This document shows positions 1 to 64,000 of a stretch of DNA of 64,000 nt, piece after piece. Origin of the DNA: Heptranchias perlo (taxonomy: Eukaryota); the NCBI RefSeq assembly GCF_035084215.1, contig NC_090326.1, positions 43,400,001 through 43,464,000 of the forward strand. The letters are read 5' to 3'. The translations under genes were made by a program, and so were the position numbers. Below the pieces are notes generated by a model, which worked only from the letters and a program-made list of their open reading frames with translations, ran no database searches and was not told where the DNA came from. Position 1 is the first letter of the stretch; every line of letters begins with the position of its first letter.

Positions 1-1775
1 AGGAGGCCTTCCAGACATATGCTCAAAAGGCAGTGGGAGGAAGTAGCGGACGAGGTCAATGCCAGGAGCACAGTACCAAGAACATGGATGCAGTGCAGGA
101 AGAAGTTCAATGATTTGACATGAGTTGTCAAGGTGAGTGAGTTCAACTGTCAAGTGGCATCTCCTACCAACTGCACCACTAGCCTCATCCACTGCTCCAC
201 GCACTACACTCCCCCATCACCCACATACCAACAAGCTCTTTCAATCAGTACTCAACTCTTCAAATCAGATGCTTCCTCACACCCTCACACATTACCAATG
301 CAAGCCGCACACCCAGAACTCACAGGTCACACACACTGGCAGCTGTTCAACCATGACAGCCACATCACTCAAACATCTTGCAGGACACCCTCACCGACAC
401 ACTTCCCTCTTTCTTGCAGGAGAAGGTGGCGCATAACAAGAGGCAGCAGGAAAGAACTGGAGGAGGACAGGCACGCCTACACATCCTCACTCCCATCGAG
501 GAGACAGTACTGATCATCATTAGAAGGGCCATCGCTGAGACCGTGGCCACGAGCAGTGTTGGAGGGATCAATGATGAGGGTCTCTGCATACCTAATCCTC
601 CTTCTCGCTTCCCACTTTTCTCTCATCCCACAATCTCTTTTGACTCATGTGCTGCAGATGGTATCAGCTCGCTCTTCTTACTTTCTCCTCTCCCCTCACC
701 ACAACTCAACCAGTGTCCCTTTGTCATTTCAGATACCCAAGAACTGGAACCTGCCCAGTCAGAGGACGATGACAGTGATGATGAAGACACACCATCACTC
801 GATCTTACACTCGCAGCCACCAGCTCAGATACTGACACTGCGAGTAATTTAGAGGCTAGGATAGAGGAGGGATCGGCACGTGGTGAGACACCGGGCACAA
901 GTGCACAGGAGCCAGGGTGGGGGGAACAGATACCACAGTTGCCAGCTCACCGGAGGGCAAGGTCACACACTAGCTCTGCTGCCGAAGAGTCAGATGATGT
1001 CTTTGTTGGGCAAGGCTACAGAAGACGGCTGATGGACATACACCACGAAATGCTTGGGGCACTGGAAAGCCTGCCAGAAAGCCTGCGCACAATGTCAAGA
1101 GGCATGGAGAAGTCCAGCTCCAACTTGGCACAGGGCTTTGCGCAGAGCTTGGAGCCCATCCTCTCCCACATGGAACGGGTGGTCACCTCCATCAGCACAC
1201 CTGTGGAACCCACCATGATACAGCGTCTGATGGCCAATGTCACAGCTTCCATTACAGCACAAACATCTGCCATCAAAGGTCTGACTGCTGTATATGGAGT
1301 ACAGACTGCTGCCCTAGAAGCCCAGATTGCTGCTATTGTGGCATTGGGTACCATTGTTGAAAGGGGCTTCCAGGGCATCACAGCTGTCCAGCAATCTGTT
1401 CTCCAACAGATCACCAAGATTGCTGAAGCACCGCCCCATGAGAGTGGCAGTGGCGCCATAGAAGACGAACCTGCTGTCCTCTCTCAGGATGACAGTATTC
1501 CTGCTGCCACTGTGCCAGTGTCCTTGCTGTTGTCTGTCAGCCAGCCAGGCCAGAATGCTGCTGCCCAGGCCGAGATGGTGCAGTCTGAAGCCGGGCCTCC
1601 CCGGCCCAGAGCTGCTCGAGGTCGTCCTTCGAGACCATCTGCACACTCCTCTATTGAAGGTCAGCAGCCTCCCACCACCCATGCTCCAGCCACTGGGGAT
1701 GCACCTCGTAGGAGCACTAGGAAAGGTAAAGGCACACGAACGACAGGCACTGAGGGAATGCACAAGGGTGAATAG
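1..1775 (+). pseudogene. Harbinger Myb/SANT-like DNA-binding protein gene (spliced; in-frame stop)
   Basis: Frame 1 of 1-132 reads KRQWEEVADEVNARSTVPRTWMQCRKKFNDLT*VVK, followed by a gtgagt donor at 133. Acceptor ttgcag at 419, exon 420-579 EKVAHNKRQQERTGGGQARLHILTPIEE (TGGG motif). Phase-1 intron 580-732 (tttcag), last exon 733-1775 acidic/coiled-coil. TGA at 121-123. Confidence 0.8.
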
Positions 1776-1959
1776 TATCAGTTTGTTTACATAATTTCAA
1801 GTGTTAACTTATAAATGTGGATTTGAATTTGTATTTGGTGGTGGTTTTCATTTCTGCGATGGGCTGAGGGGAGAAGCAATGTGTAATCGTAAGGAGGACG
1901 ATTTGATGGTCATGAGAGGAAAAGTAAGAAGTGGGGGACTGTTGGTGAATGAGGAGGTA

Positions 1960-3110
1960 TTGATGAGGTTACTGGTATCACTCATTAATAATCTGATCAC
2001 ACAGAGCTCTGGCAGGCAGGGCCTGTACCTTGTAGCCTTCCTGTCTCTTCCTCCACTTCCTGCTTCACTTCCTCCTCCCCCTTCGTCTTTTCCTCCTCCT
2101 CATCCGCCTCTTGCTCAGGTTCTCCCTCATAATGACCAGGTTGTGCAGCATGCAATGACAAATCTTGATACCCACTCAGTTGAGTACTAAAGGGCTCCTC
2201 CAGAGCGGTCCAGGCAGTGGAAGCATTGCTTGAGGATGCCTATGGTGTGCTCGATAATGTTCCGTATGGCAGCATGGCTCTCATTGTACGCCTGCTGAGC
2301 ACGTGTGCATGGGTTCCTGACCGGAGTCATGAGCCACGGCGTGGGGGGATAACCCTTGTCGCCCAGTATCCTGCATTTGCTGGTTGAAATATAGATGGCA
2401 CGTTGGACTGCTGCAGGATGAAGGAATCATGACTTCTGCCAGGATAGCGGGCATTGGCCTGCATGATGCGTTGTGTGTGGTCGCACACCAGCCGCACATT
2501 GAGGGAGTGGAATCCCCTTCTGTTCATGAATATGGCCCAGTTCAGATGTGGAGCAGGCATGGTAATATGCGTGCAGTCAATGGCACCCTGCACCATGGGG
2601 AAGCCTGCAATGCGAGCAAACCCTCATGCTCACTCTTGCTGCTTGTCTCTGGCAAGAGGGAGTGAGATGAATCTGTTTCTCAGTGCGTACAGAGACTCAG
2701 TGACCTCCCTTATACAGCAGCACACTGCAATCTGCGAGATGTTGCTTATATCTCCAGCAGCAGCCTGACATGAGCCAGAGCTGTAAAAATTAAGCACCAC
2801 GGTTACCTTGACAACCACAGGTAATGCTGTCCTTGCCCTGCTCTGAGGCTGTAGTTATGGCTGCAGCAGTTGACAAATTTCAGTCATGACCTCTTTAGTG
2901 AACCGAAGATGTCTGATGCACTGGTGGTCACTGAAGTTGAGGTAAGAGAATTGGTCCCTGAAGACCCTCCTGCTGACTGCCCTGGGCCTCCTCCTCCCTC
3001 TTCTCACAGCTTGTCCTGCTTTGTGTGACCTCTCTTCATTCTCCCAGTCATGTTCAATTCCCAGAGGAAGACCACCCACGTCTGGAAGCAACTTTTTCCA
3101 GCACGCTATT
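1960..3110 (-). pseudogene. HARBI1-like Harbinger transposase (stops and frameshift)
   Basis: Minus-strand fragments FRDQFSYLNFSDHQCIRHLRFTKE, VKVTVVLNFYSSGS, GFPMVQGAIDCTHI, NRRGFHSLNVRLVCD, YPGRSHDSFIL, GDKGYP, RNIIEHTIGILK give the DDE triad of PIF/Harbinger transposases. Confidence 0.9.
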
Positions 3111-3964
3111 TTAAATGCCACTAGCAGCACAGCAAGATCAGCCAGACCACTCTCTATAGAATATAACATCTTTAGCCAAGTATAGGAAACTTCCAAAAAC
3201 ACGTACAATTGCACCAGCAGCCAGAATAATGTAGCAACTAACCCGTAACTCCTGCATGATCTCTTTAAATAGCACTGGTAGAGGGGTCCTCCATGCTGTT
3301 TAACTCCTGTTCAGCTGTGCGAGGTTAAGACAGTGCGTTGGCTGAAGTGTGGAGTTCCAAAATGTCGCCAGCTGCATCAAATCAGCTTTGCAGACTGATT
3401 CATGTCATAATCTCCCTGCTCTGCACGCTGCCGGCGTTCATTAGGCGCGCGCGCAAATGCCTTTACCAAGATGGCGTCCTGTGCATGTCACACCGGACAT
3501 GTGCGTGCTTATCTCGGACGCCATTTTTGGGGCTTAGGAGTCCATGTAGCGCCTACAAAACAGGCACTACACGGCCCAATTTCACCCACATTCTGTTCTA
3601 TGTCAATTAGTCTTATGGGCAGAGTTCATCAAGTGGTAGAAATTGGCTGTGATTCTGTATATACATCTCTCAGTTATAAAATAAAGATGAATGTACAATC
3701 TGAGACTGCCAGACAAGTTGTTTAAATATGCAGATAAATTGATTCAATGGACACAAGTTTTGGATCCTACTAATAGAAACTAAAGATCACTGTGGCTAAT
3801 TCATGCTGTACACTTTCTGAAATGCCAGTGAGCATTAACAAGTAATGTAAACTGTTTGGAATTATCGTGAAATGACTTACCTTTCGTATCACAATGGAAG
3901 CACAGTGGAAAGGTTTATGATGCGTAATATAAACAATGCTCTGAGCTCTGGCAATTTCCATCTA

Positions 3965-4870
3965 AGGGCACTGATGTAGTTGGCTGAGGAGATTGCAAAT
4001 CTTCTCACTGATATCTTTTAAAGCTCGTTGGAAAGTTCCAAATGTGATCCCTCCATTTTTAAAAACAGGGGCAAGGGAAGAATCTTCAAATGACAGAACT
4101 GGAAGCTTTACCTCATCTGAAGGGATAGGGTTCGAGTCTTTGATGAGGGGTAGCAAAAGGGATCATTTGGATGAACAGAGTCTGATTTGGAGAGAGCCAG
4201 CACGGGTTCAGAAAGGGTAGGTTGTGTCTGGCCAATTTATTGGAATTCCTTGAGAAGGTTGGAGATCTGGTGGATAGGGGTGAGACACAGAACGTTATCA
4301 ACCTGGATTTCAGGAAGGCATTTGACTCTGACCCACATAACATGGTGATTCACAAGAGATGCGCCCGTAAGATTGAAGGCAAAGTATTGGGCTAACTGAT
4401 GGATGGCTGAAAGGTAGGAGCAAAAGGAGGTGGTGCATGAGTAAGTTTTAGAGTGTAAACTGGCTGCCAATGAATCCATTAGGGAGTGATGTTAAAGTAA
4501 TGACTTAGAGAACAGAATATTGTCCAAATTGTCTTAATTTTGGAAATGACATCAAATTGGGCGCAGCGACCAATGGTGCTAATGAATTTGCAATTATCTA
4601 AAGGGACTGGGACATGCTCGGTCGATGGGCAGCGAAATGACAGACTGAATGTAGCATAGATAAATGTAAAATCAAGAGATTAGGTGGAAGTGAGAATGTG
4701 GAATCCTTAAGGCAGCAGTTCAGGTAAGAGATTTGGGGGTTTTGCTGGATAGATCATTTAAACTGACAGTTCACAAAAGGTTAAGAAAGCAAATAAAATG
4801 TTGGTATATGTCTCTATGGATGTGACAAAGAAGGTGATGTTAAAGTTATAAATCTGCCCTGGTTTCTGTC
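3965..4870 (+). mobile_element. Old degenerate CR1 LINE RT fragment
   Basis: Remnants of VIPLFK, QHGFRKG, LDFRKAFD motifs with many indels. Confidence 0.7.
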
Positions 4871-5318
4871 CCACCAACCCCACTGTTAATACGTTTCACA
4901 ATTCTCTTACTAAAAGAAAATTGTTTTCCTTTGACACTCTTAACTTTCAATTGTGTGCTCTAGTCCACAAATCCTGTGCCTGGCAAAAGAACTTTCCTGG
5001 ATCCAACTTCTACAAACCTGTGAAAATCTTAAAGAGCTTTATATGTTTTGCCTCTCATCATCCTCCTCTACAGACAGTAAAGTCTCAGGACAGAGATCCC
5101 CTCATAACTCAGCTCTCCAAATTCAGGATTCAGTCTTGTTGTTTCCTCTGAACTCCCTCCAATAACTCTACAACTTTCCTGTAATACAGAAACCAAAACT
5201 GAACACGGTACTCCCTGACTCCCAAAGATAGTCAAGTAAAACACCAAGATATTAACCATGTATTGTAACCAGCTTTCTTTCACCTCTGATCATTCCAGAA
5301 TCACAGAAACCTACATCT

Positions 5319-6905
5319 TTACATAGAATTTACAGCACAGAAGCAGTCCATTCGGCCCAACAGGTCTGTGCAGATGTTTATGCTCCACACGAGCCTCCTC
5401 CCGTTCTATTTACTTCATCTCACCCTATAAACATATCCTTTCTCTCTCACGTATTTATCCAACTTCCCTTTAAATGCATCTATGCTATTCGCCTCAACTA
5501 CTGGGCATCACACTTTCGGAAGGATGTCATAGGAACATAGGAACAGGAGTAGGCCATTCAGCCCCTCGTGCCTGCTCCACCATTTGATAAGTTCATGGCT
5601 GATCTGTGATCTAACTCCATATACCTGCCTTTAGCCCATATCCCTTAATACCGTTGGTTTCCAAAAAGCTATCTGTCTCAGATTTAAATTTAGCAATTGA
5701 GCTAGTATCAATTGCCATTTGTGGAAGAGAGTTCCAAACTTCTACCACCCTTTGTGTGTAGAAATGTTTTCTAATCTCGCTCCTGAAAGGTCTGGCTCTA
5801 ATTTTTAGACTGTGCCCCTGACTCCTAGAATCCCCAACCAGTGGAAATAGTTTCTCTCTATCCACCCTATCTGTTCCCCTTAATATCTTATAAACTTCGA
5901 TCAGATCACCCCTTAACCTTCGAAACTCTAGAGAATACAACCCCAATTTGTGTAATCTCTCCTCGTAACTTAACCCTTGAAGTCCGGGTATCATTCTAGT
6001 AAACCTACGCTGCACTCCCTCCAAGGCCAATATGTCCTTCCGAAGATACGGTGCCCAGAACTGCTCACAGTACTCCAGGTGCGGTCTAACCAGGGTTTTG
6101 TATAGCTGCAGCATAACTTCTGCCCCCTTGTACTCTAGTCCTCTGGATATAAAGGCCAGCATTCCATTAGCCTTGTTGAGCATTTTCTGCACCTGTTCAT
6201 GACACTTCAGTGATCTATGTACCTGTACCCCTAGGTCCCTTTGGACATCCACTGTTTTTAACTTTTTACCATTTAGAAAGTACCCTGTTCTATCCTTAGA
6301 GAGGGTGCAGAAAAGACTTACTACAATGGTACCAGGGATGAGGGACTTCAGTTATGTGGAGAGCCTGGAGAAGCTGGGCTTGTTCTCCTTCAAACAGAGA
6401 AGGTTAAGGGGAGATGTGATAGAGGTATTCAAAATCGCAAACGGTTTTGATAGAGTAAATAAGGAGAAACTGTTTGTGGCAGAAGGGTCAGTAACCAGAG
6501 GGCACAGATTTAAGATGATCGGCAAGAGAGACAGAGGCAACATGAGGAAACATTTTTTTGTGCAGCGAGTTGTAATGATCTGGAATGCACTGCCTGAAAC
6601 GGTGGTGGAAACAGATTCAATAGTAACTTTCAAAAGGGAATTAGATAAATACTTGCAGGGAAAAAAAGTTACAGGGCTATGGGGAAAGAGCAGGGGAATG
6701 GGACTAATTGTACAGCTTTGTCAAAGAGCTGGCACAGGCAGGTTGGGCCGAATGGCCTCCTTCAGTGCTGTACCTACAATGATACTCCATGTGGTAACGA
6801 GTTCCACATTCTCACTACTCTCTGAGTAAAGAAGTTTCTCCTGAATTCCTTATTGGTTTTATGAGTGACTATCTTACATTTATGGCCCCTAGTTTTGGCC
6901 TTCCC
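5319..6905. mobile_element. Three nested CR1 LINE 3' fragments
   Basis: A (-): 5319-5501 + ~6784-6905. B (+): 5502-5529 + 6294-~6783. C (-): 5530-6293, ORF 5611-6252 LYKTLVRPHLEYCEQFWAPY...FYTQRVVEVWNSLP. Confidence 0.85.
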
Positions 6906-6986
6906 CACATCTTCTGTACGTGATTTAGTTGACTATGTTTATATTTATACAACGCTGGCATCTACCCAACAAAGTGGAAAATTGCT

Positions 6987-8375
6987 CAGATACGCCCTGT
7001 CCACAAAAATCAGGACAAATCCAACCCGGCCAATTACCGCCCCATCAATCTATTCTCAATCATCAGCAAAGTGATGGAAGGTGTCTTCGACAGTGCTATC
7101 AAGCAGCACTTACTCACCAATAACCTGGTCACCGTGCTCACTTGGGGTTCCGCCAGGACCACTGGGCTCCAGACCTCATTACAGCCTTGGTCCAAACATG
7201 GACAAAAGAGCTGAATACCAAAGGTGAGGTGAGAGTGACTGCCCTTGACATCAAGGCAGCATTTGACCGAGTGTGGCACCAAGGAGCCCTCGTAAAATTG
7301 AAGTCAATGGGAATCAGGGGGAAAACTCAACAGTGGCTGGAGTCATACCTGGCACAAAGGAGGATGGTAATGGTTGTTGGAGGCCAATCATCTCAGTCCC
7401 TGGACATCACTGCAGGAGTTTCTCAGGGCAGTGTCCTAGGCCCAACCATCCTCAGCTGCTTCATCATAAGGTCAGAAATGGGGATGTTCACTGATGATTG
7501 TACAGTGTTCAGTTCCATTCGCAATTCCTCAGATGATGAAGCAGTCCGTGCCCGCATGCAGCAAGACCTGGACAACATCTAGGCTTGGGCTGATAAGTGG
7601 CAAGTAACATTTGCTCCAGACAAGTGCCAGGCAATGACCATCTCCAGCAAGAGGGAGTCTGACCACTTCCCCTTGACATTCAACGGCATTACCATTGCCG
7701 AATCCCCCACCATCAACATCCTGTGGTTACCATTAACCAGAAACTTAACTGGACCAGCCACATAAATACTGTGGTTACAAGAGCAGGTCAGAGGCTGGGT
7801 ATTCTGTGACGAGTGACTCACCTCCTGACTCCTCACCATCTACAAGGCACAAGTCAGGAGTGTGATGGAATACTCTCCACTTTCCTGGATGAGTGCAGCT
7901 TGAACACTCAAGAAGGTCGACACCATCCAGGACAATCCGCTTGACTGTCACCCTATCCACCACCTTAAACGTTCACTCCCTTCACCACCGGCGCTCTGTG
8001 GCTGCAGTGTGTACCATCTACAAGATGCACTGCAGCAACTCGACAAGGCTTTTTCGACAGCATCTCCCAAACCCGCAACCTCTACCACCTAGAAGGACAA
8101 AGGCAGCAGGTGCATGGGAACAACACCACCTGCACGTTCCCCTCCAAGTCACACACCATCCTGACTTGGGAATATATCGCCGTTCCTTCATTGTCGCTGG
8201 GTCAAAATCCTGGAACTCCCTTCCTAACAGCACTGTGGGAGAACCGTCACCACACGGACTGCAGCGGTTCAAGAAGGCTGCTCACCACCACCTTCTCAAG
8301 GGCAATTAGGGATGGGCAATAAATGCTGGCTTTGCCAGCAGTGCCCACATTCCATTAATGAATTTTTAAAAAAAT
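6987..8375 (+). mobile_element. Non-LTR retrotransposon (second CR1/L2-group family), 5'-truncated
   Basis: NPANYRPI, ALDIKAAFDRVWHQG, GVSQGSVLGP, FTDD RT motifs. Ends AAHHHLLKGN* then a tail with AATAAA and an A-run. Confidence 0.85.
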
Positions 8376-8902
8376 TATTATGTTTATCCCTTCAGTAGTT
8401 ATCTTGCTCGATGCTTGTTAAGTTTGTACTTGCTTACTCTAATTCTGCGAATTACACAATTTACACACTTGCTTCAACGTCTCAGCAAGTTGGTTTCCAC
8501 TGCGCTGTGATACCATAGTTGGTGTGTAAATCGAAATCAAGGCCAGCGATCTTAAGGCAGATCGCACTGGAGTTGCTGAAGTGAAGTAGCTGGGGGTTTT
8601 GTGTACAATTTTCAGGTCCCAGGCTGCAGTGTAAATGGGATCAAAATCTTTCAACAATTGATTATTGCCCCCTCGAGATGTAGGAAACGAGTGCTGTCAC
8701 ATAATGTATGTATCATGGCACATTAACATGAACAGGTTTCAGAGCAATTTAAACCTGGGAAGTTAGATCAGGTTTTGGAAGAACGGAATGTGAATCAGCT
8801 CTCTAAACCTGAAGCAAATTTGGGAGCAATTCGATGTCAGTTTGCTGGGACAGTATAAATGCACACAAAATTAAATAACCATTTCGTAACTACACCATCC
8901 AT

Positions 8903-9308
8903 GGGGCAGATTTCCCTGTTCCTGTGCCAAGAATGATTTCAGGGCTCACAGAATGGAGCTTGTTTTCATGGGAGAAAAGATTTTAAAATAGGACCTGATA
9001 CAGATCTAAGAGAAGCAGCACAAACCCAGAAGGGAGCCGGCCCAGTTTTCCGTCCATTACTTTAAATGAATGGTAAATTAGGTGCCGTAAATCAGACACT
9101 CCTCCCTGTCTGATTTTTCCTGTATTCATAGGCCCCAGGCGATCCAGTAGCCTAAGGTGCAGCAAGAGATTGTTCCCTCTTAGAATTTAAGATCTGTACC
9201 ATGTCCCATTTTAAAATCTTTTCTCCAATAGGAACAAGTTCCATTCTGTGAGCCCTGAAATCGTTTTTATTGTTCCCTGAGCTGGTTCCTTTAGAAATTA
9301 GGAATGCC
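8903..9308. mobile_element. Fold-back MITE-like element
   Basis: ~73-bp imperfect inverted arms at 8935-9007 and 9190-9262. Confidence 0.65.
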
Positions 9309-9508
9309 CAAATAAATTTGCACAGTGTCCAAAACTGCATACAGAGTTTAAGAGCGAAATACTGTTGGTGCTAATGGGCAGTAATTAGGAAATGTTGCTT
9401 AAAAAGGACACAATGTACGCAGGGAATGAAAATGTTTCTTTGTTGGCAGTCAAATATAGAGCCTGATGTATATGATCAGTAAGACCATAGTAAATGCATC
9501 TGATTCCA

Positions 9509-10360
9509 TGGGGGTAATTTTAACCCCCAAGAATGGGTGGGTTGGGGGCAGGTGGGCAGTAAAAATGATTTGTTTGGATGCCTGCACGCAACAGAAAGTC
9601 GAAAGTCCCGCCCCCACTTAAAGCCGGCGGGCCGATGTTTAAAGGGACAATGTACCTCATTGCAATAGTTGCTGCACTTAACTTTTTGTGTATTAGAAAT
9701 GTCAAACAAATTTTATCTTACCTGTTCGAGTTTCCCATCGCTTCCAATTCTCGTCAGGTGAAAGCAGGCGAGAAGGGCCGGATTCGCGAGGTGAGTGCCT
9801 TTATAGCACTGTTTATGGGCCCGGAGGAGCAAGAGTGCTTCATCCAGGATCAACGAGCTCACCTGACGAAATCGGCCCCCCTTTGATTGGCTGGCCCTTC
9901 TCTCCCCCCCCCCCCACCGATGGAGGAATCCCTTCCCCGATGGTGGACCTTCCCCCCCCCCGATGGTGGACCCCCCCCACCCCACCGATCTTCTCCAAGG
10001 CTCACACGATATCATCCACATCCCCCACCTCCCCCTCTGATTTATTCCATGGCCCACGATCTCTCTCTCTCTCTCTCCCTCCCCGTTCTCCGATTCGATC
10101 CCAACACAATCTGGCTGCCTGGCACATGGGAAACCTGGAAGCACAAATACTGACCTTCAGTTGAGTTGCGATCGCAGATTGCGATGCATTCACTTGACTT
10201 CCGGGCTCCCCACGCGAATATCTACACATGCACTGGGTTCCCGGCTCCCAGCTAATATCATCGCTCATGATGCACCTGATCTGGAAACTTCCACTTCCAC
10301 TTGCATAAAAAAGCAAGTCAATGAAGTAAACATCCACTCATGGACATTGGGTGAAAAATT
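9509..10360. mobile_element. Non-autonomous Harbinger-like element (GC-rich, C-run interior)
   Basis: Begins GGGGGTAATTTTAACCCCC. The internal motif aggtgagtgccttt..ggaggagcaagagtgct is shared with 43920-44641. Right end is degenerate. Confidence 0.55.
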
Positions 10361-11268
10361 GTATATTTCTTGTGTGCGGATGTTTTAAAATTCAGACAAT
10401 AAGGGATCTTTGAAGCAAATATTTTGACACCATAACATGGTGTGTTTTATTAATACTGGTCACATCGGGGCATAAGGTTTTTGTTACAGTTCAGGCTTTT
10501 TCCCAACACCCTTGGATCCACAGCCTTTTCCGGAAACAGACAGAACCCCCTGTGAACCAAAACCTGTACCCAAAGACTTGCCATGTATGGGTTAGCATAC
10601 ATGGTATTAACAATTATCCTCTAATCATGGGATTATCTCACTGTCACAGTATTTAGTTGAAAAATAATATACCATCAGGCCAATGCATACAGGCTAAAGG
10701 TATTTGTCAGATTACCTAATATACAAGATACTGAAATACCACAATAGTTTTAAGAAACTATTAAACTATAATTAGTCCACAAAGGGTTAATGCATCCTTG
10801 TCGGAATGTGCTCCTTTCAGAGCCGGCTTTATCTTTTGGATAAAGTAGTTCGGTTTGGCTCTTGGTAAACCTTCTAGATGAGATGTTGTATGTGGTCGAC
10901 ACAAATTCTGTTTCAGCTATGGAGCTGTAGCAGAACTAGGCTTTGATTTATACTCGGAGACATGATTTATTTTACAGGCATTTCTTCGAAATAAAATAAC
11001 CAAGTGAGAATTAACAGATCTTACTTTTGTGAGATGAAGTATTACTGTCTGGATTTTGTCATTTCCTACAAACATTACTCCTAAATGGAACTTTGTCCCG
11101 GTGATGGATTCCTCTAATGGTTCAGTATTCTTAGAGATAGAGAATCATCTGTTCCACTGACTGTCAATTTTCCAATGTTAACATTTCAAATAAGTTGCTC
11201 CAGCCAACAAAAGCACTTTTTGACTTGACTGATTTCTGAACAAATGCATTGGCTGCTTTCCCATGGTA

Positions 11269-11812
11269 GCGATGATTTTAACTTCAGGCAGATAATGGGC
11301 AGACAGCGGGCAGAATGCACCCATCCCCTGCCTGTTGTTGCCGGGTGAAGCCCGAGCCATATTGAAGTCCGGGCCTCGTTTACATGCCACCAGCAAGCTG
11401 TGGGCATCAAGCAGGTAACCCGCTACAGCTCACCGGATGTGGAAGGGTGGGAAATCATCAGGTCCCTGCACTGTCGGCTAACAATTGGAACCTGGGGTGG
11501 CGGGGGGGAGGTGAACGATGGGGTTGTGCCTCGGACAGGCTGGAGTTTTTTTTTAAGAAACACCCAATGCCTGGCACACGCACGTTCCATCTTTTTGCAC
11601 CTCACAATTTCAATCGGGGTCCAGTGTATGACACAAATCCCAATTCATATATTACAAATGGCCTTCCACCTGAAACAAGCAGGTGCTTTGGCAGCCCTTT
11701 TCAGGACCCTACCCGAGATGGCAGCAGCCGGAGCGCCAACGTAAATGACTCAATGCCATTTTCAGTCTGCTACCGTCCCGTTTATGCTGGGCGGATGAGT
11801 TAAAATCGTCCC
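11269..11812. mobile_element. MITE with imperfect TIRs
   Basis: Left end gcgatgattttaactt versus reverse complement of right end gggacgattttaactc. Confidence 0.6.
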
Positions 11813-12093
11813 TCGTGTTTGTGATTCTCCATGTTGAATTTTGTACGGGAAGACAGCTTCCTTTTTATCATTAACTATTTCAATAACTGTAGGAACTAAT
11901 GACAGAAATTTGTCACAGCCTTATTATTGGCAATAATAAGCCAGGGTCTCCATACCAACTATTTTCTAGTGTAGGTAGTCAGGATTTACACACTATATTT
12001 AGATTTACTGATAATGTTATTCAGCATTTTTATCTCTGAAATGACGTTACTTACTGATGGTAAGGGTTAGTATAGCCATGTTAACCCTTACCT

Positions 12094-12198
12094 GTTCAAG
12101 AAGGCAGCTCACCACCACCTTCTCAAGGGCAGTTAGGGATGGGCAATAAATGCTGGCCTTGCCAGCGACGTCCACATCCCATGAACGAATAAAAAAAA
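12094..12198 (+). mobile_element. 3' tail of the LINE family at 6987-8375
   Basis: gttcaagaaggcagctcaccaccaccttctcaagggc...gaataaaaaaaaa is near-identical to 8267-8370. Confidence 0.85.
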
Positions 12199-12624
12199 AG
12201 ACATCCAGCTATGCAAGTAATTATTAGCCAGATGGGCTGTTTTTTTAAATTAAACCTAGGCCTAGATTGTGGGGAAACAACATGGAGGCCTGTCTCACAA
12301 GACTTCAGCATATGAGAGGATTTTGGTTTTAATTTATTAAAAAACAGTCTGAAATAGTGTTATGGACATCTTTGAGTTGCTTTAACACTGATTTCATTTT
12401 GCGATTGGACAACCAGGAACAGTTAGAATTTACAAGTAACTTTACCTTGTTCCTCATTAAAATAAAGATTGCTACTGTTATATGCACACATCAGGGATTG
12501 ACTGTGCCCAGTACAGTCATCTGAAAATTGGACAAATTGCCACTCTGAAAATTAGACTATAGGGATGCTAGAACAAGAGGCAATCCGTTATTACAAAATG
12601 TCTGTAAAGGTTTTGCTACAGATC

Positions 12625-14922
12625 AAGTGAGAACCAGGCAGAATATAGAAAGTTCAGAGGGGAAGTGAAAAAGGAAATAAGAGGGGCAAAGAGAGAGTAT
12701 GAGAATAGACTGGCAGCCAACATAAAAGGGAATTCAAAAATCTTCTACAGGCATGTAAACAGGTAGTAAAAGGAGGGGTGAGGCCGATTAGGGACCATAA
12801 AGGAGATCTACTCATGGAGGCAGAGGGGATGGCCGAGGTACTAAATGAATACTTCGCATCTGTCTTTACCAAGGAAGAAGATGCTGCCAGAGTCTCAATA
12901 AAGGAAGATATAGTTGATATACTGAATGGGCTGAAAATTGATAAAGAAGAGGCATCAAAAAGTCTAGCTATACTTAAGGTAGATAAGTCACCCGGTCCGG
13001 ATGGGATGCATCCTAGGTTGCTGAGGGAAGTAAGGGTGGAAATTGCGGAGGTACTGGCCATAATCTTCCAAACATCTGTAGACACGGGGGTGGTGCCAGA
13101 GGACTGGAGAATTGCAAATGTTACACCCTTATTCAAAAAAGGGTGTAAGGATAAACCCAGCAACTATAGGCCAGTTAGTTTAACCTCAGTGGTGAGGAAA
13201 CTTTTAGAAACGATAATCCGGGACAGAACTAACAGTCACTTGGACGAGTGTGGATTGATTAGGGAAAGCTACCACGGATTTGTTAAAGGCAAATCGTGTT
13301 TAACTAACCTGATAGAGTTTTTTGATGAGATAACATAAGAACATAAGAAATAGGAGCAGGAGTAGGCCATCCAGCCCCTCGAGCCTGCTCCGCCATTCAA
13401 CAATATCAAGCTGATCTTCTACCTCAACGCCATTTTCCTGCACTATCCCCATTTCCCTTGATGCCTTTAATATCTAGAAATCTATCGATCTCTCTTTTGA
13501 ATGTACTCAAAGACTGAGCCTCCACAGCCCTTTGGGGTAGGGAATTTCAAAGATTCACCACCCTCATCTCAGTCTTAAATGACCTATCCCTTACTCTGAG
13601 ACTGTGACCCCTGGTTCTAGACTCCCCAGCCAGGGGAAACATCCTCCCTGCATCTACCCTGTTGAGCCCTGTAAGAATTTTGTATTGAAGAGACGGTAGA
13701 TGAGGGCAATGCAATTGATGTGGTGTATATGGACTTTCAAAAGGCGTTGATAAAGTGCTGCACGGTAGGCTTATCATCAAGGTTGCGGCCCATGGAATAA
13801 AGGGGGCAGTAGCTACATGGATACAGAATTGGCTAAGTGACAGGAAACAGAGTAGTGGTGAATGGTTGTTTTTCGGACTGGAGGGAGGTGTACAGTGGTG
13901 TTCCCCAGGGGGTTGGTGTTGGGACCACTGCTTTTCTTGATATATATTAATAACTTGGACTTGGGTGCTCAGGGCACAATTTCAAAATTTGCAGATGACA
14001 CAAAACTTGGAAAGGTAGTGAACAGTGAGGAGGATAGTGATAGACTTCAAGAGGATATAGGCAGGCTGGTGGCAAGGGCGGACACGTGGCAGATGAAATT
14101 TAACGCAGAAAAATGTGAAGTGATACATTTCAGTAGGAAGAACGAGGAGAAGCAATATAAACTAGAGGGCACAACTCTAAAAGGAGTACAGGAACAGAGA
14201 AATCTTGGGTATATGTGCACAAATCGTTGAAGATGGCAGGGCAGGTTGAGAAAGCGGTTAAAAAAGAATATGGGATCCTGAGTTTTATAAATAGAGGCAT
14301 AGAGTACAAAAGTATGGAAGTCATGATGAACCTTTATAAAACACTGGTTCGGCCACAACTGGAGTATTGTGTCCAGTTCTGGGCACCCCCGCACTTTAGG
14401 AAAGATGTGAAGGCCTTAGAGAGGGTGCAGAAGAGATTTACCAGAATGATTCCAGGGATGAGGGACTTTAGTTACGTGGATAGACTAGAGTAGCTGGGGT
14501 TGTTCTCCTTGGAACAGAGAAGGCTGCAAGGAGATTTGATTGAGATATTCAAGATCATGAAGGGTCTAAACAGAGTAGATAGAGAGAAACTGTTCCCATT
14601 GGCGGAATGGTCAAGAACCAGAGGACATAGATTTAAGGTGATTGGCAAAAGAACCAAAGGTGACATGAGGAAAAACTTTTTTACACAGTGAATGGTTTAG
14701 GATCTGGAATGCACTGCCCGAGGGGGTGGTGGAGGCAGATTCAATCATGGCCTTCAAAAGGGAACTGGATAAGTACTTGAAAGGAAAAAAATTACAGGTT
14801 ACAGGGATGGGGGGTGGGGGGAGGGGACTAGCTGGATTGCTCTTGCATAGAGCCGGCACGGACTTTGTGGGCCAAATGGCCTCCTTCTGTGCTGTAACCC
14901 TTCTGTGATTCTACTATGATTC
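12625..14922 (+). mobile_element. CR1 LINE (ORF2 3' half) with nested antisense CR1 tail at ~13332-13684
   Basis: LNEYFASVFTKE, KSPGPDGMHPRLLREV, NYRPVSLTSVV, SKFADDTKLG, LYKTLVRPQLEYC; CR1 3' tail. Confidence 0.92.
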
Positions 14923-15270
14923 ATACACTTATACCAAAATCAAAATTCATGAGAATTGAGATTTTTTTTTAATCCAATTGTAACATCTGAATTCAGTCAT
15001 TGCCATATGGAAGAACAACAGAGTTCTTTGCTCCAGTGGGATGTTCCACTATAAACTATACATTAATCCACAAAAGAAATACTAAACTTTAATCAGTGTG
15101 CATGCTTTCAAATACCAGCCTGGACTGCACCAGTTCACAATCCTGCCTTGGAACATTCCTACATTCTGTTTGTTTGGCTGTGGATGCATTTAATTTCTTA
15201 ACTTAGTCTTTCCTAACTTACATTTATTTACTAATATCTCTCTGTCCCTTTTTGTGTTCTAACCAAACAG

Positions 15271-15456
15271 AAGTACTCTGCCATCTCTCTCTGCAACATC
15301 ACAACAGATGCCTTGAAAGTCATCAATGCCACGGAGGATCTGATTGGAGAGGCCACAGGGGAAAGTGATTCCCTGTCAGAGTCATGTGCAGGAAGAATTC
15401 CTACAGGAAAGGACGCAGTGAAACTTGAAGAGCAGCTCTCTAAACTAGAGGAAAAT
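15271..15456 (+). CDS. MYRIP: MYRIP internal exon (KYSAISLCNITTDALKVINATEDLIGE...KLEEQLSKLEEN)
   Basis: Pyrimidine tract + cag acceptor, gtaagg donor, 186 bp, phase 0/0. Matches recalled human MYRIP KFSAVSLCNISTEVLKVINATEELI...LDEQLTSLEEN. Confidence 0.93.
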
Positions 15457-15729
15457 GTAAGGGCAGTAAAGATTTGTTAGATTTTTGGTACAGTTAGCCG
15501 GTGCAGTTTAGTAATTGGGACTTTATCTGGACATTGCTAAAGTATACTTTAACAATAATGTTTCCAGCTAGACTAGAAGAGAAAGGTAATGGATACAAAA
15601 TTGGAAATTAACAATAAATTAGAGGTCAGAGCTCTTGCATAAACATACACATCAGGACAAAAGGGGCTTGTGTTGACCACATCAGCAACCTGCACAAAAA
15701 ACAACACCTTTTTGGATGTGGTACTTTAA

Positions 15730-15900
15730 AGAAAGAAAGAACTTGCATTTATATAGTGCTTTTCACAATCTCAGGCAGTCCTAAAGCATTTTACAGCCAA
15801 TGACGTACTTTTAAAGTGAAGTCACTGTTGTGATGTAGCTAATGTGCGCACAGCAAGATCCCACAAACAGCAATGAGATAAGGACCAGATAATCTATTTT
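15730..15900 (-). mobile_element. DeuSINE (SacSINE1-like) 3' fragment
   Basis: Reverse complement of the SINE tail seen at 55000-55160 and 63640-63795. Confidence 0.75.
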
Positions 15901-16859
15901 TTAAATTCCTTACTTCTACATACTTTGAAGCTGATCTTCTGTAATAATGAACATCAATCCACGATCTGATTTCAATACATCAAATAGGGGACAGCAGCCT
16001 GGGACTTTTCTGGATGGGCTCTTGACTGAAAATTACCAAGTACTCCAGTATTTGCTCATAAGCACTTTCCCTGCCACCGTGTACTTGAAAAATGTGGGGA
16101 TGGGCCCTTCTGCAACTAGTTTTCTTTCTTCCTCCCCCTCACCCAGTGAACCACATAAGATGAGCAAACTGTCACTGAAGAAGTCAGATTATGATTGCTT
16201 CTCCATCCCGATTAGCCTAGACCAGAATATAAAATTTTTCCTCTCTGTTTTCAGTTTTCTCTATAATTTTCCGATATATAAATGAGTGTAAGTGCACCAA
16301 GAAAAAGCACAGAAGCAATGGAATTGCTTTCATGTTTTTCATTATTTTCAATTACACACATAGAAATATATTTTAATCTTAGATTATACCACAATATTCA
16401 TAATTTTTTTTTGCTTTCACATTGTTTCTATCCCCAGTCTCTTTGCCCCTCCTTGTTTCTCTCCTTCCATTTCTCATTCTGCTTTCTCTTTTACTGTTTC
16501 TGTGACTCTCCTATGCTGATATCTTCTATTCTTCCTCTCCCACTCAGGAAGGTAGGCAGATTATATGGAAAGAGACCATGAAGAAACAGAGAGATGGATA
16601 CATATAAGGCTACAATCCCATTAAATGAATTCCCATTTTCCTCCCCATGTCCCATTTGGAGTTAAAACCTTGTCAATTAGTCTAGTTCTCATGGGAATGG
16701 AGCACTGGAGTATGAACTCAGTCAAGTTAGGAATTTGATTTTGAGACCTTCATTGTAGTGCTCACGTCACTAGGCCACACCAATGTTCTTGTTTTTAATA
16801 CAGAGTGAAGCTTCTCAGGAAAATTAATGCAAAATAATGGGAATCATAACTCTAAAACT

Positions 16860-17290
16860 GCCGCCAGTTCTATAGCAAATGCTTATAACCATACATCTGG
16901 GATTTCCCATTAAAAGTATCATAATGATGAACATTTATTTTGAAGACCTAAAATGGATGCTTTATTTGTAACAACCCAAACCAGTATCTCAGGTTTGTCG
17001 TCTTAACCCTGGGAACATCCTGTGCAGTACGTTTTCTATGGCTTTAATGTCCTTTTTACAGTGGGGTGCCACAAATATTACACAGTGCTCTAACTGTGGT
17101 CTAACTATTGCCTTGTACAAACTTATCATAGCCTCTTTGCTCTTGTACTCTGTGCCCCTATATAAAAATCCCAAAATGCAGTCGGGCTGTTTTTAATAGC
17201 TTTACCTATTTGCACTTACACTTTCAAAGAATGGCGAATTTGAACCCATAGATCTCGTTGTTCATGCATGCACTTCAAAACCGAACAATT
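16860..17290 (-). mobile_element. Degenerate CR1 fragment
   Basis: YRGTEYKSKEAMISLYKAIVRPQLEHC. Confidence 0.8.
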
Positions 17291-17576
17291 GAAAGCATTG
17301 CATAGCAGAAATAAAGATGTAGCTGCTTTGAATAGGCAGATGCATGGCAGCATGTGCTAGAGGATCCCTATCGGCCCTGTTAGGCATTGCTTTTTGCATT
17401 CAGTTCATCAACATGTGGCAGAATTCTCATTCAGCAGCACCATCACTTGTGCGTAGCACCTTCATGAATTTGTTCAATTGGAATGGTGTTGTACCGAATA
17501 AAGTGTCCAAAATCCTAAATTTTCTGTGGCGGTGAAAGCATGTCCCCAGACTCCTCCCCCCTAGGAAAGAAATCTC

Positions 17577-18289
17577 AGCCCAGAATTTGCTGCAGCTCGA
17601 AAATGTTTTGCCCTGCTAGTTGCTGGAAGGGCGAGCTGATAACGGCACAGCGAGGTCAAGAGGCCATCTGGCACCTTGGTGAATAACGGGACCAACAGTC
17701 TATCTCTTTAACTAATGAGATTTAAGGATTGAGAGAGAAACAGAGGAAAGACAGAGAAGGAGGGTGAATTAGAGTTGAATCAGGTACAGAAACAGAAATA
17801 AAGAGAGGAAAAGAAAGATTGGATTAAGAGAGAGAGAAAAAAGAGACACAAAGTAAAAGTAAGATTTTTTTTTAAAATTTTAACGTTTAAATTTAGAAAA
17901 TCTCTAGCAGCAATTTACTACCTGTAGGAGTGAGACTCCACAGTTTCAATTGTTCCTTTTCTGGGCCGGAGAGGTTGAATGGCATTGCAGGAATATAAAT
18001 CTCATCCTTAAAAAGGTATGCTGTTAAGTACCAGCCCTAACTTTCTGAGATGAGTTTGATATGCAATTAATATGCAAATGCAGCAATTTTTTGAAATTCA
18101 CGAGGAAGTTGAGGGCGAGCTGCTGTTTTCGCAAAGCTAACATTGGAGCGGCACAAATCACCCAACAACTTGTGGTGATTCACAATTCACAGGGTATCTC
18201 TTCCTCGCCACAAGTTGCTGATCGATTTACACATTAATAACAACGTGCACATTAAACTCGCTGTTATTTTGGCAGCAAATTCTGGCCCC
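17577..18289. mobile_element. MITE with TIRs
   Basis: Left end cccagaatttgctgc; right end gcagcaaattctggcccc. Confidence 0.75.
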
Positions 18290-18554
18290 CTTGTGTCTTT
18301 GAAATTTATAATCTCCCTTCAGGCTTTCATGTACTTAACGTGAAGGAATATTAGGTATAACCACACTTTACTGATAATCTCCTGTCGTACACTGCACTTT
18401 CAGTGTAATTACTTGCTTTCACATGTCATAGATGTTACTAATGGCTGTTTTTGAGTGTCAGTTTTTTTAGGTTGTCAATATTTTGAAACTGTTGGTCAGC
18501 TTTTGTTGGCTGCCTAGGTTGGCATCTAAGTATTATTTATAAAATGAAAAAAAA

Positions 18555-19395
18555 ACTTGCATTTATATAACTCTTTATCTCGTCTCTCAGAAATGTCCCA
18601 AATTGCTCCACACATAATGAATTACTTTGAAGTACGATCATGATTGTTCTGTCAGCCTTGGCTCAGTGGTAGCACTCTCACCTCTGACTCAAAAGGTCAT
18701 GAGCTCAAGCCGCACTTCAGGACCTGAACACATAATCTAGGCTGGCACTTCTGAGGGAGTGCTATACTATTGTTGGTGCCATTTTTTCTGATGAGATGTT
18801 AAGCCAAGGCCCTATCCACGCAGGTGGACATAAGCTATTCCATGGCACTGTTTGAAGCAGAGCAGGGGGATTCTTCCAGTGTCCTTTAACCAATGACATC
18901 AAAAAGAGATTAACTGGTCATACCTCCCTTTGCTGTTTGTGGGACCCTGCTGTGCACATATTGGTTGTCATATTTTCTTACATAACAACAGTGACCACAT
19001 CTCAAAAGTAAGCAATTGGCTATGAAGTACTTTAGGATATGAAAGCAACTATATAAATGTAAGTTCTTTTTTTGAAATGAGTACACATCAATGATCCACA
19101 AACGTCAATGAGATGAGTGACCATTAGTCTATTTGTGGTATTATTGGTTGAGGGATGAATGTTGGCCAGGACCCCGGAGAACTCTCTGCTGTTCTTTAAA
19201 AAGTGCCATGGATCTTTAACATCTACCTCAACAGTCAGACAAATCATTGATTTTGCGTTTCATCCATTGATAATATAACATTTTAGCACTGCAGTGAGCT
19301 GCCAGCTCAGATTAAGTGCACAAGTCCATGAATTGGGCTTAAACACACAACCTTCTGACTCAGAGATGAAAGTGCTACCAATAAGGCAAAGTGAC
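18555..19395. mobile_element. DeuSINE (+, 18652-19073) inserted into an antisense DeuSINE (18555-18650 + 19081-19395)
   Basis: tRNA-like head with A box tggctcagtgg (18659) and B-box-like gagctcaagcc (18701). Deu core gatgagatgttaagcc..ccatggcact..gaagcagagcagggg. The antisense copy flanks it on both sides. Confidence 0.8.
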
Positions 19396-20473
19396 ACAAG
19401 CAATTTTATGTGAGTTCTTGAAGTGTTAGTCTTGACTATAACCCCAAAATTCCAGGGGGCCTGCTCCACCAGCTCAAGTGCAGCAGAGTGAAACCCTCGC
19501 GCACCTTAGCCCCAGGCCAGTTGCCCCGTCCCCAATCACAAGGCCGGCATCATTTGCATGTCCGGGACGGGCCAGTGGTGCCTGTAAAGAGAAATCGCAG
19601 AACCCGCCCTGACCCAGCCCAATCTATCCTTGTAAGGCAGAGCAGACTGCAGCTGCTCCACTGAGGTTCCATGAGGTCCAGTAGAGCCAAAGAAAAATAT
19701 CTCTTCTTCAGTCTCCAGCTCCAGAAGTAGCTGTTCTGACTCCAGACAAGGTGATCAGTCCCCTCCAGTAACTCTACTAAAAGTTTGGCATCTTCAGAAG
19801 GCCACAAAAGAGCTCACACCAGCTCTCAGAATGCAAAGGGGCAGAATTTCCCAGGGAAGCCTGGGAACCCTCCCCTTGACATGGAAGAACTGTCCATGGC
19901 CTCCCTCCACTGGGATTTAAAAGGGCAGAAATCATACCCCCCCCCCCTTCGCCTTTCTGCTCTCTCCAGCTCCAGGAATCCCGGGCCTGGCAGGGCACTG
20001 CTATAGCAGTGTGAGTCAACATCCTTTTCATTCTCTATGCCGAGTAGGAGGTGTCCAGGGTAGAAATATTTGATACTATTCAAATACTGCGAAGTAATTT
20101 TTTTATTAAGGAACCAAGTTGAAAAGCCAAGCCCTGTAATGCACAACCGAGATTGAAAAGAATAGAACAGAAGATGGGATAAATCGTTAAGCAGCAGCGA
20201 TCACGTCAGACAAACAGATAATGAAAAAGAGATAGTAAAAAATTAGCCCCCTCCCATACTTACCCATTTTTTAAAAAGAAATTTCGGCCTTGAATTTCCA
20301 TGGATGTTCTTCCAATCATCCACCATAACTTCCTGCTTATTAAAATCAGCACTAAATGTGTTTATGGTATGGCCTGTTTGATAGCAACCATGTTTCAGAT
20401 ATTCATTGAAATTGTCTTTATCATTGTGAAGCACTGGTAAGCTCTTATATTGTAGTACTTGTCCTTTTTATAG

Positions 20474-20635
20474 GTTTACATAACAGCAGGCACTGTGTAT
20501 AGTCTGGAGGGGCAACTGAATGACCTAGAGGATTGTGCACGTAGCATTCACAGTATAACTACTGAAACTGAACTTGCAGATCTAGAGGACCAAGTGGCAA
20601 CAGCAGCTGCACAGGTTCACCAAGCAGAACTCCAG
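20474..20635 (+). CDS. MYRIP: MYRIP internal exon (VYITAGTVYSLEGQLNDLEDCARSIHS...AQVHQAELQ)
   Basis: tttttatag acceptor, gtaagt donor, 162 bp, phase 0/0. Strong match to recalled MYRIP VYLAAGTVYGLE...LADLEDQVATAAAQVHHAELQ. Confidence 0.96.
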
Positions 20636-21159
20636 GTAAGTATCAAATACAATATCAGGTCATACAGGACACAGTATTGAGCACAAAGCAACATGCAGCT
20701 AAAGACCCTCTGAACTTAGGGCAACACAATTTCACAGAGCTTCCCAATCATGTTGAAGCTGCTGATCAGTAGTGAAAGTGATGGAGCCGTTGCCCTCATT
20801 GAATAATACATCTGTGACTTCCTTGATATATTTCTAAAGTTGAAAGCTACATAATGAGCTACTTTGGTTAGATATGTCCCATACAAAAGACTAAGCTAAC
20901 ACTAGGAGTATACTACAGACCGCCAGGTCAGCACAAGAAGGAAGATATCTTGCACTGTGAAGAAATAAAAAAAGTGTGTGTGTGAGCAGGAAAGTTATTT
21001 TTTTAATGGGTGACTCCAATCTATCTAAGATAAATTGGAAAAACCCAGATGGTTTAAAATCAGAGCTTGTAAATGTAATTCATGACTGCTTTATAAACCA
21101 GTGCATCTGAGAAGACACAGAGCTAATGCTCATCTCGACCTGGTATTCATAAGTGATGC

Positions 21160-22170
21160 AATCAATGTACAGAAAATGGAAATTGTGACTCTAGAGGACA
21201 ACAACCATAGAATGATTTAGTTCAATATGATCTGGGATTCAGAAATCCCAAAGCTCAGGAACCAGGTATATAATTCTAAAAAGGACTAATTTCAAATAAA
21301 TGAGGGAATAATTTAAGCAAGTTGATTAGGGGAAACTGTTCATCAACATTTCATGTGGAACACCTTTAAAGGCAGGATAAACACATGCAGGATAAACACA
21401 TACCTAAAACCAAAATGCTCAAACTACACAAATGTGACCCTAAATGGATTAATAAATAAATCAAAAGAGAAATAAAGAGGAAAAATATCTCTACCAGTCC
21501 TGCAGGGAGAAAAGAGATGGGGTTCATTGGGATGAATATAAGAACATAAAAAGACATGTAAAAAGGGTGTTCAGAGGGGCAAAGACAGACCTGGAAAAAA
21601 CATAGCTGTAGATGTAAAATATAACAATTCTTTCAGTACTTCAACAGTAAAAAGGGCACTCAGAGGAGAGAAGCACAAAAGATGCAAACGGACTTGAAAC
21701 AGAGGAGAAGCAATCAACAAAGTTCAATAGAATGTTAAAGTCTATAGCCAAAACTGGAGAACACAAGTCAGAGGAACCTGCTTGTTTCCCGTCTGGTGGG
21801 AACAATTACAATTAGGCTTTTCAGCCTTGAAAGAAAATGTCAGAGCAGTAAGCATATAAAGGTGTATAAAATAGTTAAGGGACTGGAGAAAGTAAATCCC
21901 TAAAATTACTTTAAATTGTGAGAAGAGAACAATGGGGCACAGATTCAAACTAGTAAAAGACAAATTTAGGACTGACATCAGGAAATTCTTCTTCACTTAA
22001 AGAGTGACCAACATGTGGGATAGTCATCCAGATAGACTAATGGAGGCAAAAACCTTGAAATCATTTCAGAATCAATTAGATGCTGCAATGGAGGGACTTT
22101 AGGGTCTTCCTAGATGGATGAATTAAGATGGGCCAAATGGCCTTCCTTATCCATGATGATCTTGTGATCG
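21160..22170 (+). mobile_element. Old CR1 fragments
   Basis: Degenerate ORF2 pieces and 3' end (ggggcacagattcaaact..ttcttcttcact..gtggga). Confidence 0.6.
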
Positions 22171-22769
22171 GTGGACAGCAAATTGGCCAACATTCCAGAT
22201 ATCCTCAGTGCTAGCCTGGAAGGAGACCTACATATGAATGACTCTGACAGTCACTGGCAGTGTTGTACGGATGTTACAAATTATATGCAGAGGTCTTCCT
22301 GAAGGAATTGGCACAGCTCTGTCGCTATGTTGCGGCCAAACCTCAGCTTCCTTGGGCATAGCTCTATCTTTATTACCAGGGTAATATGGCAGAATCGCTG
22401 TACAGTAGAGAGGTAGGTCTTAATGATATGCCATGCATATCATTTGACATCATGCCAACCCTTTCCTGCTGCTGCTGGGCCTCCTCTGCCAAGTCCAATG
22501 CTCATGGTGCACTGAATGCACATCCCAATGCACATAAATCTAGAAAGTTGACCGAAAATTTGATCTAACCAATCAACATACAGCTTTATGCTAAGAAACA
22601 TGAATAATTTTAATATCTCTTGTCCATTTGTGAAAAGCTTTTCCAAATGTAAAGTAATAACCCCTCGCTGACTGTTCAGGGTTTAAATTTCACTCTAAGA
22701 AAGCAGCACATTTCCACCACACCTAGTTTTTATTGCCTTGAACAAACCTTGGAGACAATAGCAACTTCA

Positions 22770-23450
22770 ACATAGCATAATGTATCAAGATTGCTTCACA
22801 GCTGGACTTAGACCTGAGCAGGAGCAGGAGGGAAATTAGGAGTGGTGGCTGAAGTGCATTTGAAGAAGTAGATTTTAAGGAGGGCTTTGAGGGTGCAGAG
22901 GGATTTAGCATGGCAGAGGAGTTCAGGAAAAGAGTTCCAGAGCATAGAGGCAAAATAGTTGAAGGCTCTGGCCCCGATGATAAAGCAGAGGGAGTGGAGA
23001 AACTGACAATTGATGAGATAGTGTAAGCGGGGACATAGGACTAGAACTAGAGGTAGAGAGGAGCATGTTGAATCATAGAGGGATTTGTAGACAAGGATGA
23101 AGATTTCAAAGTCGACACACTGATGGATAGAAGTAAGAGGAATTAGGCAAACACAGGGATGGTAGGTGAGTGGGACTTTGTGAAGGGTTGGATGTGGATG
23201 GTAGAGTTCTGGATGAGTTGGTGTTTGTATAGGGTGGAGCTTGGGATGCCACCAATGAGGGCATTGGAAACGTTGGGTCTGAAGGTGACAAAGGCATGAA
23301 TGAATGAGTCATTGGAATTGGAGATAAGGTAAGGACAGAGACAGGCACTATTTTGGAGATGGACATACCTTGGTGATGGACTGGAGGTGGGGTTTGAAGT
23401 TCACGTCAAGGTCAAGCAGGACACTGAGATTTGACACTGTCAGGTTGAGC
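22770..23450 (-). mobile_element. Degenerate L2-type LINE fragment
   Basis: Similar to the better-preserved L2 at 26090-27020 (HSFMPLSPSDPTFPMPSL = frameshifted HAFVTSRLDY region). Confidence 0.6.
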
Positions 23451-23775
23451 ATGAGCAGGCCTCCATAAAATGGAATGCACGGAGTTGAGATTTATTGCAC
23501 AGGAGATTTAGAAATGCACCATCTCCTGCATAGTTTTTATTAGGAAGTCAGAAATAAAATACAATATGTAATGTGAACACATTCACTCTCCAAGCTGAAG
23601 GAGATTATGCACAGGTGAGCAGCCTAGGTTCTTGGATGAACAACATAGAAAAAAAATATATAAATATAAATAACAATGTAAAACTCCAGATCACTGCCAC
23701 ACTTATCAATAGTGACTCTTTATATCTATTGTCAATAATTTACATCACCTTGTGTATCAATTATCCATTTGACAG

Positions 23776-23877
23776 GTTTCAGACATTGAACGTAGAATTT
23801 CAGCTCTGAATGTGGCAGGTTTGAATGTGGTTCCCTGTGTACGACTGCTGAAGAAACGTAACCAGCTGGACATGAAG
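23776..23877 (+). CDS. MYRIP: MYRIP internal exon (VSDIERRISALNVAGLNVVPCVRLLKKRNQLDMK)
   Basis: gacag acceptor, gtaaaa donor, 102 bp. Matches recalled ISDIESRISALTIAGLNIAPCVRF. Confidence 0.93.
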
Positions 23878-23979
23878 GTAAAAGAACAGTTTGGATGTTG
23901 AGATTGTAATTCAATCATGACCATTTCCTGTTAAACTATCGTGATTGTGGGCATGTACCTTTTATGTTTTTTTTCTTAG

Positions 23980-24040
23980 GCAGAGACCATTGATTCTTCA
24001 AGGCAACAGAGGAGAAAGCTTCCAGCACCACCAAAGCAAG
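23980..24040 (+). CDS. MYRIP: MYRIP internal exon (AETIDSSRQQRRKLPAPPKQ)
   Basis: Poly-T + cttag acceptor, gtattc donor, phase 0/1. Matches recalled QTIDTSRQQRRKLPAPP. Confidence 0.93.
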
Positions 24041-24493
24041 GTATTCAACAGAAAGTGTATTATACTATAACTTGAGTTCTGAGAATTCCAGTATTCATCG
24101 TAACTTAGAAAAGGCTTGATGAAAAGTCAGATAATTGTTAATTATAATTGTCTTTTCATAAACTATACACTGACTGTATCTATTACTTGGCCAGTTTATA
24201 AGACGGACAGTATTTAAAGGGGAACTTTATAGCTTAAGGTACAAGGAATGATATATACTTCCCTGACATTGGTCCTTTAGAAGTAAATACAAGGCACGCC
24301 ATGTACTAGCCTGATATCAGTCCTGTAAGTGTATACACAAGGGTTGATATGTACTTAGCCTGACAGTTTTGTAATACGTAGACCAAGCCGCTGTTTTTCT
24401 ACCCTTACAGTCACTAGAACTAATGACAAGTACATAACACCCCTGGGGTTGAAACTGAGATTTACTAGTACTACAAGTACATGTCACTCATAA

Positions 24494-24995
24494 AATCATA
24501 GAATCATAGAAAGGTTACAGCACGGAAGGAGGCCATTCAGCCCACCGAGTCCGTGCGGCTCTATGCAAGAGCAATCCAGCTAGTCCCACTCCCCCGCCCT
24601 ATCCCTGTAGTTCTGCAATTATTTTCCTTTCAAGTACTTATCCAGTTCCCTTTTGAAGGCCATGATCGAATCTGCCTCCATCATCCCCTCTGGCAGTGCA
24701 TTCCAGATCCTAACCACTCGCTGTGTAAAAAAGTTTTACCTCATGTCACCTTTGATTCTTTTGCCAGTCACCTTAAATCTATGTCCTCTGGTTCTTGACC
24801 TTTCCGCCAATGGGAACAGTTTCTCTATCTACTCTGTCAAGACCCTTCATGATTTTGAATACCTCTATCAAATCGCCTCGCAACCTTCTCAGTTCCAAGG
24901 AGAACAACCCCAGCTTCTCCAGTAACTAAAGTCCCTCATCCCTGGAATCATTCTAGTAAATCTCTTTTGCACCCTCTCTAAGGCCTTCGCACCCT
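24494..24995 (-). mobile_element. CR1 3' end
   Basis: Reverse complement closely matches 14410-14920; (atcataga)n tail. Confidence 0.9.
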
Positions 24996-26089
24996 GGGGA
25001 ATATAGGAGTATTTGTCATCAGTTCTAGTGACTGTAAGGGTGGAACAACACTGGTTTGGTCTACGTATTACAAAACTATAAACAGTCTCAGATGAGATTA
25101 TAAACCACACAAGTTTTCCTATTTATGGCATAATTTAGACCCCTGTTTAATTGTTTTACCGCTTCGTGACACTCTACTGCACGACAGCTCTAATTCTGTT
25201 CCTCATGGCTTTTAGTAACATCATGTATCTGTTTAGTGCAATCATTATAGAGTTATCATGTAAGACTAACTTTTTCCATTAAGATTATCCTGATTTCCAA
25301 CATAGTAGCTCCAAAACAATACTAATAAGGTTTGAAACAGAGCCAAACAACAGTCTCCTCATCAGTATGTTTTATTTTTGTTACAATACCTCACCAATCA
25401 GTGAACTTCTTTACTAGTACTATATAATATAATTATTAATGGCATTATTTAATGATGCAGAAGACTAAATAGGAAAAGTTATACTCCTCATAACATAAAA
25501 TCTCATTAGAGTTAAATTGCAAATCTAACAAAGAAATAACAGTTTAAGAGTATTTGCTATCTGGATCACAGTGATTCTTTCGAGCAATAAGGCTGAACAT
25601 ATGGGAAACATGCTTCTGTATCCCAGTATCAATTCTACTTCCTGTAGGAAAGTTTGAATTGCTTGTTTCATTTACATAAAGATCAGATAGTGTCTTTGAT
25701 TAAAAGATCAGATTAGTTAATTTCCTTGATTTAATTAGCAACAGTGTTTTTCACTGTGAAGATTTTTATGCTTAATCCAGATTTAACAAGTATTTGAATC
25801 TTCCCAGATATTCAACATTACATTTATGGTGTATGTTTTTTGTTGTTAATTGGATATTCATGTACAACGTTTGTTGAGTTTGCCTGAGAATCTCTGTATT
25901 AAGAGAGCTAACAGAGTGTTAGATTTGACACTGAAGAGATTAAAATCAGGAGGCTTTACTCAGCTCCCACCAAAAACTCTGCTCCTGACTCTTAACTGCC
26001 CCCTGGATGCTCACTCAGGTTAAATCAGATAGTGTGCAACCCTGGTGCTCTATCCGACCCTGCACTGAGCTTCAAATCCCATTTCTCAT

Positions 26090-27020
26090 ACATAACAACA
26101 ACAACAACATGCTTTCATGTAGCGCCTTTAATGTTGTAAAACATCCCAAAGCGCTTCACTGGAGTGTTAGCAGACAAAATTTTACACCAAGCCACAAAAG
26201 GAGATATTAAGACAGGGGCTTGGTCAAAGAGGTAGATTTTAAGGAGCATCTTAAAGGAGAAGAGAGAGGTAGAAAGACAGAGAGGTTTATCGAGGGAATT
26301 CCAGAGTTTAGGGCCTAGGCAGTTGAAGGCATGGCCGCCAGTGGTGGAGAGGTTAAAATCAGGGATGCACACAAGGCCAGAATTGGAGGAGTGCAGAGAT
26401 CTCAGAGGGTTGTAGGGCTGGAGGAGGTTACAGAGAAAGGGAGGGGCGAGGCCATGGAAGGTTTGAAAACTAGGATGAGAACTTTAAAACTGAGGCATTG
26501 CCGGACCAGGAGCCAATGTAGGTCAGTGAGCACAGGGGTGATGGGTGAACGGGACTTGGTGCGAGTTAAGATACAGGCAGCAGAGTTTTGGATGAGGTCA
26601 AGTTTATGGAGGGGGCAAGGTGGGAGGACAGCCGGGAGAGCATTGGAATAGGCAAGTCTAGATGCATGGATGAGGGTTTCAGCAACAGATGAGCTGAGGC
26701 AGGGGCAGAGATGGGCAGTGTTACGGAGGTGGAAGTAGATGGTCTTGGTGATGGAGCAGATCAGCGGTTGGAAGCTCATCTCAGGGTTAAATAGGGACCA
26801 AGGTTGCGAACGGTCTGGTTCAGCCTCGGACTGTGGCCAGGGAGAGGGATGGAATTGGTGGCCAGGGAACAAAGTTTGTGACGGGGACCAGACAATGGCT
26901 TCGGTGTACCCAATATTTAGTTGGAGGAAATTTCTGCTCATCCAGTACTGGATGTTGGTCAAGCAGTGTGACAAATCAGAGGCAGTGGAGGTGTCAAGAG
27001 AGGTGGTGATGAGGTACAGC
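26090..27020 (-). mobile_element. L2-type LINE 3' part
   Basis: WMSRNFLQLNIGYTE, IQNSAACILTRTKSRSPITPVLTDLHWL, GPKLWNSL; (tgt)n tail. Confidence 0.88.
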
Positions 27021-27027
27021 TGGGCGA

Positions 27028-27550
27028 ATGAGACGGCATATTTCTACCTCCGCAACATTGCCTATCAAGCCCTCATCTGATCCCCTCTGCCATTCGATCC
27101 TTTATCCTTGCTTTCGTTACCTCAAGACTCAATTTCAAATGCCCTCGTCAGCCATCCCTGTGCTCGTCCCTATACAAACCCCAACATGCCAAAAACACCA
27201 ATATCCGCATCCTTGCTCACCAGCTCCCAACACACCAAATTCAAGATCTTTGTCTTTGTTTACAAATCCCTCAATGGTCTCATCCCAGTCTATCTCTGCA
27301 ACCTTCTTCAGTCCTATGTCCCAACCCATGTCCTACTGTCTTCCAACTCTGGACTCCTGCACACCTCCCTCCCCCCCCTCCCCCCAACATTGCTCATTTG
27401 CTGGCAGAGGTTTCAGCCCTCTTGACCCCACCCTCTGGAATTCCCTCCTTAAATGTCTTTGCCTTGCTGCTTCCCCACCTCCCCCCAGCCCACCTTTAAA
27501 CATCTTCAAAATGTATCTTTCTGACTATGCCTTCAATCAATTCACCTAAA
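27028..27550 (+). mobile_element. Degenerate L2 fragment
   Basis: AYFYLRNIA, KFKIFVFVYKSLNGL, PTLWNSL. Confidence 0.7.
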
Positions 27551-28919
27551 TCCTCTACTGTTTGGTCCATCTCTCTCCTATGTGATGCTGAAGCAAGCCT
27601 TACAAAAGGATAACTAACCCATTTCAGACTTTCTCATTGTATGTACGTTGTATTTTTAATGTTTGGTAACTATTATTTCATATTAATATTTAATTGTAAA
27701 GAAAGAAATTAGTTACTTTAGTGTCTAAACCTGTGGCCGTTGTGCTAATACACATCATTTTGAAGAGTATGGTAGCGTAATGCAAAAGCACGGTAAAGCC
27801 AGCCCGCAGATTAAATCCAAGCAGGGTAAGTGTTAGCCATTTAGATGTGCACCTGTAGAACGTCAAGCGTATAGAAAAGATATAGCTTCTGGGTTATTCG
27901 GGAAAGGTCCTCTTACAGAAACCAATCTTAGACTGTCATGAGAAACTATAAACTCTATAAACTCTGGAAGTTGAGCAGTTATCTAAAAATACAACCTGCC
28001 ACATCTAAAGTAAAATAGACTAGTGCCTATCTCACTACACTTTCTTGACATTTGATAATTAACGTTTCTAACCTTTTTTGCAAATGGAACTCGTAATGAT
28101 TAATTAGACACTCCACTAAATCTGAAGAGTGTTCTTAATGTTGACAATTCATTAAGATGCTTTTTGCAGTGTTGCATGCAGACTTTGAGTCGTTACTTAA
28201 AACTAGGACACCTTTCATTAGTAGCTATTTCAAGATGATTTCTTATATGATTAATGACCTCTATATACAGCCTGTCATTTTACTAGAAGGATTGCACCTT
28301 TTGTCAAACTCCCTCCACCATATGTAATGGTACATTCATGGTTCAGACAGTCTTCAGGTGACTAAGTTGCTACTGAGCTGGAACTACAAGATTTAATAAC
28401 CCTAAGGTCTATCCGGTAACAATTTTATTAACTCCTAGCATACTGCAGATGACTTTACTCATCTAGGCATGCTTTTTCCCAGGGCAGCCCCTTCCTGTCT
28501 GAGATGAAATAAATGTGGGAAAGATTGATAGGTTGCATCTTTTTCTCTGCTTTCTTGTTGCTGCCTCTCCAGTCCATTTCTTTCTCTCTGCTCTTGTTCT
28601 TTGTTTCATTCACTTCTTTCTCATTTCTCATTATACCTTTTGCATTCTTTCTTTGCCCTTCAATCTATACCAACTGGATGTATGCACTTCAACAAAAGAC
28701 CTGCTGAGATTCTCAGAGAAAATATGTAATATTGGATGAATTCTTTGGAAATCACAGAGAATCATAGAAATTACTGCACAGAAGGTGGTAATTTATGCCA
28801 TTAAACTGGAGCTATCTCCTCCAATCCCAGTTCCTTGCTGCTTCCCGATATCTTTTCATTGTCTCCCTTTTCACACTTATCCAGTTCCTTTTTAAATGAT
28901 CTTATTGCTCTGACTCAAT

Positions 28920-29970
28920 ACGAACATACGAAAATGTCGGACAGGAAAAGACCAAATGGTCAACCTAGCCTGTCCCATACAGTCGTGATACCTTATGCAT
29001 CACGATACAGACAGTCCCTACCAACCTGGAGCCATGTAATCTCCTTGGAGAGCCAAAAAAAGATAAAAACCCAGGCCAATTAAAGAGAATCAGGAAAGTT
29101 CCTTCCCAACCCCTTTAGGCGATCAAAACTCGTGTAGGAGATCACATTGGCCCTGATTATTATTACAGGGGTACTTACCTCTTGTACAAGGTGATCTTTG
29201 ACCCAGCCAGAAACAGGTCCAGCTCTTTCTCTCGAAGGAATACAGCGAATCAGCATTCACTGTACAAGCCAACAACCTGTTCCACAGGTCCACTATTCTC
29301 TGGAAAAAGAAGAACCATCTAACATCCAACCTAGTTCTGCACTTACATAACTAGTAATTGTGACCCCTGGTCCTCTGTAACCTATCCAGTTAAAATAATT
29401 GGTCCACGTAAACACAATCTAGTCCCTTCATTATTTTATTAACCTTGATCAAATCGCCCCTGAGTTCACACTTCTCAAGTATACAAACCCAGCCCTTTGA
29501 GCATATCTGGGTAACTAAGGTGTTTTAAACCGGGAATTAATCTTGTGGTCCTCCTTTGAACCCTTTCCAAAGCCTCAGTATCCCCCATCATGTGAGGAGA
29601 CCAAAACTGGACACAGTATTCTAACTGAGGCCTGACCAAGGTCTTGTACAAGGACAAAATAGCATGTTTTGTTTTGTCGTGAATTGTCCTGTGAATACGA
29701 CCTAATACCCTGTTTGCTTTAGATAGCTTCACAGCATTAGTCATAAACCTTTGGAGAGTTATGCCCTGTAACGCCCAGATCTTTATCTTTCACCACTGGC
29801 TTCAATTCTGTTCCCTGTAGGGTGTATGCATAATTAGCAATAGACCTGCCCACGTGCCAAACTCAGGCCCATTCCCTCAACATATTGGGATCTGCTTGCA
29901 GTAGTTTAACATCATCTACAGCCCTAACTCTCACACATAGCTTCATATCATCTGCAAACTTAACTACTTG
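28920..29970 (-). mobile_element. CR1 LINE fragment (distinct subfamily)
   Basis: KANRVLGRIHRTI..LYKTLVRPQLEYCVQFWSP; FFFQRIVDLWNRL. Confidence 0.85.
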
Positions 29971-30039
29971 TGGTAAAGCATTCCATGTTCTAATAACCAC
30001 CCGTGTGAAAATATTTTTTCTAACTTCCTCCTTCATAAG

Positions 30040-30251
30040 TGTAATAAATTGGATAGCCAGGTGGTGAAGGATAGAATACTAGAGCCTGATCTTCAGTTGC
30101 TTCCAAGCCTTTATTCACAGAGATCCACATTACCCACTCCACACCCTGGATAAACTTTCATATGAATGGAAATAAGAGAGTCCCTAATTGATACGCACCA
30201 CCTGAATACAATTAACACTAATTGATATAAATTCTATGGATACAATTAACA
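30040..30251 (-). mobile_element. Putative solo LTR
   Basis: TG...CA ends, 5-bp TSD ATAAG (30035-30039 and 30252-30256), minus-strand AATAAA near 30110. Confidence 0.7.
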
Positions 30252-32230
30252 ATAAGAACATAAGAAATAGGAGCAGGAGTAGGCCATACAGCCCCTCGAG
30301 CCTGCTCCGCCACTCAGTAAGATCATGGCTGATCTTCTACCTCAACTCCACTTTCCCGCCCAATCCCCATATCCGTTGATTCCCCTAGAGTCCAAAAATC
30401 TATCTATCTCAGCCTTGAATATACTCAATGACTGAGCATCCACAGCCCTCTGGAGTAGAGAATTTCAAAGATTCACAACCTCTGAGTGAAGACATTTTTC
30501 CTCATCTCAGCCCTAAATGTCTGACCCCTTATCCTGAGACTATGCCCCCTAGTTCTAGACTGTTCCAGCCAGGGGAAACAGCCTCTCAGCATCTACCCTG
30601 TCAAGTCCTGTAAGAATTTTATATGTTTCAATGGGATCACCTCTCATTCTTCTAAACTCCGGAGAATATAGGCCCATTCTACTCAATCTCTCCTCACAGG
30701 ACAACCCTCTCATCCCAAGAATCAATCTAATGAACCTTTGTTGCACCCCCTCTAAGGCGAGTATATCCTTCCTTAGGTAAGGAGACCAAATCTGTGCACA
30801 ATAGTCCAGTTGTGATCTCACCAGAGCCCTATATAATTGCAGAAAGACCTCCCTACTCTTATACTCCAACCCCCTTGCAATAAAGACCTTCCTAATTGCT
30901 AGCTGTACCTCCATGTTAACTTCCTATGATTTGTGTACAAGGACATCCAAATCCCTCTGACTACCAACATTTCTTAGTCTCTAACCTTTTAAAAACTATT
31001 TTGCTTTTCTATTCTTCCTACCAAAGTGGATAATTTCACATTTCCCCACGTTATACTCCATTGCCCACTCACTTAACCTGTCTATTTCCCTTTGCAGCCT
31101 CTTTACGACCTCTTCACAGCTTACTTTCCCACCTAGTTTTGTATCACCAGCAAACTTGGATACATTACACTCGGTCCCTTCATCTAAGTCATTAATATAT
31201 ATTGTGAACAGATGAGGCCCTAGCACTGATCTTTGCGGCACTCTACTAGTTACAACCTGCCAACCTGAAAATGACCTGTTTATTCCTACTATCTGTTTTC
31301 TGTCCATTAACCAATCCTCAATCCATGCTAATATATTACCTCCAATCCCATAAGCCCTAATCTTCTGTAACAATCTCTTGTGTGGCACCTTATCGAATGC
31401 CTTTTGAAAATCCAAATATACTACATCCACTGATTCCCCTTTATCTACTCTGCTATTTACAGCCTCAAAAAACTCTAATAAATTTGTCAAACACGATTTC
31501 CCTTTCATAAAACCGTGTTGACTCTGCCTAATCATATTATGATGATTTTCTAAATGCCGTTACTACGTCCTTAATAATAGATTCCAGCATTTTCCCTACT
31601 ACTGATGTCAGGCCAACTGGCCTGTAGTTCCCTGTTTTCTCTCTCCCTCCTTTCTTGAATAGCGGGGTTACATTTGCCACCTTCCAATCCACAGGGACCG
31701 TTCTCGAATCTATGGAATTCTGGAAGATCAAAATCAATGCATCCACTATCTCTGCAGACACCTCTTTTAAAACCCTAGGATGCAGGCAATTAGGTCCAAG
31801 GGATTTTGTCAGCTTTTAGTCCCTTTAATTTCTCCAGTACTTTTCCTTTACTAATATTAATTACTTTATGTTCCTCACTCACATTAGATCCTCCTTCATT
31901 CTTCTAGTGATAATCCTCAATCTATGCCCCTTGTTACCATTGTACCAAAGGGAACAATCTTTCACTATTTACCCTCTCAAAGCCGTTTATAATTTTGAAA
32001 ATATCTGTTGGACCCCCCTTTAACCTTCTCTGTTCCAGTGAAAAAGCCCCAAATTTTTTGAACTTTCTTTATAACTGTAACCTCTCAGTTGTGGTATCAT
32101 TGTGAATCTTTGCTGTACTCTTTTCTCAGCTCTAATACCCTTCAATAATAGTCCAACTGTGACCTAGCCAATATCAACATCACTTCCTTGCTTTTATAGT
32201 CAATGCCCCTATATATAAAACACACTATCC
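30252..32230 (-). mobile_element. CR1 LINE (30252-~31890) plus an adjacent older CR1 fragment
   Basis: QHGFMKGKSCLTNLLEFFE, YLDFQKAFDKVPH, SKFAGDTKLGG, NYRPVGLTSVVGK. Confidence 0.9.
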
Positions 32231-33179
32231 CTGATACAAGTTTCAGGTCTACCTTAGATATTCTCTTGGTTACAGTGGAGCCGGTCACTACTGTAAGCAG
32301 TCTGAGCATTTTATATTCAAAAGTGTACCTGTGCAGGTTAATATATAATTATACTATAGCGTAATTCAGGGATATAACAATAGGATTCCCTGGTAATTTG
32401 AACGGGATATCCTGTCTTTCGCACCCACCCTCGTGCACTTCCCCTGATCTTTTCGAAGACAGACTGAGAAACACTTGGTGAGACGAGGCCAGATCCAAAT
32501 TGTTGAGCTGCTTTATTTCACAGACAGCAATTGAATGTGAAGAGTATTTACTTCAACGAACTTATGTTCCGTTTTCGTGAATAAGCAAAATAATAAACTG
32601 CACAACCCCATCCCAGTTAGTCAGCTAAATATGATTTGCTTTTAGCCTGATTTAGCATAGAGTCAGACCAAGGCATACAGGGCCTTGCCGGCTCTCTTCT
32701 TAACGTAATCTGCCTGAAATTTATTGGTTCCTACACAGCAGATCTCACCAGCTGACCTCAACATTTGGGTATTTGTTCTTTTGTTTCCTGTCCCAAACGA
32801 AGTTCCAGCTTGGTACCTGACCCCCTTCCCCATAAAGAGAGTTGGCCAGAAGAGCTGTTAACCAAGCCTGCTACTGCAGCCCCCCACACACCACCCCTCC
32901 CCCTTTGAAACTAGCTTCATCCAAAACTCAGCAGGAAGGGACATTTCATCTCCAAAAATGTGAATGTTTGCTGGGAGCACCTGAGATGTGATAACACCAC
33001 CCCATTGTTGCCAGTTTCCATGGGTAACAGTTTTAATGCCTGGCTTTAATACAGAGTCGCCAAATGGTTGCAGTCTGTGGCCTTTTAAACCTGGGCAAAT
33101 TCACTTTGTTTTAAAACACAACCCTTAAACATAGCTCAATCCTAAAATCCTTTCCATGAAGAAAAATTGTCAAAAATCT

Positions 33180-33610
33180 CAAAATTTGACAATCCTATTT
33201 GCTTTTTATGGCATTTTCTACCTTTACGGATGTATCAGATGTCCAGGTCCCTCTGTTCTCCCAGTCTATTAAGAATCTTACTTCCTTTCAGTGTTCTTTT
33301 TCCCTACTACTTCACATTTTCTGCATTGAATTACATCTATCATCTATCCGTTCACTTTGCTAACTGTCTATGTCCACTTGCAGTCTTCTACTTTCTTCCT
33401 CACGGTTTGCCATGCCAACTCATTTGCTACTTCATCAAACTTTGATATGATTCCTCTTATGCCTATATTCAAATCATTTATATTAATGGAAATCAAAAAA
33501 AGGTCCCAGCATAGATTCCTGGGGCACACATTCTGCCAATCCAGAAAACATCCATTTACCCTTACTCTATGCTTTCAGTCCCTCAACCATCCCTCTACCC
33601 ATGCAGCTAC
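33180..33610 (-). mobile_element. Old CR1 fragment
   Basis: AAWVEGWLRD and degenerate VPQESMLGP / KFDEVA motifs on minus. Confidence 0.6.
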
Positions 33611-34084
33611 ATTCTCATAATTTGTTTGCAGTAACTTACATAATTCCCATGAAACATCCATAGCTTGAACATTCTCATGAAACCTTGCCAATATCTGTTG
33701 GGGATCAAATAACATACAGAAATTTTCATAGATAGAGAATCCCATCAACAATAAATTCAAGTATAAATGGGATATTAGGGAAACTATTTGAAGTCTATGC
33801 ATAATGCTCTTTGAACTGTAAAGCCATAAGGCCTAAATGCAGTGAATCCACATTTCTAGCATGGAGCTGCAAATGCATGAACTATGGGTTGGAGAATCAT
33901 GGCTACAATGTTGAAAACCTTTCTCTGACCCACTTCTTGCTTTGAGCAAGGCTTTCCCACTGGGAGTGCAAGATTGCAGATTTACTCCATAATCTTTGTC
34001 TCCTCTACTTCACATCCCAGATAAGTGATTTTGATTGACTCAGGAGCCTTTGATGTCTATTTTCTTTGTGTGTAAATGTTACAG

Positions 34085-34206
34085 GAGACACAGTTAACAA
34101 CGCTCCAGTCATGTCTATCAGGACGTTCAGCAGGAATGGCTTGTGCCAAGATACAACGTCACCACATAACCCAAAGGAAGACACAAGCACTGTTGATAAA
34201 CCTGCA
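34085..34206 (+). CDS. MYRIP: MYRIP penultimate coding exon (GDTVNNAPVMSIRTFSRNGLCQDTTSPHNPKEDTSTVDKPA)
   Basis: ttacag acceptor, gtaagc donor, phase 1/0 fits both neighbours. IRTFSRN resembles recalled human IKTFNHN. Confidence 0.8.
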
Positions 34207-36253
34207 GTAAGCTTTTTTAGTTCTTCCAATTTATTATCATTTAACAAATCGAACAATAATGGGCTCTGCCTATACTCTTATTGCACAATTCTAGGTGGAC
34301 AGATTTTGTCCTGAAATCAGCCTGGTGTTTTCAATTTCCCAGTATAGCACGAACACACTATTAGTGACTGCTACTATTTGAGGTACATTCTTGGTTTTCT
34401 GCTTTGTTTAGCTAAATAAAATCACTCTCTGACTCCAAGACTGTCAGTGAACTTTCATAACTGAGACAATGAACAGGGTGACAGAACTCTTGAGTTTCTG
34501 AAAACGTTTATCCAAATGTTCCTATGTGCAGCTTTAAATCTTTTCTGTGCACTGTCAAAACTTAAATGCAGCCAAAGAAGGTGCCAAAACATTGCAAATG
34601 TGGTACTGAGTAGCTACGTAGTAAAACTGCCTGTTAAGTGCTCCATTAGTAGTCGATCATTCAGTGCTAGTTTACATTACACAGTACCACATTAATACAC
34701 TAAGTCAGTTGAGTACAAAGATGTAAGCTCCAACAGTGTGAAACTCTCCTGGTGGCATGGGGTCTCACCAGAGGACGATTCCATAATTGAGTTAATTCAT
34801 TTAATTCATTTAAATAGCCCCTAGCGCAATTTACCATTTGTTTAGGATGGAAATCCACTGTGTTCTCTGCTCACCCACCCAACCTGGGCAAATAGGAAAG
34901 CTCCATGTATGTTTTGCCATCCATTGCTTTTTGACACTCACTTCTTTTGCCCCACAAAGCCTCTGGCAAGCAGCCAAAAGTTATTGACCCCAAAGGTGGT
35001 CGCTTAACGTTTAAATGCCAGTTGCAGCTCTTTAAGAGATGCTAAAACATTGGATATTCCACTCTCTCTCCCCAACAACAGCAGGCTCCCAGCAGGAGGC
35101 CCAGTGCAGGCTGGAGCTCGCCATACATGTGAAATGAGGACAAACCCCAGAAGATCCAGTGGAGTTGTCCATGTGCTGGTCGTGTGGGTGTAAATCCCAA
35201 TACACGCCAAACGCAATGAAAAATCATGGAAATTAGAGCAATATTGGATAGGATAAAAATAAAAGAGGAGGTGCTTAAAAGATTGGCAGTACTCAAAGTA
35301 GAAAAGTCACCCAGTCCAGATGGGATGCCTCCTAGGTTATTGAGGGAAGTAAGGGTGGAAATTGTGGAGGCTCAGGCCACAATCTTCCAATCTTCCTTAG
35401 ATATGGGGGTAGTGCTGGAGGATTGCAAATCTCACAACCCTGTTCAAAAAAAGGGAGAGGGATAAACCCGGCAATTACAAGCCAGTTAGCCTAATGTCGG
35501 TGGTGGGGAAACTTTTAGTCCAGGACAAAATTAATTGACACTTGGAAAAGTATGGGCTAATAAATGAAAGTCAGCACGGATTTGTTAAAGGAAAATCATG
35601 TTTGACTAATTTGATTGAGTTCTTTGATGAAGTAATGGAGAGGTTTGATGAGGGTAGTGTAGTTGATGTTGTGTATTTGGACTTTCAAAAGGCATTTGAT
35701 AAAGTACCACATAATAGACTTGTTAGCAAAATTAAAGCCCATGGAATTAAAGGGACAGTAGCAGCATGGATACAAATTGGCTAAGGGACAGAAAGCAGAG
35801 AGTAGAAGTGAACGGTTGTTTTTCAGACTGGAAGGAAGTATACAGTGGTGTTCCCCAAGGGTTAATTACCTGGACTTGGGTATAAAGGGCATAATTTCAA
35901 AGTTTGCAGATGACACGAAACTTGGAGAGTATTAACAGTGAAGTGGATAGTAACAGACTTCAGGAGGACATAGATAGACTGGTGAAATGGGCAGCCACAT
36001 GGCAGATGAAATTTAACGCAGAGAAGTGTGAAGTGATGCATTTTGGTAGGAAGAATGAGGAGAGGCAATATAAACATAATGTTGCAATTTTAAAGGGGGT
36101 ACAGGAACAGAGAAACCTGGGGGTGCAAATGCACAAATCTTTGAAGGTGGCAGGACAAGTTGAGAAGGCTGTTAAAAAAGCAGATGGGATCCTGGGTTTT
36201 AGTAAGAGAGGCATAGAGTACAAAAATAAGGAAGTTATGCTAAACTTTTATAA

Positions 36254-36442
36254 TGTGGAGATGCCGGTGATGGACTGGGGTGGACAAATGTAAGGAATCT
36301 TACAACACCAGGTTATAGTCCAACAAATTTATTTTCAAATCACAAGCTTTCGGAGATTATCACCTGACGAAGGGGATAATCTCCGAAAGCTTGTGATTTT
36401 AAAATAAATTTGTTGGACTATAACCTGGTGTTGTAAGATTCC
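36254..36442 (+). mobile_element. Palindromic Penelope-derived mini-element with hammerhead motif
   Basis: 12-bp TSD aaacttttataa (36242-36253 and 36443-36454). 68-bp inverted arms at 36294-36361 and 36375-36442. Confidence 0.8.
36359..36397 (+). ncRNA. Minimal type I hammerhead ribozyme motif
   Basis: AUCAC-CUGACGA-A-GGGGA(UAA)UCUCC-GAAA-G-CUU-GUGAU: stem I 5 bp, stem II 5 bp, palindromic AAGCUU in place of stem III, as described for Penelope pLTR hammerheads. Confidence 0.75.
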
Positions 36443-37797
36443 AAACTTTTATAAAACACTGGTTAGGCCTCAGCTGGAGTATTGTGTTCAATTCTGGGCA
36501 CCACACTTTAGGAAGGATGTCAAGGCCTTGGAGAGGGTGCAGCAGAGATTTACTAGAATGGTGCCAAAGATGTGGGACTTCAGTTATGTGGAGAGACTGG
36601 AGAAGTTGGGGTTATCCTCCTTAGAACGGAGAAGGTTAAGGGGATACTTGATAGAGGTGTTCAAGATCATGAATGGTTTTGATAGAGTAAATAAGGAGAA
36701 ACTGTTTCCAGTGACAGAAGGGTCAGTAACCAGAGGACACAGATTTAAGGTGATCGGCAAAAGAGCCAGAGGCGACGTGAGGAAACAGTTTTTTTACGCA
36801 GCAAGTTGTAATGATCTGGAACGCACTGCCTGAAAGGGTGGTGGAAGCAGGCTCAATAGTAACTTTCAAAAGGGAACTAGATAAATATTAAAGGGAAAAA
36901 ATTTACAGGGTGATGGGGAAAGAGCAGGGAAGTGGGACTAATTGGATAGCTCTTTCAAAGAGCCGGCATAGGCACGATGGGCTGAATGGCCTCCTCCTGT
37001 ATTGTTCCTACTATGATACTATAAACTACTCCATAATGTAGAAACTCCCTTATTATCTAATTGGATGGCTGTTACTTTAAATGTTTTGATTTACCACTTT
37101 GCATCAGCATCTACCTGGGAAAACACAGATTTCTATGCCACTGCCATTAAATGAACTTCATGACTGCCTGCAGGAGATGCAGTTCACAAGTGGTTGAACT
37201 GGATGCCCATTTTTCTTCCCTCTTTGAAAGTGCAGTATTCTTTTTAATAGCCCAACTAAGAATTGCACAACATGGATGAAAAATCTTGCAGAGCATACTA
37301 TTCTCCCAAATTCCCAATATATGATCCTGTTGCATGATGCTCTGTGCCAGGAGCAGTAATTTGTAAAATCTACCCATTAGTACTGAACTAGGGATAGTTT
37401 TCTGATGTAAGCTCATGTGTACTAGGAACTGAGTTGATAATTCCCAAACCCTTTCAGCCAAGACCCAGCCATCTAAGAGAAAATGGGAACTTTCAGCCCA
37501 TCAGTCTGTATGGGATAGTGCTGTAACGCACCTTGTCACCCAGTTGCCTATTGCTAGAGATTTTAGTAGTAATTTAAAAAATAATAATTTCAGGACTGCA
37601 GTAATTATAGAATGTTATATAGAACATCATATTACAGAAACAGAGCGTCTGGCCTATCAAGGCTATCAAAGTATGAAAGTTCAAATGATGTTTTGTACAT
37701 GACAATAAATCGGATAAAACATTGTGATAAAAGAATTGAAGTTTCCCTTTCTATACCTTGACTTGTCAATGAATTCTTTCTCTATCTTCTGCTGCAG

Positions 37798-37815
37798 AAG
37801 CCTGTACCATACTGA
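37798..37815 (+). CDS. MYRIP: MYRIP terminal coding exon (KPVPY*)
   Basis: Strong pyrimidine tract + ctgcag acceptor, phase 0, terminal Tyr then TGA; followed by unique UTR-like sequence. Confidence 0.72.
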   Translation, partial: KPVPY

Positions 37816-39765
37816 GAGCCGGACACCACTCTGATGACAACTCACTGCCTACGGCTGTCCACTAGAGTGCCTTGATTCAACAGCCATGGAAACTGTTACC
37901 CGGAACACGAGCCTGCCACTACCCAACAATCCCATAGGAGCGGACTCTGACCGGATACCTCCCTGAGTTCACTCTGTGATTCTTCAGGATTGTACCTTTT
38001 CTTTGGTAAAAAATGTTTTGCCTTAATTTCAAGAGACCTATTGAGAATGGTGACTGGTCTCCCTAACATTGGTCCACACCATTTGAAAAGCACTTTGGCG
38101 TGTTTGCTGTACAGAACTTGTGGTCTTTATGTACGTGATTTGTCTTTATATGGTAGCACAAACTCGATGTATTTGGAAGCAAGGTTATTTGTAAGTGATT
38201 TGTCAACTGTATTACCTTATTCAACTGAAAAATGGTTGTACTGGTAACAAAAAAAAACTTGGGGTAAATTGTACCTCTGCCATATTGTTGGTTGCTGTCA
38301 TTTCATTGGTGATTGTTCCCTGGAGTGATCACATTACATAAATTGAATCTTTTTTTAAATGTTATTTTAATGTGCACATTTATTTTCATATAACTGACCA
38401 AATAATTTTGGTCTCAATTGTTAACTGAATTTACTTTTGCATTGAGCTTAAGGAACTTTCAACAGGAATTTGTGGAATGAAAAGCAAGATGTTGCTGATT
38501 AATATATTTTTGTTGCTTTTTTAAAAAATCCTTTGTGAAAAATTATAGGAGAATCAAGCACCTCTCTCAGTTATAGAAGCAAAGATGCTAAAATGTAGGA
38601 ATGAACAAAAAAAATTGATCACAATATCAGAAATTATCAGAAAGGAATGATTGGCTTGAGAGTACAGGCGTTAATGAGTGGCAAAGGTTCATGTTCCAGA
38701 TAAAACTCGAGCATTGCAACTCAATGGTTAGTCACAATTTAATGTGATCCATCTACTAATGAGTAAGTTTCATGCTAGAACAGGGGTCCTTGAGCAGAAT
38801 ACAGCATTCAAAAGTGCTCCGTGCTTTAATCAGCATGTAGTCCCCTATGCCATGATAAAAGTGCACTGAAATGCTTATCTTAATGACTGTAGTAACAAGA
38901 TGGGGAATTAGTGGTGTACTCAGACAGGCCTGTAAAAGGTAACTGGGACTGCTTGAAATTAAGGAAAGCAGTTACATGTACTTGCAATTTAATTAAACTC
39001 TTCAAATTATGACAATCTACACAAATCTGAATGGAAAGGTCAATTAATCACTTAATATATCAAATTCTCTGCAAATGTTGGACAAGAGTGTAAGAACTTA
39101 GTGAATGGATGCTGAATTGCCCACGTCCAGTTGCCATGGGAAGTTTTTCACTATCTGCTGGAAGATTAGCGTAATATTACCTGCCCTGTTTGTGTAAGAT
39201 TCTTCTACTCCTAATGGTGGAATTATGACTTGCAGAATATAGCTGTTCTTCGTGGCCATAGTTGTTTTAACTAACAGCCCCGTGCATGATGTCTCAATAT
39301 TGAATACAGACAGTGCATGACTACTTACAAGCCAGAGGATGAACTGAAATCATGCTTCTTGAGCAATTGTCTCTTTCCAAATTGCAAGTAAGTGCACAAT
39401 TTACTGCGTTTATCGAAATTATGTACAAGGTATTGTTAGACATAATTGTATATGTCAGTGCATTGGAAACTTTGATATTTCTAGGCTTTTTTTTCTTCCA
39501 TGCACACATGTGCAAGTTAGTATTTGCTTCTATTTTGCTAACTCTTTTTCATGAGGGCTTGCATATAATATGGTGCTGGCATAGTCTGAAGAGATTTGTA
39601 GAATGCCATCAGACAATTATGCATAAAGCTTAAATGAAAATGCCCCCTTCCTTGCTGATGTACTTCCCAAAGTCACATGTCAACAAATTAACAGATTGTC
39701 TGCCCCCCTCCCGGTGCCTGTAAATTTTCACAACTCGCTAATAAACCAACAAATTTTGGAAATAC
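37816..39765 (+). other. MYRIP: Putative MYRIP 3' UTR with poly(A) signal AATAAA at 39740-39745
   Basis: About 1.9 kb of AT-rich sequence with no recognisable repeats, following the stop codon. Confidence 0.55.
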
Positions 39766-40318
39766 TTGGATGAAGACAGGACACATCAATGCCTGTTGAC
39801 ACAACCTCCCCCAAACTGAGATCAGGCCAGTTCTTCACCAAGAGCTGATATATGTTGCATCTTATACCGCAGCCATTTTTGGGGAATACCGTAGGAGCAA
39901 TTTTCAAAAAACTCCAACAGAAGCTATGAGCAGAACTTATTTTTCAGACAAAACTTCCTCCCACAGGGATCAAACAGCTGAAACTCATTCATCCGTTGCC
40001 ATTTTTTGCCCCTTCCCAAATGGAAAATTTTTCAGACTATGATTTCACAGTTTGCCGACAAACTCTTCCCTCCACGATGATGGTACGAATGGTAATGACT
40101 TGTGTCAAACACATCATTGCTCTACAACTCAACACGGAAAAATTCCCAGAAGGAATGTGGAAATTCAGAGCTGCCCATATACAGTCAGAAAGCAGCACAC
40201 TTTTAAGGCTTTCTGGAAAATATATCTCAGCGGCACACAGAGAGGAACGTTTGTGCAATCTTTTTCATGTAAAGTTTCATGCCTGTGTTCATAAGTCATT
40301 GCTGCATTTAGGTTCATA

Positions 40319-40428
40319 GGGGCTAGGGATTTCCACTTCTGTGCCCTCCAGTCTGCAGTTTTCCATCCATTAAATTGAATGGGTGGACAACTTAGGACTG
40401 GCGAGCTCAGAAGTGGAAAACCCTGGCC
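40319..40428. repeat. ~110-bp imperfect hairpin (mini-MITE-like)
   Basis: ctagggatttccacttctg..ccagtc..ccatccatt-aaattg-aatgggtgg..gactgg..cagaagtggaaaaccctgg. Confidence 0.75.
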
Positions 40429-40466
40429 ATAACTTTAAAGGAGTCGCTTGTGTGACAAGGACATGA

Positions 40467-41001
40467 GGGGCCTGAAATTCCACCCTTACACAGGGCGCAC
40501 CTTAAACATTGCAGCCACTGGTGGGGTGGGGTGGGGTGGATCTACCACCAGCCCTCTCTATGCCAACGTGGGTGGGTGGAGGCATTCCTGGGCTTCCCAG
40601 TAATTCAGCCCAGTATGTTTCCTGATAGGCCCAACAAGAGCAGGTGTAGGTTTCATTATGGACCTAATAATGGCCCCCCCAGATTGCCGGAGGGAGCAGG
40701 GAATCAGTCCTGGAGAGTATTAGTTACCTTGTAGGGACAGCCAGATAGCTTCTTTGGGAGCTGTAGATTTGGGGCGTCTCTGTTACTGTGAGGCCCTTCC
40801 CGGACTGCCTCTGCTGCATCGCCTAGACAGCTTGGACCTTGCTGATGCGCCCCGACAGCCATGATTCGTCCGTCCCGACGATGTTAACGACCTTGCTCCC
40901 GCAATTTTGGATAGGGCCAGCGGCCTTCATGTTCGGCCGCCATCGGTTCCACTCCTCCGCACTTGCACCAGTGGAGCGGATCCATTGGAATTTTGGCCCC
41001 C
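40467..41001. mobile_element. MITE-like element with TIRs
   Basis: Left end GGGGCCTGAAATTCC; right end GGAATTTTGGCCCC. Confidence 0.6.
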
Positions 41002-41654
41002 AAATGTTTACCAGTATCCCCACAATGAACAATTAAGTCATAGCATCTATAGTTACCTACACAGTTACACTCTGTGGAGCTCCTGCTATTTGTCTTCCCT
41101 TTCGAGGCCACAGTGACATTGTAGGTGCCCTAAGAACAAATAAAGTAGTAGGCATGTCACAGGGATAGATACTCACTACTAGGCACTTGACTGCATTCAA
41201 TTAGGTGGCCCCGAAGATCCACAATTCCTGGTGCTCCGTGATAGCAGTGGCAGAGCAGGATTTCTAGGACCCAGACCTGGACTGCCAGCTGGGCCCCACT
41301 TGAATCACTGAGTAGGCCTGTATGCCCGTCTCCAGGTTGCTCAGCAACAAGGAGGCCAGGGATGAGGAATTCCGGGCGTAGGAATTCCCTCCACTCTGAC
41401 GTCAGTAGCAATGTTTGACGAAAGTTCCACCAACCCCTGGCCCGGTGCAAATTCCCTGGGATTCTGAGTGTTCCCAGGTCCCACCAGAATTCCCACCTCG
41501 AACGAGCCAATTGTGCCCAACTTGTTCTGTAGGAGTGCTGCTGGGGACAAGAAATTTCAGCTCACTTGGCATAGGTATCAAAGCAATTCTTGAGTTTTTA
41601 AGCATTTTTAGGGGGCTGTATCATTTTCTTTTTTGCTAGTTTTCTAGGTTGTTA

Positions 41655-41955
41655 TATATCATAATGTCCCTCGGCGACATTATCCATAAGCATGGAGTCA
41701 ACTTCCATATACATGCTGATGACTCCTAGCTTTAAGTCTCTGCCACCATCCTTGACTCTGTGACTGTCACTGCGCTGTCCAAAATATTCTCCTACTTAAT
41801 ATTCATAAAACTAAAATGATTTTGTTCGGCTCTCACCAAAAATTGCAAGCCTAGCTCACGATTCCAACATTGTCCTTGGCTAATTGTTTAGGCTGAACCT
41901 GATGGTGCACAACACCAATGTCCTGTTTGAGCTTGGGCGGAGCTTTGCACCCCAT
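41655..41955 (+). mobile_element. L2 RT fragment
   Basis: LGDIIHKHGVNFHIHADDS (RT YADD-like motif). Confidence 0.7.
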
Positions 41956-41959
41956 TACA

Positions 41960-42860
41960 TCATCCTCAGACCCAATTTATTTGTCAGTTATACAAATTCT
42001 GCAGACCCCACTTATCAATTACTTATCCACACCCTGCAGACACAGTTAATCAGCTAGTTATCCATATTCTCCAGACTTAGTTTGCCGTAGTTATTCATGA
42101 CCTCCAAGATCTAGATTATGAGTTACTTATCCGGGTCCTTTGGACCCAGTCATCTACATAATTCGTACCTAATTTACCAGTTAATTATCAGCATCCTCCA
42201 GACCTAGTGTATAAGTTATTTATCCACACCCTCTGGACCTAGTTTCCCAGTTAGGTGTCAATACCCACATAACAGCATACTCACATAACAATAGTGACTG
42301 GATTTTAAAAATTGAATCTGAAGAGCTTCAGGAAGTTTTGAGAGACATGATGAGATTCTTGGTTATCCACTTCCACTAGTCCTAGTTTGCCAGCTATTTA
42401 TCTACATCTTGTGGACTAAGTTAATCAGTTAGTTATCTCTGTGCCTCAGACTCTGTTTAATAGTTATCCACGTCTTCTACCCCCAGTTTACCAATCAGCT
42501 ATCCGTGTCCATTGGATATAATTTTTGGTTCAGTTACCCATATCCTCTGCACATAGTCCATCTGTTTCACCAGTTAGTTATCCATGTGCTCCATTCTGAG
42601 TTTATCAGCCAGTTCTCCATGTCCATTGGTCCAGATTTACAGGTTAGTTACCAAATCCTCTGGATCTAGTTATTCATGTGCATTGGACCTAGTCCACAAG
42701 TTAGTTATTTATGACCATCGGACCTAGTAAACCAGTTAGCTAACCATATCCATTGGACATAATTAACCAGTTAATTATACATATCTTTGACTTGCAGTTT
42801 ATCAACTATCCGTGCCATCCAGACCCAGTTTTCCAGTTATTTATCTGTGCTCCTCGGATT
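41960..42860. repeat. Degenerate ~35-bp minisatellite
   Basis: Consensus approximately tccagacctagtttaccagttagttatccatatcc, roughly 20 diverged copies, interrupted at ~42270-42360. Confidence 0.8.
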
Positions 42861-43919
42861 CCCATTGGTTTGTTTTATATGAAAACACACCTGAGGGTGA
42901 TTAATCCATTAGTAGATGAGATGTCTCGTAATTTTCCGTGGCTGAGTCAAACGTTATTGGTATCGACAGGGTCATTATTTTAAGCACAACTTTAAATTAG
43001 TGTTGCCTAGTTTTGGGACCACATAGACAGCAAAATTTGGTGCTGTGAAATGATCGTGTGAGGCGATTTACTGAGATTAGATGGCATGACAATACTAAAA
43101 ATGAGTCAAAATTAGACTACACATGTAAATAGAAGAGATTGGTGAATAAACCATATTAGTTGATTAGATCTACTCTAGTCTACAATTTAAGCACTAACCA
43201 TGCAAGGACCAGTCACTCTTAGCATATCCAGTGACTGTAAGCTGTTTTAAACTGGTAATGTATTGCATTTTGTGTCACTTCAAATTATACTGACTTCCCC
43301 AGACTATGCCCTGAGGCTTCCTTCACATTTACAAGCAGTACAGTTGTACAGACACTACACCAGCCCACTTAATACTTTTGAAGAATCATTTGAAATGTCC
43401 TGCCTGTCAATAGTCTGTATAGATGTATATTAAATATAAAAATTCATATGTTTTATACATTACATTTTCTTATTATAGTTTTTTTAAAATTAGGAACCAA
43501 TGTGAAGGGTCAAGACCTATGGTGCAAGGCACCATCAAGATTGAAGACAATAGGAGAGAAAACTAGGTAAATCGAGAAGTAGAGCATACGTGCCGCAAAG
43601 CTTTGGTTTTAAAAGCCTGAAATTTGTAGCATTTATGAATTAAGGCATATCATAGCAGTAGCACATACTATTAGAATAAAGTAATAATTGGACCAAATTT
43701 GTTTCACTTTTTCATTACGAGGTTCTGAGTGTTTTTTTCCATTTGGGTTAAACCCAAATATTTTATATTTATTTCCATGATTTAGGTAAAAGATTTCTGT
43801 GACTCAATGCCAAAGGGAACTGGTAGGAAGAGGCTGTAAATGTGAGATACTGCACAATGCTGATGTAGCTTTATAACACTTGTGTGTTTGTTCACTCACA
43901 GTACAAAGTGAAAAACAGT

Positions 43920-44641
43920 GGCCCCAATATTTTCGGGGAGGTGGGGAGGGTGCAGGGGAGGCCGAAAGCAGGTGAAGAACCCGACAAGGCTGGGAACGGG
44001 GAGGTCCTGCTGAATTTAACAGCAGGACCTCATTAACATTTTCTAGTTCCATTTCCTGCCCGGCAGCAGGCCAAATGAATAGCCTGGCCGATGGCTGGGA
44101 GGGAACGCAAATGGCAGGAGGCTGCAGCCAGGGATCCTTAGGGACAGTCCCCAGCAATCAGGAGGGGGGGGGGGGGAGAGAGGCCATGACCAGGAGAGGG
44201 GAGAGAGGCCAGCGATCAGGAGGGCTGTGGATGGGGTGGGGGGGAGAGCAGGCGATTGGGGCTGGGAGAGACTGAAGGTTTCCTGGAGGGGAGGGGGGAG
44301 CACTCCAGCTCCTCCCGGCCCACTAGGAGTGCCGAAAAAGGCACTTACCTTGTGGAGCCAGCAGCTCCCGCCTCCCATTCACTGCCGGGTTTCTTGACCC
44401 CTGGGAAACCCGCACAGCAAAAGTCAATTTTAAACCAAGCTCCCAAGTGCACGGTGGGAGCTCGATTTAAATATGTTAGTGAAGTTTCCTGCCTGTCTAC
44501 ACTCGGACGCCCCGAAATCCGCCACCATACAATAGGCAGCTGGCGCAGGCGTGGCGTGTTGGGAACGTGTTCCCCATATCTAACTCTTTAACCCCGCTCG
44601 ACCCTCTCACGCCCATCATGGGGCAGGCTAATATCGAGGCC
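43920..44641. mobile_element. MITE with TIRs, related to 9509-10360 (opposite orientation)
   Basis: Left end ggccccaatatt; right end aatatcgaggcc; shared internal motif at 44288-44351. Confidence 0.7.
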
Positions 44642-44909
44642 TGTGTGTTTCTTAGAATGTCTCAGGACTGTCACAGCATGCATTAATCTATGGGAAATCT
44701 GTGTCTTGTCTGATGGCACCCAAGGCAATTTCCTCAAAGTCTTTCTATACCCAGCAAGCAACAGGGTAAACTTTATGATATACCCGTCTTGTTACAATTG
44801 CCCCTGGCTGCAGTCTATTGTTAGAGCACTTTATGTACAAAAATAAAGAAATGAAAATAAAGGAAAGTCAGCTTTACAGACGAGACGGACTTTTAGCTAA
44901 TCACAAGAT

Positions 44910-46430
44910 AATTATGGATAAAGGAGGCCATTTGGCCCAACCATCTCATCCAGAAACACCCTTAAGTCCCCTCATTGCAGCATTCTGTTGGTTCTTAAAT
45001 TATTCCATTGATTTTGCTTCCACTTCTCTGTCTGGAAGTGCATTCTATGCATTGAATATTCTTTATGTGCAGAACTTCCTGATATCAGTCTTAAATTTGC
45101 CTTATACTAGTTTAAACCTGTGACACCTTGTTCTATCTGACAGTTTAAAGTAATTTTCCACATTTAACTTTTCATTACATTCTTGTACACCCTCTATAAG
45201 ATCAACTCTCAGACGTTTCCTTTAAAGGCTGAAAAACACAAGTTTCTCCAATCTTTCCTCAAAACTCCAACCTCTAAGACTGGGAATCAGCCTTGTAGCT
45301 CTTCTCTGCACTGTCTCATTTTTGAATGTCTCCATTTAGTCTCAGTGATCAGAACTGGACACGATACTCAAGGTGGGGTCTGACCTGGGCACTGTACACC
45401 TTAATCACGGCTTGCTTCTTTTTGTGACTTTTATTCTGCCGTTTTAGTTATAAAGTTCAACATTCTATTAGTTTTGTTGATTGCTGCTCTGCATTAATTT
45501 TGAGCATCAAGTCTACTAAGATTCTTGGATCGTCTTCAGCTGCATCCCTACCTGAATTTGGAAACAGGAGGAGCAGGAATGTTCCTTCAGGCTCCACATT
45601 AAAACTGCCTGGCTGCTGCCGGCCACTGCTTACCCTCCTCCCCATCTTCTCTGCCCTCCCAGACTTACCGTCGGCCTGGTGCCAGCATCCCCACCACCAA
45701 CCTTCCTCCTCTTCCCGACCGGCACAATGCCTCTTAGGGCGTAACTAGCACCCACAGTGTGCCATTCGCATCTTGCTGACATAAGAGAACCAATTTTGCG
45801 TGGTCCACTTGCATACCAGTTTTGGCGAGGCGGTCATTGCCAACGCTGGGTTTACACGTGAATTCAGGCTTTATTTCTATCTACTCTGTCCCATCCCTTC
45901 CTAATTTTAATGACCTCTAACAATAATTCCCTCAATCTCTTCTGTTCTAATGGAAGCAGCCCCAATTTTTCAAGTCTTCATATTTGTGTTTCCTCATTTC
46001 AGGCAGCATCCTTGTGAGTCTGTGCAGTACACTCTCTAAAGCCTCAACATCCTTCCTATAGTGCAGAGCCTAAAACTGCACACACTGCTCCAATTGTGTT
46101 CTAACTAAGGTTTCATAGAGATTCACCATTACATTTTGACTTTTACATTCTATACCTCTTGCATAATACCCAGTATTCCATTAGCTTTTTTATGGCATAT
46201 TCCACTTGAGGTGCTGCTTGTAATATCTTGTGAACCTGAGGCCCACAAATCCCTCTGCTTTTCCACATCGCCCAGCCTTCCCCAATTCAAAGTAGAATTA
46301 TTACTTTCATTTTTTTTACCAAAATGTACCACCTCACATTTACTGATAGTGAATTCCACCTGTCACATTTTGCCAATTCCACCATCTTATCAATACCCCT
46401 TTGGTCCTCAGAATTATTTACTCTGCCTCC
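44910..46430 (-). mobile_element. Two old CR1 fragments (44910-45530, 45875-46430) separated by a MITE remnant
   Basis: MEFTISKCEVVHFGKKN, KKANGILG; degenerate 3' ends. Confidence 0.7.
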
Positions 46431-47285
46431 TTTAGTATTGTCCCACTCCCTCAACAAACAATTTTTGCATCTCTTCACCCTCCTGTTATACCTAGCTTTC
46501 TCGTTCAAAAACATCCCACTGCAAATACACCTCAAAGCCACCATCTTAATTGTACTTCTCTCAGCTGCTTCCCTTTTACATTTATTTCACTTAGGTGGCT
46601 TCTTTTAAATTTACTTCTTGCAGGTGACTCCTTAGGTGTTGTGAATCTTCGTCAACCTAGCACTACCACTTTTTTTAGTTTCTGCAAGTTATGTGTGGAT
46701 CCTCTTCCAATTTTACATTGCCCTTTTACATTACCTGATCCCAGCTCAAGCTTTACACTGTTCTTTGGCCTATCAGAGTGGAGCTGTTCCACTGATTTGT
46801 TCATTATTTATTTATTTCATCATAAAGTTTATTCAGGCTGTGGGCCCCTTCATAAATTAACTGCCCTTTTAAGTTATCTGGCCCCTGGTAAAACATTACA
46901 CTGTTCCCAGGGCCTTGGTAAGTGCAGCTGTCCTGCTGCACTGGTCTTTTTATTTTAGTCTTGTTTCATTTTACTTACAGTGGAGTCTGTGATCCCCTTG
47001 ATCTTCCTCTTTGGAGTCTCTGGGCCCTACTAATGCCTGCAGATATTTTTTTAAAAGGTCACGGATTCGCTCCAATGCAAATGGCTGCCCTTACACCAGG
47101 CAAGACAGAGAGTTAACCTTTCAGGTGAGAATCAGATTTATACTGAATGTGAAACTCAACCAATCCAAATTAGCTCAATTGAGTTTATTCAGGAATGATT
47201 GAATTTTGATTTAACATGGATTTGGATTTTCCTCCCCATTGTGCATACGTGCCACCATTTGATCAGATTTTGCCTGTTCTAGCAA

Positions 47286-47311
47286 TGTGTGTGTGTGTGT
47301 GTGTGTGTGTG
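47286..47311. repeat. (TG)n microsatellite
   Basis: About 13 TG units. Confidence 0.95.
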
Positions 47312-48741
47312 CGAGATCTCACAGGTGCATTAGCCAGCTCTGTGCATTCAATCTCTTCTTTAAAAAATCACATTATCCTGCCTTTTTGTTTGAAACACAT
47401 TTTTGCATACAAAATTAGCGCAATCTAAACAAAATATTGTTGTATAAACAAGAAAAGTGCAAGTGCCAGAGCTGAGGGATCCTTGTGGGCCTGTTATTTC
47501 ACACAAATACTGCTCAGAACTACTTTATTCCCAGGCCTCTAAGGTTTGATATAGCCCTTTATCTTCACGATTCACATCATCAACCAATAAAGTTGGCAAA
47601 GGTTATTGTTCACACTACTAACTATTGATGCATGGGTAGATTTTTTTTTTGTTAATTATTTTCAGCTGGTTGCCAAATACAGGTGCCTGAAGCTAGTTAT
47701 TGTGGTATGTGTATCGATTGCTCCTAAAAATGGTGTTTAAAAAAAGTGCGTGGTTCATGTAGATATTGGAATGGGTGAATTTACTGGTGGGTCCATAGCA
47801 GGGTTTTGACTGCTGCATGAGTTCTTCAGTTAAAGAAACTGGAACAAAAAACACACACGAATCATGATATAGCTCTAGAGACCAAAAAAAAGCAATTTAT
47901 TAATAAATAATAGCATAGAATATAGCTGTGGTAACAGAAACGTTAACATGACGCATCTCAGTTTGATGAGTTCGTTTCATTATTGGGCAGTACACCAAGC
48001 AAAACAGTGAGTCCGCTGTCAGGTGTGAATCAGGCTTAAGCTAAATTTTAAACCCAACCAATCCAAATTATGCCCGATCGGATTTATTCAGGAACAATGT
48101 AGGTTTGAATTGGCTTCTCTCTTGAAAAAATAAGTCCCATGGAACTTTACTTTTTAGAAATTTCTTCTGGAAAATTGAACCTAGTAATCACAGATCAAGA
48201 GGCGTCTGTTCACCCAGCTATACGTATTAATATGTTTCAAAAGTGTTCCCGTGAACTAAACACAGCATTGACACATGTATTATGTTACGTGTGATGTTTT
48301 TTCCTGGGGAGATTAAATAAAAACAAAAAACAGATAGTGTTCATCCGATATAATAAAGTACCCATGTGAACATTGAATGAATACCATGATATTCGGTGAC
48401 AAAAGCTGTTTTAATAATGTGCCATATCTTTCTATTCAAAGTCTGTACTAAGAATCAAGTATTGTGAGATGTTTTAAAATATATATGGGTTTGGAAAATA
48501 AAGTGGATGTATATGAAGCTCTCGATTCTGTACTTGTTATATCATTTTGTTTTTTTTGAGGTTGAACTATAAAATAAATCCTTCTTTAAATAGGCTGTTT
48601 GTTACTATGCTGCCCTGTCAGTTGGTATATAATGTTTTGCAGACCAACCTTAACACAGGGTCATGTTATCTAATGTCCTGAGATAACCAGGACCATTTTT
48701 TTTGCCTCAAACACTCCTGATAAGTTATTGCTTAGATTGTT

Positions 48742-49320
48742 TGGGCTAGAAATTCAGTACTGCTCCGCCCATTTTACAGGTGTGAAACAGATGCAAATGC
48801 ATCAAATATGGCGGGCGGTGTGTGCGGGCATATTCTGAGCTGGAAGTTGGCTGCCCACCATATTGGTATAGGCATCAAAAGATGCGTCCAGGGCACATGC
48901 CTAAAACAGTTATTAGTCTCTTTGCATATGCAAGTAGGGGGCCTAACGCCTGTTTGAGGCCCCTTTTGTAAACGAAAAACGCAGCCATTGCCGAGTCAGC
49001 TGCGTTCAGGAAAACCAGGTCTACATGCGGCCTAATCAGCGATCCTTTAAAGGACCCCTGCAGACAGCCACCAAAAAGGTAAGTTTTGTAAAAAATACTA
49101 AGCAGAATGTGGAGCTGGGAGGAGCACATCTGCTCCTGCTTCCACGTTAAAACCACAGGCTTCTGTGGGCCACCGCCTTCCCTCCTTCCGATTACCTTCC
49201 TCCCTCCCTCTCCTGGTCACTTCTGTCTCTCTCCCGATCTCTTCCCCCCCCCCCCCCCCCCCCCATTCTTCCAAGACTACCTGAGGGCTGTTGCCGGCAA
49301 CGCAGCGGCTGGAAATTGAA
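48742..49320. mobile_element. Harbinger-type MITE remnant
   Basis: Starts GGGCTAGAAATTC; internal aggtaagt...ggaggagcacatctgctcc motif and C-run; right end unclear. Confidence 0.5.
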
Positions 49321-49689
49321 GAGGGAAGCAAGTGGTGGCCATAACGGGCACAGATCAGGACATACCAGTATCATGGCTAGAGATTTTATCTCATGAAACA
49401 TGGATACTTTATGTGTACGGCATATCATGTTCCATGTTGTGTCAGCTGGAAATGGACGCTACACGTGGTGAGTCAAGGTCTAAGCCTCAATCAAATTAAT
49501 CAATTTACATATTCTTTGAAGAACAAGGGGTATTTCATATGCAAATTCCCTTTCAATCCTCCAGGTGATCGCGTTTTTCAAAACAGAAACAAACAGGCTA
49601 TTAAGCTACTCAGAAACCACAGCTTTATTTTCATCAGTATGTTCAAAATGATTATCATTTTTAATTACCGACTGTTGAGAAGAACTCAA

Positions 49690-50780
49690 CAACAACTTGT
49701 ATTTACATAACAGCTTTAACAGAGAAAACATACCCACAATACTTCAAAGAGATGTAATCAAAAAATAGACGCCAAGCCAAAGAAGCATAATCTTAGAATA
49801 AGGGGCTGCTCTTTCAAAACTGAGATGAGGAGAAACTTCTTCACTCAGAGGGTAGTAAGTCTGTGGAACTTGCTGCCCCAGGAAGCTGTGGAAGCTACAT
49901 CATTAAATAAATTTAAAACAGAAATAGACAGTTTCCTAGAAGTAAAGGGAATTAGGGGTTACGGGGAGCGGGCAGGAAATTGGATATGAAGCTGAGTTCG
50001 GATCGGTCAAGGCCCTGTGGGTGGCGGAGCGGGCCCAGGGGCTGAGTGGCAGGGTCCTGCTCCTATTTCTTGTGTTCTTTAGAATTGAGGTTAGGATCAG
50101 ATCAGCCATGATCTTATTGAATGGCGGAGCAGGCTCGAGGGGCCGATTGGCCTACTCCTGCTCCTATTTCTTATGTTCTTATGTTAGGGGGGGTGACCAA
50201 AAGTTAGGTCAAAGAGGCAAGTTTTAAGTAGAGTCTTAAAGGAGGAGAGAGAGTGGAAAGGTTTAGAGGAGGAATTTCAGAGTGTGGGACCCAGCCAGCC
50301 AATAATTGGGAGAAGGGAGTGGGATGCTCAAGAAGCATGGAATGGGGAGTTTGGCAGTGGGAGGTTAAATAGCTGGAGGACATTCCAGAGTTAGGGAGGG
50401 GTTAGGCCATGAAGGGATTTAAACAAAAGGATGAAAATTTTAAATTTGAGGCACTGAGGGATTGGGAGCCAAAGTAGTTCAGTGAGGATAAGGGTGATGT
50501 GCGAGTGGGACTTGGTACAGGATAGGTTATAGGTAGCAGAGTTTTGGATGAGCTGAAGTTTGGAGTGAATGATGCGAAGCCTGCCCGGAAAGCATTGGAG
50601 TTGTTAAGTCTGGAGGTGACAATGACATATATGGGGGTTTCAGTGGCAGATGGGCTGATGTAGGGGCAGTGGCGGGCGATGTTAGGAGGTGGAAGCAGGG
50701 TATCTTTATGATGGGAAGGATATAGGGCCAAAAGCTCAGTTTGGGTCAAATAGAATGCTAGGATTGTGAACAGTCTGGTT
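49690..50780. mobile_element. Antisense L2 interrupted by a sense CR1 3' end (~49788-50185) with a doubled tail
   Basis: L2 NIARHCPYISPSATET..VTSRLNNSNA on minus. CR1 FFTQRVVSLWNLLP, with two successive cctgctcctatttctt tails. Confidence 0.8.
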
Positions 50781-51599
50781 CATCCTAAAACTCGATTGAC
50801 CATCAAAGAAAAAAGATATCTTGTAACCAACAGAACCTTGCCGGGTCCCCCATTATTTATTTTGCCTCGCAGCTGACATCTGATAGGGGCTGTAGGGGGT
50901 TCTTTTTTATTCATTCTCAGGATGTGGGCATTGCTGATAAGGCCTCCATTTATTTCCCATCCCTAACAACTGAGTGGCTTGCTAGGCCACTTCACACGGC
51001 AGTTAAGAGTCAATCACGTTGGTGTGGGACTGGAGTCACATATAGGCCACACTGGGTAAGGGCAGCAGATTTCCTTCCCTTGAGTACAATAATGAACCAG
51101 TTGGGTTTTTACAACAATTTAGCAGCTCACATTGATGCAAGGCAGTTTAACTCTGGACTCGGTTCCCAATCTGACTTCAGAATACACTGAATCCAAGTAA
51201 TGTGGGAACTCCTCTGACGGGTCATTCTTCCATGTCGTCATTGTACCGTGGAACATAAATCTTGTCCATCATTGTAGTCTTTGTTCTGAACACCGATCTA
51301 TCATGTTTGTTCTTTCTCATTAGTTCAATTTAATTTCTTCTTCCTCATTTATTAAAGCTCCAAGAACAGTTCAGTGATTGTGGCCAGTATGTGAGTCGGT
51401 GCACTGGGAGATGGGGAAGGGGTCTTCAGAGTGAGAACATCAATTCCAGGATGTCACAGCAAGCCACGCTCTGGGGCCTCACTACCTGAGAGCAATGGCA
51501 TGGGGTCTGTATTCTGAACCATGTGTTCCAGCGATGTCTAGTGGCAATTAGGGAGTATTGTGCTGACTCATTTTCGATGGACCTGTGTGTAAATAAGGT

Positions 51600-52900
51600 G
51601 GGTCAATGAGGGTAGTGCATTTGATGTGGTCTACATGGAGTTTAGCAAGGCTTTTGACAAGGTCCCACATGGCAGATTGGTCAGAAAAGTAAAAGCCCAT
51701 GGGATCCAAGGGAAAGTGGCAAGTTAGATCCAAAATTGGCTCAGGGGCAGGAAGCAAAGGGTAATGGTCGACAGGTGTTTTTGTGACTGGAAGGCTGTTT
51801 CCAGTGGGGTTCCACAGTGTTCAGTCCCTTGCTTTATGTGGTAGATATTAATGATTTAGACCTAAATGTAAGGGGCATGATTAAGAAGTTTGCAGATAAT
51901 ACAAAAAATGGCTATGTGGTTGATAGTGAGGAGGAAAGCTATAGACTGCTGGACAATATCAATGGACTGGGCAGGTGGGCAGAAAAGTGGCAAATGGAAT
52001 TCAATCCGGAGAAGTGTGAGGTATTGCATTTGGGGAAGGCAAACAAGGCAAGGGAATACACAATAAATGGGACGATACTGAGAGGCGTAGAGGAACAGAG
52101 GGACCTTGGAGTGCATGTCCACAGATCCCTGAAGGTAGCAGGACACATAGATAAGGTGGTTAAGAAGGCATACAGGATACTTTCCTTTACTAGCATAGAA
52201 TATAAGCGCAGAGAAGTTATGCTAGAACTGTATAAAACATTAGTTAGGCCACAGCTTGAGTACTGTTTACATTTCTGGTCACCGCATTACAGGAAAGGTG
52301 TCATTGCACTAGGGAGGGTGCAGAGGAGATTTATGAGGATGTTGCCAGGACTGGAGAATTTTAGCTATGAGAAAAGATTGGATAGGCTGGGGTTGTTTTC
52401 ATTGGAACAGAGGAGGCTGAGGGGTGATTTAATTGAGGTGTATAAAATTATGAGAGGCCTAGGTAGAGTGGATAGGGAGGACCTATTCCTCTTAGCAGAG
52501 GGGTCAATGACCAGGGGACATAGATTTAAAGTAATTAGTGGAAGGATTAGAGGGGAGCTGAGGAGAATTTTTTTCACCCAAAGGGTGGTGGGGGTCTGGA
52601 ACTCTCTGCCTGAAAGGGTGGTAGAGGCAGAAACCTGCAACTCATTAAAAAAGTACTTGGATGTGCACTTGAAGTGCCGTAACTTACAGAGCTGCGGACC
52701 AAGTGCTGGAAAGTGGGATTAAGCTGGATAGCTCATAGAAACATCGAAACATAGAAAATAGGAGCAGGAGTAGGCCATTCGGCCCTTCGAGCCTGCTCCG
52801 CCATTCAATATGATCATGGCTGATCCGGCTCTTTTTCGGCCAGCGCGGACACGTTGGGCCGAATGGCCTCCTTCTGTGCCGTAATGTTCTATGATTCTAT
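51600..52900 (+). mobile_element. CR1 LINE 3' half with antisense CR1 tail insert at ~52734-52826
   Basis: 301-aa ORF remnant 51817-52722 (KFADNTK, WQMEFNPEKCEVLH, LYKTLVRPQLEYC, FFTQRVVGVWNSLP). Confidence 0.92.
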
Positions 52901-53534
52901 GATAATATGCATTTTTAATAAGTGTCCAATCCTCCACCTGTGAGTAACCTGATTTGGAATCACTGAAAATGACTTTTAAAAACTATACTGAACCATTTAC
53001 TAGTTTCATTGGTGTACATTAGTCAGTTTCTTAGTAAATTAATTATTTTTTGTTATGTAAAAATGTTTAAAACATGCCCATTAGTGCCTGTGCACCTAAG
53101 AAAATGAGCCCAATTTGAAGAGCCTTCCCGAACCAGCACAATTGGCAGAATCTCACAATTTCGACCTGGGGGCGTGACCAGCTTTGTGGGCGGAGCCTGA
53201 TCCAGGCGAATTGAATCTTGAACCAGTAAAACATCGCGGCAAACACGCGGTAAGTGGTTTTGGACGTAACCCACTTACATTTTAGATTCCCCGAACTTTT
53301 GTGCTGATTCAGCCGATTCCGCCCAGATTGCGCTGATATTACTGGCGTAAACAAGCAGAAACTCAACCCCCAAGTTATTTCTTCCTTTCGTTTTCATTGA
53401 ATTCAATGGAAGTGAAAACTCGGGCAGTTTCTATAATGAGCAGCCAATCCGCAACGCTGGTTCTACGTCCAGGCGGTAAATTGAAAATCTACCCAATTGT
53501 GTTTCAGAAATCCAGGCAACTAAACAAAACGTTG

Positions 53535-55160
53535 TCAGCCATGGCTCGGTGCTAGCACTCCTGCCTCTGAGTCAGAAGGTTGTGGGTTCAAGTCCCACTG
53601 CAGAAACTTGAGCACAAAAATCTAGACTGACACTCCAGTGCAGTACTGCCATTGTCTTTGGTCCCCATGCAAACTCTGTTCCCTAGCCACTGACTCCATC
53701 CCTCTCCCTGGTCATTGTCTGAGTCTGAACCAGACTGTTTGCAACCTTGGCATCCTGTTTGACCCTAAGATGAGCTTCCGACCACATATCCACTCCATCA
53801 CCAAGATCGCCTACTTCCACCTCCCTAATATTGCCCGTCTCCTCCCCTGCCTCAGCTCATCTGCTGCTGATACCCTCATCCATGCTTTTGTTACCTCCAA
53901 ACTGGACTATTCCAATGCTCTCCTGGCCGGCCTCCCATCTTCCACCCTCATAAACTTGAGCTCATCCAAAACTCTGCTGCCTGTATCCTAACTCGCACCA
54001 AGTCCCATTCCCCCATCACCTCTGTGCTCGCTGACCCACAATGGCTCCCAGTCCGGGAACACCTCAGTTTTAAAATTCTCATCCTTGTTTTCAAATCCCT
54101 CCTTGACCTCGCCCCTCCATATCTCTGTCACCTCCTCCAGCCCTACAACCCTCCGAGATCTCTGTGCTCCTCCAATTCTTGCCTCTTGTGCATCCCTAGT
54201 TTTAGTCGCTCCACCATTGGCGGCCATTCCTTCAACTGCCTAGGTCCTAAGCTCTGGAATTCCCTCCTTAAACCTCTCCACCTCTCTATCTCTCTCTCCT
54301 CCTTTAAGACCTCCTTAAAACCTACCTCTTTGACCAAGCTTTTGGTCACCTGTCCTAATATCTCCTTATGTGGAGAAGACACAGACTAGGCGAGCAAGCC
54401 TAAACCAAAGGGGGAGAGACAGCACAGCTTGAAGAGAAAGATTCGGAATAAGAATGAAGAATCTGGGGCGTGGAGCCAGAGCAAAGACTCCGGAGACCGA
54501 CCATCGCGGAAGGTCTGTGTCTTCTCCTCATTGGCTCTGTCCCAAGGACTTAGGTAGCATTACCTCATTACTCCTTTTCTAAATAAGGACTTGTGTCTTA
54601 TCACATCTCCTTTGTCTTTCACAAAACTTAGCTAATTCAAACCGGTTCCAGCCAGCTCAGACCAGCGACTGAACTCAGGTTACTTCAGTTCAAAAGTTAC
54701 TCTTGCCTGTGTGTCAGCAGCTGGAAATTTCAGGTTACTGCAGCCCCTGGCCAACAGTTAGACACTCTCTTGTTGGAGATGGTCATTGCCTGGCACTTGT
54801 CTGGCGTGACAAGTTGTTGTTGTTGGTGGTGATGCTGCCGCCTTTCAGATGAGACCTTAAACCAAGGCCCATCTTCCCTCTCAGGTGGATGTAAAAGATC
54901 CCATGGCACTATTTCGAAGAAGAGCAGGGGAGTTCTCCCCGCTGTCCTGGCCAATATTTAACCCTCAACCAACATCACTAAAAGCAGATAATCTGGTCAT
55001 TTATTTTATTGCTGATTGTGAGACCTTGCTGTGCCCAAATTGGCTGCCGTATTTCCTACATCACAACAGTGACTACACTTCAAAGATACTTTATTAGCTG
55101 TAAAGCGCTTTGGGATGTCCTGAAGTCGTGAAAGGCAATATATAAATGCTAGTCTTATTT
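53535..55160 (+). mobile_element. DeuSINE split by insertions (head 53535-53648; Deu core and tail ~54833-55160)
   Basis: Head with B box gggttcaagtccc; core gatgagaccttaaacc..aaagatcccatggcactatt; L2-like tail. Confidence 0.8.
53649..54371 (+). mobile_element. L2-type LINE 3' part
   Basis: LIHAFVTSKLDYSNALLAGLP, LSFKILILVFKSL, GPKLWNSL. Confidence 0.9.
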
Positions 55161-55527
55161 TCTTTATAAGATGATAGCCAGTTTTTATTTTGCTTACATT
55201 GACTGGTCACAAGTGTTAAAAGCTTCATCCACAGGTTAACACAAATTCCTTAGTTAGATATTGACCTATTTAATAAATCACTGCGGCTTGGAAAGGAAAT
55301 TAAGAATTTGGTTTTAAATGTCGAGTCTAAAACTCTTTTATCAGAAATTCTGACCTAATAGAATCAATGTGAAGTGCACTGCAATAAACAGAAAAGTTAT
55401 GCTCATCCCAGGTTAGGATGAAGGGCTTCATCTTATCACAGCTGATGTTAAAGGGCCTCTGTCTTTGTGAAAAGTATTCAGCAATTCTTTTGTTGCTTGT
55501 TTACAAACACACAATACAACATAAATC

Positions 55528-56275
55528 TCAGGTGAAACAGCGATTTGTTTGGACTTCTTTCAATTTAGTATACTGTATTCTCTGCTCACAATGTGGTCTC
55601 CTTTACACTGGGGAGACCAAACACAGATTGGGTGATCGCTTTGCTGAACACTTCTGCTCAGTCCGCAAGCGTGACCCTGATCTTCTGGTCACTTGCCATT
55701 TTAACTCTCTATCCCACTGCTACTCTGACCTCTCTGTCCTCAGCCTCCTACACTTCCAATGAAACTCAACGGAAGCTCGAGGAACAGCACCTCATCTTTC
55801 AATTAGGCACTTTACAACCTTCTGGACTCAATAATGATTTCAGTAACTTCAGATCATAACTGCTGCTTCCATTTTTCCCGACAGCAGGTGCTGGTAATGG
55901 TTCTGCTGTTGCCATTTACAGCTCCTCTAAACCGATCTTTTTTTTCTTAACTTGTCCCATTACCACCCTCCTTGCTTTACACCATCGTCCCATTTGTCAT
56001 TTAATCACTCCTGCCTCCACCCTAACACCAGACCTTCCCTTTTGTTCTTTCCTCCCCTCCCCTTCCTTCCCTCCCCCACCCCCACCCCTTTTGCCTGGCT
56101 CCGTACCTGCTTAAAACTGTAAAACCTTTAACTTCTTCCAATTCTGACGAGAGGTCATCGACCTGAAACGTTAACTCTGTTTCTTTCGCCACAGATGCTG
56201 CATGACTTGCTGAGTATTGCCAGCATTTTCTGTTTTTATTTCAGATTTCCAGCATCCACAGTATTTTGCTTTTGA
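55528..56275 (+). mobile_element. Penelope-like element 3' end (GIY-YIG endonuclease + pLTR)
   Basis: NLVYCILCSQCGLLYTGETKHRLGDRFAEH...RKLEEQHLIFQLGTLQPSGLN; downstream hammerhead-like core at 56144-56173. Confidence 0.88.
56140..56178 (+). ncRNA. Minimal hammerhead motif (stem I weakened)
   Basis: CUGACGA-G-AGGUC(AUC)GACCU-GAAA-C-GUU with palindrome AACGUU. Confidence 0.6.
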
Positions 56276-57049
56276 TTAAGATGCATCATGGTGTCACTTC
56301 TGTGTAATGTAATTGTGTCAAGAATAGCACACAGCTTTCTTTATCCAATCAAAAAAGTTAGTCAAACACCATTTTTTTAAGGAAAGTATCACTTTAAGTC
56401 GGCTCAACAGTGCTTAGTTACAAGGTAATATACTTAATTGTCAACATGATACAACAAATGGCAAATGTGGAGTATTTGATAGTGATTAGCATTAGCAATG
56501 TAAACTGCACTTCACTCATTTTTAAAGGACTCATAACATTGCACTATTTATGTAATGTCATCAAACCTGCATGCTCATAGTATAGGTGAATGGTTAAAAT
56601 GTTTCTATGTGATTGATATCATCCCTTAAAGATAAATTATTGGTCATATTTCAATATATTAAAACAAATTGAAAGGACGCAACTAACCCTCTTACTGACA
56701 ACTCTTCTGTGGGATTTACTCTTTATTTAAAGCTGTTCATTAAACTTTAGAGATTCACATTTGTTACAAATGCATTAAAAATTGTATGCGGATATTTGAA
56801 GAAATATGAATGGTTTTTGGATCAAAGTAGTACACGTTAAAAGTACTGGGATGCAATTATGTTAACACATGGAATGAGTGTCAGTGGTAGTTACAAGGTT
56901 AATGTGGTCTGTGCTAAAGACCTGCTTCGCAGGTTACCGACTAAGCTGAGAAGCGCATTGTGTCATAGTCAAGTGGATAAATACAAAGAGTGAGGTAGGG
57001 AGGGAATTCTGCCGTTGTTTTCCAGATGTGTCCCTGGTGGCAGAGGTTG

Positions 57050-57240
57050 TCAGTAAGTGTCTTCTCCTCCCTGCTGCTGATTGGAGTTGAATGCATTCTG
57101 TTCTCTCAAGGCATTCAGGATCAACTCCAGATTATTCACAGTTGGTCTCAGATTGTCACTACTCTTCATCTGCCTCTTCCCGAATCGGCCAATCGGTCTC
57201 ACCCCACGACCCACATACCAGAATGGGTCGATGTCGGAAT
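57050..57240 (-). CDS. PRLH2: Prolactin-releasing peptide 2 (C-RFamide) precursor, last coding exon
   Basis: aaatttacag acceptor, phase 1. Encodes (N)SDIDPFWYVGRGVRPIGRF-GKR + QMKSSDNLRP...EDTY*; the DPFWYVGRGVRPIGRF core is diagnostic of C-RFa/PrRP2. Confidence 0.96.
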
Positions 57241-57439
57241 CTGTAAATTTACACAAAATTGGTTAAAGAATGTAGTATGTAATTTTAAAAAACACAAAGT
57301 GAAACAGTTTTAAGACAGTTGTTTTCATTTTACAGAGCTCTTTGTGAAGTGTTTGGTGTTTTTCTGGGCCAAGTAGAATGACTTGAGCATATAGCCTAGG
57401 ATTGATGGCTGTTCATGGTTTTACTAAGTAATAAACACA

Positions 57440-58910
57440 CAATAGCCAGCATGGATTTGTAAAGGTTAGGTCATGCCTGACAAACCTAATTGGATTTTTT
57501 GAAAAGGTAACTAAAGCAGTGGACAGGGGAATGTCTATGGATGTTATTTATATGGACTTCCAGAAGGCATTTGATGAAGCCCCTCATAAGAGACTGTTAG
57601 CTAAAGTCAAAGCTCATGGAATTGAGGGCAAATTATTGACCTGGTTAGGAAATTAGCTGAGCAGTAGGAGACAGAGAGTAGGGATAATGGGCAGGTACTC
57701 AAATTGGCAGGATGTGATTAGTGGTGTCCCACAGGGATCTGTGTTGGGGCCTCAACTATTCACTGTATTTATTAACGACTTAGACGACGGGATAGAGAGC
57801 CACATATCCAAGTCTGCCGATGACACTAAGATAAATGTAAGGAATCTTACAACACCAGGTTATAGTCCAACAGTTTTATTTGAAAATTACAAGCTTTCGG
57901 AGGCTTTCTCCTATAACCTGGTGTTGTAAGATTCCTTACATTTGTCCACCCCAGTCCTTCACCGGCATCTCCACATCATGGCTACTATCGACAACACAAA
58001 GATAGGCAGCATCGTAAGCAATGTAGAAGGAAGCATAAAATTACAGAGAGATATTAATAGATTAAGTGAATGGGCAAAACTGTGGCAAATGGATTTCAAT
58101 GTAGGCAAGTGTTAGGTCACCCACTTTGGACCTTAAAAGGATAGATCAGAGTACTTTCTAAATGGTGAATAGCTCGAAACAGTGGAGGCCCAAAGAGACT
58201 TAGGTGGTCCATGTACATAGATCATTAAAATGTCATGAACAGGTACAGAAAATAATCAAAAAGGCTAATGGAATACTGGCCTTTATATCTAGAGGACTAG
58301 AATACAAGGGGGTAGAAGTTATGCTACAGCTATACAAAGCCCTGGTTAGACCACACCTGGACTAGTGTGTTCAGTTCTGGGCACCGCACCTTAGGAATGA
58401 TATATTGGCCTTGGAGGGAGTGCAGCGTAGATTTACTAAAATGATACCTGGACTCCAAGGGTTAAATTACGAGGAGAGATTACACAAACTAGGGTTGTAT
58501 TCCCTGGAATTTAGAAGATTAAGGGGTAATTTGGTCGAAGTTTTCAAGATATTAAGGGGAACTGATAGGGTGGATAGAGAGAAACTACTTCCACTGGTTG
58601 GGGAGTCTAGAACTAGGGGACATAGCCTAAAAATTAGAGCCAGGACTTTCAGGAGTGAAGTTAAGAAATACTTCTACATGCAAAGGGTGGTAGAAGTTTG
58701 GAACTCTCTTCTGCAAAATGCAGTTGATGCTAGGTCAATTGTTAATTTTAAATCTGAGATTGATAGATTATTGTTAATTAAAGGCAATAAGGGATATGGG
58801 GCTAAGGATATGGAGTTAGGTCATAGATCAGCCATGATTTCATTGAATGGAGGAACAGGCTTGTGTGGCTAAATGGCCGACCCCTGTTCCTATCTTCCTG
58901 TGTTCCTAAT
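57440..58910 (+). mobile_element. CR1 LINE, interrupted at ~57834-57990
   Basis: [38 protein letters not shown]; same subfamily as 5530-6293. Lies in the PRLH2 intron. Confidence 0.92.
57834..57990 (-). mobile_element. Second copy of the palindromic Penelope mini-element (loop deleted)
   Basis: Shares gtaaggaatcttacaacaccaggttatagtccaaca and the reverse complement of tgtggagatgccggtga-ggactggggtggacaaatg with 36254-36442. Imperfect TSD acactaagata / acacaaagata. Confidence 0.8.
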
Positions 58911-58996
58911 GGTAGAACTGGTTGGCATAATTGGTCAGCACACTGATATTTCACCTCTAGGACCAAGGTTCAAATCTAGTCCAAGTTAATTAAATA

Positions 58997-59865
58997 AGTT
59001 AATACTGAGGAGGACTGTGACATTAATAAACTTGCAGAATGGGTGTGTAATTGGCAAATGAATTTCAATATAGATAAATATGAGGTGGTGCATTTTGGTA
59101 GGAAGAATAAGGAGGCCACATACTGCTTGGATAATTAGAGTCTAAATGGATCTAGGGGTACAGATACACAAATCATTAAAAGTAGTGATGGAGGTTAATA
59201 AGGCCATAAAAAAAGCAAACCAGGCACTGGGGTTCCTTTCTAGAGGGATAAAATTGAAAAGCAGAGAAGTTGTGTTAAACTTGTTTAGAACCTTAGTTAG
59301 ACCACACTTGGAGTACTGTACACAGTTCTGGTCTCCATATTATAAAAAGGATATAGAGACACTGGAAAAAGTGCAAAAAAGATTCACAAGGATGATACTA
59401 GAACTGAGAGGATATACTTACCAGGTAAGGTTGAAGAGGCTGCAGCTCTTCTTTAGAAAAGAGAAGGCTGAGGGGTGATCTGATAGAGGCCTTTAAGATT
59501 ATGAAAGGGCCTGTTAGTGTAAACATGGAGAAGATGTTTTCACTTGCAGGGGAAACCAGAACAAAGGGCCATAAATATAAGATAGTCACTAATAAATCCA
59601 ATGGTGAATTCAGGAAAAATTTCTTTACCCAAAGAGTGGTTGGAATGTGGAACTCACTACCACAAGGTGTAGTTGAGGCAAATAGCATAGATGCATTTAA
59701 GGGGAAGCTAGATAAACACATGAGGGAGAAAGGAATAGAAGGATATTTTGATGGGGTTAGATGAAGAAGGGAGGGAGGAGGCTCATGTGGAGCATAAACA
59801 CTGGCATGGACCTGTTGGGCCGAATGGCTTGTTTCTGTGCTGTACATTCTTTGTAATTCTATGTA
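58997..59865 (+). mobile_element. CR1 LINE 3' part
   Basis: LFRTLVRPHLEYCTQFWSPY, FFTQRVVGMWNSLP; tail matches element A at 5319. Confidence 0.9.
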
Positions 59866-60284
59866 AGTTTCTTCTGTCTGCTGGCAATAAACATTCTCTT
59901 TGAAATGAATTTGGATGCTCTCAGCCTGATCTTACATTGCTAAGCTGCCCATAATTCAGCACTAACTGGTACTAAATAAGGATAGTTGATGTGAAATGTT
60001 GAAAAATAATTCACACTAATGTAATAGGAGAGCTCCTGAGGTTGGGGTTTAGGCATGTTGGAGGAAAGATCCCTCTGTGAGCTATGCGTAAACCCATTTT
60101 TAAAGAATGAGTTTACAATTTTGGAACACCGAGAGCACAGAGCAACCCTTCCTTCATTGTTGGGACAGAGTAACAGGAACACTATTATGGACTGTATCCA
60201 TTTAATCTTCTGAGTAAATGTTCTGCAAAGTACATCCCTGCCACCCCCACAGAAGAAAATCAATCAAAACCCTAGAATATTTAT

Positions 60285-60660
60285 CATGGAATCATTGAAT
60301 CATACAGCACAGGCCCATTGTGTCTGTGCCGGCTCTTTGAAAGAGCTATGCAATTAGTCCAACTCCCCTGCTCATTCCCCATCACCCTGCAAATTTCTCC
60401 TTTTCAAGTATGTATCCAATTTCCTTTTGAAAGTTACTATTGAATCTGCTTCCTCCATCCGTTCAAGCAGTGCATTCCAGATCATTACAACTCGCTGCGT
60501 TAAAAAAATTCTCCTCATTTCCCCCCTGGATTTTTTGGGAATTATCTTAAATCTATGTCCTCTGGTTACCGACCCTCCTGTCAATGGAAACAGTTTCTCC
60601 CTATCAACTCTATCAAAACCCCTCATAATTTTGAACATCTCCATTAAATATCCCCTTAAT
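60285..60660 (-). mobile_element. CR1 3' end
   Basis: FKIMRGFDRVDREKLFPL..TQRVVMIWNAL. Confidence 0.88.
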
Positions 60661-61723
60661 AGAGGATGTAATGTTAGATGTAACTTATCTAACATTACAT
60701 CCCACATTATACACCTTCGACCTTGACATGACTTTTCATAGTTCCAAGGAAACTATTGTGGGACTTCGGTTTATCCATTGATAAGATCAGACCATTGTAG
60801 ATATTGAAGACTATATCCGAATGAATCAAACTTGTCATTTCTCCAGAGACCTGAATATGTTAAGAACAAATCCAGAGGCCAAAAAAAAACAATTGGAGCC
60901 TAGTCATGGGGGAGTTGGAAAGCAAAATGGAAGCATTATTAGCTGTGGGCTCATTTACCCGAGAGAGACAGCAACTGTTTTTAACTATGAAGAAATAGAG
61001 TTCAATGTCAAGCTAATTCCAGCTCCTGAATATCTAAATCTAGTCTAAACAAACATTAGCTGAGCTAACTTCCCATACTGGGAAGCATAGGGCAAAAGTC
61101 AGTCAAGGTTTATTAGTGAGGTAGTGAAAACATCAAACAGCTTTTCAGAGAGTGGTGTGTGCAGAATGTCAAAAAAAGGTAGAAAAAATGTTGCGCAAAT
61201 TACTGTGTGTTAACTTAATACGGATCAGCACTGGTACTAACTGAGTCCGTTGTTATGTGGAAGAAGAAACCCATTAGCAATCTTTCAGTCAATGAAACGA
61301 CTTCCTGTCAGTTCCAATTGAATGAACCCTGAGAGGGAAATGTAACACATCATTTTATTTGTTACATAGTGTTGTGAAATATTCCACCAAGCTCCATACA
61401 AATATACCTAAATGTGTCAAATATGTGGCACATTAGTTGGTTTAGGAATGACAAATGATCCAAAATAAATATTGAACAGCTTTTCAGAGTGTTGTGTGCA
61501 GAATGTCAAATAACGGTAGAAAAATATGCTTTGAGGCTCAAATATGTATTTCCCTATATCATAGCCTAATATTTTACAGATATTAAATTTTTTAGGGGGG
61601 AAGGATGAGGACCATGACCACCACGTCTTCCTCCCCATGCCAACGTTTGGACCCTCCCTTCTCCGTTATTCATTCAGAACCAGTGAGTAGTCCCTTAATA
61701 GATTTGGGAGTAGTGGTGCTTAC

Positions 61724-61886
61724 TTCTATTGTCGATTTGATGGCTCAAACCTCTGCTCTGGGCAGTGTTGGCAATCATGGACACGAACAGCAATGCAGTG
61801 CAAATGGCCACCAGCTTCACTTTCTTCCGCTGTCCTTGCTGCTGATTCATGAGAGACCAAGGACTACAGAAGGTGCTGGTCAACAT
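61724..61886 (-). CDS. PRLH2: PRLH2 first coding exon (signal peptide + SRGLSHQIDNR)
   Basis: ATG at 61886; basic-hydrophobic signal RKKVKLVAICTALLFVSMIANTAQ; SRGLSHQIDNR resembles PrRP31-type N-termini. The a|gtaagc donor is phase 1, matching the next exon. Confidence 0.92.
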
Positions 61887-63478
61887 TGTGTGAAGATGTA
61901 AGCAAACTGAGGAAATAATAGAACATTTCAGAAAACATTAAAAAAAAAGTCCCCTTTTATTAAAAGTAGTTTAGCTTTAACAGTCATTGCAGATACATAT
62001 ATCCTGAAAATAGCTTAAAGAGGCGTCTTCACTGAGATGTGTTTGCTAAAACCACCACTGCAATTTAATGGGGTATAAGATCATCTTGGTTGGTAAGTAA
62101 AATCAGATCGGCAGCCTGTTTTGCGCTCCCCTCAATATTCTTATCTAGAATCGTGTGGAATCGGATCGGCAGCCTGTTTTGCACTCCACTCAATATTCTT
62201 ATCTAAAAACAGGCGGAGTCTGAGGCGGGCTGCTGCTATCACCTGCTTTGTGGTACCGTCCAAGTCTGATTTACACCCCAATGGTTTGATTTCATTGGGA
62301 CACTCTCTGCTGCAGTGTTAAAATGTCATGTGAGTTATGTTTGATTTTATTGTGATGAAAATGATTTATGGCCAGACCAGCTGTCGTCCCTCTCCAGCAT
62401 TGAAGGCCCTGCCTCTTTAAAAACAGTAAAATAACGAGACGGGGCCAATTTTTCCTCTGTTCCCTCTTCCTAAGCACATTGTGCATAGCACACTCGAGCT
62501 GCAAACCACTCAAAGGTACCTATTTGTGAACTGAAGTAATTACCATGGCCTTGATATTGCCCTGCTGCAGAAATGCCCCTTGGAAAGGGCATGCACCCTA
62601 AAGCAGAGGAAGGAAATCTACTCCTACTGCAGGCCCCTCAATACTTCAGCAATGGTAATGGCTACCAGTTTTGGGGTCTTTTGGCTGTTGTCCAAAAACA
62701 GGAGCCAAAGGACCTCAAGCCTTGTGATTCTCCATGCGGGACCCAGGGAAATGGAATACTTACCTGCTTGGATGCACAACTGTCAGCCTCTTCTCAGATC
62801 CTCTAATCTGAAGGGGCTGGGTACAATCTCCAAGGCCCATTTCAGCAGACACTGCTGCATTTGGGCCATTGCCAGGTGGAAACTTGAGGCGAGAGGAGTG
62901 CAGATGTCAATCCCACCTCACCAGCAGGGTATTTGAATGCTTCTTTCTGCCTGTTCCAAACAGAAGTGCTCTGCTTTCCCCCTTCTCCTTCCCCACCAGA
63001 GAAACCCCTAGAAGTACATCTAATTTGTCCTTTGGTCGTAGGCAGACCTGGGGCACAAAGCAAAGGAAAATCTGGCTATTATATCTCAATAACATTGATA
63101 ATCAGTATGTTTATATTTAAACAAACCAGTCAACATGTAAAATGCAGAATAATTGAATTTGAACCATCCTAAATTATAGCAGTTATGATTTAAAACAGTT
63201 TGCTAAAGTTGATTTTGAACTTATTGTGACTAAATGTTACAAAAGTAATCAGTTCAGTAATAATAAATTCTCAGTGTAAAGGGGCTGATATATTGGAGGC
63301 ACCACATGGAATGTACAAAGAGCCTCATTAAAAGTTTAAACAACCAATCTCTGCAATATTAATGTTTTTTGATTTCCACATTATATTTTTGAGGTTATGA
63401 TGGGATAGCTTTCCAAATAGGCATTATAGGTTGGGATTTTGCTCTGCGTGTGCATTATAGATTTAGAAACATGCATTA

Positions 63479-63795
63479 GATGAGACGTTAAACCAGAGCC
63501 CCATTTGCCTGCTCAATTGGACTTAAAAGATCCCATGGCACTATTCAAAGAAGAGCAGGAGAGTTCTCCTAGTGTCTTGACCAACATTATCCCTCAACCA
63601 ACACCACTAAAAACAAATTATCTGGTGATCTCTTGCATTGCTGCTTGTGGAAGCCTGCTGTGTGCAAATTAGCTGCCGTGTTTGCCTACATAACAACAGT
63701 GACTGCAGTTCAAAAGTACTTAGTTGGCTGTGAAGTGCTTTGGGATGCCTGTGGATGTGAAAGACACTATATAAATGCAAATCCTTTCTGCTTTC
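63479..63795 (+). mobile_element. DeuSINE (SacSINE1-like) core and tail
   Basis: gatgagacgttaaacc..aaagatcccatggcactattcaaagaagagcagg..ctatataaatgcaa. Confidence 0.85.
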
Positions 63796-64000
63796 TTTAG
63801 TAGCTGCTGAAAATTGTTATTAACCCTGTGAGGGCTATTTTGTCCTTTTGGTGGCAACTGGGTTATCTTAATTATTTTTTCCCTGGTACATGAAATGGTA
63901 AGTATCACTGGCTTAGAGTGAACAAAGGAGCATTTGTTCTAGCAGTGCAGTGTGGGCCTGGTGAGAAAAAATATATATTTTAAAAAGGTTTCAATGGAGT

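What the first reader, a model, noticed from the sequence alone, without database searches (positions are those of the whole stretch)
36242..36454. 189-bp palindromic mobile element carrying an intact minimal hammerhead ribozyme
Seen: clean 12-bp TSD; 68-bp inverted arms with one mismatch; the 13-nt loop plus right arm spell AUCAC-CUGACGA-stemII-GAAA-G-CUU-GUGAU, with both stems pairing and a palindromic AAGCUU. Known: Penelope-like elements carry minimal type I hammerheads that cleave as dimers, and their insertions often have an inverted partial pLTR. Inference: a non-coding, retrozyme-like unit mobilised in trans. It lies in sense orientation in the last MYRIP intron, where the long hairpin and the ribozyme fold are mutually exclusive, so it could behave as a structural switch.
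Basis: partly seen in the sequence, partly recalled or inferred. Interest (0 to 1): 0.75.

Follow-up and report, generated by a model that had tools for sequence, protein, structure and literature searches.

The report
Short fold-back Penelope retroelement insertion
A 189-base palindrome with a hammerhead-ribozyme motif sits in a shark gene intron, and it is likely an ordinary truncated stump left by a Penelope-like jumping gene, with the ribozyme predicted to be locked shut by the hairpin rather than acting as a switch.

Summary
The anatomy is confirmed: a 12-bp target duplication, 189-bp insert, 68-bp arms with one mismatch, 13-nt loop and a minimal hammerhead motif (cut site 36392^36393), in sense orientation in the last MYRIP intron (34207-37797) of a shark. 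It interrupts an older LINE (CR1-type). The interpretation mostly fails. A second family copy at 57834-57993 shares none of its ends, junction or target duplication, and lacks the ribozyme core. Public contigs show seven further, different inversion joints. So these are likely truncated Penelope-like (PLE) insertions: the 3' end of a pseudo-LTR, joined head-to-head to an inverted copy with a 40-nt 'tail'. That layout is described in print. There is one ribozyme and no tandem unit, so it is not a retrozyme. The hairpin beats the ribozyme fold by about 39 kcal/mol and its arm is transcribed first, so a switch is unlikely. Likely mechanism: both staggered nicks primed cDNA on PLE RNA, and the two short cDNAs were joined by 2-3 bp of microhomology. 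The parent ORF was not recovered, and the share of copies with this exact junction was not measurable. This scan noted the same kind of element before on other DNA (e1-7858806, e1-9995956). Interest is low.

The parts
36242..36253 (+). Left target-site duplication (AAACTTTTATAA, AT-rich)
   Evidence: single in paralogous LINE copies
36254..36293 (-). 40-nt unpaired PLE 'tail' on the inverted copy; ends 3 nt before the ATG seen in copy 2
   Evidence: 39 of 40 identical to copy 2
36294..36361 (-). Inverted 5'-truncated pLTR copy (left arm, 68 bp), truncated inside hammerhead stem II
36359..36361 (.). Inversion junction; 2-3 nt (TC or ATC) fit both pieces (microhomology, inferred)
36362..36374 (+). 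13-nt loop, the part of the forward copy not duplicated in the inverted copy
36359..36397 (+). Minimal type I hammerhead motif; predicted cut between 36392 and 36393; activity untested
   Evidence: features as in PMC4209133
36375..36442 (+). Right arm: forward pLTR 3' piece without tail; holds AATAAA at 36403-36408
36443..36454 (+). Right target-site duplication
35230..37080 (+). Older degenerate LINE ORF2/3' remnant interrupted by the insert (ends approximate; 'CR1' label from my own knowledge)
   Evidence: RVT_1 E 6e-4, below cut-off; 85-88% to the copy at 14216-14448
34082..34206 (+). Penultimate coding exon of MYRIP
37798..37815 (+). Coding part of the last MYRIP exon (KPVPY*)
57823..58004 (.). 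Second copy of the family: 160-bp insert 57834-57993, 11-bp TSD with one mismatch, opposite layout, no catalytic core, tail running 16 nt past an ATG at 57978

Best explanation
This is likely a dead-on-arrival, heavily 5'-truncated insertion of an abundant shark Penelope-like retrotransposon: an 84-nt forward piece of the hammerhead-bearing pseudo-LTR end is joined head-to-head to a 108-nt inverted piece that carries a 40-nt tail. Shown: the two pieces, the tail, the TSD, the host LINE and differently built sister copies. Inferred mechanism (about 0.6 for this detail): the element's GIY-YIG endonuclease nicked both strands 12 nt apart at an AT-rich site. The top-strand end primed cDNA from the outer internal start site on PLE RNA (tail end, 36254 onward). 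The bottom-strand end primed from the inner site 40 nt upstream (36442 inward). Both cDNAs stopped early, in or near the hammerhead, and were joined through 2-3 bp of microhomology; repair then gave the 12-bp TSD. The palindrome is thus made during each insertion and is not an inherited unit. The hammerhead is a passenger: in the MYRIP pre-mRNA it is predicted to be sequestered in the hairpin, and it has no same-strand partner for the dimeric fold.
For: Layout matches the published PLE insertion unit: adjacent inverted 5'-truncated copy, 30-40 bp tail at one end, short TSD, head-to-head geometry (PMC8557442; PMC3846280). The anole PLE protein nicks and extends both strands at AT-rich DNA and starts at two internal sites that delimit the tail (PMC11167929). 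Copy 2 has ends at about -36 and +16 relative to the ATG versus -43 and -3 here, a tail of about 51 versus 40 nt, a different junction (2-nt CT overlap), a different TSD and no core. In one search, 7 of 15 listed joints link the inverted arm or tail (six different break points, 36274-36320) to the core (36358-36365). The motif has the diagnostic features of PLE minimal hammerheads. A sister subfamily has stem II GGAG..CTCC in place of GGGG..CTCC, which keeps the pairing. Ribozyme fold: ddG +39.3 kcal/mol in the insert, but stems I and II form (pair probabilities 0.5-1.0) once the left arm is absent.
Against: The parent ORF (RT plus GIY-YIG) was not recovered; the link to an ORF rests on ATG plus four codons in copy 2 and a weak loose-end consensus in X6 (agreement 0.43). 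No genome was held, so only 2 whole copies were examined. The contig joints have short sides (22-30 nt), 1-2 contigs each, at 85% likeness; 8 more joints were not shown. Contigs with this exact junction would be laid without a joint, so their share is unknown. Arkhipova et al. 2013 prefer self-priming to explain such inversions.
Confidence: 0.85

Rival explanations
1. Same ordinary PLE stump, but the inversion arose by snap-back: the tail-less cDNA folded on itself at the hammerhead core and copied itself, then annealed to a short top-strand cDNA that supplied the tail. This is a variant of the mechanism within the best explanation, not a different identity.
For: The cDNA can form ATC/GAT plus CCT/AGG pairs around a 5-nt loop. 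In 2 of 2 window copies the unduplicated centre belongs to the tail-less piece. Self-priming was proposed for PLE palindromes (PMC3846280).
Against: The hairpin available to a cDNA ending at 36359 is only -1.2 kcal/mol, no better than shuffles (133 of 200 as stable). Copy 2 would need a snap-back on 2 bp across a loop of about 50 nt. A single-primer snap-back cannot put the tail on the arm that lacks the loop (sequence logic).
Confidence: 0.3
2. A discrete non-autonomous palindromic unit (retrozyme-like or MITE-like) transcribed and copied en bloc by PLE proteins in trans.
For: The insert keeps the tail region and the hammerhead; pLTR sequence alone can suffice for mobilisation in trans (PMC3846280). 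The family end is abundant in runs X1, X8 and X6. The share of copies with this junction was not measured.
Against: Copy 2 shares no boundary; seven other junctions are seen in contigs. One hammerhead, no tandem unit, whereas non-LTR retrozymes are tandem repeats with a hammerhead in each unit. A 68-bp hairpin would bury the RT start region (inference).
Confidence: 0.07
3. A co-opted structural switch or self-cleaving regulatory element in the MYRIP last intron.
For: Sense orientation in the last intron is real; the core is intact; the anole PLE hammerhead is activated by its own protein.
Against: The two folds differ by 32-39 kcal/mol and the blocking arm is transcribed first. Metazoan minimal hammerheads show no cleavage as monomers and little as dimers. 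The insert looks young (identical TSDs, 1 of 68 arm mismatch) and lies inside a dead LINE, about 2 kb and 1.35 kb from the splice sites. An intact core is expected in a young copy without selection.
Confidence: 0.02
4. A DNA-transposon MITE or a microRNA precursor.
For: Long hairpin; sub-threshold matches to several miRNA models.
Against: All Rfam matches are far below gathering scores (best 69 of 140 bits) and reflect the hairpin only. The inverted repeat is not terminal on the left (40-nt tail). TSDs of 12 and 11 bp and the ends differ between copies.
Confidence: 0.02

Closest known systems
Insertion units of endonuclease-positive Penelope-like elements (Penelope/Poseidon, Neptune): pLTR + inverted 5'-truncated copy + tail + TSD (PMC3846280, PMC8557442, PMC11167929)
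   Same: Head-to-head inverted copy, 40-nt tail on one end only, 12-bp TSD at AT-rich DNA, variable 5' truncation, pLTR end running into a candidate ORF start, hammerhead near the 3' end.
   Different: Extremely short (189 bp), no ORF; hammerhead about 130 nt upstream of the candidate ATG, whereas in the anole element it overlaps the start codon and RT starts 111-118 nt into the ORF. The clade of the parent was not determined.
Minimal type I hammerheads of metazoan PLEs (Cervera and de la Pena 2014, PMC4209133)
   Same: [quoted passage not shown]
   Different: Helix II is 5 bp (7-8 bp in the Schistosoma families). No shark term was found in the two supplementary files searched; file 1 could not be searched.
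Non-LTR retrozymes (PMC7229834; bioRxiv 10.64898/2026.07.22.740005)
   Same: Non-coding, low GC, type I hammerhead, related to PLE pLTRs, TSD longer than 4 bp, size in the same range.
   Different: Not a head-to-tail tandem, one hammerhead only, so no unit-length or circular RNA can be excised in cis; copies have no fixed unit.
Twin priming of L1 (recalled, no call)
   Same: Both nicked strands prime cDNA; inversion joined by microhomology; TSD retained.
   Different: In L1 the two cDNAs copy different parts of one RNA; here 68 nt are copied twice, which needs two RNAs, sequential use of one RNA, or snap-back.

Membership tests
EN+ Penelope-like element insertion | Hammerhead motif in the pLTR near the 3' end | tested here: met
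   features listed
EN+ Penelope-like element insertion | Adjacent inverted 5'-truncated copy, head-to-head | tested here: met
   both window copies
EN+ Penelope-like element insertion | 30-40 bp tail at one end only | tested here: met
   40 nt here; about 51 nt in copy 2
EN+ Penelope-like element insertion | Short TSD at AT-rich target | tested here: met
   12 bp, 11 of 12 A/T; empty sites seen in paralogous LINE copies
EN+ Penelope-like element insertion | Variable 5' truncation among copies | tested here: met
   2 of 2 window copies differ; 7 of 15 listed contig joints give other junctions
EN+ Penelope-like element insertion | Parent with a single ORF encoding PLE RT and GIY-YIG endonuclease, starting at the pLTR end | tested here: inconclusive
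   Only ATG plus four codons at 57978; no genome held; pattern scans empty
Minimal type I hammerhead (PLE type) | Core CUGANGA..GAAA..UH, extra nt 9/10.1, G10.1-C11.1, palindromic 15.2-16.2, helix I 4-5 bp | tested here: met
   against PMC4209133
Minimal type I hammerhead (PLE type) | Self-cleavage (as dimer or protein-assisted) | not testable with these tools
   bench assay needed
Rfam hammerhead families | Covariance-model score at or above gathering | tested here: not met
   no hammerhead family at E<=10; expected for a motif with no loop 3 (inference)
Non-LTR retrozyme | Head-to-tail tandem units, each with a type I hammerhead | tested here: not met
   one motif, inverted layout; definition
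Non-LTR retrozyme | Fixed unit length among copies | tested here: not met
   189 versus 160 bp with no shared boundary; other junctions; full census not possible
Non-LTR retrozyme | Expressed as unit-length linear and circular RNA | not testable with these tools
   only contigs of guessed RNA runs were available
RNA structural switch | Two alternative folds of comparable energy or a kinetic window for the weaker fold | tested here: not met
   ddG 39.3 kcal/mol; 32-33 kcal/mol in truncated nascent transcripts
MITE | Terminal inverted repeats at both ends and fixed ends/TSD length | tested here: not met
   40-nt unpaired left end; ends and TSD differ between copies

The most novel reading that the evidence does not exclude
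Among the many one-off stumps, this particular hammerhead-centred palindrome (fixed 36254/36442 ends and 13-nt loop) is a master unit that was itself transcribed and re-inserted en bloc by PLE proteins, a hairpin-type non-autonomous PLE derivative whose ribozyme is unmasked only when the element's protein binds.
Probability: 0.07. Interest if true: 0.55.

Novelty: new member of a known kind. Interest (0 to 1): 0.15.

Why it matters
As it stands it is ordinary: one more truncated PLE insertion in a shark intron, with no sign of function. Two modest uses remain. First, very short two-armed copies record where each cDNA started and stopped, so a census could separate two-primer joining from snap-back in the still unresolved PLE integration pathway; in 2 of 2 copies here the tail-less cDNA reaches further 5'. 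Second, such intronic hairpins are likely dsRNA substrates for ADAR; Penelope is reported as the massively edited LINE-type repeat in lizard (PMC5625713). If the en-bloc reading were true it would add a hairpin-shaped class of non-autonomous PLE derivatives.

Tried and rejected
Whole-genome copy census: no genome is held. Exact-pattern scans found nothing in metagenome contigs or viral contigs, as expected for shark DNA. Rfam gave no hammerhead family, only sub-threshold miRNA hairpin matches. No RNA holder was listed on record; X8 is only guessed to be RNA and is contigs, so it was not used for or against expression. A>G differences at 36297 and 36326 occur in DNA runs too, so they are not editing evidence. 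Summed contig depth was not used as copy number. The clustering of joint end points at 36358-36365 was not taken as a truncation hotspot, because the laid stretch holds no native sequence upstream of 36360. Raw reads of X22 gave only 10 reads. Trying to reach PLE proteins through the GIY-YIG remnant at 55569-55757 failed: 0 hits, 2 weak hits; that remnant belongs to another family in any case. The arm-identity count was out of register (14 of 71) and was discarded in favour of the alignment (5 differences over about 69 nt). The minimum-energy cofold of two 39-nt motifs showed intermolecular pairing (-27.0 versus 2 x -9.5 kcal/mol), but this is not a test of the active double-hammerhead. Literature searches listed no paper on this shark family or on twin priming by PLEs; Repbase and Dfam could not be searched, so the family may well be catalogued. 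Earlier-findings look-ups by sequence, by genome and by a second word set were empty.

Full report
Observation. The sequence is as described. AAACTTTTATAA is repeated exactly at 36242-36253 and 36443-36454 around a 189-bp insert. The arms are 36294-36361 and 36375-36442, 68 bp with one mismatch, around the 13-nt loop ACCTGACGAAGGG. The first 40 bp of the insert are unpaired. As RNA the insert folds into one hairpin of -123.2 kcal/mol (z -20). The loop and right arm spell a type I hammerhead: stem I 36359-63/36393-97, CUGACGA, an extra A, a 5-bp stem II, GAAA, G, CUU, with the predicted cut after 36392. A descriptor of my own finds it once in the window and never in 100 resampled windows. Rfam does not detect it.

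Setting. The window is shark DNA: a MYRIP exon matches chondrichthyan proteins best, and the penultimate exon is identical over 41 residues to the Heptranchias perlo entry P0002. That exon (34082-34206) ends in a GTAAG donor and the last coding exon KPVPY* begins at 37798 on +. So the insert is in sense in the last intron, as claimed. It interrupts the ORF2 remnant of an older LINE (EVML|NFYKTLVRPQLEYC; CR1 label from my own knowledge). A paralogous LINE copy at 14216-14448 has the target once, and 152 X1 contigs continue from 36253 directly into the right flank, so the duplication is a true TSD. Identical TSDs and 1 of 68 arm mismatches, inside a host 85-88% identical to its paralogue, suggest a young insertion (inference).

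A second copy decides much of the question. BLAST of the insert against the window gives one other copy, at 57834-57993, also inside a LINE RT remnant. It is 160 bp with an 11-bp TSD (one mismatch). Taking the ATG at 57978 as +1, copy 1 ends at -3 and -43 and copy 2 at +16 and about -36, so the tails are 40 and about 51 nt. In copy 1 the inverted piece stops inside stem II and the forward piece starts at stem I. In copy 2 the longer piece stops at the start of stem II, the other starts at CTATAACC, and the catalytic core is missing. No boundary is shared. The tails are 39 of 40 identical; the shared arm differs at 5 of about 69 positions.

Public runs. I laid four runs on 36130-36397 at 85% likeness. 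X1 gave 25,038 contigs, X8 2,592, X6 10,241 and X22 10 raw reads, these counts including the LINE flank. Of 15 listed joints (8 more not shown), 7 lie in the LINE flank, 1 changes strand, and 7 link the inverted arm or tail, broken at 36274, 36285, 36309, 36312 (twice), 36317 and 36320, to the hammerhead core at 36358-36365. These are other inversion junctions, each in 1-2 contigs with 22-30 nt on the short side, so individually weak. At 36360, 101 X1 contigs have loose, heterogeneous upstream letters (agreement 0.41), which suggests that A36359 is not native and that native stem I is 4 bp. At 36355, 25 X1 contigs continue into a sister hammerhead whose stem II is GGAG..CTCC, as in copy 2; the pairing is kept. 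In X6, 83 contigs have loose ends at the tail tip (36253), and their weak consensus ends in letters that fit the CATG continuation of copy 2. Limits: contigs carrying this exact junction are laid without a joint, so their share is unknown; depth is not copy number; no genome was held.

What it is. The layout is the published PLE insertion unit. Craig et al. 2021 (PMC8557442; passages) describe an inverted 5'-truncated copy adjacent to the pLTR and a 30-40 bp tail at one end. Arkhipova et al. 2013 (PMC3846280; passages) describe inverted pLTRs with 8-10 bp TSDs, a 31-bp tail that continues into the ORF, and head-to-head palindromes. Cervera and de la Pena 2014 (PMC4209133; parts 1-2 of 4) define the minimal hammerhead with an extra base between positions 9 and 10.1, a G10.1-C11.1 pair and palindromic 15.2-16.2. 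They say most such motifs are single and probably belong to truncated PLEs, some lying 100-700 bp apart on opposite strands. All these features are met here. Their supplementary file 1 could not be searched and may list shark motifs. Goubert et al. 2022 (PMC8969392; passages) give the same picture as a curation guide.

How it likely formed. Frangieh et al. 2024 (PMC11167929; parts 1-2 of 4) show that the anole PLE protein cuts and extends both strands at AT-rich DNA, starts at two internal RNA sites that delimit the tail, is predicted to be a dimer, and does not need hammerhead cleavage for insertion. Applied here (inference): the top-strand 3' end after the TSD primed a 108-nt cDNA from the outer site, which reads as 36254-36361. 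The bottom-strand end primed an 84-nt cDNA from the inner site, 36442 to 36359. Their 3' ends overlap by TC or ATC and were joined. Copy 2 fits with a CT overlap. This accounts for TSD, tail, head-to-head geometry and variable lengths. The snap-back alternative is weaker: the hairpin open to the truncated cDNA is -1.2 kcal/mol, no better than shuffles, and a single-primer snap-back cannot put the tail on the loop-less arm. It is not excluded as a two-primer variant. My search for twin priming with Penelope listed 3 papers, none on this by title or abstract start (listing only).

Retrozyme and switch readings. Non-LTR retrozymes are tandem repeats with a type I hammerhead in each unit (PMC7229834, passages; bioRxiv 10.64898/2026.07.22.740005, parts 1-3 of 5; its supplements not seen). 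This insert has one motif and an inverted layout, and its sister copies have no fixed unit. For the switch, forcing stems I and II costs 39.3 kcal/mol in the insert or with 100-nt flanks, and 32-33 kcal/mol in nascent RNAs ending at 36397 that include at least 25 nt of the left arm. With the arm removed the stems form with probability 0.5-1.0. The folds are mutually exclusive, but the hairpin always wins and its arm is made first. Minimal hammerheads also show no monomer cleavage and low dimer cleavage in vitro. The likeliest RNA-level effect is a long intronic dsRNA; Penelope is reported as massively edited in lizard (PMC5625713, passages), which I did not test here.

Against my reading. The parent ORF was not recovered, so PLE membership rests on structure and five codons. 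Only two whole copies were examined. An en-bloc amplified subset is not excluded (about 7%).

Earlier notes. Two follow-up reports of this scan on other genomes reached the same verdict for similar palindromes (e1-7858806, e1-9995956). My reading was logged before I saw them, and they are not independent support.

Verdict. Real feature, known kind, interpretation partly right. New member of a known kind; interest 0.15.

Noticed in passing
window 55545-56260 (+): Remnant of a different PLE family: a GIY-YIG fragment (Pfam E 3e-4, just below cut-off) followed by a 3' region with its own hammerhead-like core CTGACGA..stem II..GAAACGTT at 56144-56174; stem I is short, so it failed my stricter descriptor.
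   Followed up: partly
window 57823-58004: Second copy of the family, also inserted in a LINE RT remnant; 2 of 2 copies in the window sit in LINE remnants, which may only reflect how much of the window is LINE.
   Followed up: yes
tables 5 and 5c, joints 36181->36250 and 36193->36250 (X1): Single contigs join the LINE flank to the family tail about 45-70 bp upstream of this site, one through a TTTATAA-like stretch; possibly other insertions at a neighbouring AT-rich target in paralogous LINE copies.
   Followed up: no
table 5c, joints 36321->36253 (depth 288), 36323->36287, 36323->36289 (X1): Joints that go back within the arm and tail suggest short head-to-tail tandems of the pLTR end without the hammerhead; the first has well above single-locus depth and could be a small satellite.
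   Followed up: no
table 2, X8, 36256-36291: In the run guessed to be RNA, summed contig depth peaks over the tail, well above the arm and the hammerhead, recalling the pLTR-ORF junction peak reported for the anole element; contigs cannot show level, so this is only a lead.
   Followed up: no
window 36403-36408 (+): AATAAA in sense inside the right arm, within the last MYRIP intron; predicted to be buried in the hairpin.
   Followed up: no
window 34206/37798: The MYRIP coding sequence ends in a five-codon exon (KPVPY*) 3.6 kb downstream of the penultimate exon; several database shark and ray proteins end differently, consistent with missed or alternative last exons.
   Followed up: partly
window 357-1775 (+) and 2855-3310 (-): A 472-codon open frame facing a transposase-like fragment; looks like a PIF/Harbinger-type DNA transposon (label from my own knowledge; Pfam gave no significant hit for the long frame).
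   Followed up: no
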